Shown: piece after piece, positions 1 to 34,232 of the stretch
How positions within the stretch are numbered: position 1 is the stretch's first letter
How the letters are laid out: each line of letters opens with the position of its first letter
Source: an uncultured virus (IMG/VR IMGVR_UViG_3300020048_000069)
Taxonomy: Duplodnaviria; Heunggongvirae; Uroviricota; Caudoviricetes
Length of the DNA: 34,232 bases
IMG/VR virus record: IMGVR_UViG_3300020048_000069
Strand: one strand, 5' to 3'
The notes under the pieces: generated by a model
Database searches by the model: none
What the model saw: only the letters and a program-made list of their open reading frames with translations
Told to the model about the DNA's origin: nothing
Made by a program: the position numbers and the translations under genes

Positions 1-498
1 GCGCCTATTTCTGGTGCAGCACTTGTTTCAGCGACAATAAATGCTTTGACGCCGACTGCATTGGCCACAGGTTTTACCATCGCCGGAGGAACAAAATCAA
101 AAACGCTGACTGTGCCTCTTGATGCGAGTGTTAGTGGAACAAATACTGGCGATAAAAATCTTGCCAGAGTCAACCACTCCACAACTCCAGCCGACATGAC
201 CGTCGCTGACTGCTCTGGATTTAACGTATTCACGAACACCGGCGCAACCGCCGAAGTCGTTATGAATCTGCCTGCTGGTGCTGATGGTCTCAGACTACCT
301 GCGATTATCACCGCTGCCTACGATTTCACTTTTGTAGCAGACGGAACTGAGACAATCCGGTATCTTAGTACTGTGAGTAAAGCTGGTGGGAGCATTAAAT
401 CAGCCAGTATTGGAGACGAGTTGCAGTTGGATTGGAATGGTACTCAATGGGTGGCGAGTGTTCTGGGACTTTCGACATGGTGGCTGGAAACATCGTAA
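1..498 (+). CDS. Tail fibre/structural protein, C-terminal part (5'-truncated)
   Basis: Frame is open from base 1; Thr/Ala/Gly-rich beta-type sequence (TNTGATAEVVMNLPAG..TFVADGTETI); lies upstream of Gly-rich fibre and lysis genes. Confidence 0.6.
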   Translation, partial: APISGAALVSATINALTPTALATGFTIAGGTKSKTLTVPLDASVSGTNTGDKNLARVNHSTTPADMTVADCSGFNVFTNTGATAEVVMNLPAGADGLRLPAIITAAYDFTFVADGTETIRYLSTVSKAGGSIKSASIGDELQLDWNGTQWVASVLGLSTWWLETS

Positions 499-511
499 AA
501 AGGAGATATTC

Positions 512-805
512 ATGGCTTTTAGTCGAATAGGACAATCAAACAAAGAATTGTTTTGCATGGTGATCTCCGAGAACATAAACGCTGCTTCAGTTGAATGGGT
601 TGTTGTGCAATCAGGGATTGAGGGAGTGACTGGAGCAGTGTTTAATGAGGCTTTTAATCTTGCGCTCTCATTACTGGATACACTATCTACCATAGCACTC
701 GTTTATGCAAACACAACAGCAAGAGCGGCGATTTACGCTAACACGGCGGCAAGAGCGGCAGTGGTTGCTTCAACGACGGCAACCGACTTGGGTGCGTGGG
801 GATAA
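512..805 (+). CDS. Small tail-associated protein, paralog of the N-terminus of 819..1889
   Basis: AAGGAG before ATG 512; MAFSRIGQSNKELF.. aligns with MAFTALGTSKKLLY..; internal 30-bp repeat (YANTTARAA/YANTAARAA). Confidence 0.7.
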   Translation: MAFSRIGQSNKELFCMVISENINAASVEWVVVQSGIEGVTGAVFNEAFNLALSLLDTLSTIALVYANTTARAAIYANTAARAAVVASTTATDLGAWG

Positions 806-818
806 AAGGAGATATAAA

Positions 819-1889
819 ATGGCGTTTACTGCTTTAGGAACATCGAAGAAATTACTTTATGCTGCTACATTGGCGAGGTCGATAAACAGTCAGTCGATTG
901 ATTGGGCTTTTCTTGCTGCGGATAGAGATAAAATACTTGGGATAGTGGTTAATAATGCTTTTGGGTTGAATTGCTCGGCGATGGAATCGTTGCAGACTAT
1001 GGCTGCGGTAATTGCTAATGAGACGGCGAAAGCTGCTATATTATTATCAGTAGGAGCTGCGGCCGCGTGTATAGCAACAAGTATGGCTATAAATGCAGTA
1101 ACATGGGCAACAGGCGGAAATACTATCACATACTCTGGTGGTAAAAGAATTCACACGTTTACTGGTTCTGGAACGTTGGTTGTGCCTTATGGTATAAGTG
1201 TGGCGTATTTGGTGGCAGCGGGAGGAGGAGGCGGTGGTAGTGATTACGCAGCAGGTGGCGGAGGAGGCGGTGTAATTACAGGAACGGTATTTTTGAGTAT
1301 TAATAGTTATGCGATAGTTGTTGGTGATGGTGGTGAAGTAGTGTCAGAAGGCCGTGGGAATAATGGTTATAACTCGTCTTTCAATGGTAATACTGCAACT
1401 GGAGGAGGCGGAGGCGGTTCGTCTAAAGACCCTTCAGCTACCTACGGAATAGGAAAGAATGGGGGATGCGGTGGAGGAGGAGTTGGCGACTATACTGGAC
1501 GGGCTGGTGGAATTGGTTCTCAGGGATATAATGGAGGTACTGGAGCGTCTGGTTCAGCCTACGGATGCGCTGGTGGTGGGGGCATGGGAGGCGTGGGAGC
1601 AAATGGGACTACAACAGTAGGAGGTAATGGAGGGATAGGAATCGCTTCGTCTATTTCTGGTACCTCGACATATTATGGAGGTGGTGGGGGCGGCGGGATG
1701 AGAACAACTGCTACACGTGCATCTGGCGGTAATGGTGGAGGAGGACTTGGAGGCAATTCTGAACTACCTTCAACTGTGGGAGCGCCGAATACTGGCGGTG
1801 GAGGCGGTGGTGCAGCAACTAGTGTTGTAGATGGATCAGCAGGTGGCTCCGGCATAGTAATAATCTCATATCCTTCAGCGCCATTTTAA
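819..1889 (+). CDS. Glycine-rich domain tail fibre/receptor-binding-type protein
   Basis: AAGGAG before ATG 819; IHTFTGSGT..YLVAAGGGGGG..GGSGIVIISYP is the typical phage Gly-rich module. Confidence 0.75.
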   Translation: MAFTALGTSKKLLYAATLARSINSQSIDWAFLAADRDKILGIVVNNAFGLNCSAMESLQTMAAVIANETAKAAILLSVGAAAACIATSMAINAVTWATGGNTITYSGGKRIHTFTGSGTLVVPYGISVAYLVAAGGGGGGSDYAAGGGGGGVITGTVFLSINSYAIVVGDGGEVVSEGRGNNGYNSSFNGNTATGGGGGGSSKDPSATYGIGKNGGCGGGGVGDYTGRAGGIGSQGYNGGTGASGSAYGCAGGGGMGGVGANGTTTVGGNGGIGIASSISGTSTYYGGGGGGGMRTTATRASGGNGGGGLGGNSELPSTVGAPNTGGGGGGAATSVVDGSAGGSGIVIISYPSAPF

Positions 1890-1905
1890 ATAAAGGAATT
1901 AAAAA

Positions 1906-2322
1906 ATGACACTACAAGATCAAATCGAGCAGGGACTATCATCTGTTAAATCAGAGTTGCAGGAATCAATCAATGTTCTATCAATCCAACAACAATCTCT
2001 ATCAGATAGACTGTATACGATTGAAACCAGAGACACTGGGCCAACGATTCTCACAAAGTTACAATTTGAAAACCGATTTACTTTTGAGGAACTGGTTGCA
2101 ATCGAAACAGCAGCGGAGACAAACCCTGGGATCAGAGTGCTGCAAGCAAAGCAGGCAAAAGCTGATTTTATTGATTTATTGGATGAAAAAACGATTCTTG
2201 GAGTTATGTTTTTGCAATCTATTGGGCTTCTAACTCAGGAAAGAATGACGGAAATTCTGGCGACTGGGATTGAACCTGTGCCGGAACCGGAGCCAGAACC
2301 GGAACCGGAACCAGTGCCATAA
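1906..2322 (+). CDS. Putative tail fibre-associated (assembly/chaperone-like) protein with C-terminal EP repeat
   Basis: LTKLQFENRFTFEE..IDL..GLLTQER..IL pattern seen in genes after fibres; (EP)n tail. Confidence 0.5.
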   Translation: MTLQDQIEQGLSSVKSELQESINVLSIQQQSLSDRLYTIETRDTGPTILTKLQFENRFTFEELVAIETAAETNPGIRVLQAKQAKADFIDLLDEKTILGVMFLQSIGLLTQERMTEILATGIEPVPEPEPEPEPEPVP

Positions 2323-2546
2323 TGCAAGACAATAGATGTACATATTTTTTTAATGGAAACTGGCTTGAGTGCTGCCAGGCGCATGATTACTCTGTTGCTG
2401 ATGCTGAGTGTCAAAAGTCTTCTTCCATGCGTCTGAAAGCCGATCAAGAACTCAGGAGATGTGTATCTGTAAAGGGGCATCCTTTTGTAGCGCGGATTAT
2501 GTATTGTGGAGTTAGAATGTGGGCAATTGTTCAGGGAGGATACTGA
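2322..2546 (+). CDS. Small PLA2-like/DUF1353-like protein
   Basis: CCQAHDY..KADQELRRC..MYCGVR motif; coupled to neighbours by TAATG and TGATG. Confidence 0.55.
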   Translation: MQDNRCTYFFNGNWLECCQAHDYSVADAECQKSSSMRLKADQELRRCVSVKGHPFVARIMYCGVRMWAIVQGGY

Positions 2547-3016
2547 TGGAAGTCAAACTTGGCGCTCCAGTACCATGTTCAAAATGCGGGCATTATAACC
2601 CTCCTGGGAAAGATTGCAATTGGTGCAATGGAACTTATAAATTCAAAATAAAAGGCGAAACGATGAAACTGTCGAAACTTAGAGAAATACTCGGAATACA
2701 AAACCCTTTCATTTTTGAGGGTGAGTGCATGGACTGTAGATCAACGGTAGTCGTTACTGCAACTCAAGACGGTGAAGATACGATTATCGTTGGTGGTGCA
2801 GTGTTTCAGCCACCGGCAGACTGGCATTCGCCGACTGAGTATCTGATGAAGTGTGACGGCTGCTATGAAAAGAATCCAGTGTTTAATCCTCGAACAGAAA
2901 TCTACAGTAGAGTGGTTGGCTATTACAGGCCAGTAAATAACTATAATCCCGGCAAAAAAGCTGAGTGGAAATCTCGGAAGACATTTGCAGTTGAATCAAT
3001 GAACGTGCATCCCTAA
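2546..3016 (+). CDS. Zn-binding protein with C-terminal NrdD-type glycyl-radical motif (alternative start 2663)
   Basis: TEIYSRVVGYYRPVNNYNPGKKAEWKSR matches the class III RNR C-terminus; four CxxC pairs. Confidence 0.7.
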   Translation: MEVKLGAPVPCSKCGHYNPPGKDCNWCNGTYKFKIKGETMKLSKLREILGIQNPFIFEGECMDCRSTVVVTATQDGEDTIIVGGAVFQPPADWHSPTEYLMKCDGCYEKNPVFNPRTEIYSRVVGYYRPVNNYNPGKKAEWKSRKTFAVESMNVHP

Positions 3017-3027
3017 GGAAAAACCTA

Positions 3028-3591
3028 ATGAACATCTTCGACCACATTGACATCCTGATTCCACTAATCACATTTTCCTTTGCGTTTGGCGGAGCAGCTT
3101 TTGTATTCAAAAATAATATCCGAGTCCTTGACGAACTCAGGAGGGTCATTGAAAAACTTGAAGCAAAAGTCGAAAGCATGGAGTCTTACTATATCAGAGA
3201 CATGAAACATGTTGTGACAAAATCAATGTGTGAAGAAGAGACAAGTCGGTGCATTAAAAACAGAGATAAGGTAAGGGATTCTTTAGAAAAGAAAATTGAT
3301 TCACTCCAAGCATCGCTTAATACTCAGGACGATAAACGACATGAAGCTAACAACAAAACGCACGCTTGTTGGTTGGAAATTCACGAAAAACTCGCTACGA
3401 TCATGGCTAACCAAGAATCAAATAAAGCCATGTTCAGTATTCATGATCTTGTTTTGAGAGAACGTTCGGATCATGCTGACAGGATTAATGAGTTGGAAAA
3501 AGCCTTGAAATTACGAGCAAACAGCGCAATAATTTCAATGCCATTTGGCCGTAGAGCAACAGATCAAAAGGAAAAAAACGATGAAGCATAA
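3028..3591 (+). CDS. Single-TM coiled-coil membrane protein (holin/antiholin-like by position)
   Basis: N-terminal hydrophobic helix, then coiled coil; overlaps the endolysin start. Confidence 0.5.
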   Translation: MNIFDHIDILIPLITFSFAFGGAAFVFKNNIRVLDELRRVIEKLEAKVESMESYYIRDMKHVVTKSMCEEETSRCIKNRDKVRDSLEKKIDSLQASLNTQDDKRHEANNKTHACWLEIHEKLATIMANQESNKAMFSIHDLVLRERSDHADRINELEKALKLRANSAIISMPFGRRATDQKEKNDEA

Positions 3592-4018
3592 TTTCGAGCG
3601 CTCTTTAAGAGCAGTGCTGGAACTGGAAGGGAAACTTTCTACTGATCAACATGATTCAGGGAATGCGAATGGTGGGTTTACTGTGTGGGGATTGTCGTCA
3701 AGATACAATCCTGAAGTCACCAGAGATATGAGTATTGAAGCTGCTGCAATTATCTACAAGACAAAGTATTGGGGCAAAACTTGTGATGATCTTCCTTTCC
3801 CGCTTGATTTAATAGTATTTGACATGGCTGTAAATCCGATTAAAGGCGGACTTAAAACCATTGTGGGTGATGACTTTAGAGCATGGCTTGATCAGTTTAC
3901 CTGGCAGGATTTATTGTTGCAAAGAATGCAGAAATATCAGAAATACTCCGATGAACGGTATAAACACGGGCATTTAAATAGATGCTTAAAACTATACCAG
4001 ATGATATTGGACTGGTGA
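3581..4018 (+). CDS. Endolysin, glycoside hydrolase family 108
   Basis: LEG..D..D.G..GG.T.WGL, IYKTKYW, LP..LDL.VFDMAVN, GHLNR motifs. Confidence 0.85.
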   Translation: MKHNFERSLRAVLELEGKLSTDQHDSGNANGGFTVWGLSSRYNPEVTRDMSIEAAAIIYKTKYWGKTCDDLPFPLDLIVFDMAVNPIKGGLKTIVGDDFRAWLDQFTWQDLLLQRMQKYQKYSDERYKHGHLNRCLKLYQMILDW

Positions 4019-4019
4019 T

Positions 4020-4238
4020 ATGATACTGAATCCAATTAAAACGAATGATACTTGCGTGGAATATTTTGAGGATGATTCGACCTGTCCTGTCGAGTTGTCG
4101 TATCCCATAGGATACTATACAACGAGTTACCCGTCGATTGAAACATGCGAGCAACCTGCCAAACACATATACAATTCTACAAATCGAACTGAGGGATTCG
4201 TTAAATTGCGACTATCTCCCAGGGAAATGAAGGATTAG
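4020..4238 (+). CDS. Hypothetical protein
   Basis: ORF tightly packed in the late operon. Confidence 0.45.
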   Translation: MILNPIKTNDTCVEYFEDDSTCPVELSYPIGYYTTSYPSIETCEQPAKHIYNSTNRTEGFVKLRLSPREMKD

Positions 4239-4468
4239 TGATGAAAGATATATCTTGGTTTGAAAAATGGATACTATTAAAAGTTATTAAAAAAGTAGTA
4301 CGTCAAGGATCAAAAAAAGATTTATGTAAATTTTACAAACTGGTTCATGACCAAGCAGAAAAAGAGTTCTCTGAAGATACGATTGAAACGATGGATCAGT
4401 ATTTAAGATATTGTTTTGAGAAAAGTTGCGGCTTAGAAGTTTATCAAGAAAAAAAGAGAAAAAAATAG
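4238..4468 (+). CDS. Hypothetical protein
   Basis: ORF coupled to the previous stop. Confidence 0.5.
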   Translation: MMKDISWFEKWILLKVIKKVVRQGSKKDLCKFYKLVHDQAEKEFSEDTIETMDQYLRYCFEKSCGLEVYQEKKRKK

Positions 4469-4478
4469 GACACCACTA

Positions 4479-4664
4479 ATGGACGCATGGCTTTTAAAAA
4501 TAGTTGGTGAAAATTGGATGAGCATTTATTTAATCCTTACTTTGCTCAAAGGAATTGCTATTATCACACCATCCGCCACAGACGACCGTATCATTTCTTT
4601 GTTCTCAAGTGTTTATAGTTCGCTCCGAACAGGCAAAGTACCAGAATCACTGGAAGACAAATGA
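4479..4664 (+). CDS. Small holin-like membrane protein
   Basis: Hydrophobic helix followed by TPSATDD; AGGA SD; lysis context. Confidence 0.5.
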   Translation: MDAWLLKIVGENWMSIYLILTLLKGIAIITPSATDDRIISLFSSVYSSLRTGKVPESLEDK

Positions 4665-4753
4665 CAGACAAAGACATATTGATTATCGCTTATTTCCTGT
4701 TGGGTGTTATCGTCGGCTTCTTTGCAGGTGGTTGTTTCAGGCATAAATTATGA
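4661..4753 (+). CDS. 30-aa single-TM peptide (not in ORF track)
   Basis: ATGA overlaps at both ends; MTDKDILIIAYFLLGVIVGFFAGGCFRHKL. Confidence 0.45.
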   Translation: MTDKDILIIAYFLLGVIVGFFAGGCFRHKL

Positions 4754-4870
4754 AGAAAGATGAGCCTCCACTAGAATATCTCTTAGACTTTGCAAACGCC
4801 TATCGAATCTATCGGGATATTGACATAGCGCGGGATATTGCACGAATCAGGAAACCAAAGGAGCAAAACG

Positions 4871-5128
4871 ATGCCGATGAACCGAGACGAACCACCGGAA
4901 ACCGATCAATCTTTTGAACTAAGTTTCTCAGGACTTTTGCAGAGATATTCTGATTGGAAATTAAAATGTAGTTTGGCAAAAATTAAGAAATACAAAAATA
5001 CTTTAATGGAAACATTCTGTAATGGATGCTTTAACGGCCCGATAGAGAATTGTAAATACCGTGAGGAACGTCAAACGTCAGGATGTAAGTTTTGGCAGGA
5101 TAAAATATGTGATTATAGACAAGGATAA
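4871..5128 (+). CDS. Hypothetical Cys-rich protein
   Basis: AAGGAG before ATG 4871; CxxC..C..C pattern. Confidence 0.45.
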   Translation: MPMNRDEPPETDQSFELSFSGLLQRYSDWKLKCSLAKIKKYKNTLMETFCNGCFNGPIENCKYREERQTSGCKFWQDKICDYRQG

Positions 5129-5139
5129 GGAGATTGAAA

Positions 5140-5379
5140 ATGAATTGTGAAAGCGTTTTAACGATACTGATGAGCGTTTCGTCCCTCATTAAGATTATCA
5201 AAGAATTAATGATAATTGTTCAGGCAGAGTTTCCTTCTGGAAGTGGTGCGGAAAAAAAGGTGGCCGTACTGGACGGTTTATCTGCCATTGTCGGGAATGA
5301 TACAGTTTGGACTAAAATCCAAAGCTTTGTTGCGATTACGATAGATTTTCTATGTGTGTTCAAGCCAAAAAAAGAATAA
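5140..5379 (+). CDS. Holin-like protein
   Basis: AAGGAG SD; hydrophobic N-terminus, GSGAEKKVAV motif recalling LL-H-type holins; last gene of the late operon. Confidence 0.5.
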   Translation: MNCESVLTILMSVSSLIKIIKELMIIVQAEFPSGSGAEKKVAVLDGLSAIVGNDTVWTKIQSFVAITIDFLCVFKPKKE

Positions 5380-5607
5380 GTATAATTTTGATGCTGTCCA
5401 TAGTATTCGTTTTCGTTTTAAATGCCGTGGCGAGCGTTACAGGCGGTTGTGCCTGTGAATCCGCATTGTAATTGAATCAGAGGACTGGACCATTTTCTAA
5501 GGGATATTGTTTGTGATCAGACCTGACAACTCACTGTTTATAAAAGGTTTTATGGCTTTAGTATTGATAAAATTGCTGAGACGGTCAGAACCAACTTATC
5601 TGAATGC

Positions 5608-5654
5608 AAAAAGGCAGAACAAACGTTAATCCCGTTTGTCCTGCCTTTTTTTTT
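5608..5654. terminator. Bidirectional intrinsic terminator
   Basis: AAAAAGGCAGAACAAACG-loop-CGTTTGTCCTGCCTTTTTTTTT between convergent late operon and int. Confidence 0.8.
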
Positions 5655-5764
5655 AAGCAGGGGCCACCGAAGCAGCCCCGCGCCCTGGGTCGAAACCACA
5701 GGGGGTATATTTGTTCTGCTGTATTAAAGACTGACAACTCAGTAAGTTGCCAATGAAAAATCAA

Positions 5765-5794
5765 AAGGGGTTATGACTTTCATCGTAACCCCTT
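5765..5794 (-). terminator. Hairpin downstream of the tRNA fragment (likely replacement tRNA terminator)
   Basis: AAGGGGTTATGA-CTTTCA-TCGTAACCCCTT inverted repeat just past the CCA end on the minus strand. Confidence 0.6.
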
Positions 5795-5802
5795 GATTTA
5801 AT

Positions 5803-5849
5803 TGGTAGGCACGATTGGGTTTGAACCAACGACCCCTACCGTGTCAGGG
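5803..5849 (-). other. attP core: 3' half of tRNA-Val(GAC)
   Basis: Minus strand reads CC-CTGACAC-GGTAG-GGGTC-GTTGGTTCAAACCCAAT-CGTGCCT-ACCA (anticodon loop, T arm, acceptor strand, CCA); 5' half absent. Confidence 0.9.
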
Positions 5850-5913
5850 GATATTGTCCATTTTTTGTTGTTTGTTTTCAATATGTTGCCAGTAATTATT
5901 TTTAAGTAAGTTG

Positions 5914-6978
5914 TTATGAGTTGCCATGAGTTGTTACTGGTTTTTGTACTGTATCCTGTGACGGCATGTTCCCGATAAGTGATACCCTGGCAGCACCAGA
6001 TACATGCTGATAATGTTTCCTCAGCGTTTCAGGAGAACTTCCGACAATCTCGGATAGTGTTTTGTAATCTGCACCAGATTCAATCGCCGTCGTCACAAAG
6101 AAATGCCTCAGATCGTACATCCTCAGCCGGCGAGTTATCCCGGCCTTCTTCTTTGCAATCCTCCACGCTGTAACCAGCCTTAATATTTGCCGACCATTTT
6201 GGTGAATGATGTATCCCGACGGAACCCCGTCTTTTAATTTCCATGCTTCCAGTTCAGATAAAAATTCTGGATGAATCGGAACTTCCCGGCGTTTTGGACC
6301 GCCTTTATCCGCAGATGTAATCTGAATGGTTCGTGTCTCAAATAATACATGATCCCACCGGAGCGAAAAAAGTTCGACTGCCCCAGGTCTTAATCCGGTG
6401 TACCATGCGATTTTGATTGCACGGAATAATCTCTCGTTTGCATGTTTCAGTATTGCATCTGTTTCAGCCAATGTCGGTGGCTGGATAACTGCATCATTCG
6501 ATGGTGGCAACTGGTAATCACGGATATTATTTAATGGTATCATCGGCGGGCGGCGCTTGACTGCCCAACTCATCACGGATTTAATATCCGTCAACTCACG
6601 GCGGATCGTGTTCATTCGGACTGTTTTGTGTCGCTCTCTGATGTACCTGTCAAGATCGTCATACGATAAAGCCATTGCTTTGACTTGCCCTAAAACAGGG
6701 ATGATGATCGAGTAAAATCGTATCTTGCATAGCTTTTCAGAATTGGGATTGAAATTATGGTGGAGGATATAATCACCGACTAAATCATGGAAGAAAGGAC
6801 TTTCGTCATTATCTGCTCTTGGTTTTGTCTTCTTGAAATCCAGTCCATTATCCCTCTCCCTCGCCTTTGATTCTGCGATTGCTCCCCTACCGAAATATTC
6901 CCACCTGAATTTACTCTTTTTCTCAGGATCATAAATCTTGACGATCCACCGGCCATCTTTGAGTTGGTGAACACTCAT
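5914..6978 (-). CDS. int: Tyrosine recombinase (phage integrase)
   Basis: N-terminal arm-binding-like domain; YTGLRPG..EL, YDLRH, HY motifs; adjacent att site. Confidence 0.93.
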   Translation of the reverse strand: MSVHQLKDGRWIVKIYDPEKKSKFRWEYFGRGAIAESKARERDNGLDFKKTKPRADNDESPFFHDLVGDYILHHNFNPNSEKLCKIRFYSIIIPVLGQVKAMALSYDDLDRYIRERHKTVRMNTIRRELTDIKSVMSWAVKRRPPMIPLNNIRDYQLPPSNDAVIQPPTLAETDAILKHANERLFRAIKIAWYTGLRPGAVELFSLRWDHVLFETRTIQITSADKGGPKRREVPIHPEFLSELEAWKLKDGVPSGYIIHQNGRQILRLVTAWRIAKKKAGITRRLRMYDLRHFFVTTAIESGADYKTLSEIVGSSPETLRKHYQHVSGAARVSLIGNMPSQDTVQKPVTTHGNS

Positions 6979-7001
6979 GATGTTTAATCCTATCAGCTAA
7001 A

Positions 7002-7208
7002 TTAAACATGATCAACCACTTTATCACGTTTTGCGATCCGTTTTTCCAATTCTTCCAACAGTTCTTTAGGTGTTTTCGCTTTCAGTTTCTTTTTTGGCGG
7101 AGGCGGGAACATTGCTTTAATCAGCGCTTCCAATTGCTGATTATTGTCATTCGTCCTGACAATAAGCGCTTGCGCCTGCCTCAACATACCGATCATTTCA
7201 GGTGTCAT
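7002..7208 (-). CDS. Small basic hypothetical protein (excisionase position, fold not recognised)
   Basis: ORF directly upstream of int. Confidence 0.45.
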   Translation of the reverse strand: MTPEMIGMLRQAQALIVRTNDNNQQLEALIKAMFPPPPKKKLKAKTPKELLEELEKRIAKRDKVVDHV

Positions 7209-7239
7209 GTGAAAGCTCCATTTATGATTCCAACTGCGA

Positions 7240-7902
7240 TTATTTGTCGTTGAATTTACTCAGCATATAAAGAATTTGCATTTGTGATGTCCTGAATTCA
7301 CATTTTGCGGCGTCTAAAACCGATTTCAACAATTCTGGATGATACGAAAAATCTAACGTTACCGAATGATCATTATTACAGATGAAATCTTTTGTGAGCG
7401 GAAAGTCGTCACTTCCAGAAACTGGATTTATTGAAACACCAGGTGGCAACCCAACCGGTAATCTCGGTGGCTCAGCTTTAATCTTTACCGTTGATATTTT
7501 CGCTTCGGATTTCTTTGATTCTGCTGTTATTCTTTTCCTCACTGCCTGACATTTTTTACACGTCCGTTCCCTGCCCCCAATGCAATCAATATTTTTATAA
7601 AAATCTTCCATTGGTAATACCTCTTTGCATATACGACATACTCTTGTCGTTTCATTCTCATTAACTGTGATCGTTTCAATCTCTTCTGTAAACATTTTGA
7701 CTCCTTTTTTAATTTGACTGCAATTGCCACAGGTATCAGAATACTGCGCTCGGTACTGATTTATACCGTTGTATTTTGCCAGTTCTTGGCGACGTTCGCA
7801 GGCAGAACGTAGCATTTTGCAATGGTATATTCCACAGAACCAGTCATAATGTATGGCTGGCAATGCTGCTTTATGCAAATCTTGTATCATTTTTAACTCC
7901 AT
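7240..7902 (-). CDS. Hypothetical Zn-finger protein
   Basis: CRICKE..F..CKKC motif; start uncertain (7902 or 7914). Confidence 0.55.
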   Translation of the reverse strand: MELKMIQDLHKAALPAIHYDWFCGIYHCKMLRSACERRQELAKYNGINQYRAQYSDTCGNCSQIKKGVKMFTEEIETITVNENETTRVCRICKEVLPMEDFYKNIDCIGGRERTCKKCQAVRKRITAESKKSEAKISTVKIKAEPPRLPVGLPPGVSINPVSGSDDFPLTKDFICNNDHSVTLDFSYHPELLKSVLDAAKCEFRTSQMQILYMLSKFNDK

Positions 7903-8348
7903 ATTTGGTTCCATATATTGGCGGCCTTCATCCCCTCAATAGCGCATTCAGGATATTCCCCCAAATCTGAAAACCGTTCATAAATATCGACTTCTGTTGC
8001 AATTAATCTCTCTATTGCTCTAACCTTCCGGTTATCGGCATTGTGCGCTATAAGTTCACTCCTTACACATTCGAGTTGTTCGGTAGAAAAAATTAAATAG
8101 TTGTGGATGTGTAGATTTTTATGATCCCAACCCATTTCATCACAGAATAGAGTTATTTTTTTCTGGACAAGAGCAATTTCCTTTTGATTCAAATCCCCAG
8201 GGAATGCAGCAAGCGCGGCCATCGCAGCAGCGTTCATGTTTGCATATAACCCTGCTGCAATAACGTCATCTGTTGAGGCGTCTATAGCTTTTTCTGCTAT
8301 CGCTGAGGCTATTGCAATTCGGGATATCACGGTTATCAATGAGCGCAT
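7893..8348 (-). CDS. Hypothetical protein
   Basis: AGGAG SD; helical sequence. Confidence 0.6.
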   Translation of the reverse strand: MRSLITVISRIAIASAIAEKAIDASTDDVIAAGLYANMNAAAMAALAAFPGDLNQKEIALVQKKITLFCDEMGWDHKNLHIHNYLIFSTEQLECVRSELIAHNADNRKVRAIERLIATEVDIYERFSDLGEYPECAIEGMKAANIWNQIWS

Positions 8349-8357
8349 CAGTTTCTC

Positions 8358-8798
8358 CTAAATATTATATACTTCATTGCTACCCCAGATTGCGCTTTGG
8401 AGGTTATAACTGGTTTGTTTGCAGGCATCACACTGCATTCGGGGTATTCCGCGTCCTATCCATGCTGGCATAAATATTTTTTTGTATATCTTCTCGCAGC
8501 GTGGGCATTTCGTATTTCTGATTTCCTTAGTCGCTACTTTGCCAAGTCGAAACGAAGCTTCTAATTTTTCATCTTGTTTCTGTTTACGATCATTTAGGCA
8601 TTTTTCAGCATTACAAGATTTGGATAAATAATGAGTTGGCGTGAATTGTTCACCGCAGTGGATACATGACTTTGTTGCATGAACCGCAAGAGGATTATTC
8701 CTGTGATTTCTGTGTGTGTTGGCACATCTATCTGAACAGTATTTTTCTCTGCGACTCTTTACCGGTATTTCTTTTTCACAAAAAAGGCATTTCTTCAT
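8358..8798 (-). CDS. Multi-Zn-finger protein
   Basis: CLFC..YCSDRC, CIHC..C..C, CPRC..CDAC; likely start MKKCLFC at 8798. Confidence 0.65.
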   Translation of the reverse strand: MKKCLFCEKEIPVKSRREKYCSDRCANTHRNHRNNPLAVHATKSCIHCGEQFTPTHYLSKSCNAEKCLNDRKQKQDEKLEASFRLGKVATKEIRNTKCPRCEKIYKKIFMPAWIGRGIPRMQCDACKQTSYNLQSAIWGSNEVYNI

Positions 8799-8811
8799 TT
8801 TCAATTCCTTT

Positions 8812-9069
8812 TCACGGCCAGGGCGCCGCTTTGGTCGAACATCGTGGGATACCCGTCCCCCTGATGCTGTTAAGCGGGTATCGCTCCAGCAAGTGGGCAT
8901 ATACCCTATCAAATGCTACAGTTGTTTGTTTCGCTGATATATGGGCATTCGATTGAAGTCGTTTCTTTTTTTTACCAAAAGAGATTCCCACTCGCTTTTT
9001 GCAAACGGACGAGACTTGAGCAACATCCTGAACAGCCTTCCTTGCACTTGAAAGTTTGTAGTGCACCAT
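8812..9069 (-). CDS. Hypothetical protein
   Basis: AAGGA SD; fills the operon gap. Confidence 0.4.
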   Translation of the reverse strand: MVHYKLSSARKAVQDVAQVSSVCKKRVGISFGKKKKRLQSNAHISAKQTTVAFDRVYAHLLERYPLNSIRGTGIPRCSTKAAPWP

Positions 9070-9079
9070 TGTATTTTCC

Positions 9080-9496
9080 TTAAAATAACTTTAATTGCTC
9101 TTTTTTAGCCTGCACTGCACTATAAACATCCCGGCACGCCCTGAACCGATGCTTGTATCTCATGTATCCAATGAAATCTTTCCCACCATTAAACTCCACA
9201 CCCCAGGCGCTACGTTTCGTGCCCCGCTCCGGATAAACACTACATGAAATATAAAAATCTTCACTACCCCACAAGTCAGAAAAATATTTTTCGTTAATTG
9301 TTGGTTCCTCGCTACGATCAACTAACGTTTGCAGCTCGGTAACAGTTGGCAGTCGCCAGTCCGTATATCCTCCAAGTGTCATTACTGAACAAAATCGAAT
9401 AGAGTCTGCCCAGTTTAACGATTGTGCTGTTTCTTGCTGCCACATCAGCCCGGTGGTTTCGTCGGTTACAGTACCATTGCCGTTATCTATCATCAA
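9080..9496 (-). CDS. DUF1566 (Lcl C-terminal-like) domain protein
   Basis: DNGNGTVTD..TGLMWQQ..GGYTDWRLPT..EL..AWGVEF..G..RACR. Confidence 0.85.
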   Translation of the reverse strand: MMIDNGNGTVTDETTGLMWQQETAQSLNWADSIRFCSVMTLGGYTDWRLPTVTELQTLVDRSEEPTINEKYFSDLWGSEDFYISCSVYPERGTKRSAWGVEFNGGKDFIGYMRYKHRFRACRDVYSAVQAKKEQLKLF

Positions 9497-9873
9497 TTAT
9501 CTCCCGTTGAGTTTCCATCATGAACAGCGCGGACATATAAACCGAAGTTCTTAAAGTTCCGATAGTCGTATCCGTCTCCAAAGTGTACGCACCAAGCATG
9601 CGTAGCACTATATGCGTAGATAGTTGATGTCCAATAAAATGACGAAAACGTATTAGGAAAATACACTGGATCAATCGCTGGATTACATCTGTTGTAATTT
9701 ACTAAACTTTTTAATTCCATTATAGTGGGCAGCCTCCAGCCTGTATATCCTGCCAGTTTCATGTCTGAGCAAAACCGAATAGCATCAGTCCAACACAAAG
9801 ATATTGGTGTCTCTTGCTGCCACATCAGGCCGGTTGATTTGTCTGTCACAGTACCGTTGCCGTTGTCGATCAT
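9493..9873 (-). CDS. DUF1566 domain protein (paralog)
   Basis: Same motifs; YWTST..AWCVHFGDG..YVRAV. Confidence 0.85.
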   Translation of the reverse strand: MIDNGNGTVTDKSTGLMWQQETPISLCWTDAIRFCSDMKLAGYTGWRLPTIMELKSLVNYNRCNPAIDPVYFPNTFSSFYWTSTIYAYSATHAWCVHFGDGYDYRNFKNFGLYVRAVHDGNSTGDN

Positions 9874-10045
9874 TGTTTCCCTTTTAGTTCGCATGTTATT
9901 GAATCTGCAATCACTATCAACCTGTTATTCTCAATCACCCATGCACTATCCATTGATGTTAGTATTTGATCAATAATTTCCTGATTGTCTGATTTTCGAT
10001 AATGACCGTCCATTTCCAGTTTGATTTCAATGATTGCTCTCATTA

Positions 10046-10237
10046 TTAACTCCTTGAGTTTTTAACACCATTTCGATAACCATCAATTTCTTCCTTTCTA
10101 CATACCACCATCAGATCAGCAGTCCATTGGTGGCAAATTTCAAGTGCTTCATCAATCGTTTTTTTCGTTTTCACTTTTTTCTGCAAATCATTCAATGCGT
10201 TCGTTATTCGCGATCGTGTCATGTTTTTAGCCTCCAT
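10046..10237 (-). CDS. Hypothetical protein
   Basis: ORF in the early operon; start may be 10222. Confidence 0.45.
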   Translation of the reverse strand: MEAKNMTRSRITNALNDLQKKVKTKKTIDEALEICHQWTADLMVVCRKEEIDGYRNGVKNSRS

Positions 10238-10416
10238 ACTAAACCTCTGTGAGTAATAGGATAAGTTACTTTTTCAGCGTATCCTTTTCTTACAAGCCGG
10301 TTGAGTGTTTGAGTGTCAGATTCACGGGTCTCACTCCATTCGATTTCTTTTATTTTCAACCTATCAAGCATTTTAGTTTCGAGTTTAGTCAAACGTGTTT
10401 CTACTGATTCTCCCAT
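10219..10416 (-). CDS. Hypothetical protein
   Basis: ATG at 10416 within the track ORF. Confidence 0.45.
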   Translation of the reverse strand: MGESVETRLTKLETKMLDRLKIKEIEWSETRESDTQTLNRLVRKGYAEKVTYPITHRGLVWRLKT

Positions 10417-10437
10417 AGTTTTTCTTCCCAACTCTCT

Positions 10438-11064
10438 TCAAATAGTTCGATAATTATTGCAATTATCCAAATCCAATCCGGTTGCGTATCCGCAATAATA
10501 CACCAGGTGTTTGCATTGATTGCAGTAAATCCATTTTGAGCTGCCAGCTACGACATTAATTTTATGCTTGATACTGCATCGTGGACACTGAGCAAGTATA
10601 TTAACATGTTCAATCAATATATTTTTCTGTTCTGGTTTGAGTCTGATTTTAGGAGTAACAACACCAAGTTTTCTTTTTTCTACCAGCAATTTGCGTGAGT
10701 GCGTGTTATTCCGATAGGCTCTTTTTTTGAAACATACTAAATCATAGCAATATCTTCGTAATGTAGATTTGCTCTAAAATATATTTCCACAAAAACCACA
10801 TACCTTATCGTATATAATCTGTGATCTTTGTTTTTTTAATTGTTTTTTTTCTTGTATTCTTCTGAAAGATATTTCCGTACATTCGCCAGCATGTATTCTT
10901 CTATGTGATTCAGTTACAGGTTTAAAGCAAATAACACAGATGTGTTTGCCTTTTCTATGATAGAGTTTGCGTTTTCGTGCTAACTCTCCTTTATGCCTAC
11001 ATCCAGAACTGCAATATTTACGAGATGAAGGATTGCCACAAATAACGCACGATTTATATTTCAT
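10438..11064 (-). pseudogene. Multi-Zn-finger gene interrupted by one in-frame TAG (10774-10776); paralog of 8358..8798
   Basis: Track ORFs 10774..11064 and 10438..10689 share a frame, joined by 28 sense codons; the TAG splits CGFC..F*..RRYCYDLVC. Confidence 0.65.
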
Positions 11065-11888
11065 CAGTCTCCCTCCAGGTTTTTTAAAATAAAATCACCG
11101 CAGGCTCCCGTCCGTTGTTTGATTTCATACGGATGATCTTTATGCAGACAGCACCGCATAAGCCCAGTCCATTGTAAATACTCACACGTCATACAATCTC
11201 GCAGCGTTTGTATCGCCTCTGATGGCATCCAGCACGTTATCCGATGATCGCACCAACCGCATGTCTGAGAATCTTCTGTAAAAGGCTGCGGCGCTGGATT
11301 GTTTGCCGTGATAATTTGGTATGACTTTTGTTTGAGCTCTTCAAAAACTTCTGAATCAAAATATACTCTCTCGGTGTAGATTTCAGAATTGTTTTTATTT
11401 TGAATGATGAATAAAGTTCTTCCAAGTCCGGCATATCCCATGTAACACTGAGATTGATCATGGTATATCTGATAAGTTTTCTGTACTCCGTGCTGTTGAA
11501 ATGCTTTGAATTTGTTAGCATTACATGACTTAATTTCGAGAATATGTTGTTGTCTGGTAACTCCGTGAATGATTCCGTCTGCGTGCCCTTTGAACCAACC
11601 GTCATGATCTGAAAAAGATTCTTGCTGGCCGTCCACACTGTATCCAGCGAGGCGCAGGTGGTAAATGATTTCTTCTTCTACACGGTCGCCAAATCTGAAC
11701 AACATTAAGACACGTCCATCAAGTGGAAGCGGCGTGTATCCACGGAAAGATAACCATAGCTTCCTGGTACAGGGATCTCCAATTGCCGACATCCCCAAGT
11801 ACGATCGGCGCGTCTGGTTGTCTCGTGAACGTGCGGCGGCTTCATACATCTCATTTGCAATTTTATCGAATGGTGGCATCTTGCTCAA
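11064..11888 (-). CDS. Cas4-like PD-(D/E)XK exonuclease
   Basis: YLGMSAIGDPC, GHADG..LEIKS, Q..YM, CGWC....C; recombination-module context. Confidence 0.85.
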   Translation of the reverse strand: MSKMPPFDKIANEMYEAAARSRDNQTRRSYLGMSAIGDPCTRKLWLSFRGYTPLPLDGRVLMLFRFGDRVEEEIIYHLRLAGYSVDGQQESFSDHDGWFKGHADGIIHGVTRQQHILEIKSCNANKFKAFQQHGVQKTYQIYHDQSQCYMGYAGLGRTLFIIQNKNNSEIYTERVYFDSEVFEELKQKSYQIITANNPAPQPFTEDSQTCGWCDHRITCWMPSEAIQTLRDCMTCEYLQWTGLMRCCLHKDHPYEIKQRTGACGDFILKNLEGD

Positions 11889-12730
11889 AATATCACCTTT
11901 ACATGGCTAATTCTTCCGTCTGCTATTGCTTTTACAATTGCTTTTGCATTTGATTCTTCAATATCAAGTCCTAAAATATCATCAAGAATTTCTGTGAATA
12001 TCTTAAATCTGTGTTCTTGGTTTGCAACCCGTGCAGCCTCGGCCAATGCCGCAGTTTCAACTTTTTTACGATCTGCCTCAATCCGGTCTTCAATTGCCTT
12101 AATATCTGTAAGTCTCCGGCGCTCGTCGGCATCCTTGGCAGCTTGCAGTTTCATTTCTCTTTCAATGGTGGCTCTCATTGCATCGCGTTCGGCAATCCAT
12201 TTATCTCTTTCTGCCTGTTCCAGCCTGTTTTTTTCTTTTCGTTCTTTATCATTCAACTCGGCCTGGATACGAGCTATCTCGGCTTCTTTGCGTTTGATCT
12301 CCCGTTCACGATCCCATAGTAAATTCAGTGTAATTGCGTCATCATACTCGGCATCATACTTCAACCGTGCTTCTTCATCTGCAATACGTTTTGCTTCGGC
12401 TCCCTCCCATTCGGTGAGAGGTTGGCGGACTCTATCTCTCAGAGAATCCAAGAAATCACGCGCGTACTTGCGTGATACATCGACTTTCTTCGCTCGCTCC
12501 TTCCAGTCGGCAGTAAGTTCAGCACCGAGCTTATCAAGCAGGGTTTTCGATTGCGCCACCTTATAAGCAATGGACGCAATTTCTTTTCTTCCTTTTACTG
12601 TGCTGATGTCCGGGACAATGCCCGACACCTTTCTTTCAATACCTTTTAATATCGCGTCCAGGCCGTCTGGTTCGGTGAAAATCTTCAGAGCATTCAGTGT
12701 TTTTGTCTCGATTAGTTCAAGTTCTGTCAT
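11885..12730 (-). CDS. Conserved phage coiled-coil protein (often labelled TolA-like)
   Basis: PDISTVKGRKEIASIAYKVAQSKT..VRQPLTEWE; E/R/K/A-rich. Confidence 0.7.
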   Translation of the reverse strand: MTELELIETKTLNALKIFTEPDGLDAILKGIERKVSGIVPDISTVKGRKEIASIAYKVAQSKTLLDKLGAELTADWKERAKKVDVSRKYARDFLDSLRDRVRQPLTEWEGAEAKRIADEEARLKYDAEYDDAITLNLLWDREREIKRKEAEIARIQAELNDKERKEKNRLEQAERDKWIAERDAMRATIEREMKLQAAKDADERRRLTDIKAIEDRIEADRKKVETAALAEAARVANQEHRFKIFTEILDDILGLDIEESNAKAIVKAIADGRISHVKVIF

Positions 12731-13226
12731 TTGTTTTTTCCTTTTCTCTCGATGCTGAAAAGTTTGTTTTTTCGTGATTGGCTATTTGGTTGTGAATTTG
12801 CGATAACGCATATTTACGCATTTCTACCAAAGATTCAGCCCATTGCTTCGGAGTAAAAATAGCAAACCCATCACTTTCTTTAGGATACAAAACCTTGACT
12901 TTAAACCGCATAATATCAAAAACTGTTTTATCTACTGGGTTTCGTTCGTTCGATAATTTGTACAACAAAAGAAGTCCATATATATCTGCTTTCTCTGCGA
13001 GGCGTTGTATGATTCGCGCATGTTTGTATTGTCCATGATCAATCGCTGCCTCTATGATAGCAATAGGTTCTTTAAAATTGTCTTCCCATTCGATAAAACA
13101 TGCTGAATCCAAATCAATCATAGACAGTTTTCCAGCGTCTTTGTAATCAATAAATCGTTTTATAGAATCTCGTCTATGCCAAGCAGAAAATGATAAATCG
13201 CGCGTACCATACATTTCCTTTTGCAT
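12717..13226 (-). CDS. Putative PD-(D/E)XK-like nuclease-fold protein
   Basis: IDLD..IE..PIAIIE; TGATG coupling to the upstream MTase. Confidence 0.45.
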   Translation of the reverse strand: MQKEMYGTRDLSFSAWHRRDSIKRFIDYKDAGKLSMIDLDSACFIEWEDNFKEPIAIIEAAIDHGQYKHARIIQRLAEKADIYGLLLLYKLSNERNPVDKTVFDIMRFKVKVLYPKESDGFAIFTPKQWAESLVEMRKYALSQIHNQIANHEKTNFSASREKEKTNDRT

Positions 13227-14677
13227 CAAATCCTCCAAACGATTATTTCACGAGTGAGGACAAGGCATTTTTTGTTTTCCTTCGCCCAGATAACCATTTG
13301 CGCGTTATTCTGTTGGCTTTCGTAAGGAACAGAATATCTCATTTCGACTGGCAATTTTACCATTTTTAGCATATCACCAACATGATCAGTGTAATCGTGT
13401 GTTTCATTGGTTTTCCATTGGGTAGGCTGGATGATCAGTGCTATATAAGCGTTTTCGGCTCTTGCACGTTTGAGTTTTTCGGCATACATTTTTACAAGAC
13501 TTGACAACTTTTCATTAAAAGTATCCAATTCCATATTTGCCAAATCATCAGCGTCTTGGCTGTATTGGCCTTGCGCCTGCAACCAATACGGCGGATCAAG
13601 ATAAACCAGCTTAACATCCTTCCATGTTGGCGGAGATAGAACGCCATCTTTAATATCGTGTTGACGAATATCCGAACGAATATCAACAGGTTTGCGGTCA
13701 GAAACCAGATAACGGCGCAACCTGGTTTTGCATAAATCAATTGTTGAACCTCCACCACCAAACGGGTCAATCACGATATCAAATGGCTTTGTATAGAGAT
13801 ACAGCAGGTTATCGACAAAGCTGATTTCACTATTCCCAAAGTGATTCACTTGATCACTGCGTTTCTGCTGCTTCCAAATATTGTAAATCGGCGGTTTGAA
13901 ATACTCATCCATGTGGTTTGCCTTAATCAACAACCGTTTGTCGAGTTTGTAAACGCCTAAGCTATTGGAGTCATCTTGTTCATCATCCTCAAACTGCCTG
14001 TTTTCATTGTCTTGAGTGAGTTCTGGATTTTCCGACAAAACCGGATTTTCGGCAACTGTGCCGTTTTCCCCGTTTCGTAGTAAATCGAGAAACTCACGAA
14101 TTACCTTTTCTGAATAACCGATTGCACCCGCTATTTCATCCTGCGAATAACACCCCATCCACATATTAAACGCCGTTTCCCGCAATTCAACTTTCAAATC
14201 CTTATCAATGCGGCTGGTAGTTTCCCTGATATACCGTTCAGATCGGCTATAATCTTTAGCCATATCTTTCTTGAGTTCAGCCCTGCCTTTCTGGTCAAGG
14301 CTTTCCATTTTTGCTCGATACTCATCGCGTATCAACTTTTTGAGTTCCTTTTCGGTTTGCGGTTGACCATGCCGGAAATTGGAACGTGCCGATTTGCGCT
14401 TAATAGCGTGAACATCTAACTTGCCATCAAATATAAATCCGCTGGTATCCAGATATTCCACATCAATCGTTTTAAGACCGCATTCCTTATGCGCCATCCA
14501 ACGATGCCATCCGTCTAAAAGAATATTGTCTTGATTCAACAGAATTGGCGGGAATTCTCCACCTGCAATAGACATTGCGTATTCTTGTACTTTGGCCGGG
14601 CTTTGTGACTCAGTACGGGTATAAAAATCTTTGTTAAAAACAACTTCGCTGACTATGATAGAAATAACTTCGCTCAT
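13226..14677 (-). CDS. ParB-like N-domain + DNA amino-methyltransferase
   Basis: FPPI..LLDGWHR (ParB); DPFGGGGST (motif I) followed by DPPYW (motif IV). Confidence 0.85.
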   Translation of the reverse strand: MSEVISIIVSEVVFNKDFYTRTESQSPAKVQEYAMSIAGGEFPPILLNQDNILLDGWHRWMAHKECGLKTIDVEYLDTSGFIFDGKLDVHAIKRKSARSNFRHGQPQTEKELKKLIRDEYRAKMESLDQKGRAELKKDMAKDYSRSERYIRETTSRIDKDLKVELRETAFNMWMGCYSQDEIAGAIGYSEKVIREFLDLLRNGENGTVAENPVLSENPELTQDNENRQFEDDEQDDSNSLGVYKLDKRLLIKANHMDEYFKPPIYNIWKQQKRSDQVNHFGNSEISFVDNLLYLYTKPFDIVIDPFGGGGSTIDLCKTRLRRYLVSDRKPVDIRSDIRQHDIKDGVLSPPTWKDVKLVYLDPPYWLQAQGQYSQDADDLANMELDTFNEKLSSLVKMYAEKLKRARAENAYIALIIQPTQWKTNETHDYTDHVGDMLKMVKLPVEMRYSVPYESQQNNAQMVIWAKENKKCLVLTREIIVWRI

Positions 14678-14692
14678 TATGACTCCTTTTTT

Positions 14693-16405
14693 TTAAAATG
14701 GTATTCGATCTTCACCTAAAGGTGCTTCTGTAACTTCTTGAACTGGCATTAAATAGTCGTCTGGTGGTGGCACACACCATTTTTCTATTTTCATAAATTT
14801 ATTTTCTTCACAAATAGAAACCCAGCCATTTTTTCCCAATGCGCTCTCGAATTCCTCTTTTCTCTCAATGCCCTCCTGTGCGCTGGTTGGAGGGTCATCT
14901 CCTGTAACTTTGCGCCAAGCAGCTCTACTGCGGCTTATTCCGTAAGGATGATTATCATCTCCGAGCATCATAAAGTGATTTATAAAGTGCGGGTTGATAC
15001 TACCAGGCACCCAAGCAGTAATAACCGCTTTAATCATCAAATTCCCTTTTTTGCTGACATACTTACTCATTTCTATATCGCTTATTTCGGCAATCATTGA
15101 AGCTGATTTCTGCTTCTCAAACCGATAATCCGTTAGCACCACCGGATCGTTACGTTCGGTTACAAACTCCCAGCCGCACACCATGCAAATTGTTGCTCTC
15201 GGTTCAATCACCTCGTCGCAGTTTGGACAGGTTTTAATTTTCTTTTCTTCAACCAAAAGCTCCTTCTTTTTCGATCTCCCTGGTATCTCCACACGCGGTG
15301 AATCTGGGTCTCCATGAGTCTGGCAGTTATTAGCCAAATCAAGAATCAACACGTCTTTTTTGTCTGGATGCGGACGGAGGCCACGGCCCACTTGTTGAAT
15401 AAAAACTACCGGTGACATGGTTGGACGGCACATGATAATACAGTCTATACTTGGCGAATCCCAGCCTTCACCCAAGATCGAAACGTTAATTATCACCCGG
15501 CGCCGTCCCGTTTCAAAATCATCCAGTGCTTTCAATCGTTCTTCCGGTGGCAGTTCACTATGGATGATTGTTGACTGCTCACCAAACGCCTCTTTTAATT
15601 TCTCTGCGTGAGCAATGGTTACAGCAAAAACAACAACGTGCTTACGATCTGAGGCATGTTCGTTCAAAGCCAAAACCGCTGAACCAACATGCTGTTGTTT
15701 ACTCATCACTGCTGATAAATCACCAATATTGTAGTCGCCGGTTTTCCGCACGCTTGCCAGATCAGATGAAATATCGGTTGTCGCTTTTGCTCGGTATCCA
15801 CAAAGATAACCGTCTTTTTGCAAGTCGCTTATACTGATTCTATAGTGCAAATCAGGAAATAAATTTATATTGCCTGGCTTGCAGGCGGTGCCGTAGGAAT
15901 ATCCGTGCCCTAAGCGGAAAGGCGAGCCAGTTATGCCTAAAACTCTTACTTTCGGATTATATAGAGTCATTGTTTCAAAGAACGTTTTGTATTGAGACTT
16001 AATGTTCATTGGCGAAACATGATGGCATTCATCCGTAATTATCAGATCAAAAGGTGATGTAGTATTGATCTTGTTGATCAATGTCTGGATCGTCCCGATT
16101 GTTATTGGAAGATCAGTGTTTACTATGTTTTCTACACCTTTTGATGCAATACCAATTTTATCAACAGCATCAGGCCACACTTTCAGGAGTTTGTCGCGTG
16201 TTTGGGTAATCAGGACGCTGCGCTGTGCGATAAATGCAATCCTTAAATTAGGCCATTGGATTAGTAATCGTTTCATTAATTCGCTGGCAATGATCGTTTT
16301 TCCTGCGCCGCACACGGCATAAATTAGGATAAATTGATCCGTTGGTATAGCGTCCCAAATCACCTTTAGCGCGTCTTCTTGGTATGGCCGTAATGTATAA
16401 TCCAT
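14693..16405 (-). CDS. SF2 DNA helicase (RadD/UvsW-like) with Zn finger
   Basis: LRPYQ, GAGKT, DECHH, QQVGRGLR, CPNC..CMVC. Confidence 0.9.
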   Translation of the reverse strand: MDYTLRPYQEDALKVIWDAIPTDQFILIYAVCGAGKTIIASELMKRLLIQWPNLRIAFIAQRSVLITQTRDKLLKVWPDAVDKIGIASKGVENIVNTDLPITIGTIQTLINKINTTSPFDLIITDECHHVSPMNIKSQYKTFFETMTLYNPKVRVLGITGSPFRLGHGYSYGTACKPGNINLFPDLHYRISISDLQKDGYLCGYRAKATTDISSDLASVRKTGDYNIGDLSAVMSKQQHVGSAVLALNEHASDRKHVVVFAVTIAHAEKLKEAFGEQSTIIHSELPPEERLKALDDFETGRRRVIINVSILGEGWDSPSIDCIIMCRPTMSPVVFIQQVGRGLRPHPDKKDVLILDLANNCQTHGDPDSPRVEIPGRSKKKELLVEEKKIKTCPNCDEVIEPRATICMVCGWEFVTERNDPVVLTDYRFEKQKSASMIAEISDIEMSKYVSKKGNLMIKAVITAWVPGSINPHFINHFMMLGDDNHPYGISRSRAAWRKVTGDDPPTSAQEGIERKEEFESALGKNGWVSICEENKFMKIEKWCVPPPDDYLMPVQEVTEAPLGEDRIPF

Positions 16406-16423
16406 TTCTACCTTTACTCAAAT

Positions 16424-16445
16424 CCCCCTGGGGATCCCCCAGGGG
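16424..16445 (-). terminator. GC-rich hairpin between SSB and helicase
   Basis: CCCCTGGGG-GAT-CCCCAGGGG; weak U tract. Confidence 0.4.
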
Positions 16446-16454
16446 TTCAATGTT

Positions 16455-16934
16455 TTAAACCTGCCACGGCATTTTTGTATCTGCCGGTATTGCAGTAGTC
16501 ATCGCCGCAGCCGCTACGTGTGCCGGTGGGATGTTGTTGACTGTCGTTGCCACCTTTGCGCCGTCCAGTGGTTTATATCCCGAAATCTCATTCTTCGGCT
16601 CATAATCACCGTTTTCATCGGTTTTGATCTTGACTTTGATCTGGCACTTTTTGCCGTGCAACTCCTCGGTATCGGCAATGTAGTTCGGGTTCCGGTGACC
16701 GCAGCACGTCGCCATTGTCTTGAGAATTTTCATCGAGACTTCGTTCCCCAAACTTGTTACAGTCCAGATGTGATTCGGTTTCCCGATAATCTGAAAAGTC
16801 CAGTTTATATACGGGCCTTTTTTCCCTTCTTTGATCTCCGAGTTGATGATCTCTGCCGCGTACCAACCTGGCGGAAGGAGTTCAAAGGCATCTTGTGCTT
16901 CGTACTGCGTTAAATCTACTGAAATTTGAGCCAT
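16455..16934 (-). CDS. DUF669 single-stranded DNA-binding protein
   Basis: FELLPPGWYAAEI..L.GK.CQIKVK..KNEI.GY; follows the Sak4-like gene; AGGAGG SD. Confidence 0.8.
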   Translation of the reverse strand: MAQISVDLTQYEAQDAFELLPPGWYAAEIINSEIKEGKKGPYINWTFQIIGKPNHIWTVTSLGNEVSMKILKTMATCCGHRNPNYIADTEELHGKKCQIKVKIKTDENGDYEPKNEISGYKPLDGAKVATTVNNIPPAHVAAAAMTTAIPADTKMPWQV

Positions 16935-16936
16935 AA

Positions 16937-17635
16937 TTAAATTCCTCCTAAAATTTTGTTTTTGATGTACGCTAAATCCGGTTTTTCGATCGGTGACAGT
17001 TTGCCTGAGCGGTCTTTCGCACACGATCTTTCAATTGGCTGTGTTAAAAAACACCGATGCTCTATACCATCATCTGATGCTCTTGATTCCATTAATAAAA
17101 CTTCATCAAAATAACTTGTCAACCGTTCCTTTAGAGACGATCCAGAAATTGCAGGCCCGATATATCGGCGGTTGGATTCATCTTTATCAATCGTGACAAG
17201 TCCTGTGAAAATAACAGAATGTGTTTGCAGATCACGGAAACCTTTTATTATATGAGTCATGAGATTATTGTATTCCCCCCACATGGGGAACGAGTCTGAT
17301 TTCGATGGATATTTAGACTGCATGGCCTCCACACACCTGGCCGACAATTCCGTGAGGCTATCCAAAAAAATCCAAGACCACCTTTTACCCTCCGGACTGA
17401 GGACATATTGATATGCCTCTTTCATTTCAGCGAAAGAACCAATCTCAAATCCCTCCACTTTTCCTGATCTTACAAGATCTCCGATTGCCAGTAATCCTGA
17501 TTCAGCAGATAAAACCAGAACCTTCTCATTTTCAGGAATCGTTCTGATCAAGCTGGTTTTGCCGATACCTGCTGGCCCCAGGACTAAACACGTAAATCTA
17601 TCCACAGATTCTTTAGTTATTGGTCTGAGAGCCAT
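16937..17635 (-). CDS. Sak4-like AAA_24 ATPase/recombinase
   Basis: GPAGIGKT, LSAESG, IFLDSLTE, AKDRSG. Confidence 0.85.
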   Translation of the reverse strand: MALRPITKESVDRFTCLVLGPAGIGKTSLIRTIPENEKVLVLSAESGLLAIGDLVRSGKVEGFEIGSFAEMKEAYQYVLSPEGKRWSWIFLDSLTELSARCVEAMQSKYPSKSDSFPMWGEYNNLMTHIIKGFRDLQTHSVIFTGLVTIDKDESNRRYIGPAISGSSLKERLTSYFDEVLLMESRASDDGIEHRCFLTQPIERSCAKDRSGKLSPIEKPDLAYIKNKILGGI

Positions 17636-18362
17636 TATTTGCATCCTCCTTTTTTTTTAATTTACACCTTATATTGGCTTCTCTACATCGTTTTAGTCTT
17701 TTTTCTTTTTCTTCGGCGGTTTCATTGGTTATTCTGTTTAAAAAATATCTACGTTTGTTTTCACTGCACCGCCTATCGGATTCCCTACTTTTCATGAGTC
17801 TCAATTCTCGTTTCTCAGGTGTTTCGTTCTTTTTTCTTTCAATCCAATATTGCTTGTTGTATTCAGTCTTTTCTTTTTTATGTGAAGCGTTATATTCGAT
17901 GGCCCATTTTTCTATACGATCTTTGTTATCCTGTCTATTTTCTTTAACACAAACTCTACATAATGATTCTTTCATTCTGGTTTTATATGTTTTATTAAAA
18001 GAAAAAACATCTTCACTCAAATATCGTTTACATCTATAACATTTGATATATTCTGGATGACCAGTTGCCTTAAACGCTCTTTCTCTTCTATGAAGTAAAA
18101 GATGATAAGCTCTATCTTCACAAATAACTAAATTATTTGGTGAATTATTTAGTTTAACCCCATCTACATGGTGAACAACGGCATTTTTCGGAAGTTGTTT
18201 GGCTAATATTTTTTCAGCAACAAGAATATGTTCTCTAACGTATCCATTTACATTGGCTCTTGGATTGCATTTATCAGATATTAATAGATACCCATCTTTA
18301 TCTATAGTTTTTCCGCCATTCCAATTATGATGATCTTCTTTCGGTAAAAACATCAGATACAC
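17613..18362 (-). CDS. HNH (homing-type) endonuclease
   Basis: REHILVAEK..VVHHVDGVKLNN...NL..H..H, plus CxxC pairs; AT-rich. Confidence 0.85.
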   Translation of the reverse strand: MYLMFLPKEDHHNWNGGKTIDKDGYLLISDKCNPRANVNGYVREHILVAEKILAKQLPKNAVVHHVDGVKLNNSPNNLVICEDRAYHLLLHRRERAFKATGHPEYIKCYRCKRYLSEDVFSFNKTYKTRMKESLCRVCVKENRQDNKDRIEKWAIEYNASHKKEKTEYNKQYWIERKKNETPEKRELRLMKSRESDRRCSENKRRYFLNRITNETAEEKEKRLKRCREANIRCKLKKKEDANNGSQTNN

Positions 18363-18372
18363 ATCCTTTCAA

Positions 18373-18780
18373 TCAAAACGGTATTTCGCACTCATCCTCA
18401 AGCTTCTCGAACACCACCTGCGGTGCCCCCGGCTTAATCTCCCTGCTCCAGGCGACCGCCTTTGCAAATTCTTCATTGTCATTCATTGCCGATTCAAGTG
18501 CTTTTGTGGATGATGGCTTGAACTCATAGACGAAAGTGTCGTTAAACACATCAGGAAGCAGGGTTTTCACCTGCGCCAATCTATCTTGATACCATTTGAC
18601 GTTCTCTTTCAGTTGAACTGTCACTTTGATACCGGCTTCCAACAGATGGCCGGTTTTGCTTCCGTTGCGGTACTCTGCGGCTCTCGACAGTTCGAGATTG
18701 ATCATTCTCAATTCTTCTGTCATTGCCTGCATCTGAATTTTCAATTCAGAACCTCTGACTACTAACTCCTTGGTGCCCAT
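18373..18780 (-). CDS. Recombination-module protein with acidic IPF tail
   Basis: Coiled-coil N-terminus; ends EDECEIPF; upstream of Sak4. Confidence 0.6.
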   Translation of the reverse strand: MGTKELVVRGSELKIQMQAMTEELRMINLELSRAAEYRNGSKTGHLLEAGIKVTVQLKENVKWYQDRLAQVKTLLPDVFNDTFVYEFKPSSTKALESAMNDNEEFAKAVAWSREIKPGAPQVVFEKLEDECEIPF

Positions 18781-18983
18781 AAGCCTGCCCCTTTTTTTGG
18801 ATATTTATTAAATTCGCCTTCTGCTACCCTTCCGTTGGGGAACACCGTCACATCAGTGTAATCCGGATAAATGCAGTTCCGTTCCCTGTCACGTTTGTAA
18901 AGATGAACAAATCCGTCCCCTCGCACGGTATCCAGTTCCCAACCGCTTCTACGCATATCAAAAACCACTTCTGATTGATTCAT
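18762..18983 (-). CDS. Hypothetical protein
   Basis: GGGAG SD. Confidence 0.55.
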   Translation of the reverse strand: MNQSEVVFDMRRSGWELDTVRGDGFVHLYKRDRERNCIYPDYTDVTVFPNGRVAEGEFNKYPKKGAGLWAPRS

Positions 18984-19003
18984 AGGTTTTCTCCCTTTAA
19001 GTT

Positions 19004-19029
19004 GCCTCCGTATCTTTCCATACGGAGGC
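19004..19029. promoter_or_regulatory. Perfect 10-bp hairpin
   Basis: GCCTCCGTAT-CTTTCC-ATACGGAGGC, intergenic; no clear U tract. Confidence 0.45.
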
Positions 19030-19138
19030 GTTAATGGATACTGACAGCCCTAATTTGTTGACTCGGTTTTTGGGATTGCTCGCTGTTGTTACGAGCGGGT
19101 TAATGACACTGTTTGTTTACTCCCGGCTTCCTCCCTTT

Positions 19139-19447
19139 CTATCCCTGTGCGGCTCCGTGCCTGGCTATAACAACATCATCACTGCGTCCATCGTTGTATT
19201 TAACCTCAGCGAATGCGTGAACGACAGCATGAAACACAACCATATATGCCCAGACTGCCATAGGCCCGGTAAGGGTTACTGAATTCCGATCCGCCTGCGG
19301 GATCGTTGCAATCATATTGCCGATATTGGTTCCAACGATTTCAATCGCCTGGGACACAGGTGTCGTTAAGTTAAACCTGCCTGCCACCAACTCAACCTCA
19401 CAGCCTGCGTACAAATCGTTGTTTGTCAAACTCAAATCAATTATCAT
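19139..19447 (-). CDS. Csx3/Crn3-like small protein (candidate ring nuclease)
   Basis: AAGGAG SD; VTLTGPMAVWAYMVVFHAVVH..YNDGR...VVIARH follows the Csx3 G-x4-W-x6-H..D-x-R..H pattern (recalled, not searched). Confidence 0.55.
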   Translation of the reverse strand: MIIDLSLTNNDLYAGCEVELVAGRFNLTTPVSQAIEIVGTNIGNMIATIPQADRNSVTLTGPMAVWAYMVVFHAVVHAFAEVKYNDGRSDDVVIARHGAAQG

Positions 19448-19463
19448 TGTTACTCCTTGCGAC

Positions 19464-19775
19464 CTAACATCCAAGCCGCTTCATTTGTGAATATAATTTT
19501 GATGAATCACCTGAACGATACAGCGTTTCAAGTTCATCCCAATTTTCTACCAAAATCGCCCATGTACCACTCAATTTAGCGACATCTTTAAGATAATTTC
19601 TTGCCTCTGGCACAGCATCCAGGAATTTCACACATCTCATGAAATCTGCATGGTCGATCGGATGACACATAAATTTTGGTTTCATCCCTAACACTGCGCA
19701 CGCCATTGACTCAGAGCTGACTCCGCGTTCTCCATGTATGAGCCATTCAAGTATTTTATCTTTCATCTCAGACAT
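19464..19775 (-). CDS. Conserved phage hypothetical protein
   Basis: WL..GERGVSSE..HP.D.ADF.RC..L..VPE; start 19775 or 19766. Confidence 0.65.
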   Translation of the reverse strand: MSEMKDKILEWLIHGERGVSSESMACAVLGMKPKFMCHPIDHADFMRCVKFLDAVPEARNYLKDVAKLSGTWAILVENWDELETLYRSGDSSKLYSQMKRLGC

Positions 19776-19915
19776 ACTGACCCACCTAACCTCATTTCAA
19801 GTTCAAAGCGAGCATCCGGCGATCCACCGGCAATGTACTCTGTAATCAGTATCCACCGACTCCTAAAGTCTGTAAATTTGTTCCAAAGCCATATAAATTT
19901 CTTTGTCCGTGTCAT
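19763..19915 (-). CDS. 50-aa hypothetical protein (not in ORF track)
   Basis: GGAGG SD; MTRTKKFIWLW..; ATGA overlap with the next gene. Confidence 0.5.
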   Translation of the reverse strand: MTRTKKFIWLWNKFTDFRSRWILITEYIAGGSPDARFELEMRLGGSVCLR

Positions 19916-20052
19916 CTTGAACCTCCTCTAAAAATGTTAAAAAAACCGGTATCTCGTTTTCTAACCAATGACAGATTTAACTGTCGCCCGGCACACGAAC
20001 GAGTTTTGTTTGCTGCGCTTCCGGTATCGCGCCTGGAGACCCGGGCTGTGGA

Positions 20053-20277
20053 TTAACTGCGTGGTTGTTTGTGCGCCCCGTGCGCCCTGAATTGTCCCCT
20101 GTCGCTGGACTCTATGCCTGCGCTCCGGTAGCATCTAAGGCATGTCCTTGAAAGATACTGCCCGCTGCCCAGGACATACCCGGCAATTGGCCGGGTGTTG
20201 CAGGTTGAGCAGATTCCGGTGTCAGCTATTGGCGCTTTCGGCTGTGTTGTAATTGCTTTTAATTTGTTGAATTCCAT
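20053..20277 (-). CDS. First gene of the leftward operon, small Zn-finger protein
   Basis: AGGAG SD; CSTC..CLRC. Confidence 0.55.
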   Translation of the reverse strand: MEFNKLKAITTQPKAPIADTGICSTCNTRPIAGYVLGSGQYLSRTCLRCYRSAGIESSDRGQFRAHGAHKQPRS

Positions 20278-20434
20278 GTTCTGTCTCCTGTCGTTCTTTT
20301 GCGTTCCCCTATCCGCCGATCCTCTCCCCTGCCTACGTGCAAACACGATCTGGTTCAGAGAACACATCTTCCGTCATATGCGCTCAATCAAGAGTGCTCA
20401 AGATTTTGTGTTGGGGTGTTGTTATGTTGGAGGC

Positions 20435-20463
20435 ATTATTACATTGTGGCATAATGAAGTCAA
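20435..20463 (-). promoter_or_regulatory. pL-like sigma70 promoter
   Basis: Minus strand TTGACT-17 bp-AATAAT. Confidence 0.65.
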
Positions 20464-20564
20464 TAAAAATATTATAATAAATATCTTTATTCCAAAATAT
20501 TTGTTATTATCGGCGTGAATATCATGGGATTGAAGATTAGGTAATCAATAGGATTGGTTGGAAC

Positions 20565-20600
20565 AAAAAAAAGACTCGTATGACCGAAGTCACACGAGCC
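20565..20600 (-). terminator. Intrinsic terminator after the repressor gene
   Basis: Minus strand GGCTCGTGTGAC-TTCG-GTCATACGAGTC followed by T8. Confidence 0.85.
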
Positions 20601-20646
20601 TCTTTTAATAAGGTAAGTCTAAAACACAGTCTGCGTCCGTTACTGT

Positions 20647-21129
20647 TTATTTCCCTCCATTTACGATCTTTAGACCATCCGGACGATTCATTGGGGAAGA
20701 ACCCGGCACGTTCATGGATTGTAATGATTTGTCTTTTTTTACATCTTCAATTTCTTTTCGTATCAGTTCACCGAACGATCTTAATCTTTCGTACTGTGCT
20801 CCAGTGCCGCATTCTGTGACATATTCAGCAATACCCATAAGCGAAGTAATAGCATGAATACTTGGCTGCTGTTGGCTCCCATGATTAATGATAACTGGTT
20901 GCGATGTTGAACTTGTATCCATCATAAATAAATCATGATAACTTTTCCCCAAAACGCGCAAGATGTCACTCAAAGATTTCTGAGTAAAATTTCTTTTACC
21001 ATTTTCAAGATTCGTTATTAATGATTGGCTGACACCACTTTTTTCAGAAAGTTCGATCTGTGTCAAACCAGCAATTTCCCTGAATTGCTTCAATCTTACG
21101 CACCAATAATCTGGCGTTGTATCATCCAT
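20647..21129 (-). CDS. CI-like XRE HTH repressor (no S24 peptidase domain seen)
   Basis: RLKQFREIAGLTQIELSEKSGVSQSLITNLENGKR; divergent from cro. Confidence 0.85.
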   Translation of the reverse strand: MDDTTPDYWCVRLKQFREIAGLTQIELSEKSGVSQSLITNLENGKRNFTQKSLSDILRVLGKSYHDLFMMDTSSTSQPVIINHGSQQQPSIHAITSLMGIAEYVTECGTGAQYERLRSFGELIRKEIEDVKKDKSLQSMNVPGSSPMNRPDGLKIVNGGK

Positions 21130-21150
21130 TATATCACCTTGAATTTTTCT

Positions 21151-21180
21151 ATTGACAACAAGATGTCAATTTGAAATAAT
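21151..21180 (+). promoter_or_regulatory. pR-like promoter with palindromic operator candidate
   Basis: TTGACA(21152)-17 bp-AATAAT; ATTGACA-N6-TGTCAAT palindrome overlaps the -35. Confidence 0.7.
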
Positions 21181-21186
21181 TATGCC

Positions 21187-21426
21187 ATGACACTTGAAGA
21201 ATTCTTAAAAATTAATAAAATTACCACAACTGAATTTTCGATGAAAATATCGTGTGGTCAACCAACAGTCTCCAACCTCTGTAACAGGAAACGTAGGCCA
21301 TCACCCCGGCTCGCCCTTCGTATCGAACAAGCCACCGGTGGACAAGTCACACGCGATATGATGCTTTATCCCGAACTGTACGCCACCACCGACACTACCC
21401 AAAAATCAAACAACCTAACCGAATAA
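21187..21426 (+). CDS. Cro-like HTH protein
   Basis: QPTVSNL..RRPSPRLALRIEQATGGQVT. Confidence 0.85.
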   Translation: MTLEEFLKINKITTTEFSMKISCGQPTVSNLCNRKRRPSPRLALRIEQATGGQVTRDMMLYPELYATTDTTQKSNNLTE

Positions 21427-21453
21427 CACTCAGGAAAATATCCGTCAATAACA

Positions 21454-21672
21454 ATGCCATCAGCAGACAAACAAATCAGTTTTAAAATGACCAGCTCCCT
21501 GGCTGAGGAATTATCAAAATTGTCATATAAAATGGATGTCAACATGAGCAAGATGGTTCGAGGCTGCTTGTTGCTCGGTATGCCAGTGTTTGAAAAAAAT
21601 CCCATGTTACTTGACGTGATCGACACCATCAATTCGTATCGTAAATACAGGAGTCCTGATGATGAAATTTGA
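21454..21672 (+). CDS. Ribbon-helix-helix-like regulator
   Basis: ISFKM (beta), LAEELSKL, SKMVR (helices). Confidence 0.6.
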   Translation: MPSADKQISFKMTSSLAEELSKLSYKMDVNMSKMVRGCLLLGMPVFEKNPMLLDVIDTINSYRKYRSPDDEI

Positions 21673-21862
21673 CAATGCCGTAAACATTAAAATTGACGAG
21701 AAAATGGCACGCTACCTCGGCAAGATCATAACCAGTATCGACTGTACACAGTCCGAATTCATCAGGACGTGTATTCACCTCGCCGGCCCCCAGATTGAAC
21801 GTCATCCCTACCTGATACAGTTATTGCCACATTCACAGGATTCATTGATACAGCAGTCGTAA
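21659..21862 (+). CDS. Ribbon-helix-helix-like regulator (paralog)
   Basis: VNIKID..MARYL..SEFIRTCI. Confidence 0.6.
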   Translation: MMKFDNAVNIKIDEKMARYLGKIITSIDCTQSEFIRTCIHLAGPQIERHPYLIQLLPHSQDSLIQQS

Positions 21863-21876
21863 AGCAAAGGATTTAC

Positions 21877-23157
21877 ATGTTTGATACTAAATATCAATTT
21901 TTCGATGATCTCAGCGTTGATGAATATCAATCGCTGAAATCATCAATTGAAACACACGGCGTTCTGGTGCCGGTTGAATACGATGATGCCGGTAATGTGC
22001 TGGATGGACACCACCGCTTGAAGGCTTGCGCTGAACTCGGTGTCACAATCTGGGGACGCATGATCCGACCAGGATTATCCGAGGCAGAAAAAAAGAACCA
22101 TGTTCGGATTTTGAATATCGCCAGGCGGCAGCTTACCAAAGATCAAAGGGTTAAACTTTGGGAAGAAATGCGTGCCGACGGCATGACGCTGGCGGCCATT
22201 GCTGCGGCGGACGGTACGGTAAGCATCAACACGGTGAAGAGTGCAATTGATAATTCAACTTTGCAAAATTGCAAAGTTGACATCCCAACCAAAACCATCG
22301 GCAAAGACGGCAAAGCCAGGAAGACGAAGTACTCCAAAACCCCAAAATTCAAACATACCTATATCCACGAAAACGAACTTGAAAAAATCCTTGCACTGCC
22401 AGAAGAACAACAGACGGCAGTTCTTACAGGTGAAAAAACACTTCCTGAAATTAAATCAGATGTGAAAAAAGAACAAATCCAGCAGCGAAAAGAAGCAATC
22501 GAAACAACACTTAAATTCGAAATCAAGAATATCCCAAAAGTACAATGCACAAATGCAATTGATTTTCTATCCGACATTAAAGACAATAGCATTGATTTAT
22601 TAATCACAGATCCTCCGTACTCCACAGACGTTGATGATATTTTAGCGTTTGCTCAGTCATGGCTTCCGGCAGCATTGAATAAAGTCAAGGATACTGGGTT
22701 CGCCTTTGTATTTATTGGCGCATATCCAGAGGAAGTTAAGGCATATCTGAATATCGAAACCCCTACTCAAATGCTCGTTTGGGAGTATAAAAACACTCTC
22801 GGCCAGAATCCAAAAGAAAGATATAAACTCAATTACCAGGCAATTCTATTCTATCGCATGAAGAATTCTGGAGACCTGAATATTGATTTGACATCTGAAC
22901 AGTGGGCCGTACAAAGCATTAACGCACCCGACGGCAGGCTTGGGGATCGTTATCACGAATGGCAAAAACCAATTGAATTGGCAGAACGACTAATCAGACA
23001 CACAACAAATGAGGGTGCATCTGTAATTGATCCGTTTTGTTGTACCGGCACGTTTCTTTTAGCTGCTGCAAAACTTAATCGAAACGCCAATGGTTGCGAT
23101 ATATCGAAAGAAAATCTTGAAATAGCAGTTAAAAGAGGATGTGTTTATGCCGGATAA
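21877..23157 (+). CDS. ParB-like N-domain + beta-class N6/N4 DNA methyltransferase
   Basis: VLDGHHRLKA, N..RR.L; IDLLITDPPY, H..QKP..L, DPFCCTGT. Confidence 0.88.
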   Translation: MFDTKYQFFDDLSVDEYQSLKSSIETHGVLVPVEYDDAGNVLDGHHRLKACAELGVTIWGRMIRPGLSEAEKKNHVRILNIARRQLTKDQRVKLWEEMRADGMTLAAIAAADGTVSINTVKSAIDNSTLQNCKVDIPTKTIGKDGKARKTKYSKTPKFKHTYIHENELEKILALPEEQQTAVLTGEKTLPEIKSDVKKEQIQQRKEAIETTLKFEIKNIPKVQCTNAIDFLSDIKDNSIDLLITDPPYSTDVDDILAFAQSWLPAALNKVKDTGFAFVFIGAYPEEVKAYLNIETPTQMLVWEYKNTLGQNPKERYKLNYQAILFYRMKNSGDLNIDLTSEQWAVQSINAPDGRLGDRYHEWQKPIELAERLIRHTTNEGASVIDPFCCTGTFLLAAAKLNRNANGCDISKENLEIAVKRGCVYAG

Positions 23158-23719
23158 TTTTACAATTGCAATAGCAAAATCATCGAAACAATTTGAAGAG
23201 ATTTGTGTCCCAGAACTTAAAAAATTAACTGGTTGCGAGTTTATGTGTATTGAAGGGAACCATAGTATCGAATCACAGAGGATGCTTGATATTATGGCCG
23301 GGATTGATTCGTGGATGTACAAAGAAAAATATGGCGTTATTGGTATCGCAAGTAGAATACAAAAAGGCATTAACTGGGAAACTTTTACTGTCAGAAAAAG
23401 CAGAGAATCAGGAACTAAAACTGAATTTGATAAAGTGAGTAAAGCCATTGAAAATGGTAGTATATATCCATTTTATACTGTTCAGGCATATATCAAAGAC
23501 AGTAAAATTGAGGGCATGGCGATATGCCGTACAAAATCTTTGTATCAATTAATTAAAGATAAAAAATATAAAATACGACAAACAGGTGCAAACCAGGATG
23601 GCCAGTCTATTTTTTATGCCGTGAAGTGGAGTGATTTTAAGGAAGGTGAAATCAATATTTTTACCAAAGAAAATTCCTGGGTAAACCAACAGTCAACGAC
23701 CCCTACCCTAAATGGATAG
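23141..23719 (+). CDS. Putative nuclease-fold protein coupled to MTase
   Basis: Overlaps the MTase stop; LD..AGID.W..IASRIQ..TFTVR..G..TE. Confidence 0.5.
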   Translation: MFMPDNFTIAIAKSSKQFEEICVPELKKLTGCEFMCIEGNHSIESQRMLDIMAGIDSWMYKEKYGVIGIASRIQKGINWETFTVRKSRESGTKTEFDKVSKAIENGSIYPFYTVQAYIKDSKIEGMAICRTKSLYQLIKDKKYKIRQTGANQDGQSIFYAVKWSDFKEGEINIFTKENSWVNQQSTTPTLNG

Positions 23720-23775
23720 CGGCCGGACAAACACCTCCAAACACCATTATTGTAGAAAAGCAAAGGATTTATCAG

Positions 23776-23976
23776 ATGCCAAAAATCCATAAGAAAAATA
23801 TCCACGCAAAGATTTGCCCAAAATGTGGTGAATTCGTTTCACCGCAGATAACAGACAGAATCAACGAAATGCACGGCCATTATCTGACTTGCCCTGCGTG
23901 TAAACAGTTTATGGGATGGGGTGGTAAGATCGACAAATCGTTCGCTGATGCAAGATATCCTGAGCAGGCAAAATGA
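23776..23976 (+). CDS. Small Zn-ribbon protein
   Basis: CPKC..CPAC..FMGW; ATGA overlap with primase. Confidence 0.6.
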   Translation: MPKIHKKNIHAKICPKCGEFVSPQITDRINEMHGHYLTCPACKQFMGWGGKIDKSFADARYPEQAK

Positions 23977-26111
23977 TAATGCCAGAGCCTATTCAACCTT
24001 CATCCAGTCCCATTAATAACGCGTGTATGGACGCAGCTCTTGAATATCTGGATATGGGTTTCTCTGTTATGCCTGTTAATCGGTTTGGCAAAAAACCATA
24101 TTTGCACGAGTGGAAACCATACCAGACGCAACTCCCAACTGTGGATGAGATTGAAGCTTGGTGGACCCGATGGCCGGAAGCAAACGTGGCAATCATAACA
24201 GGTAACCTGTCTGGTCTTTTTGTTGTTGATGCTGATGGCCCCATTGGTATCAAATACATGACAGATAACTTGCCAAAAACCACAGTATATTCAAACACTG
24301 GTAAAGGCGTTCATGCGTTTTTTAGGATGCCAGAACATTCGATTTTAAGAAATCGCGTGAAAATCTCTACTGAGGTGGACGTGCGAGGGGAAGGCGGATA
24401 TGTTGTAGCAGCACCTTCTATCCATGAAAACGGAAATCATTATACATGGGTGTTTAACCTGGGTGGATGGGATGATTTACCTACATACCAACCGCCTACT
24501 GCATCAATAAATAAAACATCAGGAAATATTAATCTTGATCTTTCAGGCGTTAAAACATCCCCAGTCAATCAACCTGTTGCCAAAGGATCTCGAAATCACA
24601 CATTAACACAACTGGCTGGCAAGTGGATAAATGCAGGACTTGATGAAGCAGAAATTGAAATTCTTGCTAAATCCTGGAATAATGGCAACAATCCACCACT
24701 ATCGCTTAAAGAATTATCCACAACACTCGAATCAGTCAAAAAAACTCATACCCGGAATCATCCTGCTGTTGATGTAACGTCATTAGAAATTGATTTCCAG
24801 CCATTTAAAGAAAAAAGTGTTTTCCCCGAAAAGCTCTTATCGCCTGGCGGCATGATGCAGGATGTCATGGAATGGATAACATCATCAAGCGCAGTTAGTA
24901 TCCCTGAATTCAACCTTGCCGGTGCAATTGCTATGATAGGTACTCTGGCCGGGCATCGTTTTCAAACCGAAACCAAACTCAAAACGAATTTCTATGTTAT
25001 TGCCCTCGGACATGCAGGATCCGGAAAGGACGCACCGCAGGAAGCAATACCAGCAGCATTGTTACAATCAACAGAAATGAACTGCATTGGGCCGCAATCC
25101 TTACCCAGCGACGCTGCACTGCTCAAATACGTTGCGAATCAAACCAAGGCCCGTACTCTGATTTTTTTAGACGAAATTGGTTTGATGCTGAAATCCATCA
25201 AACGCCCCAATTCTGCGGGATATGAAATTCAGTCAACACTGATGAAATTATTCTCAAGTGTTAATCGAAAACATGTAAAACCGTATGCGTCCGGTGATGA
25301 TCTTGTTGTCCATTGGCACCACATCAGCTTTTACGGTGCCAGCACACCGTCCCATTTCTGGCAATCATTCACACGATCTGACGCAACAGACGGATTTCTC
25401 GCTCGTATCTTAATTTTTGAATCACATCAGAATCGGGTAATATCCAGACGTGATATTAATTTCGATGTCCCTAAAAACCTAATCGAATCCATTAATGAGT
25501 TTTCAAAGTTTGGTCCACCACCTGAATCAGAAATTGATAAAAATCTCATTCGCATACCGATTGCAATCACTATCCCAAAATCACACAAAGCTGAAAAATA
25601 TTTTCTTGATTGGGAACAGTCCATTATTGATAAACAAAATATCATTCAAGAAAAAGACGAAGGCATTGCTGCCATCTATGGCAGAGCGCCCGAACACGCG
25701 CATAAACTTGGATTGAATCACGCCATATCATTACAAGGTACAAAGCTAAAATTTGTTGAAATTGAATCAGTAGAATGGGCCATTGATATGATGGACTACC
25801 AGACCGAGCATATTATCAATCAGATCAGAGACAATATCAGTGAGAATGACTGGCATCAACATCAGCAAAGAATACTCAAAGCTATTCGGCGGTATTCAAC
25901 ATCAGAAAAACCTGGCGCCAGTATCCGGGATATTTACAGATCAGGTGTTAAGGTTCCTGAAAAAGTCCTTATTGATCTGCTGCATAGCCTCCAGTCCTCC
26001 GGTGAAATATTAAAACAATCCCATAAGCCAAATAGAGGTAGAGCCGTTGATATTTATGCAATTGCAAGAGAATGTGTCAATGACACAATTGACACATTAA
26101 TGACACATTAA
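23973..26111 (+). CDS. Bifunctional primase-polymerase + PriCT + DUF3987-like ATPase/helicase
   Basis: NVAIITG..VVDAD, G.HAFF, DVRGEGGYVVAAPS; GSRN..L; GHAGSGKD, IFLDEIG, DGFLAR. Confidence 0.9.
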   Translation: MIMPEPIQPSSSPINNACMDAALEYLDMGFSVMPVNRFGKKPYLHEWKPYQTQLPTVDEIEAWWTRWPEANVAIITGNLSGLFVVDADGPIGIKYMTDNLPKTTVYSNTGKGVHAFFRMPEHSILRNRVKISTEVDVRGEGGYVVAAPSIHENGNHYTWVFNLGGWDDLPTYQPPTASINKTSGNINLDLSGVKTSPVNQPVAKGSRNHTLTQLAGKWINAGLDEAEIEILAKSWNNGNNPPLSLKELSTTLESVKKTHTRNHPAVDVTSLEIDFQPFKEKSVFPEKLLSPGGMMQDVMEWITSSSAVSIPEFNLAGAIAMIGTLAGHRFQTETKLKTNFYVIALGHAGSGKDAPQEAIPAALLQSTEMNCIGPQSLPSDAALLKYVANQTKARTLIFLDEIGLMLKSIKRPNSAGYEIQSTLMKLFSSVNRKHVKPYASGDDLVVHWHHISFYGASTPSHFWQSFTRSDATDGFLARILIFESHQNRVISRRDINFDVPKNLIESINEFSKFGPPPESEIDKNLIRIPIAITIPKSHKAEKYFLDWEQSIIDKQNIIQEKDEGIAAIYGRAPEHAHKLGLNHAISLQGTKLKFVEIESVEWAIDMMDYQTEHIINQIRDNISENDWHQHQQRILKAIRRYSTSEKPGASIRDIYRSGVKVPEKVLIDLLHSLQSSGEILKQSHKPNRGRAVDIYAIARECVNDTIDTLMTH

Positions 26112-26340
26112 TTTAAAAAATATTAAATAAAAACAAGTACATAAAATAATGTGTCAATGTGCAACGGCATAGTGGCAAAAACCTATAAGGCAAATGCACA
26201 TTACAGTTTTACACCATATACCATCGCGCATTGACACATTATTTTTTTTTTTTATATTTATATAATATAATTAGATATTCTTAAAATATAATGTGTCATT
26301 AATGTGTCATTTTCATTACTGACACATTGACACATTAATT
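26071..26340. repeat. Putative replication origin: 10 TGACACA iterons in an AT-rich imperfect palindrome
   Basis: TGACACA at 26081, 26090, 26101, 26232, 26320, 26328; TGTGTCA at 26073, 26150, 26292, 26303. Confidence 0.75.
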
Positions 26341-26420
26341 TATATTAAAAAAAGGATTTCTGATGATTCCCGAACCAAACACAATCACCCTGCTCATCCC
26401 TGGACAGCGAAAGGAATCAA

Positions 26421-26777
26421 ATGAACTTTAAACGCTCCACAAAGACATTCGCACTGGGAAGACTCAGAAGCGGCGAGATGAATAAGACGGAAAAAGCCTA
26501 TGGCGAGTACCTTATGACACAAAGGAACGCAGGAGCGATTGAATGGTATCGTTTTGAGGGCATGAAATTCAGATTGGCAGACAACACTTTCTATACACCG
26601 GATTTTGTCATCATGTTACCTGGTGGAGAAATGCAAATCCGAGAAGTTAAGGGATACATGATGGATGATGCGAATGTGAAAATAAAAGTTGCTGCTGAAA
26701 TGTATCCATTTAGGTTTTTCGTAATTCGGAAACAAAAAAAGAAAGATGGCGGTGGCTGGGAAGAAACAGAGATTTAA
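26421..26777 (+). CDS. DUF1064-like PD-(D/E)XK nuclease (resolvase-like)
   Basis: YTPDF..EVKG..K.K.AAE.YP. Confidence 0.8.
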   Translation: MNFKRSTKTFALGRLRSGEMNKTEKAYGEYLMTQRNAGAIEWYRFEGMKFRLADNTFYTPDFVIMLPGGEMQIREVKGYMMDDANVKIKVAAEMYPFRFFVIRKQKKKDGGGWEETEI

Positions 26778-26916
26778 AAAATAGCTATAATGAACTATAA
26801 CTATTGACAATAATTAGAAAATATGGTTAATGTAGAATCACAAAATAAACAAGCCGGAAGATGCGTCAACATCATCCGGCTCTGATCTCAACAACATCTG
26901 TAATGGAGATATTGTC

Positions 26917-27777
26917 ATGACTGATTCTGTTTTAACACCAAAACTTTCAGATTGTCAATTTCAAAAATTCATCCAGGCAGGATTGTTCTCATGTGATGCT
27001 GACGTTGTTCTTTTGACGAGAAAAGAGAAGCAAGCGGCTTATAAAAAAGCATGGAGTAAAGATAACCCTGAAAAAAAGAAAGCATCAGCGAAAGCATACC
27101 AAAAAGCTAATCCAGAAAAAAGGAAAGCATATCGTGCTGCACATCCAGGCAAATCAATAGCAACGAATAAAACATGGCGTGCTGCAAATTTTGAAAAAGT
27201 GAACGCAACAAATAAAGCATGGCTTATTGCGAATCCTGAAAAAGTGAAAGCACGAGTGAAAAAAAACAACTCTGCAAGTGTTCGATATGATGTTTACAGA
27301 GATAGATTGCAAAATTACGAAAATATACTTCAAGACTCAGATGGTATTCTATTGGTTGGTTGCGTGTACTGCGGTAAACAGTTTACCCCTACGAAAATAC
27401 AGGTAGATAATAGAATAAGTGCAATCAATGGAACGCAAGTAGGTGAAAATCGTTTCTATTGCAGCCAGCTTTGTAAGATCGCTTGTCCAATATATCGGCA
27501 ACAAATACGCTATAAATTTCAGCAAGTCGGCCATACCCGTGAGGTTCCTGCTGAGTTCAGACAGATGGTATTACTTAATAGAAACTATACTTGCGAAAAC
27601 TGTGATTCAGATGAAACTGGCCTACATGTTCATCATATCAACGGCTATACCGAATCACCTATGACAATGGCTGACTTATCGAACGTAAAAGTCTTATGTG
27701 CGAACTGTCACAAAGCAGTCCACTCTATACCAGGCTGTTATTTCGTAGATTATTCATGTAAGAACCAAAAACAATAA
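26917..27777 (+). CDS. HNH endonuclease with ANPEK-type repeats and Zn fingers
   Basis: CENC..LHVHHI..N...LCANCH..H; GGAG SD; upstream TTGACA (26804) and hairpin 26852-26881. Confidence 0.8.
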   Translation: MTDSVLTPKLSDCQFQKFIQAGLFSCDADVVLLTRKEKQAAYKKAWSKDNPEKKKASAKAYQKANPEKRKAYRAAHPGKSIATNKTWRAANFEKVNATNKAWLIANPEKVKARVKKNNSASVRYDVYRDRLQNYENILQDSDGILLVGCVYCGKQFTPTKIQVDNRISAINGTQVGENRFYCSQLCKIACPIYRQQIRYKFQQVGHTREVPAEFRQMVLLNRNYTCENCDSDETGLHVHHINGYTESPMTMADLSNVKVLCANCHKAVHSIPGCYFVDYSCKNQKQ

Positions 27778-28044
27778 AGATAGTAAAGGTCACTGGTGTC
27801 TGACAAAATTCTTTCTTGGCTCACGAAACGTAAAGCATGAGCTACAAACCACTTTGTATCTATTTTATTGTCCACAAGGAGTGTCATTCATGTTTAATTT
27901 CATTTGCCTATGGTGTCTTACGCTGAAATTCTATTGCCAAGGCGACACGCTCCCAGATGCCTACGAGGCGGCGGTTTTGACTTCATCGGGGTTCAGGAGA
28001 GTGATTCTTTCAAAGAAACTTAAAAGACAGCCGTGGAGGTTGAA

Positions 28045-29058
28045 ATGATTTATAAATGTCCAGACACAATTGAAGAATTTGATAAACAGTTAGAACAGCT
28101 TCAATTCTGTAAAAAAGAACTTTACAACCAAGCAAAGTCCAGAATTGAATCCGGTGTCGCAAAGAGTGTCAGCGAAGCGTCAAGGCAGTTGGCGGAAGAA
28201 ACTGGAAGAAGTGCGGCGACGATCAGAGACGCAATAATCAGAGAAGATAAAAATAAAGGTGTGGGACTTCCACACCTCTCAGGAACTAATAAATATCAAC
28301 CAGTTACACCAAACTTGAATAATCTTGAATTATCACACGGTGGCGCTCGCATTGGTGCAGGCAGACCATCTGTATCATCAGAAAAATTAACACAAGAAAA
28401 AGTTGAAGAAGTTTTTGAAAGCCAGCCTTCTTTATTCGAAATCGAAGAAATCCAATTGTCAATCATACCAGAACCAGAGATTGAAATAGCAGTCGATTTA
28501 ATCGACGAACACCCGGAAGCCGCTACGGCAATTATTATCAAACATAACCACCGAGCAATCGGCACCGGCGAAAACGAATGGTACACGCCAATCGAATACA
28601 TCCAAGCCGTTAAAAAAGTTTTCAGCGAAATTGATCTTGATCCTGCATCCAGTGAACAAGCGCAAGAAACTGTTATGGCTAAATCATTTTTTACAATCAA
28701 TGATAATGGACTCTCAAAAACATGGAACGGCAAAATATTTCTTAATCCACCGTACACACAACCTGACATTAAGAATTTCATACAAAAAGCAGTTGATGAA
28801 TATTCATCCGGCAATATTCAGGAAGCAATCATTTTAACTCACAATTATACCGATACGAGTTGGTTTCATTCTGCTGCTTCTAAATGTTCTGCAATTTGTT
28901 TCACTCGGGGGAGAATTGGCTTTTTAAGTCCAGAAGGTAAGAAAGCCGCTCCAACTCAAGGCCAAGCATTTTTTTACTTCGGAGATACACCAGATAAATT
29001 CGTAAATGTTTTTGCTGATTATGGACAAATATTCACACCTAAAACTCCAGGATATTAA
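28045..29058 (+). CDS. Phage N6-adenine DNA methyltransferase (phage Dam-like family) with N-terminal extension
   Basis: NEWYTP, DLDPAS, GL...W.G.IFLNPPY, GRI.F; GGAGG SD; HGGARIGAGRP motif. Confidence 0.88.
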   Translation: MIYKCPDTIEEFDKQLEQLQFCKKELYNQAKSRIESGVAKSVSEASRQLAEETGRSAATIRDAIIREDKNKGVGLPHLSGTNKYQPVTPNLNNLELSHGGARIGAGRPSVSSEKLTQEKVEEVFESQPSLFEIEEIQLSIIPEPEIEIAVDLIDEHPEAATAIIIKHNHRAIGTGENEWYTPIEYIQAVKKVFSEIDLDPASSEQAQETVMAKSFFTINDNGLSKTWNGKIFLNPPYTQPDIKNFIQKAVDEYSSGNIQEAIILTHNYTDTSWFHSAASKCSAICFTRGRIGFLSPEGKKAAPTQGQAFFYFGDTPDKFVNVFADYGQIFTPKTPGY

Positions 29059-29594
29059 TGAGTTTTGAAGTTCAATTAAAAGTCGGTAAAACCGGTGAGA
29101 GTATTTTGGCAAAATGGTTTATCAACAAAGGCTTTAACATTTTGCCAATTTACGAAAAAATAGTTAACGAATTTAAAGGCCCGACACTGTTCACCGCAGA
29201 TAAAAAAGAACTGATTTGTCCTGATATGCTTGTCTTTAAAAAAGAAATATATTTCTGGGTTGAAGTTAAATACAAAACAGCTTTTACCTGGCATCGAAAT
29301 TCAAAACAATGGGTGACTGGAATCGACATTAAACACTATGAACATTATCTCGAATTATCCAAATTAACACCTAAATGGCCTATCTGTATTATGTTTTTAC
29401 AAGAGGACGGTAAAGCTAAGGACACACCCATTGGATTAATATCACCCAACGGATTGTATGGTGGTGAACTTTCGTTTCTTTCAAGACATGAACATCATCG
29501 ACATGGGAATTGGGGTAAAAAAGGTATGGTTTATTGGGATTCTGAAACATTGGGTAAATATGAAGATTTGAATCAAATGAGGCAAATTAAATGA
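29058..29594 (+). CDS. PD-(D/E)XK nuclease
   Basis: G..GE..PDML..WVEVK; TAATG coupling to the MTase. Confidence 0.7.
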   Translation: MSFEVQLKVGKTGESILAKWFINKGFNILPIYEKIVNEFKGPTLFTADKKELICPDMLVFKKEIYFWVEVKYKTAFTWHRNSKQWVTGIDIKHYEHYLELSKLTPKWPICIMFLQEDGKAKDTPIGLISPNGLYGGELSFLSRHEHHRHGNWGKKGMVYWDSETLGKYEDLNQMRQIK

Positions 29595-29897
29595 TTTACT
29601 ACGATCATGAACACGAACAATGGCTTGACTCACAAAACCCATCGTTTTTAGTCTTTATGTCGGCAAAGGATGTCACAGAACCAGAAATATCGTTCGATGA
29701 CTTTGAAACTTTCTACCACTACTATCGATCCAAGGACAACAAATGAACAAGATCAAATCATTCAAAGAACTTGAGTACGAAAGGTGGTTTGAGAAAGCTA
29801 AAAACTGTCCACTTCGGTTGACATCTTTGAAGTGCATTCTTCATGGCATTGATCATTGCTCGATTGAAACGTGTCCATTACATTATTGGACTAAAGT

Positions 29898-30116
29898 ATG
29901 AAAAAATCACTCAAGGCCGTTGTAATCGTCCTGGCTGCATTTTTTCTTTTCATTGCGCCTATACATGACGCAATGCTCCAGTCACCGCCTATAGAGCTTT
30001 ACACGCTGCTTGAGGTGGATAATGACAACGATGCAGACGGCAGTGAAACGTGCAGCGAGTTTGTCTGCACTACATTTGAAAAAATGCTGCTTATTCGGGA
30101 TGAACCAAAACCGTAA
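29898..30116 (+). CDS. Small exported/membrane-anchored protein
   Basis: MKK + hydrophobic stretch (signal-peptide-like). Confidence 0.5.
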   Translation: MKKSLKAVVIVLAAFFLFIAPIHDAMLQSPPIELYTLLEVDNDNDADGSETCSEFVCTTFEKMLLIRDEPKP

Positions 30117-30134
30117 CAATAGAAAGGAAAAAAA

Positions 30135-30485
30135 ATGAACATTCTCACAACATTGGCTGAAAAAATATCATCAATCGAATCACTCGGAATTTTTATAGAG
30201 GAAGTCAGAATTACGGACAGGTATCATTTAAACGATGAAAATCCAATGACACTGACTGGCACACCGCGTCCAGCCGGCGAGTATTTTATGGCATCTCTCG
30301 ACGTGCTGATTGTAGTCGATCAATCGAAAGAAGAATCCGTGTTGTTTGAACAACTTAGAAATTATCCTACCGTACAGGATGTGTGTGGTTGTAAAAAAAT
30401 TGCTGACACGGATATCGGGACAATCGTTCGCATAGATACTGTGGTGAAAAAGGCTGTGAAGAAGGTATCCAAAAAAGGCAAATAA
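30135..30485 (+). CDS. Hypothetical protein
   Basis: AAGGA SD; Lys-rich tail. Confidence 0.6.
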   Translation: MNILTTLAEKISSIESLGIFIEEVRITDRYHLNDENPMTLTGTPRPAGEYFMASLDVLIVVDQSKEESVLFEQLRNYPTVQDVCGCKKIADTDIGTIVRIDTVVKKAVKKVSKKGK

Positions 30486-30676
30486 TGGCAATTATCAAAT
30501 GTCCAGTCTGTGAGACTGATATCGATCTATGCGTATCTGTTGCATCACAAAAAGAAAAATCTCAGACACCAACAGATATCAACAGATTCCTCGAATGGAA
30601 TAATAGCATAAATGGCAGTATCCCGAGTTATTGGGACTGCTGGCAGGCTGCAATCTCAACGGTGCAAAATGATTGA
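30485..30676 (+). CDS. Hypothetical protein
   Basis: TAATG coupling; CPVC; F.EW..WQAA. Confidence 0.55.
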   Translation: MAIIKCPVCETDIDLCVSVASQKEKSQTPTDINRFLEWNNSINGSIPSYWDCWQAAISTVQND

Positions 30677-30875
30677 TTCTAACGAAAAAGCTATTCTCAA
30701 ACGGCTTAGGTTACTCGAAATGGATCATCCTCCAGAAGGTTGGTCGGCAATTCAGATGAAGTATTTAACACTGTTGCTGAATATCATCGAAAGAGAAGAA
30801 GCAATATCTCTCGATAGAAAAACCAGAATCCGGCAACTTCAATCTGATATCAGAGAGCAGCGATCCTTCTTCTGA
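30669..30875 (+). CDS. Hypothetical protein
   Basis: ATG 30669 overlaps the previous stop. Confidence 0.5.
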   Translation: MIDSNEKAILKRLRLLEMDHPPEGWSAIQMKYLTLLLNIIEREEAISLDRKTRIRQLQSDIREQRSFF

Positions 30876-31223
30876 TGGAAATTTTACAGTGCGGATATTC
30901 GTGCAGAATATGCAGGCAATATCACTCAAATCATATATATTAACACGCAGTTAGTCTTTCCAGAAACTTGCGGAAATCAGAGGTATTTACAGTGCGGACA
31001 GAATCGGAACTATTTGACGAATGGTGGGAAAAGTATTTTTTTCATTCTCAAAAAAATATAGCGCTTGCAGCATGGCGGGATTTGATACGGATGTTGCAAT
31101 CAGGTTGCCTCATACCAGATAGCGAATACCATCCAAACCAAACACTGGAAGATTGATGTTTGCTCATCAGATGGAATTGTCAAAAGCATGTTTACATATC
31201 ATAACAGAAGGGGAAAAAACGCA

Positions 31224-31382
31224 ATGACAAAATTTGAAGAGTGGCTCGAAAATGAAAAAGAATTTGTGCTGAAAACTGAGAGAGAAAGACAACTAGCCAA
31301 GGCAAGCTGGGACGCGGCTTTGACTATGATTTACAATCTAATTGACACGGTAACCATAAAGAAAGGAATGGAAAATGAATAA
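31224..31382 (+). CDS. Hypothetical protein
   Basis: FEEW..A...WDAA; overlaps the HU start. Confidence 0.45.
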   Translation: MTKFEEWLENEKEFVLKTERERQLAKASWDAALTMIYNLIDTVTIKKGMENE

Positions 31383-31635
31383 AACAGAATTGATAACAAC
31401 GATTGCTGAAAAGACGAAAGTCACTAAATCCATCGTATCAGATGTTGTTGAAATAATGTTCTCTACGTTGATCGAACAAGATAGAGTTTCTATCAAAGAG
31501 TTTGGAGTTTTTAACTGGAAAACCAGGCCGGCAAGGAAAGGCCGGAATCCTCACACAGGCTCAACAATTGATATACCAGAAACAAAAACCCTAACTTTCA
31601 AGGCTGCATCTGGACTGAAAACCTATGCAGACTGA
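31375..31635 (+). CDS. hup: HU-family histone-like DNA-binding protein
   Basis: MNKTELI..IAEK..FGVF..R.ARKGRNP.TG..I.IP..FK. Confidence 0.92.
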   Translation: MNKTELITTIAEKTKVTKSIVSDVVEIMFSTLIEQDRVSIKEFGVFNWKTRPARKGRNPHTGSTIDIPETKTLTFKAASGLKTYAD

Positions 31636-31834
31636 TATCTTATTCGACATCTGTAAGGCGGCTTGCATTGGCTATACTACCGATTTTGCTTACCTGGTAG
31701 ATAAGATCAAAAATTTACGGATTGGCAGTATCCGATATGATAAGGTTCGCCATCTGAACGCAAGGCAATTCGATGATATTTTTAAATGCAACGTACAAGG
31801 TCGTAAGTTCGATGATCTGATTGATGAAATGTGA
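31625..31834 (+). CDS. Hypothetical protein
   Basis: Overlaps the HU end. Confidence 0.5.
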   Translation: MQTDILFDICKAACIGYTTDFAYLVDKIKNLRIGSIRYDKVRHLNARQFDDIFKCNVQGRKFDDLIDEM

Positions 31835-31975
31835 AAAAAGGGAGGTGATTACTATGGCAAAAAAAGCTGAAAAACCAGTTAAGAAGGGTGGTAAACCGAA
31901 GGGGAAGCCAAAACCTTGTTGATCGCAACCAAAGCAGCCATGATGTTTTTAATGGCTGCTTTAAAAGGATAAAAC

Positions 31976-32329
31976 ATGACAACCAAGTTATCTGGATTCC
32001 AACGTTACATCGGTACCTGGGGACAAAATACGTTTCCAGAATCTACTCTATCTGGCCAAATGGCGCATCTTGATTTGGAGATATGCGAAGTTCAAGAAGC
32101 TGCAACCAATTATTTTAACAATCCAACGCTGGACAACAAAAAAGAATTTCAAGCCGAGATAGCCGATGTTTTCATTCTTCTTCTTGGGATTGCACACAGA
32201 ATGGATTTTGATCTCATGCTTGTTGCAGCAGACAAGTTCCGGGTAATCCGATCTCGAAAATGGCTACCTGCTAATCCTGATGGCGTCTATCGCCACATCG
32301 AACCAGCCAAGGACACCGTGGCATCATAA
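31976..32329 (+). CDS. MazG-like (DUF550-type) nucleotide pyrophosphohydrolase
   Basis: W...TF..HL..E..E..EIAD..IL..K...R.W...G..RH. Confidence 0.75.
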   Translation: MTTKLSGFQRYIGTWGQNTFPESTLSGQMAHLDLEICEVQEAATNYFNNPTLDNKKEFQAEIADVFILLLGIAHRMDFDLMLVAADKFRVIRSRKWLPANPDGVYRHIEPAKDTVAS

Positions 32330-32437
32330 TAACGGGTTCAGGCCAAGGGTTTTTTTCTGTTGTGTTTCCCCTTTCAAGTGGCGTTGACCCGGACTACTGC
32401 GCCGCAACCGGGTTTCTTTTTAATCTCTAAAAAGGAA

Positions 32438-32725
32438 ATGACTTTGGAAAATCAAACAAAATATCATATAGCGGCAGAAAAGATCGCAGACATGATAAAT
32501 GAAAAACAATCGGCATACGGGGATAGCTTCGGACAATCAGGAAAAGTGCTGGAGCTTCTATACCCAAGCGGTGTGCTGGTGGCGCAATACCAGGACATGC
32601 TCTGTATGATCCGGATCATCGACAAACTGTTCAGGATTGCAAACGATAAAAATGCTTTTTCTGAAAGTCCTTATGCAGATTTAGCAGGATATTCACTGCT
32701 TGGATTGTGCAGTCAGAAGGATTAA
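32438..32725 (+). CDS. DUF1599-like all-alpha nucleotide-modification-associated protein
   Basis: K...YGDSF..RI.DKL.RI..ES...DLAGY. Confidence 0.65.
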   Translation: MTLENQTKYHIAAEKIADMINEKQSAYGDSFGQSGKVLELLYPSGVLVAQYQDMLCMIRIIDKLFRIANDKNAFSESPYADLAGYSLLGLCSQKD

Positions 32726-32941
32726 CGCCAATGGACGTGCGGATCACCCAAGACATTCACTATACGCATAACAGGCAGTCGGAGCCTATTTTCGTTATGA
32801 CATTTAACAGGGGACGAGTTTCAATTCATCGTCCATGGATTGCACTATCCCGGAGTTGATTGCAATCAAAAATGCAATAGATTGTTTTCTCTATGAACAA
32901 GATAAAAATTAAACCAGTATCCTCAAAGGAGGGTGTAACAA

Positions 32942-33943
32942 ATGCAACAAATTAAAGCCAATGACGATGTAATCAACAACCTGAATTTCTCTCTCAAAAC
33001 CTATGACGCAATTACTAAAACTGTTGTCATGACGAAAAACCGGCTGGCACACATGAATTCCGAAGAGAAACCAGGAAACAATCAGTTTATAAAGAACATG
33101 GAATCTCTTCAAGGACAATTGACGCGAGCGACCTTGCGCGAATTGGAGTACTGGCCTATCTGGACAGAATGGCTCAAAGGTGTTCCTGGTATCGGGCCGG
33201 GGATCGCCGGGAATCTGATCCTGCTTTATTACTACCGATTCATCGCTGTCTGTAAGGATTGCGGTTCAGATGTTATCAAGAAAGAATCTGAACCCAAAAA
33301 GAATAAAAATGGCAAAGCTCCGGTAATAAAGCTGGATGAGAACGGCGAAGAGAAAAAAGTCATGACGTTTTTCTGTCCAACTTGCAACAAGAGCATCAAA
33401 GGCGAAGGTGTTCTGAAACATCGAATTGATAAAACCACAAAGGATTTCTCGAACGTTTCCAAGTGGTGGGCTTATCTTGGCCAATCTGTGGTTGATGGCA
33501 AAATGCCGAAGAGACAGACCGGGGTAGTTTCAAACTGGTCTGCGAAAGGCAGGCAAACAGCGTATATGATCGGCATTTCGTTTGAACACCAGAAGGATAC
33601 CAGTGGCAACCCATATCGAGAATTTTATGATGCGACAAAAAAGAAGTTACAGGCCGTATATCCAGAAAAAACCGACGGCCATAGACGGGATATGTCGAAG
33701 ATGCGAACAGCTAAGTTCTTTCTGTCTCATTTCTGGCATGTGGCGCGGGAGCTGGAAGATAAAAGCACACGAGGCATTTATAGCGATGTGATTCTGGCGC
33801 ATACCGGCATTATCCCGCCGTATTACTGGAAGAATGATGTACATGTGCCTGTTATTGAAGAGGAAGCGCCGGTAGTTGAAACGAAGAGACGGATAGCTGC
33901 TGCGAAGAAAGCGGCTAAGTTGTTGGCTGCAAGCAAGGTTTAG
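32942..33943 (+). CDS. Tas-like (TasA-type) IS110/Nop-related RNA-binding protein, no nuclease domain, Zn-ribbon insertion
   Basis: AAGGAGG SD; coiled coil, WLKGVPGIGP HhH, F.NVSKWWAYLG..DG..PKR..G..NW, YR.FYD..K, GH...R..K.FL.H.W; directly followed by the dual-repeat array. Confidence 0.8.
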   Translation: MQQIKANDDVINNLNFSLKTYDAITKTVVMTKNRLAHMNSEEKPGNNQFIKNMESLQGQLTRATLRELEYWPIWTEWLKGVPGIGPGIAGNLILLYYYRFIAVCKDCGSDVIKKESEPKKNKNGKAPVIKLDENGEEKKVMTFFCPTCNKSIKGEGVLKHRIDKTTKDFSNVSKWWAYLGQSVVDGKMPKRQTGVVSNWSAKGRQTAYMIGISFEHQKDTSGNPYREFYDATKKKLQAVYPEKTDGHRRDMSKMRTAKFFLSHFWHVARELEDKSTRGIYSDVILAHTGIIPPYYWKNDVHVPVIEEEAPVVETKRRIAAAKKAAKLLAASKV

Positions 33944-33980
33944 TAGGATAGCAAGAGTTTGTTCTTTGAAAATTGATAAG

Positions 33981-34232
33981 TGCAAGACCGATATAATAAT
34001 GAAACCCACGCAGCATGTGCAAGACCATGAATGAATTGAAACCCAGTGAACCAATGCAAGACCACTTTGATTTTGAAATCCAGTGGGGAAATGCAAGACC
34101 AGAACCTCAATGAAACCCACATCGGCTATGCAAGACCACTCTTCTTCTGAAACCCATTTGTCCTGTGCAAGACCATCGCAAGTTTGAAACCCATTGATAT
34201 TGTGCAAGACCATGATTGCATTGAAACCCACG
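33981..34232 (+). repeat. TIGR-like dual-repeat guide-RNA array, 37-bp unit TGCAAGACCA-N9-TGAAACCCA-N9, at least 7 units, truncated by the window end
   Basis: 10-mer at 33981, 34018, 34055, 34092, 34129, 34166, 34203; 9-mer at 34000, 34037, 34074, 34111, 34148, 34185, 34222; 13 complete spacers, all different and all exactly 9 nt. Confidence 0.92.

Follow-up and report, generated by a model that had tools for sequence, protein, structure and literature searches.

A divergent Csx3/Crn3-like protein of a temperate phage as a candidate ring nuclease against type III CRISPR

Background

Phages can defeat the signalling of type III CRISPR systems, and viral ring nucleases show by what means. Eight extrinsic families of ring nuclease are known, according to the available text of one recent account (PMC13148439). 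The dedicated anti-CRISPR families named in the available parts of three reports are AcrIII-1 and AcrIII-2 only (PMC12409355, PMC13148439, PMC12751052), and the latter is presented as the first viral SAVED ring nuclease (PMC12751052, in the portion available). A 2025 survey of 28,114 phage genomes, which used models of Crn1/2/3 and Csx15/16/20, found AcrIII-1 in 36 genomes, Csx20 in 4, and Csx16 in 2; the accessible text of that survey reports no Crn3 (PMC12409355). Our own search of the full-text literature likewise found no description of a phage-encoded Csx3.

The cellular Crn3/Csx3 enzymes are represented here by those of Archaeoglobus fulgidus (AfCsx3, AF1864) and Methanosarcina mazei, and by the curated models PF09620 and TIGR02579. 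In AfCsx3, the residues H57, H60, D69, R71, and H80 are described as conserved and required (PMC7371418, available part). The excerpts at hand place the absolutely conserved H57, H60, and H80 on one face of the dimer and D69 and R71 on the other, list S44, G45, R46, and I49 as contacts to cyclic tetra-adenylate (cA4), and give Mn2+ as needed (PMC7371418, PMC8284326). H57 and H60 lie at the symmetry plane of the dimer, as far as the accessible text goes (PMC7371418). In a plasmid assay, M. mazei Csx3 protected less than AcrIII-1, by the same partial source (PMC7371418).

Here we examine a small gene in a 34,232-nucleotide stretch of DNA from an uncultured virus (IMG/VR record IMGVR_UViG_3300020048_000069), which we call the window. 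An earlier note, made from the letters of the window, had suggested that this gene encodes a Csx3/Crn3-like ring nuclease directed against type III CRISPR. Our computational analysis of its product, P0001, places it very probably within the Csx3/Crn3 superfamily, as a divergent stand-alone member homologous to Csx3, and makes the wider proposal about an even bet.

Results and discussion

The gene and its phage setting

The gene described in the earlier note is present as a complete open reading frame (ORF), and the 41-residue string quoted for it corresponds to residues 57 to 97 of the product (Table 1). The A. fulgidus Csx3 string given there for comparison also matches the printed PDB chain sequence. 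Because most relatives in a 36-sequence alignment begin at the same M-x-I-D-L-S-L, the ATG at 19447 is confirmed as the start; a TTG at 19474, which would give a 111-aa reading, is not backed by that alignment. We rejected as non-coding a plus-strand ORF at 19034-19282 that overlaps the gene, since conservation in 347 relatives speaks for the minus-strand product.

Table 1. Features of the window that bear on the Csx3/Crn3-like gene
Feature	Position	Strand	Basis
Csx3/Crn3-like gene (P0001), 102 aa plus TAG stop, 309 nt	19139..19447	-	ORF translation
Conserved Csx3 core, residues 57-97: T60-G61-x3-V65-W66, H73, H77, Y84, D86-G87-R88, H97	19157..19279	-	
Ribosome-binding site AAGGAG, 5 nt 5' of the ATG (19447)	19453..19458	-	Read from sequence
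ORF of 103 aa preceding P0001 in the operon (phrog_1229), overlapping with its end the ribosome-binding site of P0001	19464..19775	-	
First ORF past the pL-like promoter, 104 aa, putative, no family match	20053..20367	-	
pL-like sigma-70 promoter, TTGACT-17-AATAAT with TG	20435..20463	-	Consensus scan 10/12; pattern match only
CI-like HTH repressor	20647..21129	-	Pfam HTH_3, E 3.3e-14; PHROG transcriptional repressor/regulator families
pR-like promoter	21152-21180	+	Consensus scan 11/12
Cro-like HTH gene	21187-21426	+	Family matches
Two downstream ORFs, 73 aa and 135 aa, between P0001 and an HNH/Sak4-like/SSB/helicase recombination-replication block	18373..18983	-	
Tyrosine integrase	5914-6978	-	Pfam and PHROG integrase
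Probable att core, 53 nt, beside the integrase, 100% identical to the 3' part of tRNA-Val(GAC) of metagenome-assembled genome G001	5797-5849		

The window is a temperate phage or prophage. Its left end carries a tail-fibre-like gene and an endolysin followed by the tyrosine integrase. A leftward block comprises a Cas4-domain recombination exonuclease, a DNA methyltransferase, a helicase, an SSB-like DUF669 protein, a Sak4-like annealing protein, and an HNH protein, and then the gene for P0001. To the right of the CI-like and Cro-like pair, genes for a ParB-methyltransferase, a primase, a Holliday-junction resolvase, and a Dam methylase run rightward. The window contains no whole tRNA; at the place of the 53-nt match, a tRNA-Val was found in locus L068.

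Two statements of the earlier note about this setting hold. It had put the gene near the start of a pL operon, and P0001 is indeed the third ORF after the pL-like promoter, transcribed leftward beside the CI/Cro switch. It had also seen no cas locus in the window, and a PADLOC scan of all 62 window ORFs found no Cas protein, CARF protein, or cyclase; all of its matches were generic ones to methyltransferase, helicase, HTH, and HNH models.

Sequence relationship to Csx3

In PADLOC, the Csx3 (CARF) model matched P0001 directly at E 3.4e-7 and the Csx3-AAA model at E 1.5e-4; these were the only two matches among 5027 models. The sole Pfam match, among 24736 models, was Cas_csx3 at E 0.048, with 13.9 bits and thus below the 21-bit cut-off. 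Fourteen of 36 family members scanned matched Cas_csx3 at E<=1 (best 3.6e-4), and twelve other Pfam families were matched by one member each. P0001 had no match in NCBIfam (including TIGR02579) or among the PHROG families, and the DUF1874 domain was absent from its Pfam and PADLOC matches. Against PDB sequences, phmmer gave P0001 just two weak rows, both unrelated, and the profile of the whole family missed AfCsx3, returning a single unrelated row at E 1.3.

A chain of profiles connects the family to canonical Crn3. We compared three alignments: A1, the P0001 family; A2, a short Csx3 subfamily of about 80 aa; and A3, 24 sequences of canonical Crn3, including Methanosarcina proteins named Crn3/Csx3 by NCBI. 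Of 401 genomes of the phylum of G001, 19 had PF09620 matches, which comprised the short forms and three canonical Crn3 genes. With hhalign, A1 matched A2 at full length (79 columns) with probability 96.25 and E 2e-9; A2 in turn matched A3 with probability 96.4 and E 1.1e-9, and its PDB matches were AfCsx3 chains only (best E 0.0016). The direct comparison of A1 with A3 was weak (probability 4.3, E 0.0094, 46 columns) and aligned the right segment.

The short A2 form, which is CRISPR-linked, is the closest profile match of the P0001 family. Both share an I-D-x-S-x-L-Y start and an L-T-G-x2-P-[IV]-W-L-Y-L core, and the A2 form also occurs as the C-terminal domain of the PADLOC model CARF_HEPN_CSX3. 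They differ in that A2 has HxxH, ends in D-H, and has Y-R-S-P-V-T-G in place of any Asp-x-Arg equivalent, whereas P0001 has Asp-x-Arg; A2 also passes the Pfam cut-off, which P0001 does not. At least one A2 copy (L049) lies directly upstream of a putative Cas1-like ORF, recognised by read-through of the translation.

More distant hits of the A1 profile provide another link. Among 56 of them that were scanned, three tandem-domain proteins pass the Pfam Cas_csx3 cut-off: P0216 with 23.9 bits, P0238 with 43.1 bits, and P0240 with 41.0 bits. Because P0001 falls below the curated Pfam cut-off and has no NCBIfam match, and given its PADLOC match at 3.4e-7, we file it as a distinct clade of the superfamily and not as a canonical Crn3. 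Judged by these comparisons, the P0001 clade is a divergent, phage- and CPR-borne branch of a known ring-nuclease family, one that curated models miss.

Equivalents of the catalytic residues

The earlier note had pointed to a size similar to that of AfCsx3 and to a shared pattern of Gly, Trp, His, Asp-x-Arg, and terminal His. This likeness stands, bar two one-residue register differences. In the printed alignments, the AfCsx3 residues S44, G45, and I49 correspond to T60, G61, and V65 of P0001, and the Trp of the AfCsx3 G-P-I-W motif corresponds to W66; R46 falls on P62 and so differs. The residues required in AfCsx3 all have identical partners: H57 corresponds to H73, H60 to H77, D69 to D86, R71 to R88, and H80 to H97. 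The spacings from the Gly to the first His (12), from the second His to the Asp (9), within Asp-x-Arg, and from the Arg to the last His (9) agree between the two proteins.

P0001 thus resembles Crn3/Csx3 in its length of about 100 aa, its [ST]-G-x3-[IV]-W core, the two histidines of a helix, the Asp-x-Arg loop, and the histidine of the C-terminal strand. It departs from them in having HxxxH in place of HxxH, Y-x-D-G-R (with an extra residue after the conserved Tyr) in place of Y-D-P-R, and Pro in place of R46 of AfCsx3. Its first helix is also longer, and its N terminus has a distinctive segment, I-D-L-S-L-x-N...A-G-R-x-N-L.

Conservation within the clade is strict. Across the 121 nearest sequences, R24, N26, T60, G61, M63, W66, H73, H77, Y84, D86, G87, H97, and G98 are invariant, and the position of R88 holds R in 116 and K in 5. 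As aligned, the catalytic set of three histidines, Asp, and Arg appears conserved as in Crn3. Farther away the picture changes: in 90 distant representatives, the H73/H77/H97 triad is wholly present in 29 and wholly absent in 35, and H73 and H97 co-occur far from randomly (30/11/6/43, Fisher p 4.8e-9). In other words, the triad is kept or lost together, which argues that it is a separable functional unit. Tandem relatives have kept D-G-R and lost the histidines, and the Pfam-positive tandem proteins also have a YNDGR form, in their domain 1.

These patterns bear on whether P0001 would cleave a ligand or merely hold it. A protein of Csx3 fold could act as a sponge, as has been reported for Csx15: it would sequester a cyclic oligonucleotide and cleave it little or not at all, perhaps stacking head to tail once the ligand is bound. 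Such a role would suit the observation that no part of the superfamily is kept more widely than the binding-face motif (T-G...W and Y-x-D-G-R), and that many distant relatives, together with the tandem proteins P0174, P0188, and P0216, keep this motif without the histidines. We nevertheless regard a sponge as unlikely for P0001, since all three histidines are present in 121 of 121 sequences of its clade, which binding alone does not explain; in addition, the available text of PMC13148439 states that Csx15 is not seen in phage genomes. Because the P0001 clade always keeps the histidine unit that distant relatives lose, catalysis is favoured over mere binding. That P0001 binds a cyclic oligoadenylate in the first place seems to us probable.

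Predicted structure and dimer

AlphaFold2 gave a confident model of P0001 (pLDDT 94.2, pTM 0.84) with the element order beta, beta-hairpin, helix, beta, helix, beta, beta; read by eye from this model and the A3 alignment, the order of secondary structure looks the same as in Crn3/Csx3. The earlier note had proposed profile and Foldseek comparisons with Csx3 as a check, and their outcome was mixed. On the positive side are the profile chain through A2 and a Foldseek search of the PDB in which the ten best rows were all AfCsx3 (6YUD, 3WZI, 3WZG, 3WZH, 6VJG). These rows had E 0.015-0.042, probability 0.85-0.99, and TM of only 0.39-0.43, and no PDB row reached E<=0.001; Foldseek against the BFVD viral models also gave nothing at E<=0.001. 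With the PADLOC and Pfam matches both pointing to Csx3, the likeness to Csx3 goes beyond chance.

The best structural rows also include the SAVED domains of Cap5 and Cap4, and RuvC-like folds score nearly as high. Such middling scores would be compatible with a protein that shares only its fold with Csx3 and has a role unrelated to nucleotide signalling, or with an RNA-directed activity such as Mn2+-dependent deadenylation; AfCsx3 itself, in the portion of the report available, was originally taken for an enzyme that deadenylates RNA, and it was crystallised together with an RNA tetranucleotide (PMC7371418). We consider both very improbable. The available accounts treat the deadenylase role as superseded by cA4 cleavage (PMC7371418, PMC8284326), the sequence evidence for P0001 is specific to Csx3, and its aligned catalytic set follows that of Crn3.

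Going by the predicted complex, P0001 most likely forms a homodimer. The prediction scored 0.73 against 0.53 for the best of 3 controls, with 100% contact agreement between runs and a partner pLDDT of at least 90; among proteins with solved structures, 20 of 30 that are pairs of one chain and 1 of 23 that are single chains attain that mark. Because AfCsx3 dimers have already been solved, the pass may partly reflect memory of, or likeness to, AfCsx3. The predicted interface consists of the histidine helix (residues 64-76) and the strands of residues 82-95, and it sets H73 beside its symmetry mate, so that the histidine helix lies at the two-fold axis as in Crn3/Csx3. This placement of H73 agrees with that of H57 and H60 at the symmetry plane of AfCsx3, as given in the accessible part of PMC7371418.

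A large family in phages and CPR genomes

A word-indexed protein search found 347 relatives of P0001, counted as clusters at 90% identity and nearly all 96-104 aa long. None of the 347 carries a precomputed Pfam domain, and the name given by the source, where there is any, is "hypothetical protein". When the family profile was run exhaustively over 1.84 billion representatives, 134 of the clusters (made at 50% identity) had E<=0.001, and 67 of these had E<=1e-10. In the ESM Atlas, the nearest clusters (scores 0.96 and 0.93) are automatically named "Csx3 family protein" and their taxa are mostly viral; we take these names as a lead only, and they show that automatic labelling already pointed to Csx3. 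Neither tblastn of P0001 nor megablast of the 3.2 kb around the gene found a match in 50,697 GenBank phage records. In phages from metagenomes it is nonetheless common, with the 347 clusters of the family and with relatives in 12 IMG/VR loci. In two of these loci, at 96% and 90% identity, the CI-like, Sak4, DUF669, and helicase genes are arranged as in the window, while others lie close to a terminase (L027, L030), a major capsid gene (L035), or PolB (L034).

We examined the neighbourhoods of the relatives at 35 loci by scanning the 233 proteins encoded by ORFs of at least 85 aa within five called ORFs on each side; one locus (L013), in which the relative itself was not called as an ORF, was left out of the neighbourhood count. 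Within these limits, no cas gene was found near a relative at any of the 35 loci. The P0001 family, carried by phages and CPR genomes and not adjoining cas genes, is in this unlike Crn3/Csx3, and the absence of adjoining cas genes is what would be expected of a viral copy.

Fifteen of 24 genome loci come from metagenome-assembled genomes (MAGs) labelled CPR/Patescibacteria, and in these the surrounding genes look cellular. Of 23 loci examined, 7 (L004, L006, L007, L009, L011, L015, L024) have a divergent TrmB-type regulator alongside, 4 (L004-L007) have a radical-SAM gene, and 3 (L004, L005, L012) have a small SAVED-domain protein as immediate neighbour. The SAVED neighbours tie the P0001 family independently to cyclic-oligonucleotide signalling. 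We also considered the radical-SAM neighbour as a viperin and rejected this identification: it matches only the radical-SAM core, at E 2e-6 to 3.5e-6 and far below the cut-off.

Cas10 palm2, SMODS, and mCpol domains were found in none of 5 CPR genomes with cellular relatives, which are small and incomplete MAGs. Since a known synthase is seen in 0 of these 5 genomes, the native substrate of the family need not be type III cA4. P0001 might accordingly be a nuclease or binder for another nucleotide signal (one linked to CBASS or SAVED, cA3, cA6, or the product of an unknown synthase), serving against another defence or in regulation of the phage's own affairs. Besides the SAVED, radical-SAM, and TrmB-type neighbours and the missing synthases, the Cap5/Cap4 SAVED domains among the best structural rows would fit such a substrate, as would a SMODS cyclase in one of the two MAGs described below. 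We hold this to be rather unlikely all the same. All characterised Csx3 enzymes are cA4-specific in the available texts of PMC7371418 and PMC13148439, and the cA4-contact residues of AfCsx3 have equivalents in P0001. The small size and incompleteness of the CPR MAGs make the absence of synthases weak evidence, and both a type III-A system and CARF proteins are present in the MAGs where the closest related phage occurs.

Type III-A CRISPR in the probable host lineage

Two MAGs are of particular interest. G001, labelled Deltaproteobacteria, contains a protein 90% identical to P0001 and a syntenic phage at 76-92% nucleotide identity, and G002, labelled Desulfobacteraceae, contains a relative at 75% identity. 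Both have type III-A systems with Cas10/Csm1 (616 and 612 bits, respectively), Csm2-5, and a TIGR02710 CARF protein; G002 has Csm6, Cas1, Cas2, and the SMODS cyclase in addition. In both, Cas10 keeps GGDD and an N-terminal HD. The lineage of G001 and G002 is probably that of the host of the window phage, with the proviso that the binning of phage contigs into MAGs may be wrong. Because its type III-A system includes a GGDD Cas10, this probable host lineage can make cyclic oligoadenylates. Neither MAG has a canonical Csx3 above the Pfam cut-off. Short, spacer-like matches between the window and these MAGs were discarded: they traced to the att core, to related prophages, or to an element present in several copies (window 9430-9870), and none was convincing as a CRISPR spacer.

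The invariant equivalents of the catalytic residues strengthen the anti-type III reading of the earlier note, as do the type III-A systems of the MAGs in which the closest related phage occurs, and this reading is the best backed of those considered. We put the full reading, in which P0001 is a ring nuclease and anti-type III CRISPR protein of a temperate phage, at a probability of roughly 0.5. Under it, we infer for P0001 ligand binding, cleavage, metal dependence, head-to-tail oligomerisation, and an anti-CRISPR role. A dimeric Csx3-like enzyme would be made from the leftward operon early after infection or induction. Cyclic oligoadenylate from Cas10, most likely cA4, would be bound on the face of one dimer that carries T60/G61, D86, and R88, and the three-histidine face (H73, H77, H97) of the next dimer would cap it. 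Cleavage of the bound cA4 would follow, as in Crn3, with the help of a divalent metal, which in Csx3 is Mn2+. Once the messenger is gone, CARF/SAVED effectors would be left without an activator, and type III CRISPR would be quenched.

If P0001 is active, a metal-dependent, cooperative enzyme of Csx3 type would be added to the phage counter-defence repertoire, along with a compact means of turning cA4 signalling off, and activity of its family would show that a whole clade escapes the curated Csx3 models. A bolder extension, which we think improbable, is that P0001 is the founder of a third family of viral ring nucleases, one that is widespread and descends from Csx3, and that the TrmB, radical-SAM, SAVED, and Csx3-like genes of CPR genomes form a nucleotide-signalling module without known synthases (Cas10, CD-NTase/SMODS, mCpol), whose substrate would be an undescribed signal or would come from an undescribed source such as the host cell of the episymbiont.

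Comparison with other viral ring nucleases and cellular sensors

The role proposed for P0001 is the same as that of AcrIII-1 (DUF1874, Crn2) and AcrIII-2 (viral SAVED): a small phage enzyme that destroys cA4. The earlier note was right that AcrIII-1 has a different fold, DUF1874 in the available text of PMC7371418. AcrIII-2 and Csx3 are described, in the portions available, as having a composite site in which cA4 is sandwiched between subunits, an arrangement that P0001 would match (PMC7371418, PMC13148439, PMC12751052). P0001 has no sequence match to the CARF/SAVED sensors Cap5, Cap4, Cat1, Cad1, and Csm6 and is a much smaller, single-domain protein; its conserved residues, as aligned, fit Csx3, not the CARF or SAVED motifs.

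Gene cluster around the cellular relatives

In metagenome-assembled genomes (MAGs) of CPR/Patescibacteria, the cellular relatives of P0001, the 102-aa Csx3/Crn3-like candidate ring nuclease of the phage, sit within a recurring gene cluster. At 7 of 23 loci the cluster includes a divergent TrmB-type HTH regulator. A radical-SAM protein belongs to it at four loci, and at three the relative is immediately adjoined by a small SAVED-domain protein (159-185 aa). Neither Cas10 nor SMODS nor mCpol (minimal CRISPR polymerase) was found in five of these genomes, the CPR/Patescibacteria MAGs being small and incomplete. The combination of TrmB, radical-SAM, SAVED and Csx3-like genes may represent an undescribed signalling or defence module.

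At many low-GC loci (L005-L012, L023, L024, L032) the target gene is covered by an antisense ORF of 130-195 aa, which is longer than the target and was chosen over it by the greedy ORF caller. Because the conserved product is the sense one, these antisense ORFs are probably an artefact of composition.

Tandem, fused and short forms

Several distant relatives carry the domain in tandem: P0174, P0188 and P0216 (205-214 aa), P0238 and P0240 (211-252 aa), and P0254 (650 aa, with four matched stretches). These proteins are natural fused dimers of the fold. In the first three, each half keeps Y-x-D-G-R although the histidines are gone; P0240 has its catalytic set split, each half retaining a different part of it. 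A further relative, P0248 (128 aa), joins the N-terminal 60 residues of the family to an mCpol domain (GGDD; Pfam E 1.6e-11), and could be either a chimera produced in assembly or a real fusion that ties a cyclase to the family.

Genomes of the phylum of G001, the MAG with a 90% identical relative of P0001, hold a short Csx3 form of about 80 aa that scores above the Pfam cut-off (L044-L058). This form retains HxxH and ends in D-H; the Asp and Arg required for Crn3 catalysis are missing from it. Its best PADLOC match is the C-terminal domain of CARF_HEPN_CSX3, and at L049 it lies immediately upstream of a Cas1-like ORF, judging by the read-through translation.

Other features of the phage

Beside the integrase gene, 53 nt of the window share 100% identity with the 3' part of a tRNA-Val(GAC) gene in G001, and the window contains no complete tRNA. 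This stretch is a probable attachment core, and the phage would therefore integrate into tRNA-Val.

Another stretch matches more than 25 places at 66-89% identity, on many contigs of G001 and of G002 (the MAG with a 75% identical relative) alike. The stretch spans parts of two minus-strand ORFs that both match phrog_16004, and represents a gene family or mobile element present in multiple copies and shared between the phage and the host-lineage MAGs.

The phage also encodes two HNH endonucleases and three DNA methyltransferases; a role in shielding its DNA from restriction would fit the latter.

Positions of features in the window and at loci with relatives or short forms
Feature	Position	Strand	Remark
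Probable attachment core	5797-5849		
ORF, phrog_16004 (function unknown)	9080-9496	-	PHROG match
Multi-copy stretch	9430-9870		
ORF, phrog_16004 (function unknown)	9493-9894	-	PHROG match
Cas4-domain recombination exonuclease	11064-11888		
DNA methyltransferase, N6/N4 type	13226-14677	-	
DNA methyltransferase, ParB-N6/N4 fusion	21877-23157	+	
DNA methyltransferase, Dam type	28033-29058	+	
Recurring cluster	L004:4660-8297		CPR/Patescibacteria MAG
Recurring cluster	L005:4285-5946		CPR/Patescibacteria MAG
Recurring cluster	L006:573-2966		CPR/Patescibacteria MAG
Recurring cluster	L007:2775-5168		CPR/Patescibacteria MAG
Recurring cluster	L012:394-1565		CPR/Patescibacteria MAG
Short Csx3 form, example	L049:1504-1746

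Follow-up and report, generated by a model that had tools for sequence, protein, structure and literature searches.

This locus raises the question of what a lone gene and the strictly periodic array behind it do together at the right-hand end of a viral contig. The window, that is, the whole stretch of 34,232 nt analyzed here, had been given an initial annotation that read the pair as a phage-encoded system with a Nop-like protein of the TIGR-Tas type. Our follow-up leads to the same place: the locus is very probably a dual-repeat TIGR-TasA system on a temperate-type phage. Systems of this kind are already known, TIGR-Tas having been published in 2025. Three details are unusual here, namely a 37-nt array unit, an insertion with four cysteines (Cys4) in the protein, and spacer differences between strains, and none of them makes it a different kind of system. 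The TIGR-Tas field is young (first paper 2025) and deals with RNA-guided DNA binders that are compact, need no PAM and can be used as tools. Thousands of TIGR arrays have been catalogued, to which this locus adds one that is near-canonical, beside a phage TasA with good support (Table 1).

Table 1. Features of the tasA locus, in window coordinates.
Feature	Coordinates	Strand	Basis
Shine-Dalgarno-like AAGGAGG, 9 nt upstream of the tasA ATG	32926..32932	+	Read from sequence
tasA, 333 aa, Nop-domain TIGR-associated (Tas) protein without nuclease domain	32942..33943	+	ORF list, PDB phmmer, AF2, Foldseek
Coiled-coil dimerisation helices (predicted), residues 8-68	32963..33145	+	Model, TaTasR alignment
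Clade-specific insertion, residues 96-168, Cys4 zinc-ribbon-like module	33227..33445	+	TaTasR alignment, model
Y280...H287, putative metal-independent pre-tigRNA processing dyad	33779..33802	+	Ungapped TasH alignment
Leader, 37 nt, stop codon to first repeat; holds TTTGTTCTTTGAAAATT at 33958-33974	33944..33980	+	
Dual-repeat TIGR array	33981..34232	+	7 edge + 7 loop repeats, motif search

Dual-repeat TIGR arrays are defined by alternating repeats of 8-12 nt and spacers of about 9 nt, and in edge and loop repeats alike UG (box D) opens the repeat and CCA (box C) closes it (PMC12045711). In the window, an edge repeat, TGCAAGACCA (10 nt, seven copies, the first with a CCG end), alternates with a loop repeat, TGAAACCCA (9 nt, seven copies, one of them the variant TGAAATCCA). 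The edge motif TGCAAGACC[AG] lies at 33981, 34018, 34055, 34092, 34129, 34166 and 34203, and these seven copies, all within the array, are the only ones in the 34,232 nt. The loop motif TGAAA[CT]CCA lies at 34000, 34037, 34074, 34111, 34148, 34185 and 34222, with just two further copies in the window outside the array (6834 and 25189). The period is exactly 37 nt. Thirteen complete spacers, each of 9 nt and no two alike, make up six full A/B pairs and a seventh spacer A; the window cuts the array 2 nt inside the 14th spacer. The repeats start with TG in 14/14 cases (box D, UG) and end with CCA in 13/14 (box C), the first repeat ending in CCG. This agrees with the initial annotation, which had claimed the 37-bp period, two alternating repeats, unique 9-nt spacers and CCA (once CCG) and TG flanks. 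Two motifs alternating at an exact period cannot be chance. Tandem Repeats Finder detected the 3' part of the array alone (34129-34230, period 37). Past 34232 the sequence continues in contigs of two runs, and an exact search of viral, genome and metagenome contig collections with the 65-nt array-end stretch returned no match. Rfam over 33800-34232 found no snoRNA and nothing near gathering score (best E=0.34).

A protein-coding array, a possibility raised in the annotation, was considered separately. The array is spanned by a 194-aa ORF on the minus strand (33647-34231), which was rejected as coding. The unit of 37 nt is not a multiple of 3, the minus-strand repeats merely lack stop codons, the ORF is antisense to tasA, and the longest open frames of relatives lie in differing frames.

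The gene itself agrees with its earlier description as a 333-aa reading frame (32942..33943) that ends 37 nt before the array; its stop codon is TAG (33941-33943). Terminator-like sites were sought in the gene-array interval and none was found, as had been claimed. The leader 17-mer TTTGTTCTTTGAAAATT is identical in the closest relative of the locus (L005), where it stands at the same 6-nt spacing from the first edge repeat. A promoter-like TTGATA-16-AATAAT (33973-34000) is at chance level, with 4 such matches found and 3.3 expected. By PHROGs scan the surrounding element is phage-like, in keeping with the annotation, and of temperate type, with an integrase and a CI-like repressor. The tasA gene comes last in the rightward early/replication operon, and an HU/IHF-type DNA-bending protein is encoded 1.3 kb upstream of it. 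PHROGs gives a Cas-like name to just one of the 41 window proteins, a phage Cas4-domain exonuclease that lies 22 kb away.

Sequence and fold comparisons both place the protein among Tas proteins. The top phmmer match in the PDB was 9mty_A (TaTasR; E=8.3e-29, query residues 19-95 and 169-297), and a TasH chain was also matched (E=2e-5). The AF2 model (pLDDT 89.4, pTM 0.84) was searched with Foldseek, which returned 9mty at E=7e-11 and TasH complexes at 3e-8 to 5e-6. The ten best Foldseek matches are TasR or TasH chains only, followed by the IS110-family proteins ISCro4 and IS621 at 3e-3 to 9e-3, and no Nop5 chain is among the matches at E<=0.001. The order of TaTasR, TasH and IS110 supports the earlier assignment as a Nop-like TIGR-Tas protein. 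The coiled coil, helix-hairpin-helix (HhH) and IS110-related C-terminus that it had named are present as well. The model has helices across residues 8-68, a GIGP helix-hairpin-helix scores below cut-off (Pfam HHH E=0.08), and the IS110-like C-terminal part matches the PHROGs family phrog_4285, 'transposase' (5e-17). A basic helix lies at the C-terminus (residues 313-331). A search of 50,697 GenBank phage records gave just three weak partial matches, the best with 30.7% identity over 51% of the query.

Pfam finds no RuvC or HNH nuclease domain in the protein, which is why it is assigned to the TasA type. The alignment to TaTasR begins at TaTasR residue 115, and in the model the N-terminus opens straight into the coiled coil, with no preceding domain. 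The annotation had drawn the TasA assignment from a missing DEDD RuvC and HNH, and Pfam, alignment and model concur with it. A nuclease domain was likewise found by Pfam in 0/13 of the longest relatives. Longer fused forms of TasA were sought and none was found, which is weak evidence.

The coiled coil of TasA (helices at residues 8-38 and 48-68) aligns with that of TaTasR (115-168; segment limits from the methods of Xu 2026). TasA is predicted to homodimerise through it. The modeled homodimer has an ipSAE of 0.44, compared with 0.01 for the best of three controls, and the mark used for ipSAE is reached by 20/30 proteins solved as one-chain pairs and 1/23 solved as single chains. Contact agreement between runs is at least 80%, partner pLDDT is at least 73, and the symmetric interface covers residues 9-60. 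Since Tas dimers have already been solved, this result may reflect likeness to known complexes.

Processing residues can be compared with those of SpTasH, in which Y289 and H296 are catalytic for processing (PMC13421893). In an ungapped phmmer alignment TasA Y280 and H287 fall on these two residues, and both are conserved at 90% or more in an alignment of 65 homologues. We regard Y280/H287 as a putative pre-tigRNA processing dyad on this basis. Within the aligned stretch, 4/7 of the TasH residues reported to be required for processing are kept (R278, R286, Y289 and H296), and H268, E292 and K293 are changed in TasA.

The most distinctive part of the protein is the insertion, in which 73 TasA residues stand in place of six in TaTasR (193-198). 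It is modeled as beta strands with block-mean pLDDT of 82-95 and carries cysteines in a zinc-ribbon-like arrangement (C104, C107, C145 and C148) that are invariant in 65/65 aligned homologues. The Cys4 motif occurs in 114/120 close homologues but in only 2/70 distant full-length Tas representatives. Its carriers form about 60 clusters at 50% identity, mainly phage or prophage contigs and Desulfobacterota MAGs. None of the five studied Tas sequences given in Table S1 of Faure 2025 has the insertion. Neither the TasA protein nor six clade motifs are in the 9,182 rows searched, which are a part of that table and in which a control peptide was found, so the clade may still be in the catalogue. For specialists the insertion is of note, as dual-repeat Tas proteins have been described as a compact, little-varying Nop core. 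The locus could represent a distinct TasA subfamily undescribed in print, marked by a Cys4 zinc ribbon, 37-nt guides and array turnover between strains, a reading we offer tentatively and hold to be somewhat doubtful. If it is true, the zinc ribbon could replace the missing nuclease domain as an extra contact to nucleic acid or a partner, and strain pairs with 98%-identical tasA could help explain how TIGR spacers are gained.

Homologues without arrays, the other possibility raised in the annotation, were not encountered. All of 15 related loci (4 viral and 11 from genomes) carry a dual-repeat array of 36- or 37-nt units beside the gene, within about 1.5 kb. The closest relative has a protein 62% identical to TasA, the same repeats, a 37-nt period and at least 28 units. 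Its array mixes 36- and 37-nt units, so edge repeats of 10 and 9 nt are tolerated there, which bears on how the Y/H dyad would measure its cut site. The 37-nt unit is common to the window array, L005 and L011. According to Xu 2026 all dual-repeat guides measure 36 nt, and the window array, at 37 nt, falls outside that uniform unit. We take this as a variant and not as grounds for exclusion, because Faure 2025 (PMC12045711) allows repeats of 8-12 nt.

A 98%-identical tasA allele from a second study differs at 18 positions, of which 15 are synonymous and three conservative; judging from the sequence, tasA is under purifying selection. The contig of this second strain is identical through the first edge repeat and has different spacers thereafter. 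Leader-proximal spacers differ between near-identical phages of two studies, which bears on spacer acquisition.

Conservation of this kind speaks to the idea that the locus is a remnant that is decaying or has lost its activity, or a fragment of an IS110-type transposase beside chance repeats. That idea draws on labels, PHROGs calling the C-terminal part 'transposase' and the PDB depositors labeling 9mty as an IS110 C-terminal domain. We give it very little credence. The protein lacks the DEDD/RuvC domain, the ORF is intact, most of the strain differences are synonymous, the four cysteines are invariant, and the Y/H dyad is kept in 90% or more of the 65 homologues. The repeat periodicity is perfect, and the same architecture recurs in 15/15 relatives.

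The repeats might alternatively act as DNA, as iteron- or centromere-like sites for a neighbouring protein in replication, partition or packaging. Short regular repeats where a replication gene cluster ends would suit such sites, as would the break of the assembly at the array. The 9-mers vary between 98%-identical strains, which is expected of guides and not of spacing DNA. The protein encoded beside the repeats combines a Nop fold that binds RNA with a conserved dyad for RNA processing, and the box D/box C anatomy is that of experimentally processed tigRNAs. The annotation had called these motifs TIGR-like, and its view holds: UG and CCA are present, and the loop repeat equals that printed for TaTasR. 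Repeats serving as DNA sites are therefore highly improbable.

The preferred reading remains a TIGR-TasA system, for which we infer transcription, processing, dimer-RNA assembly, DNA binding and repression at this locus from other Tas proteins. The array would be transcribed, probably either as part of the rightward early operon, along with tasA, or from a promoter in the leader. TasA would dimerise via its N-terminal coiled coil, and the Nop domain of each protomer would hold one repeat by its UG (box D) and CCA (box C). Y280/H287 would then cut the precursor within the edge repeats, giving tigRNAs of about 37 nt laid out as half edge, spacer A, loop, spacer B and half edge. Each of the two 9-nt spacers would pair with a different strand of an 18-bp DNA site. 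Because TasA has no nuclease domain, the complex is expected to bind and bend DNA without cleaving it. Its most likely use would be as a programmable repressor or a roadblock, placed on DNA of the host, of competitor elements or of the phage. TasA is known to bind 36-nt tigRNAs (PMC12045711), and guide-dependent repression of transcription has been described for MbTasA (preprint 10.64898/2026.09.09.750476), which is a stem-loop-type TasA and not a dual-repeat TasA of the present clade. The annotation had suggested a role of the same kind, programmable binding that represses genes with no cut made.

A Nop fold together with box C/D-like motifs also recalls snoRNPs, and the annotation had left RNA open as a target. 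The complex could then target RNA, or guide RNA modification, rather than bind DNA. RNA substrates gave no activity with TasR, and in Tas complexes the pairing is with the two strands of DNA (PMC12045711). TasA has no fibrillarin-binding N-terminal domain, and no methyltransferase is adjacent to it; the nearest lies 5 kb off and is a DNA methylase by PHROGs. An RNA target is thus very unlikely.

What DNA the spacers address was approached by searching for targets, and none emerged. A presumed target geometry was worked out from the reported 8-nt 3' overhang together with the 'C-5 rule', and both opposite-strand geometries were tried; a search of the oligo Table S3 for the spacers of TaTasR tigRNA1 returned no match. 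For the six spacer pairs, with gaps of 0-2, the best self-targets in the visible 34 kb have 3/18 mismatches (two matches), which is chance level (about 0.8 expected by our own estimate). Two related viral contigs (G001, 48,298 nt; G002, 97,020 nt) and the MAG contig of L005 (37,616 nt) were scanned in full, with 57 spacer pairs against four sequences in four geometries, two of them decoys. Distributions were alike for the relatives' own spacers, foreign spacers and decoy geometries. Two matches had one mismatch, one own (G3, geometry rcA.B) and one a decoy in a foreign genome; our own estimate for random sequence is about 0.24 such matches overall, and more in AT-rich DNA. Exact 18-mer scans of viral contigs with five of the six pairs (pair 1 left out) gave 1, 4, 8, 0 and 8 loci. 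Several of these are one sequence sampled repeatedly, and none resembles the window. A same-strand decoy 18-mer gave 3 loci where real pairs gave 0-8, so these counts are uninformative; Xu 2026 likewise holds such scans to be uninformative for short spacers.

These searches bear on whether the TIGR-TasA system regulates the phage's own genome, in lysis-lysogeny timing, replication or integration, instead of acting on host or competitor DNA. One form of this would be an RNA-guided DNA-bending aid to the integrase, an idea raised by Faure 2025. In its favour, tasA closes the early/replication operon, the element is of temperate type and encodes both an integrase and a CI-like repressor, and the HU/IHF-type gene is close by. 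The lack of any self-match under 3/18 mismatches in the visible 34 kb, and own spacers that do no better than foreign or decoy ones in the 48-kb and 97-kb viral contigs and the 38-kb MAG contig, argue against it. We consider own-genome regulation unlikely.

Set beside known systems, the TIGR-TasA locus resembles CRISPR in having a repeat-spacer array next to an effector gene and spacers that vary between strains. CRISPR uses a single repeat of about 25-36 nt or more, whereas the window has two alternating repeats of 9-10 nt and 9-nt spacers that would work in opposite-strand pairs, with no cas genes and no PAM known. Box C/D snoRNPs (Nop5/Nop56/58) have a fibrillarin-binding N-terminal domain, which TasA lacks, and L7Ae-bound K-turn guides. 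IS110 recombinases (IS621, 8wt6; ISCro4, 9t56) share the fold of the RNA-binding C-terminal domain but have a DEDD RuvC-like catalytic domain that is absent from TasA. IS110 also uses one two-loop bridge RNA, whereas the window has a guide array and no bridge RNA, and the locus is not a transposon.

Among Tas proteins, SpTasH (Salicola phage CGphi29; 9w03, 9w04, 21kl) also belongs to a phage-borne dual-repeat system, and its C-terminal processing loop (Y289/H296) aligns ungapped with Y280/H287. Unlike TasA, it carries an HNH nuclease at its N-terminus; its array has 8-nt spacers and other repeats, and the overall similarity is weak (E=2e-5). TaTasR (9mty), the top match in sequence and fold, is a RuvC-bearing Tas nuclease of a Thermoproteota archaeon. 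Its coiled coil, HhH and wedge region can be aligned with TasA, and the Cys4 insertion falls between TaTasR residues 192 and 199, a short way before the wedge (G210-K230). The TaTasR and ParTasR arrays as given in Table S1 have the same loop repeat, TGAAACCCA, and the TaTasR edge repeat, TGCGAGCCA, is similar to TGCAAGACCA. TasA has no counterpart of the RuvC nuclease that makes up TaTasR residues 1 to about 110, so no cleavage would be expected of it.

The closest counterparts are the TIGR-TasA systems themselves, FpTasA of Flavonifractor plautii as described in PMC12045711 and MbTasA and PlTasA (2026 preprints), in which a solo Nop protein likewise begins with a coiled coil and lacks a nuclease. 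MbTasA and PlTasA use stem-loop guides in place of the dual repeats seen here. The window locus differs from TIGR-TasA systems in its unit of 37 instead of 36 nt, with a 10-nt edge repeat, and in the roughly 73-residue Cys4 insertion and basic C-terminal helix of its protein. It shares with them an adjacent edge/loop repeat array, 9-nt spacers, carriage by a phage and, by analogy, an expected function in RNA-guided DNA binding and repression.

The 3' end of the window carries tasA, a gene encoding 333 aa, followed by an array of short alternating repeats. TIGR arrays, as defined by Faure et al. (2025; PMC12045711), alternate edge and loop repeats of 8–12 nt separated by 9-nt spacers. Each repeat, edge or loop, opens with UG (box D) and closes with CCA (box C), and loop repeats are rich in A. 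At the sequence level, the window repeats fit this definition. A motif scan of the window found TGCAAGACC[AG], the edge-repeat motif, and TGAAA[CT]CCA, the loop-repeat motif, at strict 37-nt intervals, seven times each (k = 0–6). Outside the array, the window holds no copy of the former and two of the latter. TG opens each of the 14 repeats; CCA closes 13 of them and CCG the remaining one. The 13 complete spacers are each 9 nt, no two are alike, and the window end interrupts the array. The gap from the tasA stop codon to the first repeat is 37 nt, with no terminator-like site between gene and array. The initial annotation had described this arrangement, with a gene ending at 33943, a 37-bp gap without a terminator, a strict dual-repeat array with unique spacers and CCA (once CCG) and TG flanks, and every element was recovered. 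The edge repeat retains C3 and G6, which we read as an extra edge pair, and has one additional A ahead of box C, making the unit 37 nt and not 36 nt. A promoter-like match at 33973–34000 is at chance level (4 found vs 3.3 expected), and Rfam gave no match for the array.

That the array might instead encode protein had also been raised. A 194-aa minus-strand ORF (33647–34231) spans the array and reaches into tasA in antisense. We rejected it as an artifact, since the repeats lack stop codons on the minus strand and 37 nt is no multiple of 3.

The tasA protein has no Pfam match above cut-offs, and PHROGs labels residues 170–292 'transposase' (phrog_4285, 5e-17). The top match in a PDB sequence search was 9mty_A (E = 8.3e-29; 331-residue chain), the RuvC-bearing Tas nuclease TaTasR, in an entry titled 'TIGR-TasR in complex with tigRNA and target DNA' in the fold search. 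Chains of TasH, an HNH-bearing Tas, came next (E = 2e-5). Residues 19–95 and 169–297 align with TaTasR 115–192 and 199–322. These limits indicate that the protein has no counterpart of the RuvC part (TaTasR 1 to about 110), while 73 residues stand in place of 6 in TaTasR. The AlphaFold2 model, made with 65 homologs (pLDDT 89.4, pTM 0.84), opens directly with two long helices (8–38 and 48–68). Foldseek returned 11 matches at E ≤ 0.001. The ten top matches were TasR or TasH chains only (7e-11 to 5e-6), and the IS110-family recombinases ISCro4 and IS621 followed (3e-3 to 9e-3). Sequence and predicted fold both identify a Tas protein with a Nop fold and no nuclease, the type that Faure et al. 2025 name TasA. 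The comparison thus bears out three earlier claims: IS110 relatedness, a missing N-terminal RuvC domain and TIGR-TasA identity. Pfam found no nuclease domain in the 13 longest relatives and, more tentatively, we found no longer fused forms of tasA relatives. After a low-confidence linker, a C-terminal extension (residues 300–333) is modeled with a basic amphipathic helix (313–331, KRRIAAAKKAAKLLAASKV). It is missing from most homologs; L005, the closest related locus, has a similar basic tail.

The insertion (residues 96–168) is modeled as beta strands with block-mean pLDDT 82–95. It falls between TaTasR 192 and 199, directly upstream of the wedge (G210–K230; Xu 2026 methods). Its four cysteines, C104, C107, C145 and C148, are invariant in 65/65 aligned homologs. 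By regular expression, the Cys4 motif after a GxG turn occurs in 114 of 120 close homologs, in 36 of 44 next-ranked full-length representatives and in only 2 of 70 distant full-length Tas representatives. The insertion is absent from all five studied Tas proteins whose sequences appear in Faure 2025 Table S1. The words 'zinc', 'ribbon' and 'CXXC' are absent from the main texts of Faure 2025, Xu 2026 and Guan 2026, where 'cysteine' appears a single time, within the title of a work cited by Faure 2025. Among the matches listed for 'TIGR-Tas' plus 'zinc', papers were reviews or unrelated by title and abstract. The Cys4-bearing clade is a modest exception to the compact, little-varying Nop core described for dual-repeat Tas.

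Metal-independent pre-tigRNA processing by TasH uses catalytic Y289 and H296 (SpTasH numbering; PMC13421893), and this Y/H dyad marks dual-repeat systems (Xu et al. 2026). In an ungapped alignment, Y280 and H287 of the tasA protein fall on these residues, each at least 90% conserved across 65 aligned homologs. Among further aligned residues that processing reportedly requires, R278 and R286 are retained, and H268, E292 and K293 are not. A two-copy model gave ipSAE 0.44 (best of three controls, 0.01), which passes a mark that, among proteins of known structure, 20 of 30 solved as one-chain pairs and 1 of 23 solved as single chains reach. Contact agreement among runs was at least 80% and partner pLDDT at least 73, with a symmetric predicted interface (residues 9–60 and 158–160). 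This pass may only reflect likeness to Tas dimers already solved.

A word-indexed search yielded 160 homologs, mostly 250–390 aa and unannotated, and an identical protein on a 96,232-nt contig. This contig is longer than the window by exactly 62,000 nt, which suggests that the window is its final piece. Exhaustive search of representative clusters gave 770 at E ≤ 1e-3, 199 at E ≤ 1e-10 and 62 at E ≤ 1e-30. Four viral and 11 genome loci were examined for arrays, the latter mostly Desulfobacterota MAGs, with one each from Methanoperedens, Saccharibacteria, Anaerolineales and an unclassified archaeal MAG. Homologs without arrays had been named as evidence against the reading; a dual-repeat array of 36- or 37-nt period adjoins the gene in 15/15 loci. 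The L005 protein is 62% identical to tasA, and its array has the window's two repeats in at least 28 units of 37-nt period. A 17-nt leader motif lies at equal distance from the first repeat in both. Three L005 units (5387, 5497 and 6015) have 9-nt edge repeats (TGCAATCCA, TGCAAGCCG, TGCAAACCA) and 36-nt spacing, so both lengths coexist in one array. No spacer is common to the window and L005 or L001, another related locus.

Other features of these loci were recorded. In L005, spacer B TTGATTGAA is present three times, each with a different spacer A partner. L004 (41% identity; 97,020-nt viral contig) has divergent motifs TATAAATCA and TTAAAATCA at 5920–6300, with TCA instead of a CCA-type box C in both, in agreement with published covariation of the motifs in the two repeat types. 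On the L003 viral contig (G005:C1:21551-22420), the match to tas comes as two segments with a single in-frame TGA; repeat units occur upstream of the gene, directly at its 3' end and once more some 140 nt beyond.

At least part of the window stretch is contained in 17 DNA runs, six of which, from two studies, have at least 39% of sampled words. Four of these six were compared with the window, two per study. In the first study, possibly the window's own source, tasA shows no differences and one contig differs from the array at a single position. Its contigs extend beyond 34232, one adding 94 nt after 34214, including another repeat unit. On one contig of this study, a different unit precedes unit 6, which indicates either population heterogeneity or a repeat of unit 6 deeper in the array. 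In the second study, tasA carries 18 differences in 1,048 nt, 15 synonymous and 3 conservative (G45A, N52D, V140I), so the gene is under purifying selection. The contig is collinear with the window up to and including the first edge repeat (33989); beyond it, spacers A and B both differ around an unchanged loop repeat. Pieces further on match window units 4–5 with few differences and altered spacings. Array content therefore varies between near-identical strains.

Cleavage leaves 8-nt 3' overhangs, with the cut 5' of the nucleotide pairing with the fifth base after box C (PMC12045711). From this we inferred the site as 5'-spacer A-reverse complement of spacer B-3' and scanned this and an alternative opposite-strand geometry, with gaps of 0–2. 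For window targets, the best matches have 3/18 mismatches. In three related elements, searched at full length, own spacers did not outperform foreign spacers or decoy geometries, and exact-match scans of the viral collection returned numbers near the decoy's. Targets are unknown in the TIGR field generally (Xu 2026).

By PHROGs annotation of 41 ORFs, the element is a temperate-type phage, with three methyltransferases among its genes. GenBank phages (50,697 records) gave weak partial matches only. A rightward operon begins near 21877, with tasA and the array at its end; the HU/IHF-type gene lies in it, 1.3 kb upstream of tasA. Operonic 'TasParB' occurs at some TasA loci (Faure 2025, PMC12045711). 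The ParB-methylase fusion here is not this partner, as it lies 10 kb from tasA. Iterated motifs between the primase and resolvase genes could be a replication origin or operator.

Features of the window and its tasA locus
Feature	Position	Strand	Detail
Integrase	5914-6978	-	PHROGs
Methyltransferase-like gene	13226-14677	-	
CI-like regulator	20647-21129	-	PHROGs
ParB-like N-terminal domain fused to N6/N4 DNA methylase	21877-23157	+	
Primase	23973-26111		PHROGs
Iterated motif	26079-26112		AATGACACATT x3.3
Iterated motif	26289-26311		TAATGTGTCAT x2.1, reverse complement of AATGACACATT
Iterated motif, primase-resolvase gap	26320-26336		TGACACAT x2.1
HNH-endonuclease-like gene	26917-27777		
45-nt tandem repeat within HNH-like gene	27159-27252		2.1 copies; multiple of 3
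Methyltransferase-like gene	28033-29058	+	
HU/IHF-type DNA-bending protein	31375-31635	+	PF00216 1.8e-23, phrog_379
tasA	32942-33943	+	AAGGAGG upstream
C-terminal extension of tasA protein	33839-33940	+	
Array	33981-34232	+	
Edge repeat	33981 + 37k	+	TGCAAGACCA
Loop repeat	34000 + 37k	+	TGAAACCCA
Helicase; Sak4-like annealing protein; Cas4-domain exonuclease; Holliday-junction resolvase			PHROGs
Endolysin; tail-fibre-like protein			PHROGs

The locus is supported as a TIGR-TasA system; the finding is real and the first interpretation stands. TIGR-TasA is already known as a kind, published in 2025, and by 2026 the catalog held 20,096 tas loci and 6,685 arrays. MbTasA represses transcription in a guide-dependent manner (preprint 10.64898/2026.09.09.750476). 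Three details are unusual here: a unit of 37 nt, the Cys4 insertion and spacers that differ between strains. The TaTasR and ParTasR arrays use TGCGAGCCA and TGAAACCCA (Table S1, PMC12045711), so the window's loop repeat is identical to one processed experimentally. TaTasR has the RuvC part and lacks the 73-residue insertion, whereas the tasA protein is the reverse.

Follow-up and report, generated by a model that had tools for sequence, protein, structure and literature searches.

A probable dual-repeat TIGR array behind a TasA-type gene at the end of a temperate phage sequence

We analysed a 34,232-nt stretch of DNA from an uncultured virus (IMG/VR record IMGVR_UViG_3300020048_000069; hereafter the window), whose last 252 nt carry an array of alternating short repeats. 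With a probability of about 0.86, this array is the start of a dual-repeat TIGR array with a TasA-type gene directly upstream, carried by a temperate phage whose host is probably Desulfobacteraceae-like. TIGR arrays have been described as two alternating repeats of 8-12 nt with spacers of about 9 nt, lying beside a gene for a Nop-domain Tas protein (Faure 2025, PMC12045711), and, on the transcribed strand, each of the two repeats opens with UG (box D) and closes with CCA (box C) (PMC12045711). Feature by feature, the array of the window fits this published dual-repeat definition. The kind of system has been known since 2025, and 6,685 TIGR arrays have been catalogued (Xu 2026); the present locus is one more phage example, real and well-formed, which the window end truncates. 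New in a minor way are the 37-nt period, due to an edge repeat of 10 nt, a clade-wide Cys4 zinc ribbon in the Tas protein, and hints of array turnover. As RNA-guided DNA binders that are compact and PAM-free, TIGR-Tas systems currently attract interest for genome engineering, and their natural targets and the way in which spacers are gained are stated as unsolved questions (Faure 2025, PMC12045711; Xu 2026).

Results

The array at the window end

As listed in Table 1, two repeats alternate on the + strand with a strict 37-nt period over 33981-34232, in the order TGCAAGACCA (10 nt), 9 variable nt, TGAAACCCA (9 nt) and 9 variable nt, and the array continues past the window end. The 10-nt repeats are called edge-type and the 9-nt repeats loop-type, and the spacers behind them A and B, respectively; the grounds for this assignment are given below. 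Seven copies of each repeat are present, which make up six complete edge-A-loop-B units and part of a seventh. All 13 complete spacers are 9 nt long and all 13 differ, and of the 14th only 'CG' precedes the window end. The TG and CCA ends (box D and box C) are found in 13 of the 14 repeats, the exception being the first edge-type repeat with its CCG end; the interior of the loop-type repeat is A-rich (AAAC). The alternating repeats, the two variant copies and the 13 spacers were read exactly as an earlier note on this DNA had listed them. The array opens with a full-length variant edge repeat, and its other end lies beyond the window.

In a period scan of the window, only 33974-34232 showed the 37-nt register, and Tandem Repeats Finder called only the last 2.3 copies of the array. 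When one mismatch was allowed, the edge motif occurred elsewhere in the window as scattered singles (three on the + and one on the - strand), as did the loop motif (six on each strand). No Rfam family matches the array, and no second array, of the kind that several relatives have upstream of tas, was found in 32600-32960. Of the sequencing runs listed for the stretch, none is an RNA run. By eye, neither repeat has its reverse complement among the spacers, and none of the window's 24 18-mers is a clear guide for a ribosome-binding site with ATG. A 194-aa minus-strand ORF across the array was rejected as an artefact of the repeats.

Table 1. Coordinates of the tas gene, the leader and the repeats in the window
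Feature	Position	Strand	Description
tas gene	32942-33943	+	333 aa; ends 37 nt upstream of the array
Tas protein features	zinc-ribbon insertion at about aa 99-165; Y280/H287		coiled-coil N-terminus; GIGP helix-hairpin-helix; predicted Cys4 zinc-ribbon insertion; Y280/H287 in the C-terminal loop
Leader	33944-33980	+	37 nt, from the tas stop codon to the first edge repeat
Edge-type repeats (10 nt)	33981-33990, 34018-34027, 34055-34064, 34092-34101, 34129-34138, 34166-34175, 34203-34212	+	TGCAAGACCA; copy 33981-33990 is the variant TGCAAGACCG, with G at 33990
Loop-type repeats (9 nt)	34000-34008, 34037-34045, 34074-34082, 34111-34119, 34148-34156, 34185-34193, 34222-34230	+	TGAAACCCA, including the first copy (34000-34008); copy 34074-34082 is the variant TGAAATCCA

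The adjacent Tas protein

The protein encoded directly upstream of the array shows the features by which the Tas family is recognised, namely a Nop-type RNA-binding domain, a coiled-coil dimerisation region and homology to solved Tas proteins. In a phmmer search against the PDB it matched 9mty_A (E 8e-29), which by its title is the cryo-EM entry of TIGR-TasR, and the TasH chain 21kl_A (E 2e-5). All of the top 10 Foldseek matches were TasR or TasH chains (probability 1.00, TM 0.45-0.54), followed by the IS621/ISCro4 (IS110) recombinases; the AlphaFold model, built on a 5-sequence alignment, is of moderate confidence only (pLDDT 73, pTM 0.70). No Pfam family reached the cut-off, and the one PHROG found is labelled 'transposase'.

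The TasR alignment starts at TasR residue 115 and at residue 19 of the window Tas; since the match begins after the RuvC domain of TasR, that domain is absent here. No HNH or RuvC Pfam match was obtained at E up to 10, and residues 8-68 are modelled as a pair of long helices, which form the coiled coil. In place of the roughly 6 residues of TasR (192-199), the window Tas has about 70 (aa 96-168), and this insertion holds a CxxC...CxxC pattern and, by alignment and model, five short strands. The four cysteines are invariant in all 120 homologs listed, and no conserved His or Asn lies beside them that would suggest a hidden HNH. Because RuvC and HNH are absent, the N-terminus is a coiled coil and residues of a hidden HNH are lacking, sequence and model together mark this protein as TasA-type, that is predicted to be nuclease-free, with a putative structural zinc ribbon. 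The word 'zinc' is absent from the main texts of Faure 2025 and Xu 2026, whose supplements may cover the clade or the contig; the clade-wide ribbon stands against the description of dual-repeat Tas proteins as keeping a compact Nop core (Xu 2026).

In the phmmer alignment, Y280 and H287 fall on Y289 and H296 of SpTasH, which are reported as the catalytic residues for pre-tigRNA processing (PMC13421893). Y280 is present in 110 and H287 in 109 of the 120 homologs listed, and both are invariant in the 5-sequence alignment. Y280/H287 are thus the predicted Tyr/His processing dyad (CTD5) of the dual-repeat Tas clade. It was also seen that the window Tas ends in a lysine/alanine-rich helix (aa 311-331, 33870-33940) which is absent from shorter relatives, and that the Tas of locus L017 has a lysine-rich C-terminal extension of similar length.

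The leader and the region upstream of tas

The leader between tas and the array contains two repeat-like remnants, AGCAAGAG (33950-33957) and TGAAAA (33967-33972). This gap had been proposed to be a decayed unit or a leader. The remnants are out of register, lying 17 and 14 nt from the next repeat and not 19 and 18. The proposal is partly right, as the core TTTGTTCTTTGAAAATT (33958-33974) is identical at all 17 nt in L017, whose Tas is 62% identical. In the related locus L001 the gap is shorter and holds an in-register loop-like repeat, TGAAATCTA, 18 nt before the first edge repeat. A sigma-70-like match starting in the leader (TTGATA at 33973, 16 nt, AATAAT ending 34000) is not in excess, with 3 such matches against 2.8 expected from shuffles.

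Further upstream, a perfect 14-bp palindrome, TTGATTGCAATCAA, lies at 32856-32869, 72 nt before the tas start, where it could serve the tas-array unit as an operator or promoter region. Spacer A7 (TGATTGCAT) matches 8 of 9 bases within this palindrome, which is chance level for a 9-mer.

Phage context, related loci and host

The window is a temperate phage with an integrase (5914-6978) and a repressor-like regulator, and it further encodes a primase, a helicase, Sak4, a Cas4-like exonuclease, several methyltransferases and a tail-fibre-like protein. Three of its genes are DNA methyltransferase-like (13226-14677; 21877-23157, with a ParB-like N-terminus; 28033-29058) and three are HNH endonuclease-like (7240-7914, 17613-18362, 26917-27777), a set which suggests heavy investment in anti-restriction and homing functions. 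The window's Tas was also located on a contig of 96,232 nt.

A search of IMG/VR with the repeat pattern yielded one contig (L001). Searching with the Tas protein added 4 more viral loci from 18 candidates, 11 metagenome loci from 592 and 3 genome loci from 90. A credible Tas relative is encoded in 18 of the 19 fetched loci, L019 giving only a weak match of 55 aa at 25% identity. Dual-repeat arrays with spacers that differ were found in 15 of 17 related loci, namely 14 of L001-L016 and L017. The arrays among L001-L016 have a period of 36 or 37 nt and lie upstream and/or downstream of tas; in L015 and L016 no array was found within the short DNA around tas.

The closest relative with a full locus is L017, on a 37.6-kb contig (C476) from a Desulfobacteraceae MAG, which has the integrase and other genes in common with the window. 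Its array uses the same two repeats and comprises 34 units, the first edge being TGTAAGACCA and the last TGCAAAACCA. Locus L018 comes from a Desulfobacterium MAG. The MAG binning of these relatives suggests that the host of the window phage is probably Desulfobacteraceae-like.

Variant or truncated edge repeats close the arrays of the relatives, and a ribosome-binding site with the next gene's ATG comes directly after them, as it does behind the last repeat of C476; by eye, no terminator follows the arrays in the sequences viewed. The gene directly after the terminal edge repeat is conserved (L017:5252-6058, L001:843-1517, L002:4203-4883 and L006:3622-3834, the last one cut). Its product combines a globular N-terminal part with a coiled coil at the C-terminus, and neither a Pfam family above the cut-off nor a PHROG matched it. 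The gene may encode a Tas-associated partner, or the next module may simply start with it.

Several side observations were made on the repeats of these loci. At L003:3825-3894 and L004:95-215 the arrays run into the tas frame, and the 3' end of the L003 tas and the 5' extension of the L004 tas translate repeat units (ETH/IETQ motifs); arrays running into the tas reading frame have been described for some loci (Xu 2026). The box motifs drift in coordination: at L005:3908-4300 the repeats are TATAAATCA/TTAAAATCA, with TCA replacing CCA in both; at L011:3415-3765 they are TGCGAGCG[A/G]/TGAAACCC[G/A]; and at L006:3284-3580 the loop has become TAAAACCTA by a G to A and a C to T change together, with the edge remaining TGCGAGCCA. 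The period scan also picked up a tandem repeat upstream of tas at L003:2132-2215 (GGGAAAGGCAGAA-like), which was rejected as a TIGR array, being an unrelated purine-rich repeat.

Search for targets

TasR cleavage leaves 8-nt 3' overhangs (Faure 2025, PMC12045711), and therefore each spacer should pair with the 3' half of its strand in an 18-bp site. Derived in this way, one strand of the site would read 5'-A + reverse complement of B-3' (geometry ii). Since the phrase 'displaced 3' unpaired segment' in PMC13421893 could be read the opposite way, both geometries were searched, geometry i serving as the control. Spacers were paired either within a unit (phase 1) or across the edge repeat, B with the next A (phase 2).

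For the 6 phase-1 and 6 phase-2 pairs of the window, the best matches in either geometry had 3-5 mismatches of 18, as expected by chance, in a search space of 82,231 nt (the window and L001-L016, arrays masked). For cross-targets, 126,792 nt of DNA from related phages was searched with 187 phase-1 and 186 phase-2 guides, allowing gaps of 0-2 nt. At 0/1/2 mismatches, phase 1 gave 0/0/5 matches in geometry ii and 0/1/4 in geometry i, and phase 2 gave 0/0/6 and 0/0/3; the means of ten shuffled-partner controls were 0/0.2/7.4 (ii) and 0/0.4/5.6 (i). Cross-targets with up to 2 mismatches were hence at or below the shuffled-pair level, with no excess.

Exact 18-mers were also looked up in IMG/VR. 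In geometry ii, guides 1 and 4 were found at no locus, guide 6 at 5 loci (3 distinct sequences in unrelated genes) and guide 2 at 3 loci (2 distinct sequences in unrelated genes); in the control geometry, guide 6 was found at 15 loci in 5 sequence groups and guide 4 at none. The predicted geometry thus gave no excess over the control (guides 1, 2, 4 and 6 versus guides 4 and 6). Guide 4 was found in none of 23 genomes from the family of genome G001 (Desulfobacterales), and in 1 of 301 genomes of the order, with 1 mismatch, where its backwards control also occurred once. A megablast search of window positions 1-25000 against phage records gave no match.

According to the earlier note, an enrichment of paired spacers over shuffled pairs would fix phase and targets; no enrichment was seen over either shuffled or wrong-geometry controls. 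It had also taken missing enrichment, together with identical arrays in diverged relatives, as evidence against guides; enrichment is indeed missing, and the relatives' arrays are clearly not identical. According to Xu 2026, natural targets are undeterminable for now owing to short spacers and missing context. Our blank searches agree with that view and go no further; the real partners are probably missing from the sequence databases.

Variation among arrays

Variation was first of all seen close to the window itself. A strain whose tas is 98% identical is represented in sequencing runs from another study (X4, X6) by a contig that matches 33191-33989 with 13 differences and 1 gap in 800 nt, and after the first edge repeat its spacers A and B differ from those of the window. 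The unit at 34166 also stands behind a different unit in the source-like runs X1 and X3, and X1 has a separate 703-nt contig with more repeats of the window type, contigs which cannot separate strain variants from duplications. No 18-nt unit is common to the window and its closest relatives.

The downstream arrays of L007-L009 share their first and last units and differ in the interior. Shared spacers occur with different partners in these three loci, and one unit lies upstream of tas in L009 and downstream in L008. Near-duplicate units (up to 6 mismatches of 18) make up 7 of 1470 pairs within loci against 5 of 14,514 between unrelated loci. At L007:1332-1439 a whole 36-nt unit is exactly duplicated in tandem and followed by a copy with one spacer mismatch, and the three-unit block at L007:1080-1187 resembles 1188-1295 in diverged form. 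In C476, one spacer is present in three copies. The recombination breakpoints of the relatives lie inside loop repeats as well as edge repeats; those in loop repeats separate A from B, contrary to what one would expect if all pairs had to address a single 18-bp site each.

This variation argues against a static minisatellite and, anecdotally, hints at duplication and repeat-mediated reshuffling. We tentatively put forward, as a possibility, that arrays of the zinc-ribbon TasA clade do not grow from one end as CRISPR arrays do; units would instead be duplicated and diverge, recombine in either repeat, re-pair their spacers and move across tas, with the terminal units fixed. If this is true, guide diversity is generated internally and then selected, which bears on how TIGR arrays get their spacers.

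A rival reading is that the locus is a real TIGR locus in which most guides are drifting products of duplication and reshuffling, few or none having a current target, and that the array may act mainly via partial or single-spacer matches. The enrichment of near-duplicates within loci, the exact tandem duplicate in L007, the threefold spacer in C476, the new pairings among L007, L008 and L009 and the blank target searches all point that way. However, with host and rival elements unsampled, searches for 18-bp sites can be expected to come up blank, a point made likewise by Xu 2026; TasR mismatches in either spacer are reported to impair cleavage of both strands (PMC12045711); and the window's own 6 units contain no duplication, the within-locus near-duplicates stemming from relatives. 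We hold a largely targetless guide set to be rather unlikely.

Edge and loop repeats

The published TasR structure shows an A-rich loop interior and, in the edge, a further base pair which covaries among arrays (PMC12045711). Among 16 parsed sources, the edge-type repeat has C:G at positions 3:6 in 13 and T:A in 3 (L005, L010, L012), and the loop-type repeat has A:C or A:A there. The arrays of L005 and L006 start on an edge-type repeat that is 5'-truncated. Full, variant or 3'-truncated edge-type repeats close the arrays of L002, L005, L006, L007-L009 and C476, the truncated form (TGCG...) being that of L006 and L007-L009 and the variant TGCAAAACCA that of L002 and L017/C476.

Because of the A-rich loop rule, the covariation from C3:G6 to T3:A6 and the boundaries of the relatives' arrays, TGCAAGACCA is assigned as the edge repeat and the A-rich TGAAACCCA as the loop repeat. 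The tigRNA would therefore run from the middle of TGCAAGACCA via A, loop and B to the middle of the next TGCAAGACCA. The earlier statement that edge and loop cannot be told from sequence is refuted by these three lines of evidence. The 10-nt edge owes its length to an extra A, unpaired between the two edge pairs, in comparison with the 9-nt edges of most relatives; this lengthens the usual 36-nt unit to 37 nt and is common only to the window, L001 and L017.

In the opposite phase, TGAAACCCA would be the processed edge, TGCAAGACCA the loop, and (B_i, A_i+1) the functional pairs. The loop-like repeat ahead of the first edge repeat in L001 fits such an arrangement, as does the finding that blocks shared between the relatives' arrays keep phase-2 pairs as often as phase-1 pairs; the attempt to derive the phase from spacer pairs staying together was itself set aside as uninformative, breakpoints being present in both repeat types. 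Against it stand the A-rich interior that marks the loop in the published structure, the extra covarying pair confined to the TGCAAGACCA family, and edge-type repeats at the starts and ends of the relatives' arrays. The opposite phase is quite improbable.

Discussion

The reading of the spacers as guides and not as a minisatellite, already proposed in the earlier note, is supported by the adjacent Tas gene, by the box D and box C ends, and by the same architecture with different spacers in relatives. That the array is instead a non-coding minisatellite or a protein-binding iteron array (replication or partition sites) with no RNA guide function is very improbable: no target was found and short, regularly spaced repeats do resemble iterons, but the array lies directly behind a Tas homolog, its linkage to tas recurs in 15 related loci in which the repeats have drifted and the box ends have been kept, the spacers are fixed at 9 nt and unconstrained in sequence (position-wise composition), and two repeat types that alternate and share in a covarying pair would not be maintained in a minisatellite. 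On the whole, the earlier observation and its guide reading stand; its verdict on edge and loop has been overturned, and the paired-spacer search that it proposed gave no enrichment.

By homology with the characterised systems, the following mechanism can be proposed for the TIGR array of the window. Transcription of the array, probably together with that of tas, would be on the + strand. In every repeat the two ends, box D (UG) and box C (CCA), would be bound by a dimer of TasA, and TasA's own Y280/H287 loop would cut the transcript inside each edge repeat TGCAAGACCA. The product would be a 37-nt tigRNA consisting of the 3' half of one edge, spacer A, the UGAAACCCA loop, spacer B and the 5' half of the next edge. 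In an 18-bp DNA site, spacer A would pair with one strand and spacer B, in the adjacent half-site, with the opposite one. As TasA has no nuclease, the complex would bind and block DNA, for example by repressing transcription, rather than cut it. TasA proteins have been described as RNA-guided repressors in reporter assays (Xu 2026 bioRxiv); the repressors characterised are stem-loop types and do not belong to the clade of the window. The locus illustrates how edge and loop can be assigned by comparing sequences alone, and leaves the target question unsolved.

Comparison with known systems

The closest counterpart is the dual-repeat TIGR-TasA of the FpTIGR type (Flavonifractor plautii; PMC12045711), which is described with the same alternating edge and loop repeats, the same UG and CCA ends and two 9-nt spacers per unit, and whose array likewise lies beside a nuclease-free Nop-domain protein and is phage-borne. 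The window differs in its 10-nt edge and 37-nt unit, the typical unit being 36 nt, and, going by the published description of the FpTIGR-type TasA, in the predicted Cys4 zinc ribbon of about 65-70 aa after the helix-hairpin-helix.

TaTIGR-TasR (Thermoproteota archaeon, PDB 9MTY) is the best match in sequence and fold, over coiled coil and Nop domain, residues 19-95 and 169-297 of the window Tas aligning with 115-192 and 199-322 of the chain. Unlike the window Tas, it carries an N-terminal RuvC nuclease of about 110 aa, and at the site of the zinc ribbon it has only about 6 residues. In SpTIGR-TasH (Salicola phage CGphi29; PDB 9W03, 9W04, 21KL) the C-terminal Nop region aligns residue for residue, including the Tyr/His pair, over the only 60 residues that align by sequence; its HNH nuclease and 8-nt spacers are unlike the window.

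CRISPR arrays are alike in that a repeat-spacer array adjoins an effector gene, is processed into guides and varies in its spacers among strains. TIGR arrays differ from them by two alternating short repeats, by split guides of 9+9 nt on opposite DNA strands, by the lack of a PAM and, as far as the published descriptions reach, by the lack of known adaptation genes. In L007-L009, moreover, both terminal units are conserved and the interior varies, so that, unlike in CRISPR, there is no single polar end. Box C/D sRNA-Nop5 and the IS110/IS621 bridge-RNA recombinases share the Nop-type RNA-binding fold and a bipartite guide layout with the window locus; unlike them, the locus has neither a fibrillarin/L7Ae partner nor a DEDD transposase domain, and its guides are arrayed.
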